A stretch of DNA of 45,692 bases from Candidatus Saccharibacteria bacterium RIFCSPHIGHO2_12_FULL_41_12. Its GTDB lineage: Bacteria > Patescibacteriota > Saccharimonadia > Saccharimonadales > 2-12-FULL-41-12. The stretch covers positions 33,799 through 79,490 of the forward strand of contig MGCQ01000009.1 in assembly GCA_001790445.1 (NCBI GenBank). Reading direction: 5' to 3'. The notes below the pieces were generated by a model. It made no database searches. It was not told the DNA's origin and saw only the letters and a program-made list of their open reading frames with translations. Positions 1 to 45,692 of this stretch are shown piece after piece. Every line of letters begins with the position of its first letter. Position 1 is the stretch's first letter. The position numbers were made by a program, and so were the translations under genes.

Positions 1-223
1 CACTTGGCAAGTCAAAATGGTCTTCGATGGCTCTTTTGTGGTAGCCAGTGACTAGGACTATGTCTTCAATCCCTGCATCAACCAATTCTTCGACGATGTA
101 CTGGATAACAGGTTTATCGACAATTGGCAGCATTTCTTTGGGGAAGGCTTTGGTTTGGGGTAAAAACCTGGTGCCAAGACCAGCAGCAGCAATTACAGCT
201 TTACGAACTTTCTTGTTGTTCAT
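1..223 (-). CDS. galU: UTP--glucose-1-phosphate uridylyltransferase, N-terminal 74 aa only (the rest lies beyond the window start)
   Basis: Reverse-strand translation from the ATG at complement 221-223 gives [60 protein letters not shown]. This carries the GxGTRxLPxTK sugar-1-phosphate nucleotidyltransferase signature. It is absent from the ORF track because it is truncated. Confidence 0.8.
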
Positions 224-233
224 ATCTATTATT

Positions 234-2063
234 TTACTCGACCGTGACTGATTTTGCTAGATTACGAGGGCGGTCGATGTTTCTGCCGAGTTTGCTGGCT
301 ATGTAGTAGGCGAACAATTGGGCAGCGACTTGTTGCAATATGGGCTGAAGTTCCTCCTCGCACTTTGGTATGTAAATGACATCATCGGCCAGTTCCTTGA
401 TGGCCTTATTGCCCTCGGTAGCAATGGCCACGACAGGTCCCCCGCGGGCTCGAATTTCCTGAATGTTGGAGTAGGTTTTTTCTAGCAATGGTGAATCGGT
501 AGCCATGGCAAAAGTCGGAAAGTTCTCATCGATTAAAGCGAGCGTGCCATGCTTCATCTCACCTGCGGCGCAACCCTCGGCGTGGATATACGAAGTTTCC
601 TTAAGCTTTAGTGCTCCCTCAAGGGCGGAGGGGAACGAGATATTGCGGCCGATGTACAAAAAACTATCATAATTGGCATATTTCTCAGCGATTTTTTTGA
701 TGTCCTCGGCGCTATCTAGTACGGCTTGAGCTTTGGCTGGTAGGGCTTCAAGCTCCTTAAGCAGGGGCTTAAACTGTGGGTGCTTGCCGTCTGATAGATG
801 CAGGGCAATTAGCGCAAGAACAGTTACCTGAGCGATAAAAGCTTTGGTGCTGGCTACAGCTCGCTCCGGTCCTGCATGGCAGTAGACACCGGCATCGGTC
901 ATTCGGGCAATGGTACTGCCAACGGCATTAACAACGCCGAGACGCAAGACGCCGAAATCTTCGACTTTTTTGATAGCGGCAATGGTGTCGGCAGTTTCGC
1001 CGGATTGCGAGATCGCCAGTAGCACTGTGCTGCGTGAAAATGGCTCATCACGGTACTTGAACTCACTGGCCAGATGAACTTCGACGGGGATACCGGCTAA
1101 CTCCTCGATCAGGTATTCGCCAATCAAACCGGCGTATGACGCGGTGCCACAAGCGACAATCACGATTCTCTCAATGTGCTTGAGTTGGCGTAGAACAGTT
1201 TCCAGACCGCCGAGTTTAACAGTTCCAGTATCCGCTCGTGCTCGGCCCAAAGTAGCGGTTTTGATAGTTGCTGGGGCCTCAAAAATTTCCTTGAGCATGA
1301 AGTTCGGAAAGTCGCCGAGCACAGCCTGCTCATTATCAAAATCCAATAACTCAACTTTAGGCTCTATGCGATTGTGATCTTTAAGGTTCTGAACCTGAAC
1401 TTTTTCAGCGGTCACTACGGCCACATCGTAATCTTCCAGATAAATAACCTTCTTAGTGTGGTCCATGATAGCCGAAGGGTCAGAAGCGACGATGTGCTCA
1501 CCGTCACCAACGCCAATAACCAGTGGGCTGGACAAACGGGCGGCATATAAGGTATTGGGCTCACGGACGGAGATAGCGACGATTGAATAGGCGCCACGCA
1601 CATCAGCCAGCGCGGCTTTAAAGGCCGCCTCAAATGAATCGAGCTGTTTTAGGTAAAAATCAATCAGGTTAGGAATAACTTCGGTGTCAGTTTGCGATTT
1701 GAAGTTGTACCCAGAGGCCTCTAGTTTAGTGCGTATCTCAGAAAAGTTTTCAATAATACCGTTATGGACGACGAAAATCGTTTGGTCGTTGTTGGTTTGC
1801 GGGTGGGCGTTTTCCGCCGTGACGCCACCATGCGTGGCCCAGCGGGTGTGACCCATCACTAGCGGTGCGCTAACATCTGACTGCTTAGAAATTGTCTTGA
1901 TTAGACCGCTGACTCGGCCGACTTCTTTAAATACCTGGCTCTTTTCGCCGTCAATAAGGGCAATCCCGGCCGAATCATAGCCTCGATATTCCAGAGCCTC
2001 CAGACCATCAAGCACGACTTTTGTACCGGAACGCTTACCAATATAGCCGACTATCCCGCACAT
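234..2063 (-). CDS. glmS: Glutamine--fructose-6-phosphate aminotransferase
   Basis: 609-aa ORF. The N-terminal MCGIVGY has the catalytic Cys2 of Ntn amidotransferases. Two SIS-type regions follow, and the C-terminal ...AKSVTVE is typical of GlmS. Confidence 0.97.
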
Positions 2064-2066
2064 ATG

Positions 2067-3155
2067 TTAATTGATTTCTTTCATTAGTTCCTTAATTTTA
2101 TCACGAAAATTGACAGACGAAAATTGCCCCGCAGACTGAGCCACTTCGTGGGGGTTGTACTTTTTTGAGTCAAATTTTTTAAGGACAGACAACAACGAAC
2201 TAACAGATTGCTGATCAAAAAATTCGCCTGTTTGCCCAGGATTAACATAATCCAGAGCTCCACCACCTCTGAAAGCAATTACCGGCGTTCCTGCAGCCAA
2301 AGCTTCTATTGAGACAACACCAAAATCATCAATACCGGGGAAAATAAATCCCTCTGCGTTTTTTAGTAAACCCACAATATCTTTGTCAGAAGGATTATTG
2401 AAGAACTGAACGGTTGCTCCAGCAATAGACCTAAGTTTTTTATTGTCAGGTCCATTGCCTAGAACTTTTAGATCAAGACCGAGTTTTGTGCAGGCAGAGA
2501 CAGCAAGATCAATTTTTTTATATGGTGTTTGACGACCAATAACTACAAACCCGTGTCTTGTTTGTTGGTTTTGATTTTTGGTGAAACGATTTAGATCAAC
2601 AGGGGGGTGAATTACCTTTGAGTCCCGACCGTAATATTTTTTTATCTGGTCTTTTGTATAATTTGAATTAGTAATAATCTGGTCGATGGCCTGAGTCTTT
2701 TTGAAGTCGAGTTTTCTGAGTGGTCCCACTAAAATTTTAAGGCCTAATTTTGCCAACCAATTCGTGCCCCTAGGGAAACCTGGGTATTTGAGATAATTAT
2801 CATAACGAGCCCAATAATAATGAGTAGGAGCATGCATATAACAGATGTGTTTTTTTGCTTTGATATATTTTGCCTCTGCTCCGCTGGAGGAAATAACCAA
2901 GTCATAATTAGTTAAATCCAGCCGAGAGAAATATATAGCACGCAGCACAGGCAAAAACTTTTTTAACTTTGGCGATAACTTTTGTAGCCAACCTGCCCTG
3001 ACATCTGAATTTTTAAACCAATCAATTTTCTTTGGATCATACTGAGAAGTATAAATCGGCGCCTCAGGATATAAATTAGCCAATTCTTTGACTACGCGCT
3101 CAGCGCCACCTTTACCGGTCAACCAATCACATACAATCGCTACTTTCACAACCAC
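2067..3155 (-). CDS. Glycosyltransferase, GT-B fold, family 4-like
   Basis: 362-aa ORF only 3 nt upstream of glmS. The C-terminal region GFIFPGIDDFGVVSIEALAAGTPVIAFRGGGALDYV resembles the GT4 donor-binding motif. Confidence 0.85.
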   Translation of the reverse strand: MVVKVAIVCDWLTGKGGAERVVKELANLYPEAPIYTSQYDPKKIDWFKNSDVRAGWLQKLSPKLKKFLPVLRAIYFSRLDLTNYDLVISSSGAEAKYIKAKKHICYMHAPTHYYWARYDNYLKYPGFPRGTNWLAKLGLKILVGPLRKLDFKKTQAIDQIITNSNYTKDQIKKYYGRDSKVIHPPVDLNRFTKNQNQQTRHGFVVIGRQTPYKKIDLAVSACTKLGLDLKVLGNGPDNKKLRSIAGATVQFFNNPSDKDIVGLLKNAEGFIFPGIDDFGVVSIEALAAGTPVIAFRGGGALDYVNPGQTGEFFDQQSVSSLLSVLKKFDSKKYNPHEVAQSAGQFSSVNFRDKIKELMKEIN

Positions 3156-3343
3156 GCACCGCCTTTGCCTGCTAGCTCGCAGAGCGAGCTACTCTGCAAA
3201 GTCTCTTGGACTATAATAAATTTTTCTTCTGCGGTATTCACTTCACCGTACCGTGTGTACGGCTCGCTCCATTCCTCAAAGAGAAAATTCATTCTAGTCT
3301 CAAGTGCGGTGGCTGTGCTCATCGTAGGGTTATTTTGCGCCAT
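3146..3343 (-). CDS. Small acidic hypothetical protein (65 aa)
   Basis: The ORF fills the gap between the sugar transferase and the GT4 gene on the same strand and overlaps both by 10-14 nt. I recognise no family, so it may be spurious. Confidence 0.3.
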   Translation of the reverse strand: MAQNNPTMSTATALETRMNFLFEEWSEPYTRYGEVNTAEEKFIIVQETLQSSSLCELAGKGGAWL

Positions 3344-4757
3344 TTTTTGCGATGACTACCCTTATTGTGCGGACTAGGATTGATATATCTAACCAGAAGT
3401 TCCAGTTTTGGACGTAATAGACGTCTAGGCGTCGACGTTCTTCAAAATCTATGTCTTTGCGTCCGGAGACTTGGGCCAGGCCTGTGATGCCTGATTTTAC
3501 GCTCAGAATATGATGTTTTTTGTTATAGGCTCCGATTTCTTTAGGGATCAGTGCACGCGGGCCGACTAGGCTCAGATCGCCCACAAGCACATTCCAAATT
3601 TGAGGTAACTCATCAAGGCTCGAGGCTCGTAAAAATCGACTAAATGATCCATAACGTAGGTCATTATCTATTTGGTCGCCGCTGTCTCTATATTTACGGA
3701 TTAGCTCTGGCTTGCCCATTTTAGTGAAAGCTTCCTCTGGAGTCAGCCCATTGTACTCAGACTTGCAAGTTCGAAATTTGATCAATTTAAACTCTTGGTG
3801 GAACCGAGTAATACGCGTTTGTTTGAAAAAGATACCAGCTTTTGGTTCAGTGATTTTTTGCAAGAGGGCAATAGTCAAATATATAGGCGACAACAATATG
3901 AGCAGTGAAAGACTAACGAATATATCGAATAACCTTTTAACTATTCTCCCCCAGCCGAGCAGAGATGTTTGATGTACCGATACAACAGGGGTATCATGGA
4001 CTAACTCAATTTCGATTTTGCCAGACATAATTTCGTTATTTCCAGGAACAAATTGATATGCAATATGATTGATTTGAGCAAATTCTAGTATCTTGGAATC
4101 TTCGTCAGAATTGTTCGAAAGTTCAATCACAAGGATTGATTGGATACTGTATATCCCAAGCTTATCAACTGCCTCATCGATAGAAGAAAATTTTCGTATT
4201 CCGTGAGTGTTGTCAGTAGACCCAACAATTCCAAGAATTTTGTACTCATTTTCTCGATCCATAAAATATTTAATTAAGTCAAAAGAGGCCCCGTTGTAAC
4301 CAACTATCAGCAGATTGACCCGCCCCCAGCCACGTTTGAGCAAGATCTTTCTGGAAATTTTTGCAAAAGTTCTAAATATAATCAAAAAGCCCAGGCTCAA
4401 CACCAAAGCATATATCGGGACAAGGCGAGCAGGAAATAAGTTTTTTGGGACAACAAAATCCCAACCAATAACCAACAAAATTCCAATAAATGATCCAATT
4501 ATCAGCCGCCCAAGTTCTTTGAAACGATTATTGTAGATAGATCTTTGGTAAAGACCAATCGCAAAATGTGCCACTATCCAAAGAGGCACGACCAAAATAA
4601 TCGCAGTCAGATATTCTTTTGAAGAAATTTGTTCTATCAGTGGTCGATCATCAAATTTTACACGAATAATATAGGCAGCAACAAAAGCTAGTACAATAGC
4701 CAAGAAATCACCAATAAGTAAGAAAAATGAGTAAATGACGGATATATTTTTATGCAT
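3330..4757 (-). CDS. Polyprenyl-phosphate glycosylphosphotransferase (bacterial sugar transferase, WbaP-like)
   Basis: The C-terminal domain carries SLDELPQIWNVLVGDLSLVGPRA and GITGLAQVSGR motifs, with several N-terminal TM helices. I place the start at MHKNISV (ATG complement 4755-4757). The ORF track extends to 4853. Confidence 0.85.
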   Translation of the reverse strand: MHKNISVIYSFFLLIGDFLAIVLAFVAAYIIRVKFDDRPLIEQISSKEYLTAIILVVPLWIVAHFAIGLYQRSIYNNRFKELGRLIIGSFIGILLVIGWDFVVPKNLFPARLVPIYALVLSLGFLIIFRTFAKISRKILLKRGWGRVNLLIVGYNGASFDLIKYFMDRENEYKILGIVGSTDNTHGIRKFSSIDEAVDKLGIYSIQSILVIELSNNSDEDSKILEFAQINHIAYQFVPGNNEIMSGKIEIELVHDTPVVSVHQTSLLGWGRIVKRLFDIFVSLSLLILLSPIYLTIALLQKITEPKAGIFFKQTRITRFHQEFKLIKFRTCKSEYNGLTPEEAFTKMGKPELIRKYRDSGDQIDNDLRYGSFSRFLRASSLDELPQIWNVLVGDLSLVGPRALIPKEIGAYNKKHHILSVKSGITGLAQVSGRKDIDFEERRRLDVYYVQNWNFWLDISILVRTIRVVIAKNGAK

Positions 4758-4825
4758 AGCTTTGACCAGCCTATTATACCACCTCACTAACTGTGGTATA
4801 ATTGACAAACAATAATCAAAATAAA

Positions 4826-5296
4826 ATGGCACAAAAAAAGACAAACAAAACAAAACTTCAAAAAAACTGGTTGAACCGGCGAGAGTTTGTCAGATTTGCA
4901 GAATATATGGCCGCCGGTGGGGCCCAGTTTTGGTCTGGATACATCGGGTTTGCGGTTCTCGATAAAATCCTTGGTGTAAGTTTCTGGCCAGCAAAGGCGC
5001 TGGCTTTTATCATCGGGGCAAGTGTCAACTTTTTTCTTGAAAGATATTGGGTTTTCGCCCAAAAGAGAACAACAACAAGAGATTTGAGCGAATCCGCCGA
5101 GAAATTTTATTTTTTGATGTTTATTAATTTTGTACTTGATTTGGCTATAGTTGGTGGCCTGCGAGAAATAGGCATTTCTCCGTATATTGGACAATTTGTC
5201 AGTGCAGGATTTTTTACGGTATTTAACTTTGTTTTGTTCAAAATATGGGTATTTTCCAAAAAAAGAAAAAGTCAAAAAACTAAAAAGAGAAAATAG
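4826..5296 (+). CDS. GtrA-family membrane protein
   Basis: Four predicted TM helices. FAEYMAAGGAQFWSGY and SVNFFLERYWVF resemble the GtrA-like family. Start taken at ATG 4826; the track uses TTG 4802. Confidence 0.75.
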   Translation: MAQKKTNKTKLQKNWLNRREFVRFAEYMAAGGAQFWSGYIGFAVLDKILGVSFWPAKALAFIIGASVNFFLERYWVFAQKRTTTRDLSESAEKFYFLMFINFVLDLAIVGGLREIGISPYIGQFVSAGFFTVFNFVLFKIWVFSKKRKSQKTKKRK

Positions 5297-5298
5297 CT

Positions 5299-5736
5299 AT
5301 GTCTGGGCAACGACCAAGCAAAAAACAATTTGAAATCATAAATTTCATAGATGTGTTTATCAAACAACATGGGTATGGACCAAGCTACCGTGAAGTTATG
5401 AGCGGGCTGGGTTATTCATCAGTGGCGACCGTATCTGTGCACATCAATAATCTAATTACCAAAGGTCTTTTGACGAAGAAAGACCACAGCGCACGTTCTC
5501 TTTCTGTGGTTAAAAGCGATGGTCCAACAGTCCTGCCAACAAATCAAATAGAGTCAAAAGACGAAAAGTGGCTAGTTGATAAAATCGAATACTTTTTCCG
5601 CCTGGCAGAGGATTTGCCTGATCAGGACCAGGTAGATAACCTCTATGTTTTAATTGGTGCTTTGAAAGTGCTTGGGCTCAATGAAGCAGCGCAATCCTTC
5701 ATGCCAAGATTGTCCGAACTTAAGAAGCGAGTATAA
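5299..5736 (+). CDS. LexA-type winged-helix DNA-binding protein without an S24 peptidase domain
   Basis: The N-terminus KKQFEIINFIDVFIKQHGYGPSYREVMSGLGYSSVATVSVHINNLITKGLLTKKDHSARSLSVV aligns by eye with the E. coli LexA DNA-binding domain. The remaining ~70 aa are too short and lack Ser/Lys protease motifs. Confidence 0.7.
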   Translation: MSGQRPSKKQFEIINFIDVFIKQHGYGPSYREVMSGLGYSSVATVSVHINNLITKGLLTKKDHSARSLSVVKSDGPTVLPTNQIESKDEKWLVDKIEYFFRLAEDLPDQDQVDNLYVLIGALKVLGLNEAAQSFMPRLSELKKRV

Positions 5737-5746
5737 TTAACCCAAG

Positions 5747-5917
5747 ATGATCACAACCTTCGCACTTGAGTTAAAAAATATTCTTCTCTTTGAGAAACGG
5801 ACCGAGCTGTACCAAAAGTACAGTGAAGGGAGTATCGCAAAAGAAAGATTATTTTTTAGCCAAGAGGCCTTTCAGCGCAACTGGCTGAGCCAGTTGACAG
5901 GAAAGGGCGGTGCGTAG
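5747..5917 (+). CDS. Small hypothetical protein (56 aa)
   Basis: Hand-translated ORF MITTFALELKNILLFEKRTELYQKYSEGSIAKERLFFSQEAFQRNWLSQLTGKGGA. It exactly fills the gap between the lexA-like gene and uppP and is below the track cutoff. No Shine-Dalgarno sequence seen. Confidence 0.3.
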   Translation: MITTFALELKNILLFEKRTELYQKYSEGSIAKERLFFSQEAFQRNWLSQLTGKGGA

Positions 5918-5923
5918 GTTGTG

Positions 5924-6727
5924 ATGGACTTACTTCAGGCAGTTTTATTAGGGATTATTGAGGGGCTTACAGAGTTTTTGCCAATATCTAGTACAGGACA
6001 TCTTATAGTTGCGGAAGATCTGGTTGGCTATAAAGATACAGCAGAAATTTTCACTGTGGTTATTCAAATGGGGGCGATAGCCGCGGTTTTGTGGTTTTAT
6101 CGACTTGATTTGGTTAAAAAAACACAGGGACTTCTTAAAAGAGATGAAAAAACAATAAAGTTCTGGATTAATTGGGTGGTTGCTACGATCCCAGCAATTG
6201 TTTTTGGTTTGGCGTTCAAAGATATTATAGGTGAATACGCTGTTTCGTTAACGGTTGGCATAGCTTTGGTTGTCGGAGGTATTATTATTTGGCTAATAGA
6301 AAATTATCACAAGGCTTCCAAAAACACAGGCGACGCAAAGCTCGACGAGCTGACATTAACACAATCGTTCAAAGTAGGTTTGTTTCAGGTTTTAGCCTTG
6401 ATCCCAGGGGTTTCTAGGAGTGGAGCGACTATTATGGGCGGATTGCTCTCTGGACTTGATCGAGTTACGGCGACGGCTTTTTCATTTTATTTAAGTATTC
6501 CAGTAATTATTCTGGCGGGGTCATATCAGTTGATAAAAGGACATAGTGAGCTAGGCACAGTATCTGGAGGGCCAATGGCTATCGTTGCAGGTACAGTCGT
6601 ATCATTTTTCGTAGCATTATTTTCAATAAAATGGTTACTCCACTATGTGTCGAGAAATGACTTTAAGTTCTTTGCTTACTACCGTATATTTGTAGGATTG
6701 TTGATCATATTCGCGATAATTATTTGA
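5924..6727 (+). CDS. uppP: Undecaprenyl-diphosphate phosphatase
   Basis: The 267-268 aa multi-TM protein has EGLTEFLPISSTGHL near the N-terminus and PGVSRSGATI, both hallmark BacA/UppP motifs. An alternative GTG start lies at 5921. Confidence 0.93.
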   Translation: MDLLQAVLLGIIEGLTEFLPISSTGHLIVAEDLVGYKDTAEIFTVVIQMGAIAAVLWFYRLDLVKKTQGLLKRDEKTIKFWINWVVATIPAIVFGLAFKDIIGEYAVSLTVGIALVVGGIIIWLIENYHKASKNTGDAKLDELTLTQSFKVGLFQVLALIPGVSRSGATIMGGLLSGLDRVTATAFSFYLSIPVIILAGSYQLIKGHSELGTVSGGPMAIVAGTVVSFFVALFSIKWLLHYVSRNDFKFFAYYRIFVGLLIIFAIII

Positions 6728-6768
6728 GTGCAGTAGTGTGGTAAAAAGTACCTTTGACGCTACTGGTA

Positions 6769-6910
6769 GCGTAAAGATATACTAAAAGTACTTTAAAATT
6801 ATGAGCTGGAATCCTGTGCAATTCAGGAACTGTGCCGCAACGGTAATCCGTTCTTCGCGTAAAGCTTCGAAGGACAGTAAGTCCGATACAGCGAATCTTA
6901 CGTTAAAGCC
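6769..6910 (+). promoter_or_regulatory. Cobalamin (B12) riboswitch-like leader
   Basis: 6808-6846 reads GGAAUCCUGUGCAAUUCAGGAACUGUGCCGCAACGGUAA. This matches the conserved core as I remember it from E. coli btuB (GGAAUCCAGUGCGAAUCUGGAGCUGACGCGCAGCGGUAA). GAAGG lies at 6869-6873, and a B12-box-like AAGUCCGAUACAGC lies at 6879-6892. Candidate P1 pairings are 6769-6778 with 6895-6903, or 6793-6798 with 6904-6909. No covariance-model search was run. Confidence 0.6.
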
Positions 6911-6967
6911 TCTCGAGCAAGAGCAGTCCATGCGACTTCTCCGCTTTACTAAAGAGAAATAAACAAC

Positions 6968-8518
6968 ATGGAAGCATTAGAACAAAAACCACCAGCATTA
7001 GCAGAGTATCAACCAGGTTTGGTGCCTGATTTTATGGGGCCTGATTTTACAGTTATTTCAGGTGGCGGTGAGTCAACGCCACACGCTGGGTCGCTAGAGC
7101 TTGTTGCCCCTAATGAAAGCCGCCTGCTTGGTGATGTAGATGATCTGGCGCGATATAGACTAGGTGATGGCTCATATGAGCCACATGCTGAGGTAAGCGT
7201 ATGGCAGAGCAAGGTAACTGCTGTTCAAGAAGGAGCAATGCCGAACGCAATCTCAAATGTAGAACACCTATGGTTTGCGCGACCTGAGGGCACAGGCGGA
7301 AGAATTATGAATTTGGGTAGAACAGCCGTAGAGACTGCGATGAGGGGTTCCATGTACTATAAAAGTCCTGAGACGCAAGCTCGAGGTGATGTTGAGGTAG
7401 AACAGGCTAGACATCAAGAAAACACTTTAAGACCAGGTTATGCGCAGATTATGATATCTCCAAGGATGACCCTAAAAGATGCAACTCTTGAAGTTGCCAA
7501 GGCAGAGGGCCTAGCAGAAACAGATTCAATCCAGGTTGGCTGGCTTGATACTAAGTCAGATGAACAGCCAAAAGCAGTTACAAATTGCCTGTTAGCCCCA
7601 GATGTCCCTATACAGGCTTGGGTAAAAATGTTCGCCGATGAGGACAATATATTTGGTAAATCTATTACTGTTGAAGATCCTGAGTCAGCTTTGTCAGTTA
7701 TGAAGTGCTTCAATGAGCTAGAAGTGCCAGTCGATAAACTACCAGAAGGACCGCTGACTATTCTCGCAGAGGTGGTGTCGTACATAGAAGATCCTATCGC
7801 GCGTCAAAAAGTCACAGATCATGTAGGGACATTTCGTAAAAGCGACCAGCAAGAATTAAAAGAATTAGCAACCGGTCCCGCCAAGAGATGGGTGAAGTTT
7901 GATAAATCGACAGAGCAGAGTCTGAGGAAGGGTTATGCAAATGATGAGATTAGGGGCTTTATTGATAGTCTAGACGGTAGTTGGAATGATGAGGATCAAG
8001 AGACAGTTGAGAGACACAAGATAGTTGATAATAGTAGTGTTGGGTATCTGATGACCCGCGAATTAGCAGAAATAGTGCAAAAAGCTGAAGAGAATCTTAT
8101 ACTAACCACAACGGCTGTTATGGTTAAAAACGAGAAAGTTATAGCTCAGATAGAACCAGAAGTAGTAAAGATAATTCGTGCAAGAGAGACAGCAGTTCAA
8201 CAAGCTCAAATGGCAAACGCACAGATTCATTTTTATGAAATCAATCAGCACAATATTAATAGAACCATAGCTAGTCAGAAAGTTAGGGTTGGTGGGGGTT
8301 GTAATGGCGAAAACAATGCATTCGGGAATAGTACACAAGGGGAAACAGAAGTTGAGATGAGCTGGGGAGTATCTCTTAACAGCAGTAGTACAAGAGGCAG
8401 AAGAGATAGGCGCGGTCTACTTAAATTCAAGTGCCAAAATGGCCACCCAAACACCAGAGATTACGGTGAATTGATAGAGAATTGTACTACTTGTGGCAAA
8501 AGAGTAAAATGCAAATAG
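6968..8518 (+). CDS. Orphan 516-aa soluble protein with a C-terminal zinc-ribbon-like motif
   Basis: Long uninterrupted ORF directly downstream of the riboswitch-like leader. The C-terminus is KFKCQNGHPNTRDYGELIENCTTCGKRVKC (C-x3-H ... C-x2-C). No family recognised and no TM helices. Confidence 0.8.
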   Translation: MEALEQKPPALAEYQPGLVPDFMGPDFTVISGGGESTPHAGSLELVAPNESRLLGDVDDLARYRLGDGSYEPHAEVSVWQSKVTAVQEGAMPNAISNVEHLWFARPEGTGGRIMNLGRTAVETAMRGSMYYKSPETQARGDVEVEQARHQENTLRPGYAQIMISPRMTLKDATLEVAKAEGLAETDSIQVGWLDTKSDEQPKAVTNCLLAPDVPIQAWVKMFADEDNIFGKSITVEDPESALSVMKCFNELEVPVDKLPEGPLTILAEVVSYIEDPIARQKVTDHVGTFRKSDQQELKELATGPAKRWVKFDKSTEQSLRKGYANDEIRGFIDSLDGSWNDEDQETVERHKIVDNSSVGYLMTRELAEIVQKAEENLILTTTAVMVKNEKVIAQIEPEVVKIIRARETAVQQAQMANAQIHFYEINQHNINRTIASQKVRVGGGCNGENNAFGNSTQGETEVEMSWGVSLNSSSTRGRRDRRGLLKFKCQNGHPNTRDYGELIENCTTCGKRVKCK

Positions 8519-9031
8519 ATGAGTGCGATTGGGATTTTTACTGGAGCATTTGACCCTATTCATAGTGGTCACCTGGCTTTTGCACATAAAGCTTTAAATC
8601 TGAGTCTGGATAAAATTTATTTTTTGCCTGAGCCTAAACCCAGAATGAAACCAAATGTATCTGATCTAGATGATCGCATATCAAAATTAAATAAAGCGAC
8701 AGAACAAGACTCTAGACTCGGGGTTATTAAGCTAAAACAAAATAATTTTGAAGTTCAAAGCGTATTGAGTGAGCTAAATCAGATATTTCCAGATAGCAAG
8801 TTTGTATTTCTGTTCGGTGATGACGTGCTTGATCATTTAGCCAATTGGAAAGATCTAGATATTTTCGCAAAAGAGACAGAGTTTTTGATAGCGACACGAA
8901 ATAATTCTATTGGACAGATCAGTAATGTTTTTAAAGATTTCAAATTGCAGGGCTTAGGGTTTAATTACCAAATTATTGAACTTAATGAGGGTATATCTTC
9001 TACAGAAATACGTAGCCGAGATACTAATTAA
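8519..9031 (+). CDS. nadD: NadD-like nucleotidyltransferase (nicotinate-nucleotide adenylyltransferase family)
   Basis: GAFDPIHSGHL matches the (H/T)xGH motif and ISSTEIR matches the ISSTxxR motif. The ATG directly abuts the TAG of the upstream 516-aa ORF. Confidence 0.75.
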   Translation: MSAIGIFTGAFDPIHSGHLAFAHKALNLSLDKIYFLPEPKPRMKPNVSDLDDRISKLNKATEQDSRLGVIKLKQNNFEVQSVLSELNQIFPDSKFVFLFGDDVLDHLANWKDLDIFAKETEFLIATRNNSIGQISNVFKDFKLQGLGFNYQIIELNEGISSTEIRSRDTN

Positions 9032-9033
9032 TA

Positions 9034-10725
9034 CTATTCTATTGGGCTGGTGAAGTGGGTTTGGAGATAGTTGAGGTGTTTGTCGCGGAATTTACGGAAT
9101 TCAGATTTCTTGAGTCCAGATCGTTTGATAAACGTGCTGATTTTTTCTGAACCAATATAGTGTGGCATCATAACGTAGCTGGCTCCCATTTCATACAGTT
9201 CGCCCGCTTCCGCTACAGAATCTGCATGACAAAGCACCACGGCACTAGGGTTAATCTTTTCAAGATGTTTAATCAAAAACACGTTTGTCAGGTGATCTGT
9301 CATGGTTGAAACAATCAGCTTGCTTTTTTCTATGCCGGCTTCTTTTAGCAGCTCAAGATCTGTTGCATCACCGTAAAGATAGTCGATTTTGCGATGCTCC
9401 AACATTTCGATGACTTCAGGATCATAGTCAATTACTATGTATTTTTTGTTGAGCGATTTGAACACATTGAGAAACTCTCTCCCCCCTTTTTGATATCCAA
9501 AGAGCACAAGTTCATAGTTCTTTCGGGCTCTGGGTTCGCCTTGAGTATGTTTTCGCTCAAAGAGATCAAAATGTTGTTCAAAAAATGCATATATTTGGTC
9601 CGAGTACGTTATCGCATATGTGGAAAAAGCAATGGACATTAAGGTAACAATAGTAACAATAGTGACTAGATCATTACTAATTAGTTCCGCTTTGTAACCC
9701 AGAGCCAGAAAAATAAGCGAAAATTCACTAATTTGACCCAGAGAATTAGCAGTTTTGAAGCTAACCTGTTTGGTGTATCCCAAGAGCCCCATCGTAGCCA
9801 GAACTATCAGCGGCTTAACAAATGTAACGCAGACAAAAATAATCAAAATTATCGGCATGTACACGAGCACGTTATCAAAGGTCAGTTGTGAACCAAGAGA
9901 AACAAAGAACACGACGATAAAGAAATCTCTCAGTGGGCGCAGTCGTGAACTGATTTCTTGGGTGTAGGGCAGTCCAGCTAGACTAATTCCGGCTATTAGG
10001 GCGCCGACCTCAAGGCTAAACCCAGCTTGCCCGTAAAGTGAAGCGATCCCAAAGCCCCAGGCCAAGGCAAACAAAAACAAAAATTCCTGTGAGTCGGCGA
10101 GGATTTTGTGGAATCGGGGTAAAATGTACCCGCCAAAAAGTAATATGGGCACGGTTATGAGTAATCCCTTGATTGAAAGCTCAGTGATAGCGCTTATCGA
10201 CAGAGCTGTCCCATTCCCCCGAGCAGCTAACATTAAAAGAGCTATGGCTGCAACTAAATCCTGGATGATCAGCACACCAGTTACAATTTGGCCGTAGAGC
10301 CGAGTTTGTTCTCGTCTATCTGACAGTAATTTCAATATGATAATAGTACTGCTGAACGAAATAGCGATACCCAGAGCAACGGATTCGGTTTTGTTGAAAT
10401 TAATTAGTATGCCCACTGTATACCCGAACAAAAACGTCAGGCTAATCTGAACAAACCCAACAATACTGGCCACGTTGCCAATATCTTTGATAACTTTTAA
10501 GTTGAGCCCAAGGCCAATAATAAATAGCAATAAGGTTATGCCAATGCTAGCAAATGCTTGCATAATATCTTGAGATTTTGTTAGGTGGAGGATAGTTGAG
10601 CCAACTAAAACACCTGTTATAATGTGCCCAATTATTAAAGGTTGACGAATAATACGCATAATTAATGCAACTATGCCTGCGACGACCATGACGGAGCTTA
10701 TTTCGTAGAAAAGATTATCTTGCAT
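9034..10725 (-). CDS. Monovalent cation:proton antiporter (CPA2/Kef-type) with a C-terminal RCK/TrkA-N domain
   Basis: 563 aa, with about 12 TM helices followed by a soluble Rossmann-like region (LVLFGYQKGGREF...IVIDYDPE...GDATD). Confidence 0.85.
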   Translation of the reverse strand: MQDNLFYEISSVMVVAGIVALIMRIIRQPLIIGHIITGVLVGSTILHLTKSQDIMQAFASIGITLLLFIIGLGLNLKVIKDIGNVASIVGFVQISLTFLFGYTVGILINFNKTESVALGIAISFSSTIIILKLLSDRREQTRLYGQIVTGVLIIQDLVAAIALLMLAARGNGTALSISAITELSIKGLLITVPILLFGGYILPRFHKILADSQEFLFLFALAWGFGIASLYGQAGFSLEVGALIAGISLAGLPYTQEISSRLRPLRDFFIVVFFVSLGSQLTFDNVLVYMPIILIIFVCVTFVKPLIVLATMGLLGYTKQVSFKTANSLGQISEFSLIFLALGYKAELISNDLVTIVTIVTLMSIAFSTYAITYSDQIYAFFEQHFDLFERKHTQGEPRARKNYELVLFGYQKGGREFLNVFKSLNKKYIVIDYDPEVIEMLEHRKIDYLYGDATDLELLKEAGIEKSKLIVSTMTDHLTNVFLIKHLEKINPSAVVLCHADSVAEAGELYEMGASYVMMPHYIGSEKISTFIKRSGLKKSEFRKFRDKHLNYLQTHFTSPIE

Positions 10726-10970
10726 AAATATGTGTTTATTTCGCTTACGCTAATTATACTCGACTTGCCTGAGAATCACCATAATCCCAAGAAGGAGTCG
10801 AATATTATTGAAAATATTTGACTTCGCAAACCGCTTTAGTTTAGACTACTTGTATATCCTCGGAGTTTCAAAGTGAATTTGACAAGTTTGCTTTGAGAAA
10901 TAAACAAAAACAATAAAAATAAAATAGCAAAACAACTTGTTGCTGATTTCGGGGAGAAAGGGAGCAACCA

Positions 10971-11063
10971 ATGCCTATCAAGGTAAAAGTTATTAGTTCG
11001 CGGCAAACACGTCTGGAAGTACGAGTTGTCCGTCCTAAGTGGCAAAACTACCTGATGTATTAG
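10971..11063 (+). CDS. Candidate 30-aa small ORF with a strong Shine-Dalgarno sequence
   Basis: GGGGAGAAAGGGAG ends 7 nt before ATG 10971. The hand translation is MPIKVKVISSRQTRLEVRVVRPKWQNYLMY. A large hairpin follows. No homology recognised. Confidence 0.25.
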   Translation: MPIKVKVISSRQTRLEVRVVRPKWQNYLMY

Positions 11064-11071
11064 TAATATTA

Positions 11072-11141
11072 GTTGAGCCCCGAACCAGCTTTAGCGAGTA
11101 CGAGCGTAAAAACTCTAAAACGAGCTGGTTCGAAGTTCAAC
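11072..11141. terminator. Long imperfect hairpin between convergent transcription units
   Basis: GTTGAGCCCCGAACCAGCT (11072-11090) pairs with AGCTGGTTCGAAGTTCAAC (11123-11141), with a 10-bp perfect core and a 32-nt loop. There is no clear U-tract, so terminator function is uncertain. Confidence 0.3.
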
Positions 11142-11156
11142 TAATGGCCAAACGGT

Positions 11157-11801
11157 TTATTTATTTGAAGCTAGAGCTTCGTCAATAACTTTTTGAAATT
11201 CTTCTACACTTTTTGGGCTAGTAATTTTTTTGCCATTAATGAAAAAGGTTGGAGTTGAGTTGGCACCAACGGTCTGAGCGTCTTTGGCATTGGCGTTAAT
11301 GATGCTGGATATCTGTTCTGACGCCACATCTTTCTTAAATTGGTCCACATTTAGCCCTAGCTGTTTGGCAAACTCTTCAAAAATAGGGGTAGGGCTTTGT
11401 TCTTGAGCCCAAGAATCTTGGTTTTCATATAGTAGGTCATGATACTCAAAGAACTTGCCTTGTTTGCCAGCAGCTTCTGCTGCTCTGGCTGCCACAAAAG
11501 AATTTGGGTGGATTTGGACTAGAGGAAAATGCTTGAACTCAAAAACAATTTTGTCTTTGTTGGTTTCTTTAATTTGTTTGACTATAGGGTAGTAGCTTTT
11601 GCAGGCAGGACATTGGAAATCGCCGTATTCTGTAAGTGTAACTTTGCTGGAAAGGTTTCCTACTTTGTGGCTTGGGATTTCTGTGGAAGATTTGGCACCA
11701 CCGTTCTGCGTGGGTTTATTTTCGTTTTTCTTTGTGAGAACTAAAACTCCACCAAGTAGACCAATGACTATGACTACTATCAATAAAAATTGCTTGCTCA
11801 T
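11157..11801 (-). CDS. DsbA-family thiol:disulfide oxidoreductase, N-terminally anchored
   Basis: N-terminal TM helix, CPAC active site within YGDFQCPACKSY, thioredoxin-fold length. A GGAGGG Shine-Dalgarno sequence lies upstream. Confidence 0.85.
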   Translation of the reverse strand: MSKQFLLIVVIVIGLLGGVLVLTKKNENKPTQNGGAKSSTEIPSHKVGNLSSKVTLTEYGDFQCPACKSYYPIVKQIKETNKDKIVFEFKHFPLVQIHPNSFVAARAAEAAGKQGKFFEYHDLLYENQDSWAQEQSPTPIFEEFAKQLGLNVDQFKKDVASEQISSIINANAKDAQTVGANSTPTFFINGKKITSPKSVEEFQKVIDEALASNK

Positions 11802-11874
11802 TTACCCTCCGATATATATGTTAGTCTTCATTTTATCATAGAGCCTACCATGACTTCTAGATTGAACAGATTTG

Positions 11875-11883
11875 TTGTAAAAT
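11875..11883 (+). promoter_or_regulatory. Extended -10 box (TGtTAAAAT) 6 nt upstream of ATG 11890
   Basis: Read directly from the sequence. No Shine-Dalgarno sequence fits between the box and the ATG, which implies a leaderless transcript. Confidence 0.4.
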
Positions 11884-11889
11884 ATTACC

Positions 11890-12801
11890 ATGATACCATT
11901 GGGGATAATTTTATTTATAATCGTGATAATTTTATTTTGTCTAGATCGTAAAATTTCTAATGTACATTTAACAAAACTGCAAAATGTTGCCCAAACTCCA
12001 CAAAATAGGGCACTGAAAAACTTAGCTTTTAGGCGTTCTCAGAGTTTATTCTTGCTTAGAACGCTACTATTTATTATTGGTTTTAGCGGGCTATACATCG
12101 CGATGACTCATTTAGATTATTTATATGCCTTAGTTTTGGTTGTTGCAGTAGTTTTGATTTTAAAAATACTAGAAAAAAAGATGAAAATTCTTGATCCAGT
12201 ATTGACAAGACTTATGCTCCCAATTGATCAATTTGTTAGACGTTATGATCATCAGCTCAACAAGCTAAGCAAATATTTTATAGGTGCTGAAAGTGACTTA
12301 AGAATCTATAGACCTTATGATGACAAGGAGTTTAAAAAACTAATTATCAGTTTGAGTAGTAGCGATAATCTTGTAAATAAAAAAGTACTTGGCAAAATTG
12401 AAAATCTTTTCAGGCTTGAGTATAAAACTGTCGAAGATATTATGATACCAATGTCAAAAGTTATAGTTATTGATGAAGATGATTATGTTGGCCCAATTTT
12501 GCTTGATGAACTACATAAAACAACGCGCGTCATATTTCCTGTAGCTGCAGAAGGTCAAATTATTGGCAGTGTTCATTTATCAGATATGAAAGACCACACA
12601 GGAAAAACTAAAATTAAAGATCTGGCTAAATCAAAAATTAATTATGTTCAGGAAGATGCGACGGTGCAGGACCTTATTGAAGTTATTTCTGAATATAAGA
12701 ATGAGCAATTTCTTGTCCTAGATGGCAAGGAAAATATTCAAGGAGTGGTAGATATTTATCAGGTTATACAACTTCTTTTTGATCAAAAGACTGATAAATA
12801 G
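11890..12801 (+). CDS. Membrane protein with a C-terminal CBS-domain pair (CorC/DUF21-like, short)
   Basis: Two or three N-terminal TM helices. The C-terminus VEDIMIPMSKVIVIDEDD...IIGSVHLSDM...VQDLIEVISEYKNEQFLVLDGKENIQGVVD is typical of tandem CBS domains. Confidence 0.7.
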   Translation: MIPLGIILFIIVIILFCLDRKISNVHLTKLQNVAQTPQNRALKNLAFRRSQSLFLLRTLLFIIGFSGLYIAMTHLDYLYALVLVVAVVLILKILEKKMKILDPVLTRLMLPIDQFVRRYDHQLNKLSKYFIGAESDLRIYRPYDDKEFKKLIISLSSSDNLVNKKVLGKIENLFRLEYKTVEDIMIPMSKVIVIDEDDYVGPILLDELHKTTRVIFPVAAEGQIIGSVHLSDMKDHTGKTKIKDLAKSKINYVQEDATVQDLIEVISEYKNEQFLVLDGKENIQGVVDIYQVIQLLFDQKTDK

Positions 12802-12813
12802 TAAACTAATCAG

Positions 12814-14124
12814 ATGAGAACGCTTGCTCGGGATATACATACTCACATTGATGAACAAGTGACAATCAATGGCTGGCTACATAAAAAACGCTTGCTGGGG
12901 GGGTTAAATTTTATAAATGTCCGTGACAGATCAGGACTTGTTCAAGTATTAATTCAAGAAAAATCAGAAATTGAAAAACTCCGAGGACTGCAAATCGGGA
13001 GTGTACTTGAGATTAAAGGCAAAGTTATTAGTGATAAGCGAGCTCCTGGTGGCGCAGAGATACGCGAACCTGGAATAACTGTGATTGTCCCTGTAACGGA
13101 TGAGCCACCAATAGAGGTTGATAAACCAATTTCTCATAAATCAGAAAATCTCGATACTTTATTTGAATATAGAACTTACGGGCTAAGGAATCTTCAAGAA
13201 ACAGCAATTTTTCAAATCCAAAGCAAGATTTGCGCCAGTATCAGAAACTATTTTTATGAGAATGATTTTAAAGAAATTCATACCCCAAAACTTTTAGCGG
13301 CAGCAACAGAAGGAGGAGCTGAAGTATTTAAACTTGATTATTTTGGACAAGAAGCTACTTTGGCTCAAAGCCCACAGTTTTACAAACAAATGATGGTAGG
13401 GGTTTTTGAGCGAGTTTTTGAAATTGCACCGGTTTATCGGGCAGAACCAAGCGCTACGACTCGCCACATGACCGAATATACCTCTATTGACGGCGAGATG
13501 GGTTTTATAGACATCAATGACTTGAAGACTTTCTTGAGCGGACTGCTCAACAAAGTAGTTGATGAAGTATGGGCAAAATATGAGCCAGATTTGAAACGTT
13601 GGAATACCACCAAGCCGATTTTGCCTAAAGAGATCCCGACGCTTCCTATGTCTGAAATACATGAAAAATATTCAAAAGCAAACAATGAAAATACTGTTGG
13701 TGAGTTGGATTTAAGACCAGACGAAGAGCGATGGATTTGCGAATATGCCAAAAAACACTTGGGTAGTGAAGCAGTTTTTGTAAGCGATTGGCCTGCCAGT
13801 GATATGAAATTTTATCATAAATCCCAAGCAGAGAATCCTGATCTAGCAGAAAGAGTTGATCTGCTTTTTAGAGGAGTTGAAATAACAACCGGGAGCATGC
13901 GTGAAAACCACTACGGCGTTTTAATTAAGCAATTAAAGAATAAAGCCGGTGGTGACCCCAAAGATCCTGGTTTTAAGTATTTTCTTCAAGCAATGCAGGC
14001 AGGTATGCCTCCGCACGGTGGATTTGGCATGGGGCTAGAAAGATTAACCCAAAAAATAGTTGGTCTGAATAACGTTAAGGAAGCGACACTTTTCCCTCGT
14101 GATATAAACCGACTTACTCCCTGA
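12814..14124 (+). CDS. aspS: Aspartate--tRNA ligase, archaeal/eukaryal type (type 2)
   Basis: 436 aa. N-terminal OB fold, QSPQFYKQ, class II motifs (FRAEPSATTRHMTEYTSID, GGFGMGLERL). The length fits the short archaeal-type AspRS. Confidence 0.9.
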   Translation: MRTLARDIHTHIDEQVTINGWLHKKRLLGGLNFINVRDRSGLVQVLIQEKSEIEKLRGLQIGSVLEIKGKVISDKRAPGGAEIREPGITVIVPVTDEPPIEVDKPISHKSENLDTLFEYRTYGLRNLQETAIFQIQSKICASIRNYFYENDFKEIHTPKLLAAATEGGAEVFKLDYFGQEATLAQSPQFYKQMMVGVFERVFEIAPVYRAEPSATTRHMTEYTSIDGEMGFIDINDLKTFLSGLLNKVVDEVWAKYEPDLKRWNTTKPILPKEIPTLPMSEIHEKYSKANNENTVGELDLRPDEERWICEYAKKHLGSEAVFVSDWPASDMKFYHKSQAENPDLAERVDLLFRGVEITTGSMRENHYGVLIKQLKNKAGGDPKDPGFKYFLQAMQAGMPPHGGFGMGLERLTQKIVGLNNVKEATLFPRDINRLTP

Positions 14125-14178
14125 TAAAACATAGAAAAAACTTACCAAATCTGTTATGCTTATGTTTGGTAAATAGCT

Positions 14179-16290
14179 ATGGCAAAAAAGAAAAAAGACA
14201 ATTCAAAAGAGACGTCCAGCGAGTATCCAGATGTAGAGATTGAAAAAAAGGTTGACGCTATGATGAGCATTGAGCCTGAGGAGACTTCGCAAGAACCAGA
14301 TTTACAACCACCTGAACCGTCTATCAGTACAGCTCCTTTACTAAATGAAGAGAATTCAGAAAAAAAGGATAAAGATTCAACGGAGACTGAACCAAAAGAA
14401 GTAGTTCCGGTAGTAGAAGTTGAAGACAAAAAAGAACCAGAAACACCAGAAACGGATGAAATTAGCGGAGAAGATACAGAACCTGTTCTTGACCAAACAA
14501 TTCAAGAACTTCAAGAACAAATCAACAATGCAAGTTCTAATGAATCTGCGGAATTAAGCCAGCCTATTGCCCCAGAAAATTTAGAATCTAGTGAAGCAGT
14601 ATCCGAAAGCGATGCCATTGATGACATAGTAGCAATGGAATCAGATAACATCATGAATGTTGAAGATAAGCAGAGAGAAGCACTGGATAATCCAGTTAAG
14701 GCTTCAAAATTTTCAAAATTTGGAAAAGCTTTTAAGAGTATTTTCACTGACCCCAAAAAACGAAAAATTTTAATAGCGGTTGTTATTTTGCTTATTTTAG
14801 TTTGTGCACTTGTGCCAACGTCAAGATACTTTTTGCTTAATTCTTTTGGTGTTCGAGGTTCCAGCTCAGTGAAGGTTACAGATGAAAAGACTCTGCAGCC
14901 ACTGAAGAACGTTGAAGTATCAATTGGCAAAATAAGTTCAAAAACCGACAAAGAAGGTAGGGTTACTGTCAATAATATTAAACTTGGCCAGCAAGAAATA
15001 GTTGTTAAAAAACCTGCCTTTGCTTCAATCAACAAAACAGTAGTTATCGGCTGGGGATCAAATCCATTGGGAGAATATAAATTAAACCCGGTTGGTAGCC
15101 ATTATAATTTTAATCTGAAAGAGTTTTTGTCATCTCAACCTATCAAATCAGCAGAAGTAGAGACAAGCGATGGGCAATCAACAGCTGTGTCTAATGAAAA
15201 AGGTGAAGTAAGCTTGGTGGTAGAAGACACAAAACAGCCAGAAATTAAAGTAAAAATACACGCAGATAAATTCAGAGAAGAGAACATGACACTTGATCGT
15301 AATGACAAACAAACAAGAGAGGTTGCGATGGTCCCGGAGCACAAGCATGCTTTTGTCTCAAAAAGAAGCGGGAAATATGATCTTTATTCTGTATATATTG
15401 ATGGCAAGGATGAGCAAAAACTTCTCAGTGGTAGTGGATATGAAAAACCCGATACTTTGATGATTTCACCAGCGTTAGAATCAAGTAAAATAGCTTTTAT
15501 TACCACTAGAGACAATAATCGCAATAAAGATGGGTTTTTACTAAGCAGTTTGTACCTCGTAGATGTTAATGATAAGAGCAACAAGGTCATTGCTCGATCA
15601 GAAAGAATTCAAATTATTGGCTGGTTTGAGCAGAGGCTTGTTTATGTAAAAGCAACAGAAGGTGCAAGTGCTGAAAATTCTTCCAGGCACAAACTAATGT
15701 CGTATAACACGGGGTCGGGTGAGGAAAAAGAACTTGCTAGCGCGAACTACTTCAATGATGTTCTGGCAGCCTCTGGCAGTATTTACTATGCTCCGACTTC
15801 TTTTAAGACTGCAGGGTCACTTGGGCTCTTCAGAATTACCCCAGATGGTACCAATAAACAAACAATTATTAACCAAGAAACATGGAATATTCTCAGGCAA
15901 AACCAAGAGAAGTTAGCTATTGCTGTAGGTCAACAGTGGTACGAATATGGTCTAAATGACAGTAAATTAAGTAAATTGCCTGGTGCACCCGCTGCAACAG
16001 ACAGCAAGGTTATTGTTGATAATTCAGATAAGCAGAATGCGTTAGTTGATCAGCGAGACGGCAAAGGCGTTCTGCTGCTTTACGACAAAACGTCTAAAAA
16101 GGACAAACAACTTGCTAGCGAATCAGGGCTTGCAAATCCTATATATTGGCTTAGCAATGACGTTATTGTGTTTAGGGTGGCAAATAACAACGAAATTGCG
16201 GATTACGTAGTTAGCACAAAAGGTGGAGAAAAAAAGAAAGTTGCTAGTGTGACTAACACGGCGGGTATTGACCGCTGGTACTACTACTAA
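14179..16290 (+). CDS. Membrane-anchored protein with an acidic N-terminal tail, an Ig/carboxypeptidase-regulatory-like domain and a TolB-like beta-propeller region
   Basis: 703 aa. Glu/Pro/Ser-rich N-terminus, a single TM helix (ILIAVVILLILVCALV), then repeated beta-rich segments resembling PD40/TolB repeats. The domain calls are tentative. Confidence 0.65.
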   Translation: MAKKKKDNSKETSSEYPDVEIEKKVDAMMSIEPEETSQEPDLQPPEPSISTAPLLNEENSEKKDKDSTETEPKEVVPVVEVEDKKEPETPETDEISGEDTEPVLDQTIQELQEQINNASSNESAELSQPIAPENLESSEAVSESDAIDDIVAMESDNIMNVEDKQREALDNPVKASKFSKFGKAFKSIFTDPKKRKILIAVVILLILVCALVPTSRYFLLNSFGVRGSSSVKVTDEKTLQPLKNVEVSIGKISSKTDKEGRVTVNNIKLGQQEIVVKKPAFASINKTVVIGWGSNPLGEYKLNPVGSHYNFNLKEFLSSQPIKSAEVETSDGQSTAVSNEKGEVSLVVEDTKQPEIKVKIHADKFREENMTLDRNDKQTREVAMVPEHKHAFVSKRSGKYDLYSVYIDGKDEQKLLSGSGYEKPDTLMISPALESSKIAFITTRDNNRNKDGFLLSSLYLVDVNDKSNKVIARSERIQIIGWFEQRLVYVKATEGASAENSSRHKLMSYNTGSGEEKELASANYFNDVLAASGSIYYAPTSFKTAGSLGLFRITPDGTNKQTIINQETWNILRQNQEKLAIAVGQQWYEYGLNDSKLSKLPGAPAATDSKVIVDNSDKQNALVDQRDGKGVLLLYDKTSKKDKQLASESGLANPIYWLSNDVIVFRVANNNEIADYVVSTKGGEKKKVASVTNTAGIDRWYYY

Positions 16291-16310
16291 AGCTTTAGTT
16301 ATTATGGTTA

Positions 16311-16319
16311 TGCTAAAAT
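16311..16319 (+). promoter_or_regulatory. Extended -10 box (TGcTAAAAT) 6 nt upstream of ATG 16326
   Basis: Read directly from the sequence. No Shine-Dalgarno sequence is possible in the 6-nt gap. Confidence 0.4.
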
Positions 16320-16325
16320 GTTTGT

Positions 16326-16643
16326 ATGCAAGAGGATATTATCAGTTCAGACAAAAAAATCGAGAAAATAATGAATAATATTCCTGTGGTTCCTGCACCG
16401 ACTCAACCGCCTCAGCAACCAAGCAATACGACAGTGATGGACATAAAAAAACCAGAAGTCCAACAGAAAAAACCAGAAGATAATTCAGCTAAACAATCGA
16501 AGAAACAAGCTCCAACCAAAAACAAGCCACATCCAAATATGGGTGTGATAATCTTTGCGTGTTTAATTTGTGCATTGTTGGTGAGTCTGGCGATATACAT
16601 CCAAATGAAGTCGCCAGAGGCTTCCAGTGCAATTCAAAACTAG
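16326..16643 (+). CDS. Small Pro/Gln/Lys-rich protein with a C-terminal TM helix
   Basis: 105-aa ORF with a hydrophobic stretch GVIIFACLICALLVSLAIYI. No family recognised. Confidence 0.5.
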   Translation: MQEDIISSDKKIEKIMNNIPVVPAPTQPPQQPSNTTVMDIKKPEVQQKKPEDNSAKQSKKQAPTKNKPHPNMGVIIFACLICALLVSLAIYIQMKSPEASSAIQN

Positions 16644-16647
16644 TAGA

Positions 16648-17568
16648 TCAAACTGACTTTTTATTCAGAGTGATCTGGGTATCAGCCAGTTCGATATCTC
16701 GGTGACGGAATTCTTCAATTAGTTTTTCGTATAACCTGCCAACAACCTCTAGCTGTTCGTCTGGGGTGGTGGTCCCCAGTACTCTAATTACAATGCCGTC
16801 TTTGTCAAGTTTAATGACACGATCAAAATATGGGGCTTCTTTAATCATTGGACCAAGAATTTTATCTTTATCCATTGCTTGTCCTACGTCGTTAACAATT
16901 TCACGAACTTTGTCTACGGAAGAATTTTTGGCAATTAATATATCTTCTCTAATTCCGCCAAAATCAACTGTTTGGTTAGTTGCTACAACTATTGAGCCGT
17001 TGGTTATATGATGCCGATCTCCCTTAAGATCCCGTAGGACTGTAGTTCGGATAGTCACTGCTTCAACTTTGCCGGCTACTCCGTCAATATCAACATAGTC
17101 ACCAACTCTGTATTGGTTATCGATAATAATAAATATGCCACTGGTAAAATCTTTAATCAAGCTTTGTGCGCCAAATCCTAGAGCAATACCAATCACGCCA
17201 GCACTAGCAAACAAAGGTGCGGTATTTATACCAAATTCGCCGATTATGAGGATAAACACAACACCGTAAATAATAATTCTAAGGACTACATTGACAAGAC
17301 CTTCGATAGTCTTGAGTCGTCTTTCTCTGTCAACCCGTGATGGGTACAGGTCTGCTCTGACAGTGTGGTGGAGCAAGCTTGATATAAACTTGCTTGCAAG
17401 AGCGTGTGTAATCCAAGCAATAATTAATATTATTACTATATCTGGTCCGTGTTCGTGAAGCCAGTTCTTGGTGTTTAAATATGCAAGATCATAGTAGTTG
17501 CTTATTTGCGTAAAGATCTTCTCAAACATATAATGATTATAGCGCAATATATTATTAAACTTAAGCAA
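16648..17568 (-). CDS. Small-conductance mechanosensitive channel (MscS family)
   Basis: TM helices followed by GDYVDIDGVAGKVEAVTIRTTVLRDLKGDRHHITNGSIV, the MscS beta-domain signature. The start may be the internal MFEKIF. Confidence 0.9.
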   Translation of the reverse strand: MLKFNNILRYNHYMFEKIFTQISNYYDLAYLNTKNWLHEHGPDIVIILIIAWITHALASKFISSLLHHTVRADLYPSRVDRERRLKTIEGLVNVVLRIIIYGVVFILIIGEFGINTAPLFASAGVIGIALGFGAQSLIKDFTSGIFIIIDNQYRVGDYVDIDGVAGKVEAVTIRTTVLRDLKGDRHHITNGSIVVATNQTVDFGGIREDILIAKNSSVDKVREIVNDVGQAMDKDKILGPMIKEAPYFDRVIKLDKDGIVIRVLGTTTPDEQLEVVGRLYEKLIEEFRHRDIELADTQITLNKKSV

Positions 17569-17582
17569 TTAGAGGTGCGAAC

Positions 17583-17927
17583 ATGACATTTGATGAATAC
17601 CAAAAACAGGCAATACTTACTGATTCGTTTGATGGCAAAACCGTCGATATTGATTCACATGCATTTATCAGTAAACTTCTTGGTCTGGTTGGCGAGTCGG
17701 GCGAGGTAGCAGAGAAGTTCAAAAAAATCTTTAGAGACAAAGGTGGCAAAATAACATCGGCAGATATCGAAGAGATTTCGAAGGAACTCGGTGATGTACT
17801 TTGGTATACAAGTGCAATGGCTTGTTACTTGGGTCTTTCACTAGAAGACATTGCCAACAATAATCTCACAAAAGTTCATAGTCGCAAATCACGAGGTCAA
17901 ACCAAAGGTTCCGGAGACAACAGATGA
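17583..17927 (+). CDS. MazG-like nucleotide pyrophosphohydrolase domain protein
   Basis: 114 aa. LLGLVGESGEVAEKFKK...ELGDVLWY matches the MazG EExxE-type helices. A GAGGTG Shine-Dalgarno sequence lies upstream. Confidence 0.85.
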   Translation: MTFDEYQKQAILTDSFDGKTVDIDSHAFISKLLGLVGESGEVAEKFKKIFRDKGGKITSADIEEISKELGDVLWYTSAMACYLGLSLEDIANNNLTKVHSRKSRGQTKGSGDNR

Positions 17928-18295
17928 TCAAAGGCTTGCATCACATTGGTTTTCAAGTGGATGATTTGGAGGAAGCTGTCCTGTATTACAAATCGCTTGG
18001 TTTTAACGAAATAAATCGTTTTGAATATGAAGAAGTGGAATTTCAAGGCGTAATGATGAAGGCTGCAGAATACGGTAATATTGAATTTTTCAAATTCAAT
18101 AATCCTAACCATGAAATGGTTGGCAAAATCAAAAGTCACTCAGCATTTGAAACAGATGATATTGAAACAGATATCCAAAGTTTTTTAGATAGAGGTTACG
18201 AATTAGCTATTCCAATTGCATCAGGTAAAATTGTTAAAAAACGCGGATACGTAAAAGATGCTTATGGCAATTTTATAGAACTTCTTGAGCTATAG
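17924..18295 (+). CDS. VOC/glyoxalase-family protein
   Basis: 123 aa. The N-terminus GLHHIGFQVDDLEEAVLYYKSLGF is typical of the glyoxalase/bleomycin-resistance fold. It overlaps the mazG-like gene by 4 nt. Confidence 0.8.
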   Translation: MIKGLHHIGFQVDDLEEAVLYYKSLGFNEINRFEYEEVEFQGVMMKAAEYGNIEFFKFNNPNHEMVGKIKSHSAFETDDIETDIQSFLDRGYELAIPIASGKIVKKRGYVKDAYGNFIELLEL

Positions 18296-18306
18296 AACTT
18301 AACAAG

Positions 18307-19578
18307 CTAAGTATTAATAAATTGTTGGCGTAGCCATTCGTCTAAACTGCCACCCCCACCGGCCGTTAGGCAGAGGACTAACGTGCCTTGAGAGGCTAGA
18401 TCTAAAATATTTGTCTTTAGGTTTTTATCGAGTTGAGACGGCTCTTTATTGGCTGGTTTACGGATTATCTCACACAGTTTTTCTGGTGTGAGTAGTTCTA
18501 GATCTTTATCTTCACGGGCCAGATAACTTGGGACTACATAGAGTTTTTTTACTCCGTCGAATAGGTCAACAAGTTCACCTTTTATAAAATGTTGGCGAGT
18601 GTTGTGTAGACCTTCGTAGACAACTGCTATGTTTTCACCTGCAACTTCGTGTGCGAGCTGTAGGGCACCACGGATTTTCTCTGGTGTATGTGCATAGTCT
18701 GTATATATATTTTCTGCGATCTTTTCAAATCGTCTGGAAACTCCAGGGAAGCTGTCGGCTATCTCAATCAGTTTATCGACAGGCTCGCCAGTCAAGTTGT
18801 GAATGGCTTCAACAACCAGAAGAGCATTTTTGCGATTAACTTCTCCAGTGAGCGTGAAATCGGATAAACTTATCTCACTTGAGTGCCCAGCCAGTCCAAT
18901 CTTTTCATAATCCTCAGGGTGTGCAAACACTTGTTTGCTCTGGCAGAAAAAGTCGTTGAAGGCTTTGTAATACTCCTCACGTGTCGGATATATATCTGGA
19001 TGATCATAGTCAATTCCCGGGATTATTGAAATTGCTGGCTCAAAGCTTAGAAAATTCCTATCATACTCATCGCATTCATAGACAAAATATTTGCTAGCTG
19101 GGTCGAAGTGCCCCATATCACCGAAACTAATCTTTGCCCCCACAGAATAACTAATAGGGATCCCAAGTTGCTTAAATAGCCAAATGACCATGGTTGTGGT
19201 GGTGGTTTTGCCATGAGTACCGGCAATAGCAATCAGCTTGAGATTGTGCTTTTGGATAATTTGATTCAGCAACTCATCTCTTTTGGTGATCCTTATGCCA
19301 TGTTCTTTGGCAAAAGCTAGTTCTGGGTGGTTAGGGTCTTCGATACTCACTGCAGAGGAATACACTAGCCAATCAATAGGCTGTGTTTCATGAATATTGG
19401 ATATTTCCTCTTTGGTCTGTCCGATGTGTATATTGTTGACCCCCTGGGCCTTCAAATAATCAATATACCCCGAAGCCTGTTTGTCAGAACCAGAAACGGT
19501 ATATCCAGCCTGATGAGCGATCAATGCCAAAGGTCCAATCCCAGTTCCCCCTATACCAGAAAAATACACATGCTTCAC
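18307..19578 (-). CDS. murC: Mur ligase, MurC-like (UDP-N-acetylmuramate--L-alanine ligase)
   Basis: FSGIGGTGIGPLALIAHQAGYTVSGSD Rossmann N-domain and IAIAGTHGKTTTTTM P-loop. 423 aa. I cannot exclude Mpl-like specificity. Confidence 0.8.
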   Translation of the reverse strand: MKHVYFSGIGGTGIGPLALIAHQAGYTVSGSDKQASGYIDYLKAQGVNNIHIGQTKEEISNIHETQPIDWLVYSSAVSIEDPNHPELAFAKEHGIRITKRDELLNQIIQKHNLKLIAIAGTHGKTTTTTMVIWLFKQLGIPISYSVGAKISFGDMGHFDPASKYFVYECDEYDRNFLSFEPAISIIPGIDYDHPDIYPTREEYYKAFNDFFCQSKQVFAHPEDYEKIGLAGHSSEISLSDFTLTGEVNRKNALLVVEAIHNLTGEPVDKLIEIADSFPGVSRRFEKIAENIYTDYAHTPEKIRGALQLAHEVAGENIAVVYEGLHNTRQHFIKGELVDLFDGVKKLYVVPSYLAREDKDLELLTPEKLCEIIRKPANKEPSQLDKNLKTNILDLASQGTLVLCLTAGGGGSLDEWLRQQFINT

Positions 19579-19603
19579 ACTAATATTCTATCACCAAAAG
19601 AGG

Positions 19604-19612
19604 TGCTATAAT
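19604..19612 (+). promoter_or_regulatory. Extended -10 box (TGcTATAAT) 7 nt upstream of ATG 19620
   Basis: Read directly from the sequence. The consensus extended -10 argues for the ATG 19620 start rather than the track's GTG 19614. Confidence 0.45.
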
Positions 19613-19619
19613 TGTGCTA

Positions 19620-20237
19620 ATGACTAAAAAGATAAAAACTATCTACAATTTCCACAAAAAACTTCAGATTATTAGGCCCGAATTTTTCCTTGTATTTGCT
19701 ATTATTATGACGATTATTAGTGGTTATAGCTTGCGTCAAAATAACCTCAAAATGCTAGAACTAAAAAAAGCAGTAGAAATTTCCGATGCAAACAACGGTG
19801 ATATTGAAAAATCTTTGAGAAATTTACGCGCCTATGTTTATGCTCATATGAACACAAACCTGAGTAGTAACTCAAGTATTAAACCTCCTATCCAACTAAA
19901 ACACCAATACGAAAGATTGCTGGCGACAGAAAGCGAGAGGGTCAAACAGACCAATATCCAGGTCAACAGTGATGCAAATAGTACCTGTGCGGCTCAGTAT
20001 CCAGGTGGCGGCTTTAATCAAACAAGAGTTAGTTGTGTTCAGCAATATGTATCAGCTCATGCAGCGCAACCCAAGGAAATACCAACAGAATTATACAAAT
20101 TTGATTTTCTTAGTCCTCGTTGGTCCCCAGATTTGGCTGGGATAAGCCTCGTTCTGGCGCTTTTTGCCTACATTTTGTGGATTATGAGAATAGTTGTTGA
20201 TAAATTATTGATACGCAGGATAGAAGATAAGTTTTGA
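19620..20237 (+). CDS. Hypothetical membrane protein (N- and C-terminal TM helices)
   Basis: 205-aa ORF with hydrophobic segments FFLVFAIIMTIISGY and LAGISLVLALFAYILWIM. No family recognised. Confidence 0.6.
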   Translation: MTKKIKTIYNFHKKLQIIRPEFFLVFAIIMTIISGYSLRQNNLKMLELKKAVEISDANNGDIEKSLRNLRAYVYAHMNTNLSSNSSIKPPIQLKHQYERLLATESERVKQTNIQVNSDANSTCAAQYPGGGFNQTRVSCVQQYVSAHAAQPKEIPTELYKFDFLSPRWSPDLAGISLVLALFAYILWIMRIVVDKLLIRRIEDKF

Positions 20238-21196
20238 TGGATAATAATTGGGACAAACAACTTATGAGTCTTGGGGGGCATTTTCTTCAGTCAAATAGTT
20301 GGTTAAAATTCCAAGAAAGCTTAGGCCAAAAACTTATCACTGATCAAACAGAAGATTATCTTTGGGGTGGTTACGAGGTAGATGGGCGAATGGGCGTCAA
20401 GTATCTATATGTCCCGTATGGTCCTACGGCAAAGAAGGAAAAAGATTTTGTCCGTGCGTTATCGTCAATGAAGGCTCAAGCAAAGTCGCTCGGGTGTATG
20501 TTTGTTAGGTTTGACCAAGTCCAAGGTTTTGCAGAGGATGTGCTGGAGAATAATGATTGTCTGTATTTTGGAGAAGTCCAGCCCAGGTACACGCATTGTA
20601 TTGACCTTAATGATGATTTGTCTGATATCAAAAGCCATATGAGCAAGACTGACAGAAATTTGATTAATCGCTCAGAAAAGATAGGTGTTGAATATGGTTC
20701 AACAAAAAAACTCGATATGGTAGATGTTTTTTTGGATTTAATGCTTGATACAGCCAATTACAAACATTACCAGGCAAAGTCGCGAACTTATCTAAGAAAA
20801 CAGCTTATGTTTTTGCTTGACCGTGGAAACGCCAGGATCTATTACGGGAAATATGACGATAAATTTGCTGCTGGGGTAGTAGGAATTGACTGGGCAGACA
20901 CGCGGTACTATATCCATGCGGGAGCTGACCAGGAAGTTATTAGGAAGATTCCAGTTTCTCGCGGACTTGCTTGGTTTATGATAAAAGACGCCAAAAATGC
21001 AGGGCTGAAGTGGTTTGACTTCTACGGAGTTTCTGCCCCGGGGGACAGACACCATAAGTGGGCAAGTGTTAGTAGCTTCAAGCGTTCATTTGGTGGGCAA
21101 GACAAAGATTTTGGGGGAACATGGGATATTCCTGTTTCCAAGTTTCACTACAGGCTTTATCGGCTTGTGAAAAATATCTCAAGACACTTTCAATAG
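20234..21196 (+). CDS. FemAB-family peptidoglycan aminoacyltransferase-like protein
   Basis: 320 aa. The N-terminus FLQSNSWLKFQ and the central and C-terminal GNAT-like halves resemble FemX/FemAB. It overlaps the upstream gene by 4 nt and lies next to murC. Confidence 0.7.
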   Translation: MMDNNWDKQLMSLGGHFLQSNSWLKFQESLGQKLITDQTEDYLWGGYEVDGRMGVKYLYVPYGPTAKKEKDFVRALSSMKAQAKSLGCMFVRFDQVQGFAEDVLENNDCLYFGEVQPRYTHCIDLNDDLSDIKSHMSKTDRNLINRSEKIGVEYGSTKKLDMVDVFLDLMLDTANYKHYQAKSRTYLRKQLMFLLDRGNARIYYGKYDDKFAAGVVGIDWADTRYYIHAGADQEVIRKIPVSRGLAWFMIKDAKNAGLKWFDFYGVSAPGDRHHKWASVSSFKRSFGGQDKDFGGTWDIPVSKFHYRLYRLVKNISRHFQ

Positions 21197-21235
21197 AGAA
21201 TTTATTAGCTGCTACATTAAGAGCGTATTGACTAA

Positions 21236-21928
21236 CTACGGGTTGGTTGTTGTTGGTGCAGGTGTTGTGGCAGGTGCAGTTGGGGTCGTTGTAGAAGGTG
21301 TAGTTGTGTTAGTGGTACTATTTTTTTGGGTGTTAGTACCTGGAGTGTTGTTGGATGATTGATCTTCACACTTCTGAGCTCCCTTTGATTGATTTGCTTT
21401 GATGGTTTTTACTACTTGACCATCATCTTTTAGGTTTTCCCAGAACAGAACCTGAGAATTGTTAATGACCATTTTATCTTGGGGACCATGGATTTCACAG
21501 CCGAGCTTGACCAATGTTATGTTGTTAGCGTTAGCTTGTGCCTGGGCGGTGTCTTGTTGTTTCCCATCAAGCTGGATGTAGTAGATGTCTGTCAATGAGA
21601 TAGAACCTTTTTGAACATCAGAGATTTTGCCGAAGTAGACTTGGTTATTGTTGAGGAAGACAGCTTGATATGCGGATTTGTTGATTTCTTTTGTGCCGTT
21701 GTCGCTTGAAGAAACGGAAATTTTAAATACAAGAGCTACTACTAATACGACAATACAAAAAGTTAATACTAAGAACGGAATTTTTGCTGCAGTCATTTTA
21801 TCAAGGTGTTTTTTCACTTTATTCTCCTTATTGTTTGAATGTCCTGATTGTTGATCATAATCTGGGTTGGACCCGAGAGTACTCGGTCTTTGTGACCCCT
21901 GTTTGTTATTTTGATTTGTAAAATCCAT
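21236..21928 (-). CDS. Hypothetical membrane-anchored protein with a Thr/Pro-rich C-terminal tail
   Basis: 230-aa ORF with a single TM helix (IPFLVLTFCIVVLVVALVF) and the C-terminus TTNTTTPSTTTPTAPATTPAPTTTNP. Confidence 0.6.
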   Translation of the reverse strand: MDFTNQNNKQGSQRPSTLGSNPDYDQQSGHSNNKENKVKKHLDKMTAAKIPFLVLTFCIVVLVVALVFKISVSSSDNGTKEINKSAYQAVFLNNNQVYFGKISDVQKGSISLTDIYYIQLDGKQQDTAQAQANANNITLVKLGCEIHGPQDKMVINNSQVLFWENLKDDGQVVKTIKANQSKGAQKCEDQSSNNTPGTNTQKNSTTNTTTPSTTTPTAPATTPAPTTTNP

Positions 21929-22096
21929 CTATCACCCCTACCTAATTATTAGAACTATACGCTTATTCTAAAGCATAAGTATTGTCTTATCAATACCCCA
22001 ACTGACGCAAAATTTACAATAAGAAGTTGACAAGTGTTAGTGATTAGAGTTACTGTAGATATGCATTATTAAGCAATTAAGAGGGGAGCAAATATA

Positions 22097-22294
22097 ATGG
22101 CCTATAGTCACAAAAACTCAAAAGGTGTAACATATCACCTAAACACCAAAGAAGTTGTACTTCGTGGTGGTAAGAAACAGCGAATCTACTACTTCAGTAA
22201 AGATGTTCGAAACGACACTAGTACTGACCTACCAGCAGGTGGAAAAGTAAACGAAAATCCACGAAACGGATTTTTGACTGTCAGCTTCAAGTAA
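22097..22294 (+). CDS. Small basic hypothetical protein (65 aa)
   Basis: A GAGGGGAG Shine-Dalgarno sequence lies 8 nt upstream and an intrinsic terminator follows. Confidence 0.55.
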   Translation: MAYSHKNSKGVTYHLNTKEVVLRGGKKQRIYYFSKDVRNDTSTDLPAGGKVNENPRNGFLTVSFK

Positions 22295-22318
22295 TAGACA
22301 CCAAAACAACAAAAACTG

Positions 22319-22352
22319 GACTCGCCAAGAATAAATCAGGGCGAGTCTTTTT
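22319..22352 (+). terminator. Rho-independent terminator
   Basis: GACTCGCC (22319-22326) pairs with GGCGAGTC (22340-22347), followed by TTTTT. Confidence 0.65.
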
Positions 22353-22376
22353 GATATACTCAGCATATAAAGTGTT

Positions 22377-23354
22377 ATGACGAATATTTTACAACAGCTA
22401 CCAAAACCATTATTTATACTGGCTCCAATGGATGATGTGACGGACACAGTTTTCCGGCGTATTATCGGCCAGTGCGCACCGCCAGACCTATATTTTACAG
22501 AATTTATGAATGTTGACGGTTTTTGTTCGCCTGGGAGACAGAAAGTATCTAAGAAAATCAAGAAAACAGACGTAGAATCACCGATAATTGCCCAAATTTG
22601 GGGCAAGAACCCAGAAAACTACTACATGGTGGCTCAGGAGCTAGCTTTGCAGGGCTTTGACGGTATAGATATCAATATGGGTTGTCCGATCAAAACAATC
22701 ACTAAGAATGGCTGTTGCAGCGCTCTTATCAATAACGAAGACAAGGCGAAAGAGATAATTGATCGCACCCGGGACGGAATAAATAAAACCGGCATGAAAA
22801 TTACTCTAAGCGTCAAGACGCGTATTGGTATCAAAGATCTTGATACATCTTGGATAGAGTTTTTGCTAGGTCAAAATCTTGATATGCTGATAATCCACAT
22901 GAGAAGTGCCAAAGATATGTCTAAAGTCCCGGCGCGATGGGAGCTGATGTCTCAAATTGTTGCGCTGAGGGATCAAATATCACCAGGCACACTGCTGGTT
23001 GGTAATGGCGATGTTATGTCTATAGAGCAGGGTAAAGATCTAGTCCGGCAGTATGGTATCGACGGGATAATGATCGGTAGAGGGATATTTCATGATCCTT
23101 ATTTATTTTCTGGAAGAGATGTCTGGGCAAACAAAGACCCAAAGTCAAAAATTAGTTTATATAAAAGCCACATAGAATTATTTGAAAGCACATGGGCTGG
23201 TCAATATAAAACAACTGCTCCACTAAATAAATTTTGTAAAATATATATTAACGGGTTCGACGGAGCTAAAGAACTTCGGGAAAAACTAATGAGCTGTAGG
23301 ACTACGGAAGAACTTCTTGAAATTATCGAAAACGCATTGCAAAAAATTCAATAA
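22377..23354 (+). CDS. dus: tRNA-dihydrouridine synthase
   Basis: 325 aa. LAPMDDVTDTVFRR, GIDINMGCP and other Dus TIM-barrel motifs. Confidence 0.9.
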   Translation: MTNILQQLPKPLFILAPMDDVTDTVFRRIIGQCAPPDLYFTEFMNVDGFCSPGRQKVSKKIKKTDVESPIIAQIWGKNPENYYMVAQELALQGFDGIDINMGCPIKTITKNGCCSALINNEDKAKEIIDRTRDGINKTGMKITLSVKTRIGIKDLDTSWIEFLLGQNLDMLIIHMRSAKDMSKVPARWELMSQIVALRDQISPGTLLVGNGDVMSIEQGKDLVRQYGIDGIMIGRGIFHDPYLFSGRDVWANKDPKSKISLYKSHIELFESTWAGQYKTTAPLNKFCKIYINGFDGAKELREKLMSCRTTEELLEIIENALQKIQ

Positions 23355-23456
23355 ATTCGTCCGCAGTTAATAAAATTACTGTGGCTTTGTAATATGTTTC
23401 ACAACTAAAATGCGGTTATTTTTGTATAGTAGTAATTGCTAAGGAGGGCAATAGCC

Positions 23457-23615
23457 ATGGCAACAGTGTATGAATTATATGGTGAATTATTTGATAAGGT
23501 TGAAGCCTTTTTGCAGGCTCTGGCCCACGAGTACAAAATCGGCGACAGTGACTACGTTCTTAGTAAATTAGACGACTACGGTTTTGATTTGACAGACCTC
23601 GGCGTCCATCCATAA
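23457..23615 (+). CDS. Small acidic hypothetical protein (52 aa)
   Basis: An AAGGAGG Shine-Dalgarno sequence lies 7 nt upstream of ATG 23457. The hand translation is MATVYELYGELFDKVEAFLQALAHEYKIGDSDYVLSKLDDYGFDLTDLGVHP, and a terminator follows. Confidence 0.5.
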   Translation: MATVYELYGELFDKVEAFLQALAHEYKIGDSDYVLSKLDDYGFDLTDLGVHP

Positions 23616-23632
23616 TAACTAGTAAATCAAAA

Positions 23633-23664
23633 ATAAAAACGCCCACATTGCAGGGCGTTTTTGA
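23633..23664. terminator. Bidirectional intrinsic terminator
   Basis: ACGCCC (23639-23644) pairs with GGGCGT (23653-23658), flanked by an A-run upstream and a T-run downstream. It sits between the small ORF (+) and the tRNA (-). Confidence 0.6.
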
Positions 23665-23672
23665 ATGAATTT

Positions 23673-23748
23673 TGGTGGGGGTGGTTGGAATCGAACCAAC
23701 TACCAAGTGGTTATGAGCCGCCTGCTCTAACCGATGAGCTACACCCCC
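23673..23748 (-). tRNA. tRNA with CAU anticodon, ileX-like (tRNA-Ile2 lysidine substrate or elongator Met)
   Basis: The reverse complement is GGGGGTGTAGCTCATCGGTTAGAGCAGGCGGCTCATAACCACTTGGTAGTTGGTTCGATTCCAACCACCCCCACCA. It folds into a cloverleaf with an encoded CCA end. The D and anticodon arms resemble E. coli ileX as I recall it. There is one C-A mismatch in the anticodon stem. Confidence 0.85.
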
Positions 23749-23867
23749 AAAATTCTACTAGCTTTACCTAAATAATATAACATGACAGAAAGTTTTTCTA
23801 AAGAGACATCAATAGGTAGACCTACTCATCTTTACCTCGCTAAGCCTATTTCCTGTGCAAAGTAGGC

Positions 23868-23875
23868 TGTATAAT
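23868..23875 (+). promoter_or_regulatory. -10 box TATAAT (preceded by TG) 6 nt upstream of ATG 23882
   Basis: Read directly from the sequence. It lies inside the track's 5' extension (GTG 23855), which supports ATG 23882 as a leaderless start. Confidence 0.4.
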
Positions 23876-23881
23876 AATCAC

Positions 23882-24325
23882 ATGAACCTAGTGCACAAAT
23901 TTCTTAAAACACTCAGAGCAATCATCCACGATGTAAGGGCACTGGCTTTGATAAGTTTTGCGATTATCGCAATGCTTGTAGCTTGGAATAGTATTGGGGT
24001 TCTACAGAAAAATTATGAACTAGAAAAACAAATAGCTTTGTTAAAACAAAAAAATAGCGTCGCCAAGCTGGAAAACGAAAACCAGAAGCTTAGAAATAAA
24101 TATTATGAAAGCAACGAATATGTAGAGATAACAGCTCGTCGTCAACTAGGCAAGGCTAAAGAGGGCGAAAAGCTTTATTTAGTACCAAGAAGTGTGGCAG
24201 AAGCTGCATCGATAGAAGTTAAGCCAGTTGTAGAGACCATACCTGACGTTGTGATTCAAAAAAGCAAATATCAGAGAAATGTCGAAGGCTGGATCAGGTT
24301 TTTCAAAGGGGAGTCACTCAACTAA
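23882..24325 (+). CDS. Septum formation initiator (FtsB/DivIC-like)
   Basis: N-terminal TM helix followed by the coiled coil LEKQIALLKQKNSVAKLENENQKLRNK and YVEITARRQLG, typical of the FtsB/DivIC family. Confidence 0.75.
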   Translation: MNLVHKFLKTLRAIIHDVRALALISFAIIAMLVAWNSIGVLQKNYELEKQIALLKQKNSVAKLENENQKLRNKYYESNEYVEITARRQLGKAKEGEKLYLVPRSVAEAASIEVKPVVETIPDVVIQKSKYQRNVEGWIRFFKGESLN

Positions 24326-24326
24326 T

Positions 24327-24932
24327 CTAGATCAGAGTTTTCCAGTAATACCAAAATTTATAGACGATTATCAAAAAGATTAATAAATACCAACCGAGAA
24401 GTATATCAAGATGATGCTTAGAAGCAAATTTGCTAAATTTTTCTAGGTGTTTATTATTGCCAAAATTCTTTTGCTCAAGATTGTGGACCAAACCGTACCA
24501 AAAAACTGTCGCAATAGCTACCCACGTCACCATGCAATAAACGCAAAGGTTTTTAATAACAAAAAGCGATTGGCTAATCAGCCACAGGGAAAAAATAAAC
24601 CCAAACGTTGTCCCGACTTGAAATAATTTCCAGAACCAGTTTGATAATTTTGCCCCAGCAATTAGGCAGGTGACAACGCCGAGAATTATAGAGAAAGCGA
24701 TCATACCGATGTAAGAATTTGAAAATCCAAAAACAAAACCTTGCTGCGAACCAAGCACAGAACCGCAGCTGATAATAGGGTTAATACTGCAAAGTGCGTG
24801 GTAACTAGGATTTTTTAAGCTGTTGGTATATTCTACGCTACTAGCAAATGCAGCAAATAGTCCCAAGAACCCGCCAATAAAAAGCGCGATAACTAGTTTG
24901 TTCTTAAAATATTTTTTTATGACTTTTTTCAT
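24327..24932 (-). CDS. Vitamin K epoxide reductase (VKOR) family protein
   Basis: Multi-TM protein with a loop cysteine pair (CSINPIISC) and a membrane CVYC (CxxC) motif. Confidence 0.8.
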   Translation of the reverse strand: MKKVIKKYFKNKLVIALFIGGFLGLFAAFASSVEYTNSLKNPSYHALCSINPIISCGSVLGSQQGFVFGFSNSYIGMIAFSIILGVVTCLIAGAKLSNWFWKLFQVGTTFGFIFSLWLISQSLFVIKNLCVYCMVTWVAIATVFWYGLVHNLEQKNFGNNKHLEKFSKFASKHHLDILLGWYLLIFLIIVYKFWYYWKTLI

Positions 24933-25031
24933 CTACTCCCTAGATTTTAATACAAAAGACGCCTCCCCTCAAGTTTACAGATGTTAAACATCAAGTTGTA
25001 GTGTCTATCGTTCTTAATTCAGGGACCCCGG

Positions 25032-25040
25032 TGGTAAGAT
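25032..25040 (+). promoter_or_regulatory. Extended -10 box (TGgTAAGAT) 7 nt upstream of ATG 25048
   Basis: Read directly from the sequence. No Shine-Dalgarno sequence present. Confidence 0.35.
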
Positions 25041-25047
25041 ATACAGT

Positions 25048-26661
25048 ATGAAAAGCAGACTTAGATTACTTACATTATCCTTAGTCGCAGTCTGCTTATT
25101 CGTAGGGGCAAACAGTGTGTGGGCTTTGGATACAAGTGTGCCCGCAGTTGAGCAAATTACCTCTTTTGATTCTCAGATAAACATTTCCAAAGAAAATAAG
25201 GCGGATATAACAGAAACAATAGCCTATGATTTTGGGGCAAATCAGCGACACGGTATTTATAGAGACATCCCAATTGATTACAAAGATTCTCAGGGAAATG
25301 TCTATCGTTTAGCCATAGAGTACCAAAAGACAGTCGATGAAAACGGGACAGAGGTCAAGGCCGAAACAGCAAAATCCAGTGGCAATTTCCGCATTAAACT
25401 AGGGAACGGCGACAAGTATATCACTGGTAAACATACATATAAAATTTCGTATATATTACGACCAATAGTTACCCAAAAGAATGAAAAAAGCTATTTGTCA
25501 CTAGACGTTACTGGCAATGGGTGGCAAGTACCAATTCAGCGCGTAAGCGCAGAGGTCAAGCTTGACGGTGTAAGCCTCGATAACCCTATTTGTTACACTG
25601 GCGTCTCTGGTTCAAAAGAACAAAAGTGCACAACAAGTGGGCAAAGATTTTCTGCAGAGAATCTTAGCGGGGGACAGGGGCTTACCATTGAAGGAGCATT
25701 GCCCAGTGGCTATGTGTCCACTTATTTACAGGCCAATCAAAAACGTCCACTTACTAAGTCAGACATTATTATGATAGCCATATTTATTTTGCTTGGACTG
25801 ATCGGCGCTATAATTGTCATTTTGTTAATGATAAGGAGCTTCAGAAAAAGAAAAAGACGTAAAAATCAAACAGTTGTTCCCGAGTATGAGCCACCCGCAG
25901 GGTTGACTGTAGCAGAGGTAGGGCATTTAGAAGATGATACATCGAGTATTCAAGAAATAACTGCTATGATCATAGATCTTGCCGTAAAAGGTTACCTCAA
26001 AATAGAGCAGACAAGAAAGAAAGGATTTCTCAAGAGTGCAAAATACACACTGCATAAATTAAAAGAACCACAAGGTTTGACCAGTGATGAGACGTTGCTT
26101 TTTGATGCAATTTTTAGTGATGCTACAGATAACAAAATAGAAATAGATCAAATCAACAAATCAAATATGAGCTCGACTATTTATGAAATCAATAAAAATA
26201 CCAAAAAAATACTGACAACCAAAGGCTTTTATTCAAGTATTTCCTCAGAACCGAATATTCTTGAGAAGATGTTAGATGCTGGCAATATAACAGATGAAGG
26301 AGCCAAAACTTGGGCAAAAGTGGATGGCTTTAAATTATATCTGAGTGTGGTTGAAAAAGATCGCATGAAATTTCACGATGCCCCAGAGAAAACACCAGAG
26401 TTATTCAGTAAATATTTGCCGTATGCTGTGGCTTTGGGGGTAGAAAAAGAGTGGGCTAAGCAATTTGAAGGAATGGACATTAGTCAAACCACTAGCAATT
26501 GGTACGCAGGATCTTATGTTGGTTTTTCTGCGATGAATTTGGCGAGTGATTTAAGTGGTAGCTTTGCACCAGTTGTTAGTTCTAATTCGAGTGTTGGTTC
26601 TTCTGGTGGGGGCGGATCATCAGGCGGTGGTTTTGGTGGAGGCGGTGGCGGAAGCTGGTAA
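25048..26661 (+). CDS. DUF2207-like membrane protein with a Gly-rich C-terminus
   Basis: Signal peptide, beta-rich ectodomain, central TM helix and a C-terminal GGGGSSGGGFGGGGGGSW tail, the architecture I associate with DUF2207. Confidence 0.7.
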   Translation: MKSRLRLLTLSLVAVCLFVGANSVWALDTSVPAVEQITSFDSQINISKENKADITETIAYDFGANQRHGIYRDIPIDYKDSQGNVYRLAIEYQKTVDENGTEVKAETAKSSGNFRIKLGNGDKYITGKHTYKISYILRPIVTQKNEKSYLSLDVTGNGWQVPIQRVSAEVKLDGVSLDNPICYTGVSGSKEQKCTTSGQRFSAENLSGGQGLTIEGALPSGYVSTYLQANQKRPLTKSDIIMIAIFILLGLIGAIIVILLMIRSFRKRKRRKNQTVVPEYEPPAGLTVAEVGHLEDDTSSIQEITAMIIDLAVKGYLKIEQTRKKGFLKSAKYTLHKLKEPQGLTSDETLLFDAIFSDATDNKIEIDQINKSNMSSTIYEINKNTKKILTTKGFYSSISSEPNILEKMLDAGNITDEGAKTWAKVDGFKLYLSVVEKDRMKFHDAPEKTPELFSKYLPYAVALGVEKEWAKQFEGMDISQTTSNWYAGSYVGFSAMNLASDLSGSFAPVVSSNSSVGSSGGGGSSGGGFGGGGGGSW

Positions 26662-26671
26662 AACCCTCACG

Positions 26672-27538
26672 TTATTTCTTTGAGAAGTCTCTATATTTAA
26701 TATCTTTTGGTGTTATGCGGATAACTACGTAAGACCCATCGGTAAATTTTGTAACAGGCGGGAAAGATTCACCTTCCCGGTAGTGTTTTGACTTAATCAT
26801 TTGATCAAAAATAATTTTTCTTGTATCGGCGTCATTCTCAACTTCTGCTATGCCAGATACCTGAGCTGTTTTAAGAGAAGAAGGTTCGTATACAGTTAAT
26901 GCAACTTGTCCGTGCCCAAAAATATTATGGGCTTTTGTTGTTTCCGAGCGGGTAATAATATAGATCAAATTATTCGCCACAAGATAATACATGATAGCAC
27001 CACTAACCATGCCTTTTTTATCGGTAGTAGATAAAACTGCAACCTCATGCTCTTTGAGAAATTTAAGACCAGCAGTATTGGTATTGTTATGAAAAATACT
27101 TATTTGTGGTGTTGGCTGTGAAGGCTGACTATTCATAGAATTGTCTCTCTTAATGCGACGACTTTCTATATATTTAACAAATTTACGAGCACACCGAACA
27201 TTGACAAAGTTGATAGTGTAATCTTTGACTCTTGTGTGGAGCGTAATAGAAGAAAAAAGTACAGCATAACTATTTTTGACACCAGAAACAACGTCGTATG
27301 TTACCTCATCAGTTTCTGAATACAGTGGTTTGCTTTGAAAATACAAAACACGTTTGTCTGTAGCAACTAACATTGTAAAATCAATGCCAACTCTACCATA
27401 TATCACACCACCAATGTGCTCGTTTTCGTGCAAAAGTTGTGGCAAATATTTGCTTTCACTCCTAAATAGCCCATATCTGGTTACACCTGCCTGTTTTAGC
27501 TCCTTGATGACCCTATCTCTGTGTCGTTTTGTGATCAT
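26672..27538 (-). CDS. Two-domain protein: bacterial PH-like domain plus a pyridoxamine 5'-phosphate oxidase-like FMN-binding split barrel
   Basis: The N-terminal half (GGVIYGRVGIDFTMLVATDKRVLYF) resembles bacterial PH domains. The C-terminal half (AVLSTTDKKGMVSGAIMYY...GQVALTVYEP) resembles the PNPOx-like fold. Tentative. Confidence 0.55.
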   Translation of the reverse strand: MITKRHRDRVIKELKQAGVTRYGLFRSESKYLPQLLHENEHIGGVIYGRVGIDFTMLVATDKRVLYFQSKPLYSETDEVTYDVVSGVKNSYAVLFSSITLHTRVKDYTINFVNVRCARKFVKYIESRRIKRDNSMNSQPSQPTPQISIFHNNTNTAGLKFLKEHEVAVLSTTDKKGMVSGAIMYYLVANNLIYIITRSETTKAHNIFGHGQVALTVYEPSSLKTAQVSGIAEVENDADTRKIIFDQMIKSKHYREGESFPPVTKFTDGSYVVIRITPKDIKYRDFSKK

Positions 27539-27541
27539 AGT

Positions 27542-28336
27542 TTATCCGATGTCTCTTCGTCTAAAACTCACCCAGCCGATGAATATGCAGACAGCTATTA
27601 AAATGACAAAAAATAGTGCATTTGACCAGTTGTAAGTTTCTCTGAGAATTGCCTCAGACTTGTAGTAGCTAAAAGGGAATAGCTTGCTTGGGTTTTCAAG
27701 CCAACTGACGGTCCCCGCAAGAGAACTAACTAGATAGCCACCAATTGCAATGAGTGAGGCAATCCCCAGGCTTGCACCGCGGGCTTTGCCAATAGTTGTC
27801 AACATAAAAGCTATAGCGCCAAAGCTAAGCGTTAGCAAAAAACAACCAAAAGTAGCCAAACACATCAAAATAACAGAGACATCTAATTTGACAAACTTTG
27901 CAGTTATTACAGTTGTCAGAAGTCCGACAAGAGTTATGGCGGTAAGTATAATTATGCCCGCCGAACCTTTGGCAAGAAGAAAGGCCGATCTGGATATTGG
28001 TCTTGAAAGCAAGCCTTCAATAGTGCCGTCTTGTTCTTCCCGAGCGATCAAGCTACTGCCCAGCCCGATTGCCAAAATTCCCAAAATTAGAGGAAGCATT
28101 ATAAAGAATATCTGACTGTTTAAAAAGCCAATTGGCGAAAAGAAGTCAGTGCTCCCGCCAAATAGTTGTACAGCCGCGTCTGGCATGTTCTCAAAACTTT
28201 TTTGTAATTGCTGGGCCTGGTCTTTGAACGAAGGATAAAAGATCATGTTGAGAAATATCATGCTGAACATGGCAACAGACCACCACATAATACTCCAACG
28301 TCTTTGCCAAAGAGTCCATCGTATTATTGCCTTCAT
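27542..28336 (-). CDS. ABC-2 type transporter permease
   Basis: 264 aa and six TM helices. It overlaps the upstream ATPase gene by 4 nt. Confidence 0.8.
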   Translation of the reverse strand: MKAIIRWTLWQRRWSIMWWSVAMFSMIFLNMIFYPSFKDQAQQLQKSFENMPDAAVQLFGGSTDFFSPIGFLNSQIFFIMLPLILGILAIGLGSSLIAREEQDGTIEGLLSRPISRSAFLLAKGSAGIIILTAITLVGLLTTVITAKFVKLDVSVILMCLATFGCFLLTLSFGAIAFMLTTIGKARGASLGIASLIAIGGYLVSSLAGTVSWLENPSKLFPFSYYKSEAILRETYNWSNALFFVILIAVCIFIGWVSFRRRDIG

Positions 28337-29247
28337 TTTTTGACCGCCTCGTTTTGGTAAAATCGCAAAAACACTTCCTCGAGATCTAAACTACGTGCTT
28401 CAACATTAGTCACATTGTGTTTTGCAAGCACAGCGAACAGTGGAGACAATTGCCCATGGACGTGGATAGTTGCAATATTATTATCATGATTTACTATCTT
28501 GACTCCATGAACTTTTTTTAGATTATTGATTGGCGCTTCGCCGACAAAAGTAATAACAAATGTTTGGGCGGCTTCGTGTGCCATTTCTTTTATGCTTCTT
28601 TCTGCCACGAGACGGCCGTCACGGATTATCCCAACCCGATCGCACATTTTTTGGACTTCACCAAGTATATGGCTACTGGTAAAAACCGTTGCTCCTCTGG
28701 CTTTGACCTCTTTGATCAATTCATAAAATTCTTCTTGCATGAGCGGATCAAGCCCGCTGGTTGGCTCGTCGAGTATAAATATATTTGGCTGGTGCATAAA
28801 AGCCTGAACAATATTAATTTTTTGACGATTGCCTCTGGATAACTCTCCTAGTTTTTTGTTCAGATCTGCCTTAAACCTTTTTGCAAGCTGATTGATATAA
28901 GTTTGGCTTTTGGCGGGTTGCAAATCGTTCAAATAAGCCAAATATTGACGTCCAGTCATTTTTGGATACATTTCTCCGTCTCCGGTTAGGTAGCCGACAG
29001 ACTTTTTAATATCAACGCTACCACGGACAATATCTTTTCCCAAAATGGTAGCCTGACCAGAGGTAGGTTGAATAAAATTCATCAGTAATCGAATAGTTGT
29101 AGATTTGCCGGCCCCGTTTGGACCCAAAAACCCGTAGACCTCACCAGGCTTAACAGAAATAGAAAGTTTGTCCAAAGCAAATGTATTTGAACTGTCGTAG
29201 CGTTTACTCAAATCTTTAATAATTATACTTGCCTCAGACCCAGCCAT
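28333..29247 (-). CDS. ABC transporter ATP-binding protein
   Basis: Walker A GPNGAGKST, signature LSRGNRQK, Walker B IFILDEPTSGLD. Confidence 0.93.
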   Translation of the reverse strand: MAGSEASIIIKDLSKRYDSSNTFALDKLSISVKPGEVYGFLGPNGAGKSTTIRLLMNFIQPTSGQATILGKDIVRGSVDIKKSVGYLTGDGEMYPKMTGRQYLAYLNDLQPAKSQTYINQLAKRFKADLNKKLGELSRGNRQKINIVQAFMHQPNIFILDEPTSGLDPLMQEEFYELIKEVKARGATVFTSSHILGEVQKMCDRVGIIRDGRLVAERSIKEMAHEAAQTFVITFVGEAPINNLKKVHGVKIVNHDNNIATIHVHGQLSPLFAVLAKHNVTNVEARSLDLEEVFLRFYQNEAVKK

Positions 29248-29299
29248 ATACTAATTGTACCAGTTTGGGACAAAACTTTCAGTGGCTAAGGTAGTATAG

Positions 29300-31435
29300 T
29301 TATTTTTTCTTTTCACTCATTCCTGTAGTGGAGTCGGTTTTTGTTTTGACTACTTTTTTCTTTGGCTTTTCTTTGATCTTGGTTGTGGCTACCGGTATGG
29401 AGAAGCTAAATGTGCTACCAACGCCTTCCTCAGATTTTTCTAGGGCGATATTGCCTCCCATATTTTCTACAATCATTTTGGAGATGTACAGACCCAGCCC
29501 CGTGCCACGAGTAGTGTCGCGGGTGATTAGGCTGTCACCAGCTTGCTGGAATTTATGAAACAAGAGTTGCTGTGATTCTGATGACATGCCATGACCTGTA
29601 TCTTCAACAAATATTTTGACAAATTTGTCATTTGCCTCTGCCCGAATAGTTATCCCTCCTTTTTCAGTAAATTTAGTAGCATTACCAACCAGATTATAGA
29701 CAACTTGTTTTAGGCGATTTTTGTCAGCCCAGACTTTTGGCAAAGTGTCGAGAGTTAGCTTTTCTACCGTTATCTGAAGGTGTCTATTGGCCATTTCTTC
29801 TTTCATTTCATAAGCGACTTTTTCAATAACTTCCTGTAAATTGACAGCTTCATAGTCATAACTTACTTTGCCTTGTTCAAGGCGCGATATGTCTAAGAAA
29901 TCGTTGACAATATCTATTAAGCGGACAGAACTTTCGTGGACATCTGCCACCATTTCTTTAAGAGTGTCGTCTTTTAATATTTCTTTGTAGTAATCCATGA
30001 TCATACTGCTGTTACCCTTTATGGCCGTCAACGGGGTTCTCAGTTCATGTGAAGCGATAGAAAAAAACTCATCTTTTGAACGTTCCATGACTTTTTGTTC
30101 GGTGATTTCTTCTATAAGTACTACCGTCCCTATAATCTTGTCCAGCTTTGCGATAACCGGAGCGCCAAAAATACTGAGGATATGATTACCATAAGTGGCT
30201 TCTTTGATTTCAAAAGGCTTGCCATCTTTTTGGCATGTGGCAATGGCTTCATTTAAATTATGTTTTTTTATTTGTTGAAGTTTTTGTTGTATCTGGGCTA
30301 AGGTAACGCTTGCTCCGACTTTTCTGCTAGATAATGCTGTGTCACGCAGCCCTAGAATATTAATCAAGGCCGGGTTGTATGAAATATTATCGCGGTCGTT
30401 AAATGTCATTAGTAGTCCAACGTTTAGCCCATCAATTGCCGAACTAAGACGGGCTTTTTCTTCTGTGATTTCAAGAGTACGTTCGATAACTTGTTTTTCA
30501 ATCTCTTTCTTGCTGGATTGTTCTGTATTAATCAGACGACCTTGTTGCATAATTCGTCCGACAGTGTACATTACGATAAGAATCGTGCTCAAGAAAACCC
30601 CTAAAATCACGAGCATATAAAAAAACAAGGTATGTTGTGCTTGCTGGAAAATGCTCCTAGGAGCTTCGACATGTGCAACAAGTAAAGGCTTTCCGTATAT
30701 ATCGTTGATTACTTGATATCCAGATATAAGTTGGTTGCCAGTGGTTTGTATTCGGGCAGAGTCGTCCGAAGTGTTATCAGCCTCTGGAGTTTTGGCTCCA
30801 CTAGCATCAATTGCTGGGTCGAATTTTAAATTGAGGTGGGTTAGCTCACCGAGCTTGGCTACGTTTTCTTGCTTGAGGTAACGTGCAAAGACAAGGGTGC
30901 CACGCACAGGCCCAGATTCATCGCTCCGCAATATAGGACTAGACGAAATAATCAATGGATAAGCAGAAGTGTTGATTAGTCCACTATGTTCTTCATCTTT
31001 TGTCTTTGCCAATAGACTACTATTTGGGGCAAAAGCTTTTGAGAGCTCTTGTGGCAAGGGTATATTCTCCCCATTCTCGGTATTAATACCTGCAGAGAAG
31101 ACTAGACGTTGATTATCGTCATAAAAAAGCACAAAGTTGATTTTTAAATTCTGCAGGCTTGCGCTTTGAACATTCGATATTATGTAGGCATTATTACGAT
31201 CTTTTATAAATTTGTAGGTATCATCCCATGATGACCAATCAGGTGTCTTTTGGGCCAGCTGATTAACTTCGTTGTTTAGAGCATCAACCCCCCGAGAAGT
31301 ATCTTGTTTGGTATTGTTGGCTTCAATCGCGACGTATTTAGATTGGACAAGAGTAATGGTTGCAACCCAGGTGGCTACGGCAGCAACTAAAAAAACAAAA
31401 CAAACAATGCCAAATATTTTTGACTGTACTTTCAT
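29300..31435 (-). CDS. Sensor histidine kinase with a large extracytoplasmic sensor domain
   Basis: 711 aa. Two TM helices flank a ~250-aa ectodomain, followed by a PAS-like region, the H-box SHELRTPLTAI, and N/G boxes (NLVGNATKFT, DTGHGM, GTGLGL). No response regulator is present in the window. Confidence 0.9.
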   Translation of the reverse strand: MKVQSKIFGIVCFVFLVAAVATWVATITLVQSKYVAIEANNTKQDTSRGVDALNNEVNQLAQKTPDWSSWDDTYKFIKDRNNAYIISNVQSASLQNLKINFVLFYDDNQRLVFSAGINTENGENIPLPQELSKAFAPNSSLLAKTKDEEHSGLINTSAYPLIISSSPILRSDESGPVRGTLVFARYLKQENVAKLGELTHLNLKFDPAIDASGAKTPEADNTSDDSARIQTTGNQLISGYQVINDIYGKPLLVAHVEAPRSIFQQAQHTLFFYMLVILGVFLSTILIVMYTVGRIMQQGRLINTEQSSKKEIEKQVIERTLEITEEKARLSSAIDGLNVGLLMTFNDRDNISYNPALINILGLRDTALSSRKVGASVTLAQIQQKLQQIKKHNLNEAIATCQKDGKPFEIKEATYGNHILSIFGAPVIAKLDKIIGTVVLIEEITEQKVMERSKDEFFSIASHELRTPLTAIKGNSSMIMDYYKEILKDDTLKEMVADVHESSVRLIDIVNDFLDISRLEQGKVSYDYEAVNLQEVIEKVAYEMKEEMANRHLQITVEKLTLDTLPKVWADKNRLKQVVYNLVGNATKFTEKGGITIRAEANDKFVKIFVEDTGHGMSSESQQLLFHKFQQAGDSLITRDTTRGTGLGLYISKMIVENMGGNIALEKSEEGVGSTFSFSIPVATTKIKEKPKKKVVKTKTDSTTGMSEKKK

Positions 31436-31560
31436 CCTTGCATTTTAACATACAAGCGTAAGCGTTTTGATACATATTTGTGCGGTTTGCCCAAAGTATA
31501 CAGTGCTGTTTTAGATCCGGCAGAAACACTTGTCAAAAGAATATTATAACGTGAAAATAC

Positions 31561-31728
31561 TTGACTCGACTTACGCAAATCCCCGCATTCTCCAGAATCT
31601 TCCAGAGGAGATTTAGAAATTCTTTTCTCTGGTGGAAGCACACCTGTAGGTGTGGTGACATCAGAAAAAAGGGTTCTGGACTCATCTGGAGAGTTTGAGA
31701 GTGTGGAGATTTGCGTAAGTCGAGTCAA
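31561..31728. repeat. 168-bp element bounded by perfect 21-bp inverted repeats (MITE-like or structured RNA)
   Basis: TTGACTCGACTTACGCAAATC at 31561-31581 has its exact reverse complement at 31708-31728. The interior contains CACACC-TGTA-GGTGTG and several CCAGA/TCTGG pairings. Confidence 0.6.
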
Positions 31729-31767
31729 CACTGTGCTCATTAAGTAGTCAACTAAGCTATAGATAGC

Positions 31768-32745
31768 TTAGTTTGCGCGGGATTGTTGACGTTTCTTTTT
31801 GATAAATATGTATGCGGTTGCTAAGACGGCACCGACTCCCAATACGCCAACAATGATAATTAGCTTGATTAAGCCGTTTGATCGCTTTGCGGCGGTAGTG
31901 CTGGCAACTTTGTCCTGGGTTTTTTCTGCCTCCTTGACGGCAAATTTCAGTATTTCAATTTTTGATGATGTTTTTTTGGTGGTTGGGTCGGTCACCTCAG
32001 CCTCAGCATGGTGATTCCCAACAGGCAGCCCAATCACAGACAAAGTCCATTTACCCTGAGCATCAGCGGTTACGCTAAATTTCTTTGGCTGGGAATAGAC
32101 ATATATGGTAACTATTCCGTTTGGTATGGTCGTGCCGGTAAAAACTATCGGTTTATCCTGTGTGGTAGTAAAGGTATCTTTGACTTTTGCCAACGGCTGA
32201 CTGTTAATTTGCACTTGGGTCATGTCGAGTGGTTTAGTTTCTGTTTGTTGAGTTGTGGTAGTTGAAGGAGTTGTTGAGCTAGGCCTGGATGTTGAAGTGT
32301 TGGTTGTTGTTGAAGGAGCGGGTGTAGGCGTTGGAGCAGGAGGTGGCACAGTAAACGTCACAGTTCCGGTGTTTTGTACGTTTCCATAAGTACAATGTAC
32401 GAAATTAATAGTTTTGGTTTCTGCTACAGTTGACTTAATAGTAAAATAGGTATACCCATCAGAGCCGGTATTAGCTGTATTTGACGACAGGGTATTACCG
32501 CTACCTGATACATTAAGGCATATTGGATAATCAGGGATTACTACAAATGGTCCATTTTCTGGGTATACGCCTATGGTTATGGTCGAGACTCCGTCGGCTG
32601 GTGCTGGTGATCCAACTGTTTTACCGATTGTGGGCAAATATCCACCAGCACCCTTTACGGTGTTGCTGCCGACTGTTAACGAGAGAGCCACAATTACAAA
32701 CGAAGATAAAATACAAACGACCGATAATAGTAATATTTTTTTCAT
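31768..32745 (-). CDS. Cell-surface protein: signal peptide, Ig-like domains, Thr/Pro-rich linker and a C-terminal TM anchor
   Basis: The start is placed at MKKILLLSVV (ATG complement 32743-32745). The track's extension to 32820 runs into the IS terminal repeat. The linker reads PPPAPTPTPAPSTTTNTSTSRPSSTTPSTTTTQQ, and the C-terminus is LIIIVGVLGVGAVLATAYIFIKKKR. Confidence 0.7.
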   Translation of the reverse strand: MKKILLLSVVCILSSFVIVALSLTVGSNTVKGAGGYLPTIGKTVGSPAPADGVSTITIGVYPENGPFVVIPDYPICLNVSGSGNTLSSNTANTGSDGYTYFTIKSTVAETKTINFVHCTYGNVQNTGTVTFTVPPPAPTPTPAPSTTTNTSTSRPSSTTPSTTTTQQTETKPLDMTQVQINSQPLAKVKDTFTTTQDKPIVFTGTTIPNGIVTIYVYSQPKKFSVTADAQGKWTLSVIGLPVGNHHAEAEVTDPTTKKTSSKIEILKFAVKEAEKTQDKVASTTAAKRSNGLIKLIIIVGVLGVGAVLATAYIFIKKKRQQSRAN

Positions 32746-32807
32746 TTTTGTTTTAATTAATCTTACGTATAACTTATACCATAAAAAAATCCCAACAGTC
32801 AAGCGAT

Positions 32808-33883
32808 TGTGGAGGTTCAATACATCGAGGACACTTCTATACCTAGTTTGGCCTTGTATTCATTTGGTGTCAAGTAGTTCAAAGACTGGTGGGGTCGGTA
32901 ACTATGGTATTTGTCTAGCCATTGATCAATAATCTGTTGTTGGTCTGCTAGGTCAGTAGCGACTCCACCCCACTGGAGACATTCACGCTCCAAACTACCA
33001 ATAACCCTCTCAACATGGGGTTTGTCTTTGGGGGTGTGTGGTCGAGCCCAGTAGTGTTTGGTTGGCTGAGATTCTAGGAGTGATGCAAATGCACCCATGT
33101 TCTCACTGCCATTGTCGGTTAGAACTGCCTGCGGTGGTAGTCCAAGTTTGTGTACAGCTTTCTTCCAAGCTATTACACCCTGGGCACTGGAAATAGTGCT
33201 AGCTACATGGACAACGGTCTCTTTACTCACAACATCAATGACTACAAAACCATAGCGTTTGGTGCCAGTATTCGGTAGATGTTTCACATCTACCTCAACT
33301 AGGTCTCTTGGTTGGGTGGCTACGAATCCCTTGGGTTTACGGATTCGCTTAATGCTTTGTCTGCGTCCTGGGTGACCTTTGGGTCTCACTGGAGGAGTAA
33401 AGAAAAGATTGTACCGAGTAATAACTCGGCCAACTGTGGAGGCACTCAGTGAGTAGCCATAGTCACGTTTTAGGATAACAGCTAGTTTGTATTTGGAGTA
33501 TTCAGGGTTGGCTTTTCGGAGGAAGCGAACTGTACTTAAGACTTCTTGGGGTACGAGCGACTTACGTACATGCTTTGGTCTTGTGCTAAGGGTCTCCAGC
33601 CCTGCAATACCTTGGGTATTAAATCTTTTCAGCCATTTGTAGAAACAACTCTTGGCAATACCGTAGTGACGACAAGTTAGCATAGCGTCATTACTGTGTT
33701 GGTGGTAGTAGTCTATCCATGACAAGCGAAGCTTTGCTTCTTTACTTAATGAAATAGTAGTACGGATACTACCTAGTCCTGGCACTAACGTGCCAATACA
33801 GGTCTGCGACCCGATCTTTCTAGCCATATGAGAACCTCCTCTAGTTTAGTCTAGAGTGTTCTCGATGTGTTTGAACCTGGACA
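32808..33883 (-). mobile_element. IS481-family insertion sequence, apparently intact, with a 5-bp target-site duplication
   Basis: The terminal inverted repeats are TGTGGAGGTTCAATACATCGAGGACACT (32808-) and the reverse complement of the right end, TGTCCAGGTTCAAACACATCGAGAACACT (ending 33883). GCGAT directly flanks both ends (32803-32807 and 33884-33888). A single transposase ORF lies inside. Confidence 0.8.
32817..33827 (-). CDS. IS481-family DDE transposase (HTH plus rve integrase core)
   Basis: 336 aa. N-terminal HTH region (CRHYGIAKSCFYKWLKRF), DDE core (VEVDVKH..., LTDNGSEN, HVERVIGSLERE) and a C-terminal YHSYRPHQSLNYLTP motif. Confidence 0.9.
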   Translation of the reverse strand: MARKIGSQTCIGTLVPGLGSIRTTISLSKEAKLRLSWIDYYHQHSNDAMLTCRHYGIAKSCFYKWLKRFNTQGIAGLETLSTRPKHVRKSLVPQEVLSTVRFLRKANPEYSKYKLAVILKRDYGYSLSASTVGRVITRYNLFFTPPVRPKGHPGRRQSIKRIRKPKGFVATQPRDLVEVDVKHLPNTGTKRYGFVVIDVVSKETVVHVASTISSAQGVIAWKKAVHKLGLPPQAVLTDNGSENMGAFASLLESQPTKHYWARPHTPKDKPHVERVIGSLERECLQWGGVATDLADQQQIIDQWLDKYHSYRPHQSLNYLTPNEYKAKLGIEVSSMY

Positions 33884-34039
33884 GCGATATTATTAAAAAC
33901 CTGAAATCCCCCTTTTTCTATTCAGAGATTTATTCAATGGGTAATTAAACCTGACTGACCAAAACAAATCTACAATAGATAACTAAGTTTTGTGTCGTTG
34001 GGGTATAATAAGCATAAATATAATTTTGGGGGGCACACT

Positions 34040-34702
34040 ATGAAAAAAAACGAAAACGGCTTTAGCTTTATTGGGTTTCTGCTAATTCTGATAATAATTG
34101 CAATTCTTGGTTTCGTGGGTTGGTATGTATACAAAGCTAACAACGACGCTAAAAACGCTCAAAAAAACACCTCTCAAGAAGCAGAAAATCCATCCAAATC
34201 AATCAAGTCAAAAAAATCCGCGCCGATTGATCCAACTAAGGATTGGACTGCGTACTCTGATGCCAAAGGACAATTTTCTCTGAAATACCCTGTAAAATGG
34301 GTTAAAGCTGAGCGTCCTGAGCTGTGTAATCCAGGACTCTTGTTATTGGGAGCGAACGCAAGTTCTGTTGGAGTTTGTGCCAGCGAAAGTTTTGGTCAGG
34401 TCGCCATTGCGTCCATCGCTGGAGATCAGCGGGCTGATAACAAACTTGCTGCCGGTTACAACAACATCACTAGCCAGCAGGTTACAGTCGATGGCGTGGT
34501 CGGGACCAGAGATGCCGGCTCGGCCTTTGGGCAACAAAGCGAAATCGGGGCCGTTTACCCCAATGGTACCAAAGTCGTAAAATACATATTTTTCACGGCG
34601 GGCATCACCTACACAGCAACTTACGTCCAAGGAGCAAATTATCCGGACGCGCTGAGTGATTTTGACCTACTGGTTACCAAAACACTCAAATTTTCTAGCT
34701 AA
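34040..34702 (+). CDS. N-terminally anchored secreted hypothetical protein
   Basis: MKKNENGFSFIGFLLILIIIAILGFVGWYVY, then a polar linker and a ~150-aa globular domain. Start taken at ATG 34040; the track starts at GTG 33992. Confidence 0.6.
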   Translation: MKKNENGFSFIGFLLILIIIAILGFVGWYVYKANNDAKNAQKNTSQEAENPSKSIKSKKSAPIDPTKDWTAYSDAKGQFSLKYPVKWVKAERPELCNPGLLLLGANASSVGVCASESFGQVAIASIAGDQRADNKLAAGYNNITSQQVTVDGVVGTRDAGSAFGQQSEIGAVYPNGTKVVKYIFFTAGITYTATYVQGANYPDALSDFDLLVTKTLKFSS

Positions 34703-34753
34703 AACAGTTTTTTTGAACGTGGGCATATTTTAATTTTCTGGATTTGTCGTGGG

Positions 34754-35350
34754 CTAATCATGATGTCTGTAGCGATAGTAAAATTGCATGATTATTGCCG
34801 TGTAGATCAGACCTTGAATACAGCCGGCGATAAGTGGCCATGAGTGTATGAGAATGCCATAGGCAAGCGTACATAACATGGCTCCAAGCGCAAACATGAG
34901 ACCTTTTTCAGATATACCACTGACTTTTTTCTTTGTAATAACTTTCATTAGCCAAGGGGTTGCGGCAATCCAGTTAAAGATCATACCCACCCAACCCGAG
35001 CTGGCAGGATGACGTAGTAGCATATAACTTGTTAGTGGTCCAACAACTGCAATAGCAATTATTCCTTTAGCAAACTGTTTTTTGTTTGAGAGTGTAAAGC
35101 CCAGAATAGACATGGTCAGCGCTAGAACTATCACGTTGGTGACAAACGGATACCAAAGATGTTGCAAAGCAAAGTATGCACACCAGGCCACATTTCCTGC
35201 TGCATTAAGTGTCTGACTTGGTGCTGAAAGACCACGGGTATTGTGAGTTTTAACAAGACGCCTTAGTTGTGAGGTAGCACTCAAGACCCAAAAACCTTCA
35301 CCAATTACAATCAACACGTTACCAGCTAGCGAAGGATGATAGATCACCAT
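34754..35350 (-). CDS. Seven-TM membrane protein with two PQ-loop/MtN3-like repeats (SWEET-like 3+1+3 layout)
   Basis: 198 aa. Two repeats each follow a first helix with a basic loop: SQLRRLVKTHNTRGLS and PWLMKVITKKKVSGIS. Seven hydrophobic segments. The family assignment rests on pattern recognition only. Confidence 0.5.
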   Translation of the reverse strand: MVIYHPSLAGNVLIVIGEGFWVLSATSQLRRLVKTHNTRGLSAPSQTLNAAGNVAWCAYFALQHLWYPFVTNVIVLALTMSILGFTLSNKKQFAKGIIAIAVVGPLTSYMLLRHPASSGWVGMIFNWIAATPWLMKVITKKKVSGISEKGLMFALGAMLCTLAYGILIHSWPLIAGCIQGLIYTAIIMQFYYRYRHHD

Positions 35351-35476
35351 AGAAGTTTATCATAGCCGTTATTTTAGCTAGCTTGGTGATTTACGCCTTG
35401 GTAGTCTACGGCGACGAAGCATAAGAATAAACAAAAATTTTCCAAATAATCTGTGCAGGGGCTATACTATTGCAAT

Positions 35477-36325
35477 ATGTCGTGGCAATTCTTTATAGCT
35501 ATCAGTGTGATTACGAGCTCTGTGGCTGTTTTGCTCCAGAGATTACTCCTGCACAGAGACAAAAGTAACCCCTACGCCTACATTGTAGTTTTTGAAGGTT
35601 TAGTCGCATTATTTGTCGGAACGTATGCTGTTATTAATGGGTTTGTTATGCCAGATTTTGGTAAATACTGGCTAGCTATCATTGCAACTTGTGTTTTGTA
35701 CGGTGCAGGCAACGTTGCCTACGCAAAGACTCTTCAACGAGTAGAAGCATCTATCTTTTCTGTACTATTTGCAACCGGAGCAGTGTGGGTGATGCTTATG
35801 GGAATTATTTTTCTTGATGAAGTTTTGTCTACTTCACAAATAATTGGCTCTGTTTTAATCTTTATTAGCATTGCAGTTTTAGGTTATAGTAAGAAATCTT
35901 TAAAATTTAGCAAAGGTATTTTGTTCGGATTATTGACAGGACTAATCTACGGTGTTGCCACGGCACTGTGGGCTTATGTTGGTCGTGGTTCAGATGTAGC
36001 TTCATGGACAGCTATAAGTTTTGCAGGACCATCTTTAGTAGTGCTTTTGGCATATCCTAGCTCCGCCCCCCACATTAAATCATTCCTGAGCGGTACGAAG
36101 TTGATCAGAATGGTACTACTTGGTTTGTTTTTCAGCGTTGCTTCCGTCTCACTTTTAACTGCTTATAACAGAGGGGATGTCAGTGCAGTCGCACCTATTA
36201 ACCAAACAGCTATTGTCATCACAACCTTGCTTGCAGTAATTTTCTTAAGAGAAAGAGATCATCTGCCTAAGAAAATTCTATCAGCCACAATTTGTTTTAT
36301 AGGGGCGTTGTTAATAGCTTTTTAG
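35477..36325 (+). CDS. EamA/DMT-family transporter
   Basis: Ten TM helices in two EamA-like halves. Start taken at ATG 35477, with TATACT 8 nt upstream. The track's GTG 35453 would include that -10 box. Confidence 0.8.
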   Translation: MSWQFFIAISVITSSVAVLLQRLLLHRDKSNPYAYIVVFEGLVALFVGTYAVINGFVMPDFGKYWLAIIATCVLYGAGNVAYAKTLQRVEASIFSVLFATGAVWVMLMGIIFLDEVLSTSQIIGSVLIFISIAVLGYSKKSLKFSKGILFGLLTGLIYGVATALWAYVGRGSDVASWTAISFAGPSLVVLLAYPSSAPHIKSFLSGTKLIRMVLLGLFFSVASVSLLTAYNRGDVSAVAPINQTAIVITTLLAVIFLRERDHLPKKILSATICFIGALLIAF

Positions 36326-36417
36326 GCTAGAGATATTAGGTGGCTTGAGTTCCAGGAACGTTAGAGAAGTTGCTAGATAGTTTCATTTTAAGCAGCTAAA
36401 AAAGGAAATATCAAAAA

Positions 36418-36912
36418 TTATTTAACTCGGTACCCAAAAACACACCACGAGCCACTGCTTTTTAAGAGATCTACTTCCAGTGACTTGTTGGGAGACAAGG
36501 GACCTATTTCGCCCTTAAGTCGAGCCTGGTTGTTCCTAATTTGCACATCATCCAATTTTATAGCTGCTAAGTCTAGGGTGTAGATGCTCTGTGTGGCAAC
36601 TACTTTATCAAATTCAGCTTGTGAAGTATTTTGTTTAAATTCACTGCATGTTACTTCGTAAGCTTTGCTAACTTGCTTATTTTTGATAAGAGTAAAATGC
36701 TCACTGGCTGCAGCTCTTGCAGCGTCTTCGTCTGAGTTTTGGGTTGGCTTAGTCGATTGCTGTGGCTCTGTGCTCGTAGATGTTGTTTGGGAATTGTTCG
36801 TTGATTTTTTTGTTTTTGTATAGACTAGATAACTGGCTCCCACAATTATAGCAAGAACCACTACACCCAGTATTATCAAATGAGTGGCACCATTTTGATT
36901 AAGTTTTTTCAT
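36418..36912 (-). CDS. N-terminally anchored secreted hypothetical protein
   Basis: MKKLNQNGATHLIILGVVVLAIIVGASYLVY, then a Ser/Thr/Gln linker and a ~100-aa domain. The N-terminal design is the same as in the 34040 gene. Confidence 0.6.
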   Translation of the reverse strand: MKKLNQNGATHLIILGVVVLAIIVGASYLVYTKTKKSTNNSQTTSTSTEPQQSTKPTQNSDEDAARAAASEHFTLIKNKQVSKAYEVTCSEFKQNTSQAEFDKVVATQSIYTLDLAAIKLDDVQIRNNQARLKGEIGPLSPNKSLEVDLLKSSGSWCVFGYRVK

Positions 36913-37078
36913 AATAATTTAAGCATAAGCGTAAATGGAATTATTTGCAATATTAAGAAACTTCTTTTTTATAGAGTTCAAAATGTTTGAGGTAGTGGGA
37001 ATATAATAAATAGGAATCTAGTCTGTGGGGGTAGTGTGTTGGAAGTTGCTTATCAAATTGGGTAAGTTGCTGACTTTT

Positions 37079-37825
37079 CTAGCTGCTTAAAATGGGGCTA
37101 TCGAGGAACTTTCCAACGATCTGATTAACTTCGTCAATGATTTCTGGGTGTAGGCGGTAATCGTGTTCTGTGTTTAGTTCGTGAATCGTTTTGGGCTCTG
37201 CTGATACGTCATACATATGTTGCACAAATTCTGGTTTAGATAACTCATCTTTTGAACCGTAGAAAAATAATTTTGGTTTTGTGCAGGTTTTTAAACCCTC
37301 TAGAGCATTGTACTTTTCACTATCTTCAAAGTAATGATAAGGCAAAACAAAGCGTTTTTGTTCTTTTGTTCTGGTTGTGCCAGGTGGTAGGTCACGATAA
37401 GAAGTATTTGGCTCACCGGGGACTGGCGCGTCTACGTCAATAGGGCCCCCAGGGGACGAATTAACAGATATCATATGTGTGACATGTGGGTTTTTCGGTC
37501 CAGCTAACATGGTGACTGTGCCGCCTCTACTATGCCCCATGAGCAAGGTTGGCTTATTGCCAAAATATTCAATCAGCTCATTGACAGCCTTGATGTAATT
37601 GGTGGTGCTGTAGAGCCCAAGTCCACCAGGGCTATCCCACGAACCTGGCGGGTCAAAAGACAAGGCAAAATAATCCCGAGAGGCAAGATACTTAATATGA
37701 CTCGGATTTTGGGCGTAGTCTTTGGTGTCAAGTCGCCCGGGGATAACAATAGCCAGTTTCGAGGCGTTTTTGTCCCCCTGGCTAATTATTGCCAGCTCAA
37801 AACTTTTAGTTTTGATTATTCGCAT
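37079..37825 (-). CDS. Alpha/beta-hydrolase fold protein
   Basis: 248 aa with the nucleophile elbow GHSRGG and a C-terminal His-containing region (NTEHDYRLH). Confidence 0.8.
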   Translation of the reverse strand: MRIIKTKSFELAIISQGDKNASKLAIVIPGRLDTKDYAQNPSHIKYLASRDYFALSFDPPGSWDSPGGLGLYSTTNYIKAVNELIEYFGNKPTLLMGHSRGGTVTMLAGPKNPHVTHMISVNSSPGGPIDVDAPVPGEPNTSYRDLPPGTTRTKEQKRFVLPYHYFEDSEKYNALEGLKTCTKPKLFFYGSKDELSKPEFVQHMYDVSAEPKTIHELNTEHDYRLHPEIIDEVNQIVGKFLDSPILSS

Positions 37826-37894
37826 AGTTATATCATATCAAAAGTAAATAAAAAGTGCCTCAAAATAGAGAGACATTAAGCATGAGCAAAATGA

Positions 37895-38155
37895 TTAGGC
37901 GACTAATCTAATCTCTTGGTCCAAGGCTTGTCCACCCATCGACTGCAACGCGTCAGGAGAACGATCACGAAATGATTCCCTCAAATCATCATCAAGTGCG
38001 GGTTGTAATTCATGTCCTGAGAGAACTGGTACTTCTCCAAGAGTGCCGAGTATGTTTTCTTCAACAGCTCTACTAGCCCCAGCTATATCTACCCATGGTA
38101 TTCGAGGGTCTGGTTTTTTATCGTAGTCACAGTCATGTCGATGAGTTTTTCCCAT
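37895..38155 (-). CDS. Small acidic hypothetical protein (86 aa)
   Basis: I take MGKTHRHDCDYDKKPDPRIPWVD... as the start (ATG complement 38153-38155). The longer track ORF, reaching 38251, has an implausible N-terminus. No family recognised. Confidence 0.45.
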   Translation of the reverse strand: MGKTHRHDCDYDKKPDPRIPWVDIAGASRAVEENILGTLGEVPVLSGHELQPALDDDLRESFRDRSPDALQSMGGQALDQEIRLVA

Positions 38156-38261
38156 AATAATGCCAAGTATATCAGACGAAACATATAAGGTAAATTGTTT
38201 AAGGTTTTTGGATTTAGTCCAGACTCTGTAACAAATAATAAATCCCAGCATAAGGCTGAGA

Positions 38262-38287
38262 TATTTTACTTGGTAGGGGGCAGGGGC
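38262..38287 (-). repeat. Degenerate copy A of the 3' end of the tRNA at 38601-38675, plus a few downstream nucleotides
   Basis: The minus strand reads CCCCTGCCCCCTACCAAGTAAAAT. At the tRNA 3' end it reads CCTGCCCCCGCTACCAAGAAAAGT. Confidence 0.6.
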
Positions 38288-38356
38288 TGCCTACGGCAAT
38301 CCGCTCCTTGTTCGAAACAAATACTTCGTGCTTGTTTCTCACTGTGTCGTTTGCGC

Positions 38357-38399
38357 GTTCCTGCGACTATCGTCAGTTAAAGCTGTCGAGTCGCAGAAC
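38357..38399. other. 43-nt near-perfect hairpin/palindrome
   Basis: GTTCCTGCGACTATCGTCAG - TTAAAG - CTGTCGAGTCGCAGAAC gives about 17 bp with small bulges. It lies between the two G-rich repeat copies. Confidence 0.55.
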
Positions 38400-38436
38400 C
38401 GAGTCAACACCAGTACCAAAATAAAAATATCTGAGA

Positions 38437-38448
38437 GGGGGCAGGGGC
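38437..38448 (-). repeat. Copy B of the GGGGGCAGGGGC box
   Basis: The 12-mer is identical to 38276-38287. The adjacent ~20 nt (TACCAAAATAAAAATATCTGAG) is an inverted version of the sequence preceding copy A (CTGAGATATTTTACTTGGTA). Confidence 0.55.
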
Positions 38449-38564
38449 GACGCTTCGATGACATTATATTTCGGCAGGCTTCATATTATGTCATCGGCTC
38501 CAAACTGTAAAATATAAATTTGACAGTTAACGAACCTTTTTGACTCGAATCTTGTCTCCGTTCC

Positions 38565-38592
38565 AAGAAAAATACCCGTCGCAAGGACGGGC
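38565..38592 (-). terminator. Rho-independent terminator downstream of the tRNA
   Basis: The minus strand reads CCCGTC-CTTGC-GACGGG followed by TATTTTTCTT. Confidence 0.65.
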
Positions 38593-38600
38593 ACTTTTCT

Positions 38601-38675
38601 TGGTAGCGGGGGCAGGACTCGAACCTGCGACCTTGTGGTTATGAGCCACACGAGCTGCCGCTGCTCTACCCCGCA
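38601..38675 (-). tRNA. Initiator-like tRNA-Met (CAU)
   Basis: The reverse complement is TGCGGGGTAGAGCAGCGGCAGCTCGTGTGGCTCATAACCACAAGGTCGCAGGTTCGAGTCCTGCCCCCGCTACCA. It has a 1:72 mismatch (U-U). The GAGCAGC...GCTC D arm and the acceptor and T arms closely resemble E. coli tRNA-fMet as I recall it. CCA is encoded. Confidence 0.85.
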
Positions 38676-38816
38676 ACAGTCCATAAGACAAACCTACGGT
38701 TTTTCTCATCGCGCCGGGCGCAAAATAAATTTGGACGCCCAAGGCTGCTCTTTTCCCTCAGCAGCGCACGATAAAGGAAACTAAATTGTATCAAACAGAG
38801 GTAAAAAAGTCAAACC

Positions 38817-39890
38817 TCAGGCAGCATTCGGAAGCCCAGGATCAGGTTTTGGTGTTGGTCTGTCAGACAAGCTTCTTTTTGGTGGCACACAGGAAGCAGT
38901 CGGGTCTTTAGCTCGTCTTTTATCAAAATGTGTTCGTGTTTCGTGACCTATTCCATTTTCTTCTCTTGATTCCCAACCATAAGGCGCTTTATCTTTGTAA
39001 TGGTGGGCTTGGTCCCAAGCGCGTGGGCTACTAGCAAGCGGACATGTTGGATTGTCGGGACATACCTGACAAGCTTGCATTATCTCAGAGATAAATAATT
39101 TGAATTTATCTCTCTCATTACTTTCTCGTTTTTCCCTAAGTCTTGGGTTGCCACGCTGGGCAAGTGCCTTGGCACGGTTTCTTGCATTTAAGGCAATAAT
39201 TGCCTTATCAAGATGTTCATTTCTTTTTTCATAAAGAAATTCAACTTCTTCGTCTACGAAAGGAACATTCAAAGATGCCATGCCGGACCCATCAATCACT
39301 ATAGGTTTGGTTTCCTCGTTTTTTGATATGGCGATTTCATCTTTCTCAGGGTTGCAATGAGCCTTTGGATTTGGCACAACTCTCACAATCATTACATTCA
39401 TAGGCTCTTTCTCGCCAATAATACCAAATTTAGCACTTTCTGTTAGTTGAGGATGAACGTCTTGCATTCCTTCCCAACCTTTACCCTTAATCTCATCACA
39501 ATCATCTTGTCTGGGACAAGAGACACAAGCTTGTTCCATAAAATTATCTCTGAGAGCTTGATCTCGTTTGATTTCTCGGAGGAGAGCGCCCCGTTCGTCA
39601 GGGGGTACAGTAGCTAATCTTGCTATTTTGGGACTTAGACCTATCCCAACGCGGAGCATATGAACAAGGTTTGTAACTCTTGAAATATGGTCGTAGCTGT
39701 CAGATGCTTCTGTTTGAGTTTCATCCATTGGGACGTCTTCAGGAACAGTTTCAAAAAACACTTTGTCAGGGAAAACTCCCAAGACTCTATAGGTCGCCTC
39801 AAAACGGCTCATAGTACCACCTTCGACGTACCTGTTGATTTTTTCTATATTTGCAGCAGAAGGGACTACTCCACCTGTTGGTATTTCCAT
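38817..39890 (-). CDS. Orphan 357-aa soluble protein with a duplicated QAC-x2-CP-x4-C motif
   Basis: Long ORF behind a near-consensus promoter. EQACVSCPRQDDC...W...H and MQACQVCPDNPTC...W...HH are two copies of one Cys motif, and the C-terminus is basic and Pro-rich. No family recognised. Confidence 0.75.
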   Translation of the reverse strand: MEIPTGGVVPSAANIEKINRYVEGGTMSRFEATYRVLGVFPDKVFFETVPEDVPMDETQTEASDSYDHISRVTNLVHMLRVGIGLSPKIARLATVPPDERGALLREIKRDQALRDNFMEQACVSCPRQDDCDEIKGKGWEGMQDVHPQLTESAKFGIIGEKEPMNVMIVRVVPNPKAHCNPEKDEIAISKNEETKPIVIDGSGMASLNVPFVDEEVEFLYEKRNEHLDKAIIALNARNRAKALAQRGNPRLREKRESNERDKFKLFISEIMQACQVCPDNPTCPLASSPRAWDQAHHYKDKAPYGWESREENGIGHETRTHFDKRRAKDPTASCVPPKRSLSDRPTPKPDPGLPNAA

Positions 39891-39896
39891 GTTTAT

Positions 39897-39925
39897 ATTA
39901 TATGATATTTGTCAAAATTTGTAAA
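39897..39925 (-). promoter_or_regulatory. Near-consensus sigma70-type promoter driving a leaderless start
   Basis: On the minus strand, TTTACA (39925-39920) is followed by a 17-nt spacer and TATAAT (39902-39897). ATG 39890 lies 6 nt further on. Confidence 0.55.
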
Positions 39926-40044
39926 TATTTAGTAAATATTATTTCATTTATTTGAAATGGAGGAAAAATAACAGTAAGTTCGACATGAATTAAAAAGAAT
40001 TCAAACAATATTTAATTTGCCTGAATTCTAAGTTTATTCTAACG

Positions 40045-40121
40045 TGGTAGCAGGGGCGAGATTTGAACTCGCGACCTCAGGCTTATGAGTCCTGCGCTCT
40101 AACCAACTGAGCTACCCTGCC
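40045..40121 (-). tRNA. Elongator-like tRNA-Met (CAU)
   Basis: The reverse complement is GGCAGGGTAGCTCAGTTGGTTAGAGCGCAGGACTCATAAGCCTGAGGTCGCGAGTTCAAATCTCGCCCCTGCTACCA. The D arm is identical to E. coli metT as I recall it. CCA is encoded. There is one A-G mismatch at the base of the anticodon stem. Confidence 0.85.
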
Positions 40122-40137
40122 ACACTGAATACGCGCC

Positions 40138-40180
40138 ACACTTTCCTGCTTTCTGGCTGAGCCAGAAACACCGAAAGTGT
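40138..40180. other. Compound hairpin immediately 5' of the tRNA gene
   Basis: ACACTTTC/GAAAGTGT forms an outer 8-bp stem and TTTCTGGC/GCCAGAAA an inner 8-bp stem, separated by a 4x4 internal loop. On the plus strand a T-rich tract follows (TCTTGGTCTATTTTTGGTTTGTTTG). Confidence 0.5.
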
Positions 40181-40364
40181 TCTTGGTCTATTTTTGGTTT
40201 GTTTGATCCAGTGCTCACGCACAGTACCAAAGTACTGCTTGTTCCGCTCTTCACAAACGCACCAAACTAGACTCAAGCGCGAATCCAGTGCCAGCAAGTG
40301 TGTAACAGATGAAATTATAGCGTAAATCTTTGGTTTTAACAACAAAAGATTCTAAAATAAAGGT

Positions 40365-41219
40365 ATGGAGATTGAAGTTAAACCAGGAAAGTATATTGTT
40401 GCGGTTAGTGGCGGGGTGGATTCGGTAGTACTTTTGGATTTGCTCGTTCAATGCAAGGAGCTAGAGTTAGTAGTGGCGCATTTTGATCACGGGATTCGAC
40501 CTGATTCAAACCTTGACCAGAGGTTTGTAAAAGATTTGGCCAAAAAGTATAATCTTGAATTTGCTAGTGAAAAAGGTAATCTCGGCGAAAACGCCAGCGA
40601 AGAAAAAGCCAGAAATGCCCGCTACGAATTTCTGCACCGAGCGGGCAAAGAAAATCATGCAGACGTAGTTATCACAGCCCACCATCAAGACGATATGCTC
40701 GAGACCGCTTTGATCAATCTGTCCCGTGGTACGGGTAGAAAGGGGCTTAGCTCTCTTGATTCGGGCAACAAAATACTGCGTCCGCTACTGGGCTTTACAA
40801 AAAACCAGATTATCGATTATGCCAAAAAAAAGAATCTGCAGTGGCGAGAAGACAGCACCAACCAAAGTGACAAATATATGCGAAATCGCATTCGTAAAAA
40901 ACTCGCAGAAGCTGACCCACAGCACAAATCTGATCTGCTGGATCTGCTTCACGCAACAAAGCACAGCAATCGGGAAATTGATCAAATACTCCAGCTAATG
41001 CTCAGACCAGAGTTGCCCAAAAAGTACCTGCTTGAGCTGGACCATAACGCATCGAAGGAGCTTCTGGCCCAATGGCTGAGAATGCACGGGATACAGTTTG
41101 ACAAACAACTTATCGAGCAATTAATTGTCAAAGCTCATACAGGACGTGTGGGTAGTGTGTTTGTGCTCAAAAAAGATGCAAAAGTTCAAATAGACAAGCA
41201 ATGCCTCCGCGTCGTATAA
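40365..41219 (+). CDS. tilS: tRNA(Ile)-lysidine synthase, short form
   Basis: PP-loop SGGVDSVVLLDLL, with HFDHGIRPDS and AHHQDD motifs. 284 aa, so it lacks the long C-terminal domain. Confidence 0.9.
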   Translation: MEIEVKPGKYIVAVSGGVDSVVLLDLLVQCKELELVVAHFDHGIRPDSNLDQRFVKDLAKKYNLEFASEKGNLGENASEEKARNARYEFLHRAGKENHADVVITAHHQDDMLETALINLSRGTGRKGLSSLDSGNKILRPLLGFTKNQIIDYAKKKNLQWREDSTNQSDKYMRNRIRKKLAEADPQHKSDLLDLLHATKHSNREIDQILQLMLRPELPKKYLLELDHNASKELLAQWLRMHGIQFDKQLIEQLIVKAHTGRVGSVFVLKKDAKVQIDKQCLRVV

Positions 41220-41231
41220 TGCACATACAAT

Positions 41232-43115
41232 ATGGTGAAAAATAAGTTTAAAATACCAGACCTCAACAAATCGGGGGGCAAGAAAAGCAAAAATTCGCAT
41301 TTTAAAAATGTTGGATTTGTCGCGCTGATTTTGTTATTCGCTTTGATAGTGGTCAGTGCATATGCCAAACCAGCTAGCCTTAAAACTGTGGCTTTTTCTG
41401 ACGTAATTAAGCGCGCTAACAGTGGTGATGTTAAAAAATTAGAGCTTAAAGGGGACAGTATAGATGTCACAGTAAAAGACAGTGATAAAGCTACGGAAAA
41501 ATCACGCAAAGAATCTGGTTCAAGCATTTACGAGCAAGGTCTTAACAAAGATGCGCCTGTAGAAGTCGTCAATAAGCCAGAATCCAACAGCGGGGCAATA
41601 TGGACAAATGTGCTACTTAGCCTTTTACCGATTGTTATTATCACCATGGTGCTGATTTATATGATGCGCAGTGCACAGGGGCAAGGGACTCAGGCGATGA
41701 GCTTTGGCAAGAGCAAAGCGCGACTCTATGGTAATGAAAAAGACAAAGTTTTGTTCAAAGACATCGCTGGTTCAAAAGAGTCCAAGCAAGACCTAGAAGA
41801 AGTTGTAGATTTTTTAAAGCACCCCAAGAAATTTGAAGACGTTGGGGCAAAAATACCAAAAGGCGTTCTGCTGATTGGTCCTCCGGGAACAGGTAAGACT
41901 ATGCTAGCCAGAGCAGTAGCTGGTGAAGCTGCAGTGCCGTTTTTTAGCATTTCTGGTTCTGAATTTGTCGAGATGTTCGTGGGAGTTGGCGCCAGCCGGG
42001 TGCGTGATTTGTTCTCAAAGGCCAAGAAGAACGCACCATGCATAATTTTTGTTGACGAGATTGACGCAGTTGGGCGCCGTCGTGGTTCTGGTATGGGTGG
42101 TGGTCATGATGAGCGTGAGCAGACACTTAACCAAATTCTTGTAGAGATGGATGGTTTCGAACAAGGTCAAAACGTGATTGTGCTTGCTGCTACCAACAGA
42201 GGTGATGTGCTTGATCCGGCGTTGCTCCGTCCTGGAAGATTTGATAGACGGGTCAATATTGGTTTGCCTGATCGTAAAGATCGTGAAGCAATTTTGAAAG
42301 TGCACTTTGAGAAGAAACCTCTGGCAAAAAATGTAGATATAGACGCGCTTGCCGCCAAGACCGCCGGTAGCTCTGGGGCAGATCTTGCCAATATCACCAA
42401 CGAAGCTGCGATACTAGCAGCTCGCAAAAACCAAAAAGAAATTAGTAGTGATGTGGTCACTGAAGCCTTTGAAAAAGTTGCCATTGGTCCAGAACGCAAA
42501 GGCAAGGTCATGAGTGACCACGAAAAAGAGATGACTGCATATCACGAAGCAGGCCATGCAATAGTCGGGCATGTGCTGCCAGACAGTGATTTGGTCCACA
42601 AGGTAACAATCATCCCCCGTGGTGGGGCTGGTGGCGTGACTTGGTTTATTCCTCCAGAAGACAAAAGTTACCACAGTATTATTGAATACAAGGATGTTTT
42701 GGGGAGGATGTTAGGCGGGCGAATCGCCGAAGAAATAGTTTATGGCAAAGACCGAGTAACAACAGGTGCAGGTAATGATCTGCAAAAGGCCGCAGAGCTA
42801 GCCCGCGATATGGTCATTAACCAAGGTATGGGCACAAAGTTGCGTGATCAAGTTTTTCAGGTAGAATCTGGCATGATGTTTGACAGGATGACTCACGAAA
42901 GACAATATTCTGAGGATACAGCCAAAATCATCGATGATGAAGTAGAGGCATTAATCACTGAAGCTGCCGAACGTGCCAGGGCAGTTATTAACGCAAACAA
43001 GGGTTATCTAGAAAAACTTAAAGACGTGTTGATCGAAAAAGAAACAGTCGAAGCAGAAGAAGTGCTGAAAATTTTTGAAGGCTCACACGTTCCCAAATCC
43101 GCTACTCTTTATTAA
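41232..43115 (+). CDS. ftsH: ATP-dependent zinc metalloprotease FtsH
   Basis: Two TM helices, AAA+ Walker A GPPGTGKT, Walker [13 protein letters not shown] region and the HEAGHA zinc site. Confidence 0.97.
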
Positions 43116-43254
43116 ACTATATTTTTCAAATATTGATCTGTAAAAATGATAGTTTTAGAGTATAATATTAATCAGTGAGTCCCGTTAGAATTTATCGGGG
43201 ATAAAAAATGATATATGTACAGGAAAGTATACCTAGGAATGGAATTCTAAAGGG

Positions 43255-44850
43255 ATGAATAGATTATTTAAACGAGCTAACAAACGAATAAGTTTGGGCA
43301 ATGCCGCAGCATTGCTTGTTGTGACCACCATGTTGGGGCAAGTCTTGGGGTTGCTCAGAATTAAGCTTGTCAACGCAAACTTCTCTGCAATCGGTCCCGA
43401 AAGCACCGATGCTTACTTTGCTGCGTTTAAAATTCCTGACTTGGTGTTTTTTGCCCTTGCCGCCGGTGCGCTTGGCGTGGCGTTTATGCCATTTTTGGCA
43501 GATCGCCTGGCAAAAAATGATAAAAAGGGAATTTGGGAACTAAGTAACAGCTTACTCAATCTTCTTGCCATAGTTATGGCTATAGTCGGAGTTATTATAT
43601 TTGTTTTTGCCGATCAGTTAATCCACTATATTGTCGCCCCGGACTTAAGCTCAGAACAACTTCATAACGCCGCGACTATCATGCGCCTAGTCGCCTTTAA
43701 TCCGCTAATATTTACAATTTCCGGAATTTTTACAAGTGTCCAGCAGGTTTTTGGCAGGTTCTTTTTCTTTGCAATTGCTCCGCTTATATATAACACTTCA
43801 ATAATACTTAGCATCTTTATTTTCAAAGATAGTTTGGGTTTGGTTGGGCTTGGCGTAGGGGCGCTTGTTGGAGCTTTATTGCAACTCGTGATTGTTCTCG
43901 GTGGATTTTTCGGTCTAGGCTATTCGTTCAAAGCCAGAATTAATTTCAAAAACATGGAATTCAGACAAATACTGAGGCAATTGCCACCAAGAGCAATTGA
44001 CCAAGGTGTTGACTCAATTAACAGTATAGTAGAAACGAACTTTGCTCGTAGGCTGGGTGAGGGATACTTGAGCTACTACGAAAACGCCTACGTTCTTTAT
44101 ATAGCACCAACATTACTGGTAGGTACGACAATAGCTACTGCTGCCTTCCCTAGGTTGAATGATCGGTTAGCACAAAATAGAAGCGATCTTTTCAGAAAAG
44201 AATTTTTGCAAGTTCTCAGAGTAATATTTTGGTTGATTATGCCTGTGGCAATAATTATGTATTTCACCAGAGGGTATCTGGCTAGATTGATTTTTTCAAG
44301 AGATTCCCCAGAGATAGCCTTGATACTTGGATTCTTTGTAGGCGCAATAATTTTTAGGACAATATATATAATTGTTTCGCGTTGGTTTTATTCCCATAAA
44401 GACACAAAAACGCCTCTGTTTGTCTCTCTTTTTGCTATTGCGATAAACATCATCCTGGCCTATTTACTATCTCGTCCTCATCCGATAGGGTACGGCGTAG
44501 AAGGTTTGGCCATGGCTCAATCTATTGTAGCTTTTGTGGAAGTTTTGATACTTATGACAGTTATGTTTATACGTGATCACAAATTATTGAACGCAGAATT
44601 TTGGGATGGAATTGTCAAGATTATAGCTGTGTCTGGATTCACGGTTATAGCTACCTACATGATGGTTTCAATATTCCCACTACTGACGACAGATACAGGA
44701 TTTTTCAAACTTGGGTCTAAATTGCTGGCAATTGCGTTAGTGTCGTCCCTAGTTTATCTTTTGATGTCTGTAGCTTTGGGACTGAGTGAAGTCCAACCAA
44801 TAGTCAAAAAAGTTAAAGCTATTATTCTAAAACCAATCAAAATCCAATGA
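43255..44850 (+). CDS. murJ: Lipid II flippase MurJ/MviN
   Basis: 531 aa and about 14 TM helices, with an N-terminus typical of MurJ ([20 protein letters not shown]...[12 protein letters not shown]). Confidence 0.88.
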
Positions 44851-45692
44851 TAAAAACTCGAAACTTCTGTATTGTGGCACACATCGACCATGGCAAGAGT
44901 ACTTTGGCAGATCGCCTACTTGAAATGACAGGTACAGTAAATAAACGTGACATGAAAGCCCAGCTTCTTGACAAGATGGATCTAGAGCGAGAGAAGGGCA
45001 TTACTATCAAGCTTGCCCCCGTGAGGATGCTCTACAAACATCCTCCAAATCCGAAATCCGAAATCCGAAATCCGAAACAAATTAGAAATTCGAATAATTT
45101 AAACACGCGAGGTTTAGAATTTAGTGCTTCTGATTTAGGATTTGAGCAAATTGAGTATCAACTCAATTTGATAGATACTCCGGGCCACGTGGACTTCAGC
45201 TACGAAGTGTCGCGGAGTTTGCAGGCGTGCGAGGGGGCGCTTTTGATTGTTGATGCTTCACAAGGCGTTCAAGCTCAGACTTTGGCGAATCTTTATCTCG
45301 CCATGGAAGCAAATCTGACGATAATTCCCGTGCTTAACAAAATTGATTTGCTGGCAGCGGATATAGAAAAAGTCAGCAAAGAAGTGATCAGTCTGGTTGG
45401 TTGTACGCAGGAGGATATTCTTTTGATCTCTGCCAAAACCGGCGAGGGCGTCGACCAAGTCCTCGACCAGATTGTTGAGAAGATTGCTTCGCCAAAGGGT
45501 AATCCAAAGAGCGAGACCAGAGCTTTGATATTTGACAGTTATTACGATGATTACAGAGGTGTGATTCTCTACGTCAGGATTATTGATGGGCAAATAGCAA
45601 AAAATTCCAATATAGTGATGATGGCAACAAATGCAGAAGGTATAGCTCTAGAAGTAGGAGCATTAAGTCCCAACATGATCCAGGGTGCCACC
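44847..45692 (+). CDS. lepA: Elongation factor 4 (LepA), N-terminal 282 aa; the gene continues past the window end
   Basis: Hand translation gives [26 protein letters not shown]...GITIK...[36 protein letters not shown]...NKIDL. The ATG overlaps the murJ TGA (ATGA). It is absent from the ORF track because there is no in-window stop. Confidence 0.95.
45047..45074 (+). repeat. Four tandem copies of the heptamer AAATCCG inside lepA
   Basis: Read directly: AAATCCG AAATCCG AAATCCG AAATCCG, followed by AAAC. The unit length is not a multiple of three. Confidence 0.9.

What the first reader, a model, noticed from the sequence alone, without database searches (positions are those of the whole stretch)
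6754..9031. Cobalamin-riboswitch-like leader controlling an orphan 516-aa zinc-ribbon protein fused to a NadD-like gene
**What the sequence shows.** The 240-bp spacer after uppP contains a stretch (6808-6846) that matches the invariant core of cobalamin riboswitches almost position for position. It is followed by GAAGG and a B12-box-like AAGUCCGAUACAGC (6879-6892), and closing P1 helices are plausible.

The 3' P1 strand UUAAAG(C) could alternatively pair with GCUUUA at 6942-6947, just before the AAAGAGAAA ribosome-binding region. That is what a translational expression platform would look like. A TTGACG-18 nt-TATACT promoter candidate lies at 6754-6783.

**Why it is unusual.** The first regulated gene is not a B12 transporter, metE or a ribonucleotide reductase. 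It is a 516-aa soluble protein I cannot assign to any family, ending in a C-x3-H...C-x2-C ribbon. Its stop codon directly abuts the ATG of a NadD-like nucleotidyltransferase.

In a reduced genome that probably cannot make B12, a B12-sensing switch on an unknown protein suggests an undescribed B12-responsive function. Possibilities are a B12-independent substitute enzyme, a cofactor-salvage or remodelling step, or a binding protein.
Basis: partly seen in the sequence, partly recalled or inferred. Interest (0 to 1): 0.72.

Follow-up and report, generated by a model that had tools for sequence, protein, structure and literature searches.

The report
B12 riboswitch guarding an orphan gene
A genuine vitamin-B12-sensing RNA switch precedes a protein of unknown fold; across the ultrasmall Patescibacteria this protein always carries the switch and often sits beside the B12-dependent ribonucleotide reductase and its cofactor-loading enzyme, pointing to an undescribed part of how these bacteria cope with B12 scarcity.

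Summary
Window 6791-6923 is a class-II-type cobalamin riboswitch: a P3-P6 four-way junction, a B12 box and a P13 hairpin.

- **Rfam score.** The window's own score is just under threshold (RF01689, 33.6 vs 36.5 bits). A 39-nt insert in P6 misleads the alignment.
- **Conservation.** The same element precedes every homologue of the 516-aa ORF ("X516") that I could examine: all 39 related loci retrieved via the protein (L001-L039) plus further metagenome loci, with no counter-example.
- **Covariation.** 12 of 19 pairs show double changes, and 97.9% of cells are paired against 81% in shuffles.
- **Mechanism.** It is an OFF switch. P13 competes with an antiterminator/anti-sequestor. In the window, only translation is affected.
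- **X516.** It has no Pfam, NCBIfam, PDB-sequence or Foldseek relative, despite a confident model (pLDDT 84.7).
- **Superfamily.** X516 belongs to a Patescibacteria-wide superfamily sharing an S-P strand motif, a Gly-Cys loop and a C-terminal Cys ribbon.
- **Gene context.** In the sister branch the gene sits in a conserved cluster: NrdR, class II RNR, (DUF4430, DUF6580), PduO adenosyltransferase, riboswitch, X. In one Saccharibacteria locus the order is NrdJ, CobA, riboswitch, X516.
- **NadD-like neighbour.** It is syntenic, not obligatory.

Most likely X516 is a B12-starvation-induced accessory of corrinoid salvage or AdoCbl supply. Its biochemistry is unknown.

The parts
6754..6783 (+). Candidate sigma-70-type promoter: TTGACG, 18-nt spacer, TATACT
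   Evidence: Consensus scan gives 10 of 12 matches. The orthologous leaders have a conserved extended -10 (TGcTAtaaT) at the equivalent position, about 8 nt before the conserved 5' TTAACAA. Function is inferred.
6791..6908 (+). Cobalamin riboswitch aptamer (class-II-type). P1 pairs 6791-6796 with 6903-6908. P3 pairs 6805-6808 with 6889-6892. P4 pairs 6812-6816 with 6824-6828, with L4 at 6817-6823. P5/L5 spans 6831-6839. P6 pairs 6841-6843 with 6883-6885.
   Evidence: Helices verified base by base. RNAalifold and the count of structure pairs show compensatory changes in P3, P4 and P6. RF01689 scores 33.6 bits. The family model R1 scores 95.2 bits.
6844..6882 (+). Variable insert capping P6, a local hairpin. 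It contains the decoy UAAAGC and the non-conserved GAAGG.
   Evidence: Insert length ranges from 0 to about 130 nt among orthologues. It folds alone at -8.7 kcal/mol. It explains the misalignment and sub-threshold Rfam score.
6879..6892 (+). B12 box AAGUCCGAUACAGC: the 3' strand of P6, then J6/3, then the 3' strand of P3
   Evidence: Invariant or near-invariant columns. Column 61/103 covaries, GC in 19 sequences and UA in 10.
6910..6923 (+). P13 hairpin (CUCU pairing with AGAG) with L13 loop CGAGCA at 6914-6919. It is the putative kissing-loop partner of L5 UGCCG at 6833-6837.
   Evidence: The stem covaries: CG/UA at three of four pairs. The loop is conserved even upstream of unrelated downstream genes. 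The L5-L13 kissing loop is common to all Cbl classes (PMC7367189). The kissing loop itself is inferred.
6915..6946 (+). Anti-sequestor helix of the ligand-free state. GAGC 6915-6918 pairs with GCUU 6943-6946. GAG 6921-6923 pairs with CUC 6939-6941. AGUC 6925-6928 pairs with GACU 6934-6937. It is mutually exclusive with P13.
   Evidence: Constrained folding gives -10.0 kcal/mol against -5.7 for the P13 plus sequestor state. The same loop-plus-3'-strand invasion is seen in nearly all orthologous platforms.
6927..6972 (+). Sequestor of the ligand-bound state. UCCAUG 6927-6932 pairs with CAUGGA 6967-6972, which includes the start codon. UUCUC 6937-6941 pairs with GAGAA 6954-6958, the SD-like AAAGAG region.
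   Evidence: With the aptamer and P13 enforced, P(unpaired) of the AUG falls from 0.47 to 0.03. In silico only. There is no U-run, so the effect is translational rather than a terminator.
6968..8518 (+). X516, an orphan 516-aa soluble protein. Invariant residues include E88, R139, E143, S164-P165, D171, D186, W218, Q294 and G442-G-G-C445. The C-terminal Cys/His ribbon (C489, H493, C506, C509, C515) is degenerate.
   Evidence: ORF list. 56 homologues, all Saccharibacteria/Patescibacteria hypotheticals. Invariant residues from the alignment. AF2 pLDDT 84.7 and pTM 0.79. No PDB or BFVD fold match. No Pfam, NCBIfam or PDB sequence match. No TM segment or signal peptide.
8519..9031 (+). NadD-like nucleotidyltransferase, with HSGH and ISSTEIR motifs. 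Its ATG abuts the X516 stop codon.
   Evidence: Pfam CTP_transf_like at 4.7e-15. NCBIfam NadD equivalogs score below cut-off, TIGR00482 at 90.5 vs 112.45. Motifs confirmed. Adjacency is variable among orthologues.

Best explanation
**The RNA (shown and inferred)**
- Window 6791-6923 is a functional-looking class-II-type cobalamin riboswitch. It acts as an OFF switch on the 516-aa gene X516.
- Shown: the four-way junction P3-P6, the B12 box and the P13 hairpin are conserved and covary. The element precedes every X516-type gene examined.
- Inferred mechanism: corrinoid binding docks L13 (CGAGCA) onto L5 (UGCCG) and locks P13.
  - With P13 locked, the downstream strand cannot invade it. The sequestor then forms.
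  - In most orthologues the sequestor is a GC-rich hairpin containing the SD (GAGGG), followed by a U-run and the AUG. That gives termination plus SD masking.
  - In the window, UCCAUG pairs with the start codon and UUCUC pairs with the SD-like AAAGAG. That affects translation only.
  - Without B12, the loop and 3' strand of P13 pair with the sequestor's 5' strand, and the gene is expressed.

**The protein (inferred, about 45-50% on its own)**
- X516 belongs to a Patescibacteria-wide orphan superfamily that is part of the B12 regulon.
- It is made only when B12 is scarce and is probably short-lived. About 30% of members end in an ssrA-like AA-COOH tail.
- It most likely acts on or with corrinoids upstream of adenosylation, for example binding, upper-ligand removal, reduction or hand-over to the adenosyltransferase. 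That would keep the AdoCbl-dependent class II ribonucleotide reductase supplied.
- The invariant Cys in a Gly-rich loop and the C-terminal Cys ribbon are the candidate reactive or metal-binding elements.
For: **RNA**
- RF01689 at 33.6 bits in the window.
- RF00174 or RF01689 above gathering score in 18 of 31 GTDB orthologous loci and in further loci.
- All 31 loci plus the window carry the element; L030 has a variant core.
- RNAalifold finds 11 of 19 pairs with compensatory changes.
- Structure-pair counts: 97.9% paired vs 81.2% in shuffles, covariation score 0.478 vs 0.171 (0 of 500 shuffles reach it), slid controls 0.04-0.10.
- Loci not used to build the model score 59-95 bits.
- The two-state platform is recovered in nearly all loci.
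- The window's AUG accessibility changes from 0.47 to 0.03.
- The kissing loop is a general feature of Cbl riboswitches (PMC7367189). L13 is conserved regardless of the downstream gene.

**Protein-B12 link**
- L030: NrdJ, CobA-type adenosyltransferase, riboswitch, X516.
- Sister branch: NrdR, class II RNR, (DUF4430, DUF6580), PduO adenosyltransferase, riboswitch, X-like gene. Seen in L079, L093, L118, L160, L162 and the P0209 locus (no DNA held for P0209, so its riboswitch was not checked), with L161 as a variant.
- The same riboswitch type also precedes PduO, DUF4430, DUF6580 and a BtuF-like gene.

**One superfamily**
- hhalign A1 vs A5 gives 99.9% probability.
- P0172 sits in the same syntenic slot and carries the riboswitch.
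- The branches share the S-P, G-C and Cys-ribbon architecture and are linked by BLAST chains.
- Invariant residues align in register between the branches.
- The two AF2 models have the same order of secondary-structure elements.

**Turnover**
- AA-COOH tails occur in 43 of 141 members against a 2% background.
Against: - The window's own Rfam score is below the gathering score.
- There are no ligand-binding or expression data. Only DNA metagenome runs hold this sequence.
- The corrinoid form sensed cannot be assigned from sequence.
- The window's sequestor is weak (-5.7 kcal/mol) and lacks a terminator.
- In the unconstrained fold the SD-like GAG is already largely paired, with P(unpaired) of 0.10-0.14.
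- The kissing loop has no covariation support, because both loops are nearly invariant. One variant (the third riboswitch in L161) changes L13 without a matching change in L5.
- For the protein, there is no homology to any corrinoid-binding or corrinoid-processing family and no DxHxxG motif.
- Foldseek gives only non-significant PAS-like hits.
- Among about 40 Saccharimonadia loci, only L030 puts X516 next to NrdJ and an adenosyltransferase.
- The link between the X516 branch and the sister branch rests on a 22.6%-probability hhalign match plus shared architecture.
- B12-OFF control is equally typical of B12-independent isozymes.
Confidence: 0.72

Rival explanations
1. X516 is a B12-independent substitute for the only B12-dependent function of these cells, dNTP supply by NrdJ. 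It would be induced when B12 is absent, by the same logic as riboswitch-controlled metE, nrdEF or nrdDG.
For: - OFF-switch logic.
- Adjacency to NrdR and class II RNR.
- In the same metagenome scan, a riboswitch with the same L5/P5 core motif precedes NrdD in L105.
- X keeps its own riboswitch even directly behind a riboswitch-controlled PduO gene, so repression is tight.
- The degron-like tail fits rapid removal.
Against: - A confident model of 280-550 aa with no resemblance to any RNR barrel or glycyl-radical enzyme.
- No activase or radical-cofactor partner in the neighbourhoods.
- The gene follows the adenosyltransferase and uptake genes, not the RNR itself.
- Known B12-independent RNRs are readily available to these lineages (L105).
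Confidence: 0.12
2. X516 is a B12-starvation response factor that does not touch corrinoids. It could be a short-lived regulator or checkpoint protein, using a PAS-like sensor body plus a zinc ribbon, that adjusts replication or growth when NrdJ cannot work.
For: - ssrA-like AA-COOH tails in 30% of members suggest rapid turnover, which is typical of regulators.
- Weak, recurrent PAS/LOV/GAF-like Foldseek hits in two independent models.
- The zinc-ribbon module is portable.
- In Saccharimonadia the gene is not clustered with B12 genes.
Against: - The invariant acidic and basic residues (E88, R139, E143, D171, D186) and the invariant Cys look catalytic rather than regulatory.
- No DNA-binding or signalling output domain was found.
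- Adjacency to two non-homologous adenosyltransferase families points to the adenosylation step.
Confidence: 0.12
3. The window's leader is a decayed, non-functional riboswitch remnant: a sub-threshold Rfam score, a weak sequestor and no terminator.
For: - 33.6 bits is below the 36.5-bit gathering score, and there is no hit in the whole-window scan.
- The OFF-state platform energy is only -5.7 kcal/mol and there is no U-run.
Against: - Every invariant column of the family is intact in the window.
- All six helices are canonical.
- The R1 score of 95.2 bits is mid-range for the family.
- The low Rfam score is explained by the P6 insert.
- A specific start-codon-sequestering helix appears only in the bound-state proxy.
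- Close relatives (L037, L039) keep the element.
Confidence: 0.04
4. The physiologically relevant target is the NadD-like gene, giving B12 control of NAD synthesis, and X516 is merely the first cistron.
For: The stop codon abuts or overlaps the NadD-like start in the window, L007 and L032, and the gap is 25 nt or less in 10 of 20 loci.
Against: - The NadD-like gene is absent downstream in at least 9 Saccharimonadia loci and in the whole sister branch.
- The gap is 100 nt or more in 10 of 20 loci.
- It has its own AAAGAG SD-like element in the window.
- The window's switch is translational and acts on the X516 start codon.
Confidence: 0.04

Closest known systems
Class II cobalamin riboswitches (Rfam RF01689 AdoCbl-II; env8 HyCbl type, Cbl-IIa/IIb)
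   Same: - P3-P6 four-way junction.
- Single-stranded J1/3 instead of a P2 module.
- P6 capped by a loop or a simple hairpin.
- B12 box.
- P13 hairpin positioned for an L5-L13 kissing loop.
- OFF regulation.

   Different: - The P6 cap varies from 0 to about 130 nt, so individual members hit either RF01689 or RF00174.
- The L5 (UGCCG) and L13 (CGAGCA) sequences are specific to Patescibacteria.
- Ligand selectivity, IIa-like versus IIb-like, is unknown.
Bacillus subtilis yvrC 'hybrid' cobalamin riboswitch (PMC7367189)
   Same: The L5-L13 kissing loop stabilises P13. A following hairpin with a poly-U tract then terminates transcription. Most orthologous leaders here have that arrangement.
   Different: - yvrC has a P2 loop-stem-loop module; this family does not.
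- The window's own platform lacks the terminator and instead masks the start codon.
B12-riboswitch-controlled salvage genes (btuF/ECF-type uptake, PduO or CobA adenosyltransferases)
   Same: They are co-regulated by the same riboswitch type and lie adjacent in the genome.
   Different: X516 is soluble, has no similarity to any transporter, binding protein or adenosyltransferase, and has no known fold.
Cobalamin-processing proteins that use a thiol (eukaryotic CblC/MMACHC; bacterial BtuM). This is an analogy from my own knowledge only.
   Same: X516 has a conserved single Cys that could act on, or ligate, the cobalt upper position. Its presumed role is upstream of adenosylation.
   Different: No sequence or structural relationship was detected. 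The activity is untested.
NadD (nicotinate-mononucleotide adenylyltransferase), for the downstream gene
   Same: HxGH and ISSTxxR motifs and the CTP_transf_like fold family.
   Different: It scores below all NCBIfam NadD equivalog cut-offs. Its linkage to X516 is variable.

Membership tests
Cobalamin riboswitch clan (Rfam CL00101: RF00174 / RF01689) | Four-way junction of helices P3-P6 supported by covariation | tested here: met
   P3, P4 and P6 show compensatory changes. P5 is invariant apart from one double change. 97.9% of cells are paired, and the covariation score is 0.478 against 0.171 for shuffles. All helices are canonical in the window.
Cobalamin riboswitch clan (Rfam CL00101: RF00174 / RF01689) | Conserved core nucleotides (GGAA, GGUG.AA.UCC, GCCGCAAC) and the B12 box | tested here: met
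   These columns are invariant in 29 leaders, including the window. The window coordinates are 6808-6846 and 6879-6892.
Cobalamin riboswitch clan (Rfam CL00101: RF00174 / RF01689) | Score at or above Rfam's gathering threshold | tested here: inconclusive
   The window scores 33.6 bits against a 36.5-bit threshold, with an alignment misled by the P6 insert. Orthologous leaders reach the threshold in 18 of 31 loci, and more were found later.
Cobalamin riboswitch clan (Rfam CL00101: RF00174 / RF01689) | L5-L13 kissing loop linking the aptamer to the expression platform | tested here: inconclusive
   L5 UGCCG is complementary to L13 CG(A)GCA with one bulged base. That bulged base is the position varying in L019 and L027. 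The P13 stem covaries. Both loops are nearly invariant, so no covariation test is possible, and one variant does not compensate.
Cobalamin riboswitch clan (Rfam CL00101: RF00174 / RF01689) | Direct binding of a corrinoid | not testable with these tools
   This needs in-line probing, ITC or a reporter assay.
Cbl-II architectural class (as defined in PMC7367189) | No P2 loop-stem-loop between P1 and P3, and no P7-P11 extension (P6 capped by a loop or a simple hairpin) | tested here: met
   The 5' segment before P3 is single-stranded. The P6 cap is the 7-nt loop UUAAAGU in 8 or more loci and a simple hairpin in the others. The class definition is read.
Intrinsic-terminator expression platform | GC-rich hairpin followed by a U-run just before the ORF | tested here: not met
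   It is present in most orthologues but absent in the window leader. The only terminator-like site, at 7014-7028, lies inside the ORF. The window is therefore filed as translational control.
NadD (NaMN adenylyltransferase), downstream gene | HxGH and ISSTxxR motifs, plus the NCBIfam equivalog cut-off | tested here: inconclusive
   Both motifs are present and Pfam CTP_transf_like matches at 4.7e-15. TIGR00482 scores 90.5, below its 112.45 cut-off, and the other equivalogs are also below cut-off. I call it NadD-like.
Any described protein family or fold, for X516 | A significant match in Pfam, NCBIfam, PDB sequences, or PDB/BFVD structures | tested here: not met
   Pfam returns no family for X516 alone, and no consistent family across 55 members. 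The best NCBIfam E-value is 0.07. PDB phmmer and hmmsearch give E of 0.27 or worse. The best Foldseek E-values are 0.24 (PDB) and 0.65 (BFVD) for X516, and 0.087 for the sister-branch model.
Zinc ribbon (C-terminal module of X516) | Two CxxC-type knuckles | tested here: inconclusive
   The family consensus is C-x4-C...C-x2-C-x2-C. The window copy is degenerate, with C489-x3-H493...C506-x2-C509...C515, and is modelled at low confidence (pLDDT 41-63). Metal content is untested.

The most novel reading that the evidence does not exclude
The X516 superfamily is a previously unknown, B12-independent way of securing deoxynucleotide supply when the AdoCbl-dependent class II reductase is starved of cofactor. 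It would be a functional replacement for NrdJ with a new fold and chemistry, centred on the invariant Gly-rich-loop cysteine and the Cys ribbon. This would explain the dedicated B12-OFF switch, the placement in nrdR-nrdJ clusters and the tight, degron-assisted shut-off.
Probability: 0.07. Interest if true: 0.95.

Novelty: new variant of a known kind. Interest (0 to 1): 0.68.

Why it matters
**1. A candidate missing step in B12 salvage.** Patescibacteria (CPR) cannot make B12, yet rely on an AdoCbl-dependent ribonucleotide reductase. How they obtain and process the cofactor is undescribed. I found no paper linking Saccharibacteria or Patescibacteria to cobalamin riboswitches. A conserved orphan protein is wired into the B12 regulon and physically linked to the adenosyltransferase and NrdJ. 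That makes it a concrete, testable candidate for a missing salvage or processing step, or for a bypass.

**2. An unannotated protein family.** The protein has a confidently predicted fold with no known relative. It offers either a new corrinoid-handling chemistry or a new type of starvation response.

**3. A possible genetic tool.** The riboswitch is a compact, natural, ligand-responsive OFF switch native to Saccharibacteria. A recent perspective names riboswitches as a wanted tool for controlling gene expression in these organisms, which are only now becoming genetically tractable (PMC11665869).

**4. An annotation lesson.** The riboswitch is missed at Rfam's gathering threshold in the window and in 13 of 31 orthologous loci. 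B12 regulons in CPR genomes are therefore systematically under-annotated.

Tried and rejected
- **Whole-window Rfam scan at gathering threshold.** It found only three tRNAs. The riboswitch needed the permissive scan.
- **Infernal's own AdoCbl-II alignment in the window (6790-6865).** Rejected as the true boundaries, because it pairs P1 and P3 with a decoy inside the P6 insert. Orthologue alignment fixes the 3' half at 6879-6908.
- **Plain MFE folding of the leader.** Uninformative, with z = -0.48.
- **A family-wide closing P1 helix.** Not supported; mean z is -0.19.
Possible at -38.7 kcal/mol, but not the conserved mechanism.
- **My first set of helix coordinates.** They were 1-2 nt off on the 5' strands and were corrected.
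- **The search for related loci with the 55-sequence alignment.** It failed because no stretch was conserved enough. It worked with 12 sequences.
- **Homology searches for X516.** Pfam, NCBIfam, PDB phmmer and hmmsearch, per-member Pfam, and Foldseek against PDB and BFVD on two models gave nothing significant.
- **Search for NrdJ, CobA, PduO, DUF4430, DUF6580 and NrdR in the window and the Saccharimonadia loci.** They occur only in L030.
- **RNA-seq evidence.** Only DNA metagenome runs (groundwater and soil) hold the sequence.
- **Kissing-loop covariation.** No informative variation was found.
- **Literature.** There is no prior description of this riboswitch-gene pair.

Full report
**1. What is in the window**

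- Rfam at gathering threshold finds only three tRNAs in the whole window.
- A permissive scan of 6700-7000 gives RF01689 (AdoCbl-II) at 33.6 bits. The gathering score is 36.5 and E = 2e-6.
- That alignment closes the aptamer on a UAAAGC lying inside a 39-nt insertion. Comparison with orthologues shows this is a decoy.
- The organism is an uncultured groundwater member of the Saccharibacteria.

**2. The RNA is real and conserved**

The 516-aa protein ("X516") has 56 homologues among 5.8 billion clusters. All come from Saccharibacteria/Patescibacteria and all are unannotated.

I fetched 31 loci from different GTDB species.
- 18 carry an RF00174 or RF01689 hit above the gathering score, on the gene's strand, 100-300 nt upstream.
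- The 8-mer GCCGCAAC lies upstream in 30 of 31 loci. The exception, L030, has the element with a variant core, GCCGCUAC.

The shared architecture runs as follows:
- an extended -10 promoter;
- the conserved 5' TTAACAA;
- P3;
- GGAA;
- P4, with GGUG.AA.UCC;
- P5/L5, CUGUGCCGCAAC;
- the B12 box AAGUCCGAUACAGC;
- a linker;
- a hairpin CUCC-CGAGCA-GGAG (P13);
- the expression platform.

Covariation evidence:
- RNAalifold on a MAFFT alignment of 29 leaders predicts 19 pairs, 11 with compensatory changes.
- A covariance model built from that alignment finds exactly one copy in each of 32 sources and nothing else in 297 kb.
- On the model-based alignment, 97.9% of cells pair, against 81.2% in shuffles.
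- 12 of 19 pairs carry double changes.
- The covariation score is 0.478, against 0.171 in shuffles (0 of 500 reach it) and 0.04-0.10 for structures slid by 1-3 columns.
- Loci not used for model building score 59-95 bits.

All six helices in the window are canonical:

| Helix | 5' strand | 3' strand |
|---|---|---|
| P1 | 6791-6796 | 6903-6908 |
| P3 | 6805-6808 | 6889-6892 |
| P4 | 6812-6816 | 6824-6828 |
| P5 | 6831-6833 | 6837-6839 |
| P6 | 6841-6843 | 6883-6885 |
| P13 | 6910-6913 | 6920-6923 |

A closing P1 exists in the window but is not statistically supported across the family.

By the architectural definitions quoted in PMC7367189, the element is class-II-like. It has no P2 module and no P7-P11 extension. 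Ligand selectivity cannot be read from the sequence.

**3. How the switch most likely works**

The P13 stem covaries while its loop, CGAGCA, is nearly invariant. The loop stays the same in riboswitches preceding unrelated genes, whose downstream sequences differ. That argues for a tertiary contact rather than mere antiterminator complementarity.
- L5 (UGCCG) is complementary to L13 (CG-A-GCA) with one bulged base. That bulged position is the one that varies in L019 and L027.
- An L5-L13 kissing loop is common to all cobalamin riboswitch classes (PMC7367189).
- This step is inferred. There is no covariation to test it.

Downstream, most orthologues have a hairpin CCCUCGCUC...GAGCGAGGG whose 3' strand contains the SD (GAGGG). 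A U-run and the AUG follow.
- When the SD is forced open, the best fold in nearly every locus pairs the loop and 3' strand of P13 (CGAGCAGG) with the 5' strand of that hairpin.
- The two states have comparable energies.
- Ligand-locked P13 therefore gives a terminator/sequestor (OFF). Free P13 gives an antiterminator (ON).

The window differs. It has no U-run and only a weak sequestor.
- With the aptamer and P13 enforced, UCCAUG (6927-6932) pairs with CAUGGA (6967-6972), and UUCUC pairs with the SD-like GAGAA.
- Start-codon accessibility falls from 0.47 to 0.03.
- In the free state, these bases are held in the anti-sequestor helix, which spans 6915-6946.
- This is in silico only.
- The promoter TTGACG-18-TATACT (6754-6783) is detected. 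It aligns with the conserved -10 of the orthologues.

**4. The regulated protein**

X516 is soluble. Its maximum 19-residue hydropathy is 0.99, and it has no signal peptide. Its invariant residues include E88, R139, E143, M167, D171, D186, W218, Q294 and G442/G444/C445 of the GGGC motif; S164-P165 is conserved in at least 90% of members.

Its AlphaFold model is confident, with pLDDT 84.7, pTM 0.79 and residues 50-445 mostly above 90. It has no significant relative by any method:

| Search | Best result |
|---|---|
| Foldseek vs PDB | E = 0.24 |
| Foldseek vs BFVD | E = 0.65 |
| Pfam | no family |
| NCBIfam | E = 0.07 |
| PDB sequences | E of 0.27 or worse |

An exhaustive profile search of 1.84 billion representatives finds only 292 proteins.

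That search also reveals about 500-aa proteins that match only the C-terminal module, WKWKKGxCxVxxCxTRPGxTxVGPCxVCxxCQxxFDxGxDPTK.
- These are diverged positional orthologues. P0172 lies in the same slot, LexA-like then gene then DsbA-like(-) then CBS.
- The loci encoding P0172 and P0184 both carry the riboswitch.
- hhalign gives 99.9% probability over 404 columns.

**5. A wider superfamily and its genomic company**

I scanned JGI metagenomes for the invariant core CTGTGCCGCAACNGT and filtered the results with the model. This gave 36 riboswitch hits in 35 loci.
- Downstream genes include X516-type genes (L069, L048, L061).
- They include classic B12-regulon genes: a BtuF-like binding protein, DUF4430, NrdD and a PduO adenosyltransferase.
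- They also include ORFs with no Pfam match, most of which share X516's layout. That layout is an S-P-(P)-G strand motif, a Gly-Cys motif (GGSCGG, TGCG and similar) and a C-terminal CxxC...CxxC ribbon.
- BLAST chains link these ORFs to each other and to P0172.

The best-sampled sister branch (P0199-P0222, "Patescibacteria group bacterium") has sharp invariants.
- Its hhalign match to X516 is weak (22.6% probability, E = 9e-4).
- That match nevertheless puts the invariant Glu, Arg, Glu and the conserved Ser-Pro of both branches in register.
- Its AF2 model (pLDDT 76.7) has the same order of secondary-structure elements and again no PDB match.

In this branch the gene sits in a conserved cluster: NrdR, (DUF6941), class II RNR with a TSCPD domain, (NUDIX), (DUF4430, DUF6580/ECF-S-like), PduO adenosyltransferase, X-like gene. 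A riboswitch precedes X in every member for which DNA was held.
- The cluster is seen in L079, L093, L118, L160, L162 and the P0209 locus (gene table only; no DNA was held, so its riboswitch was not checked), with L161 as a variant.
- Riboswitches precede PduO and X separately in L093 and L160.
- They precede DUF6580, DUF4430 and the X operon in L161.

In Saccharibacteria, one locus (L030) reads NrdJ, CobA-type adenosyltransferase, riboswitch, X516. So X-type genes adjoin two non-homologous adenosyltransferase families in different lineages.

In the other roughly 40 Saccharimonadia loci, the neighbourhood is a conserved housekeeping backbone without B12 genes.

**6. The NadD-like gene**

The downstream gene has HxGH and ISSTxxR motifs and matches Pfam CTP_transf_like. 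It scores below the NCBIfam NadD cut-offs.
- It follows X516 in 20 loci. Gaps range from -4 to 214 nt: 10 loci have 25 nt or less, and 10 have 100 nt or more.
- It is missing in at least 9 Saccharimonadia loci, where a convergent gene follows. It is also missing in the sister branch.
- It is therefore a syntenic neighbour, co-transcribed in some genomes including the window, and not a defining partner.

**7. Interpretation**

Firmly supported:
- A cobalamin riboswitch OFF switch is dedicated to an orphan protein superfamily across Patescibacteria.
- That superfamily belongs to the B12 regulon.

Inferred (about 45-50%):
- The protein acts in corrinoid handling upstream of adenosylation, or in supplying NrdJ, and is needed only under scarcity.

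Supporting hints:
- Co-regulation and adjacency with uptake and adenosylation genes.
- An invariant Cys on a Gly-rich loop, plus a Cys ribbon.
- Recurrent but non-significant PAS-like ligand-binding resemblance.
- AA-COOH tails in 43 of 141 members against a 2% background, p of about 6e-38. They resemble ssrA-type degrons (my own knowledge) and suggest rapid removal once B12 returns.

Rivals:
- A B12-independent bypass of NrdJ (about 12% in any form, about 7% for a genuinely new chemistry).
- A non-corrinoid starvation regulator (about 12%).
- A decayed element in this particular genome (about 4%).
- NadD as the real target (about 4%).

**8. Novelty**

The riboswitch class is known. Its presence in Patescibacteria, and this target, are not described in the searchable literature. 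The regulated protein family is unannotated and has no known fold relative. I rate the whole as a new variant of a known kind, a B12 regulon with an undescribed core component, with an interest score of 0.68.

Noticed in passing
Protein family (P0001-P0198); e.g. P0036 ...ALAA, P0037 ...TLAA, P0003 ...KKAA: 43 of 141 full-length family members end in AA-COOH (LAA, TAA, VAA, KAA), against 2% of other ORFs in the same loci (p about 6e-38). The tail resembles an ssrA/ClpXP-type degron. The window's own X516 ends ...RVKCK and lacks it.
   Followed up: partly
C-terminus of X516 homologues; P0172, P0175, P0184, P0195; P0183 and P0193: The Cys-rich module WKWKKGxCxVxxCxTRPGxTxVGPCxVCxxCQxxFDxGxDPTK is far better conserved than the protein body. 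It also appears as 68-92-aa stand-alone predicted proteins, which may be fragments. The window copy (residues 487-516) is a degenerate version.
   Followed up: partly
L161:5213-8386: A third riboswitch in this locus controls a three-gene operon: a PP-loop ATPase-like gene (Pfam Diphthami_syn_2), a 287-aa unknown and the X-like gene. Both this ATPase and the NadD-like neighbour in Saccharibacteria are nucleotide-alpha-hydrolase-type ATP users. This may be coincidence or a hint of an adenylation step.
   Followed up: no
window 6784-6800 and the equivalent positions in L001-L031: The leaders share a conserved extended -10 (TGcTAtaaT) followed about 8 nt later by a conserved TTAACAA, which is ACTTTAAAA in the window. 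This conserved 5' end does not form a statistically supported P1, and its role is unexplained. It could relate to the transcription start, the J1/3 ligand contact or a protein site.
   Followed up: partly
window 5299-5736 (+), and 25 orthologous loci: A 145-aa protein with only a LexA DNA-binding domain, and no S24 peptidase domain, is conserved one or two genes upstream of the riboswitch throughout Saccharimonadia. It also precedes the diverged P0172-type genes.
   Followed up: no
L093, L160, L161, L162 and the P0209 locus, downstream of the X-like gene: In the sister branch, the X-like gene is followed by a small unknown ORF and a roughly 790-aa TrwB/TraG-like coupling ATPase (DUF8128). In the four loci with DNA a tRNA gene and a tyrosine integrase lie just beyond; they are not seen in the P0209 gene table. 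This arrangement recurs across several distinct members (30-78% identical) and may mark an integrative-element boundary next to the nrd-B12 cluster.
   Followed up: no
L037:4365-5800: In a close relative of the window organism, three riboflavin-related genes (flavokinase, a lumazine-binding/riboflavin-synthase-like gene, and DMRL synthase) are inserted between the LexA-like gene and the riboswitch. In the window, uppP occupies that position.
   Followed up: no
window 32820-33827 (-): An IS-type transposase (rve integrase core plus HTH domains) lies next to a Big_1/Big_13 Ig-domain protein (31771-32820) and a CHASE4 histidine kinase (29303-31435). It is the only obvious mobile element in the window.
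   Followed up: no
window 6801-6962 (+) and 7014-7028 (+): A 53-aa ORF overlaps the riboswitch and is almost certainly spurious. A terminator-like hairpin with a T-run sits 46 nt inside the X516 ORF (CAGGTTTGGTGCCTG ATTTTATGGG) and is probably a chance match.
   Followed up: no
L079:4822-5346, L161:2081-2614, P0209 locus: DUF6580 is a membrane protein with weak similarity to ECF-transporter S components. It is riboswitch-controlled and sits next to DUF4430 and PduO in these clusters. It is a good candidate for the Patescibacteria corrinoid importer.
   Followed up: no
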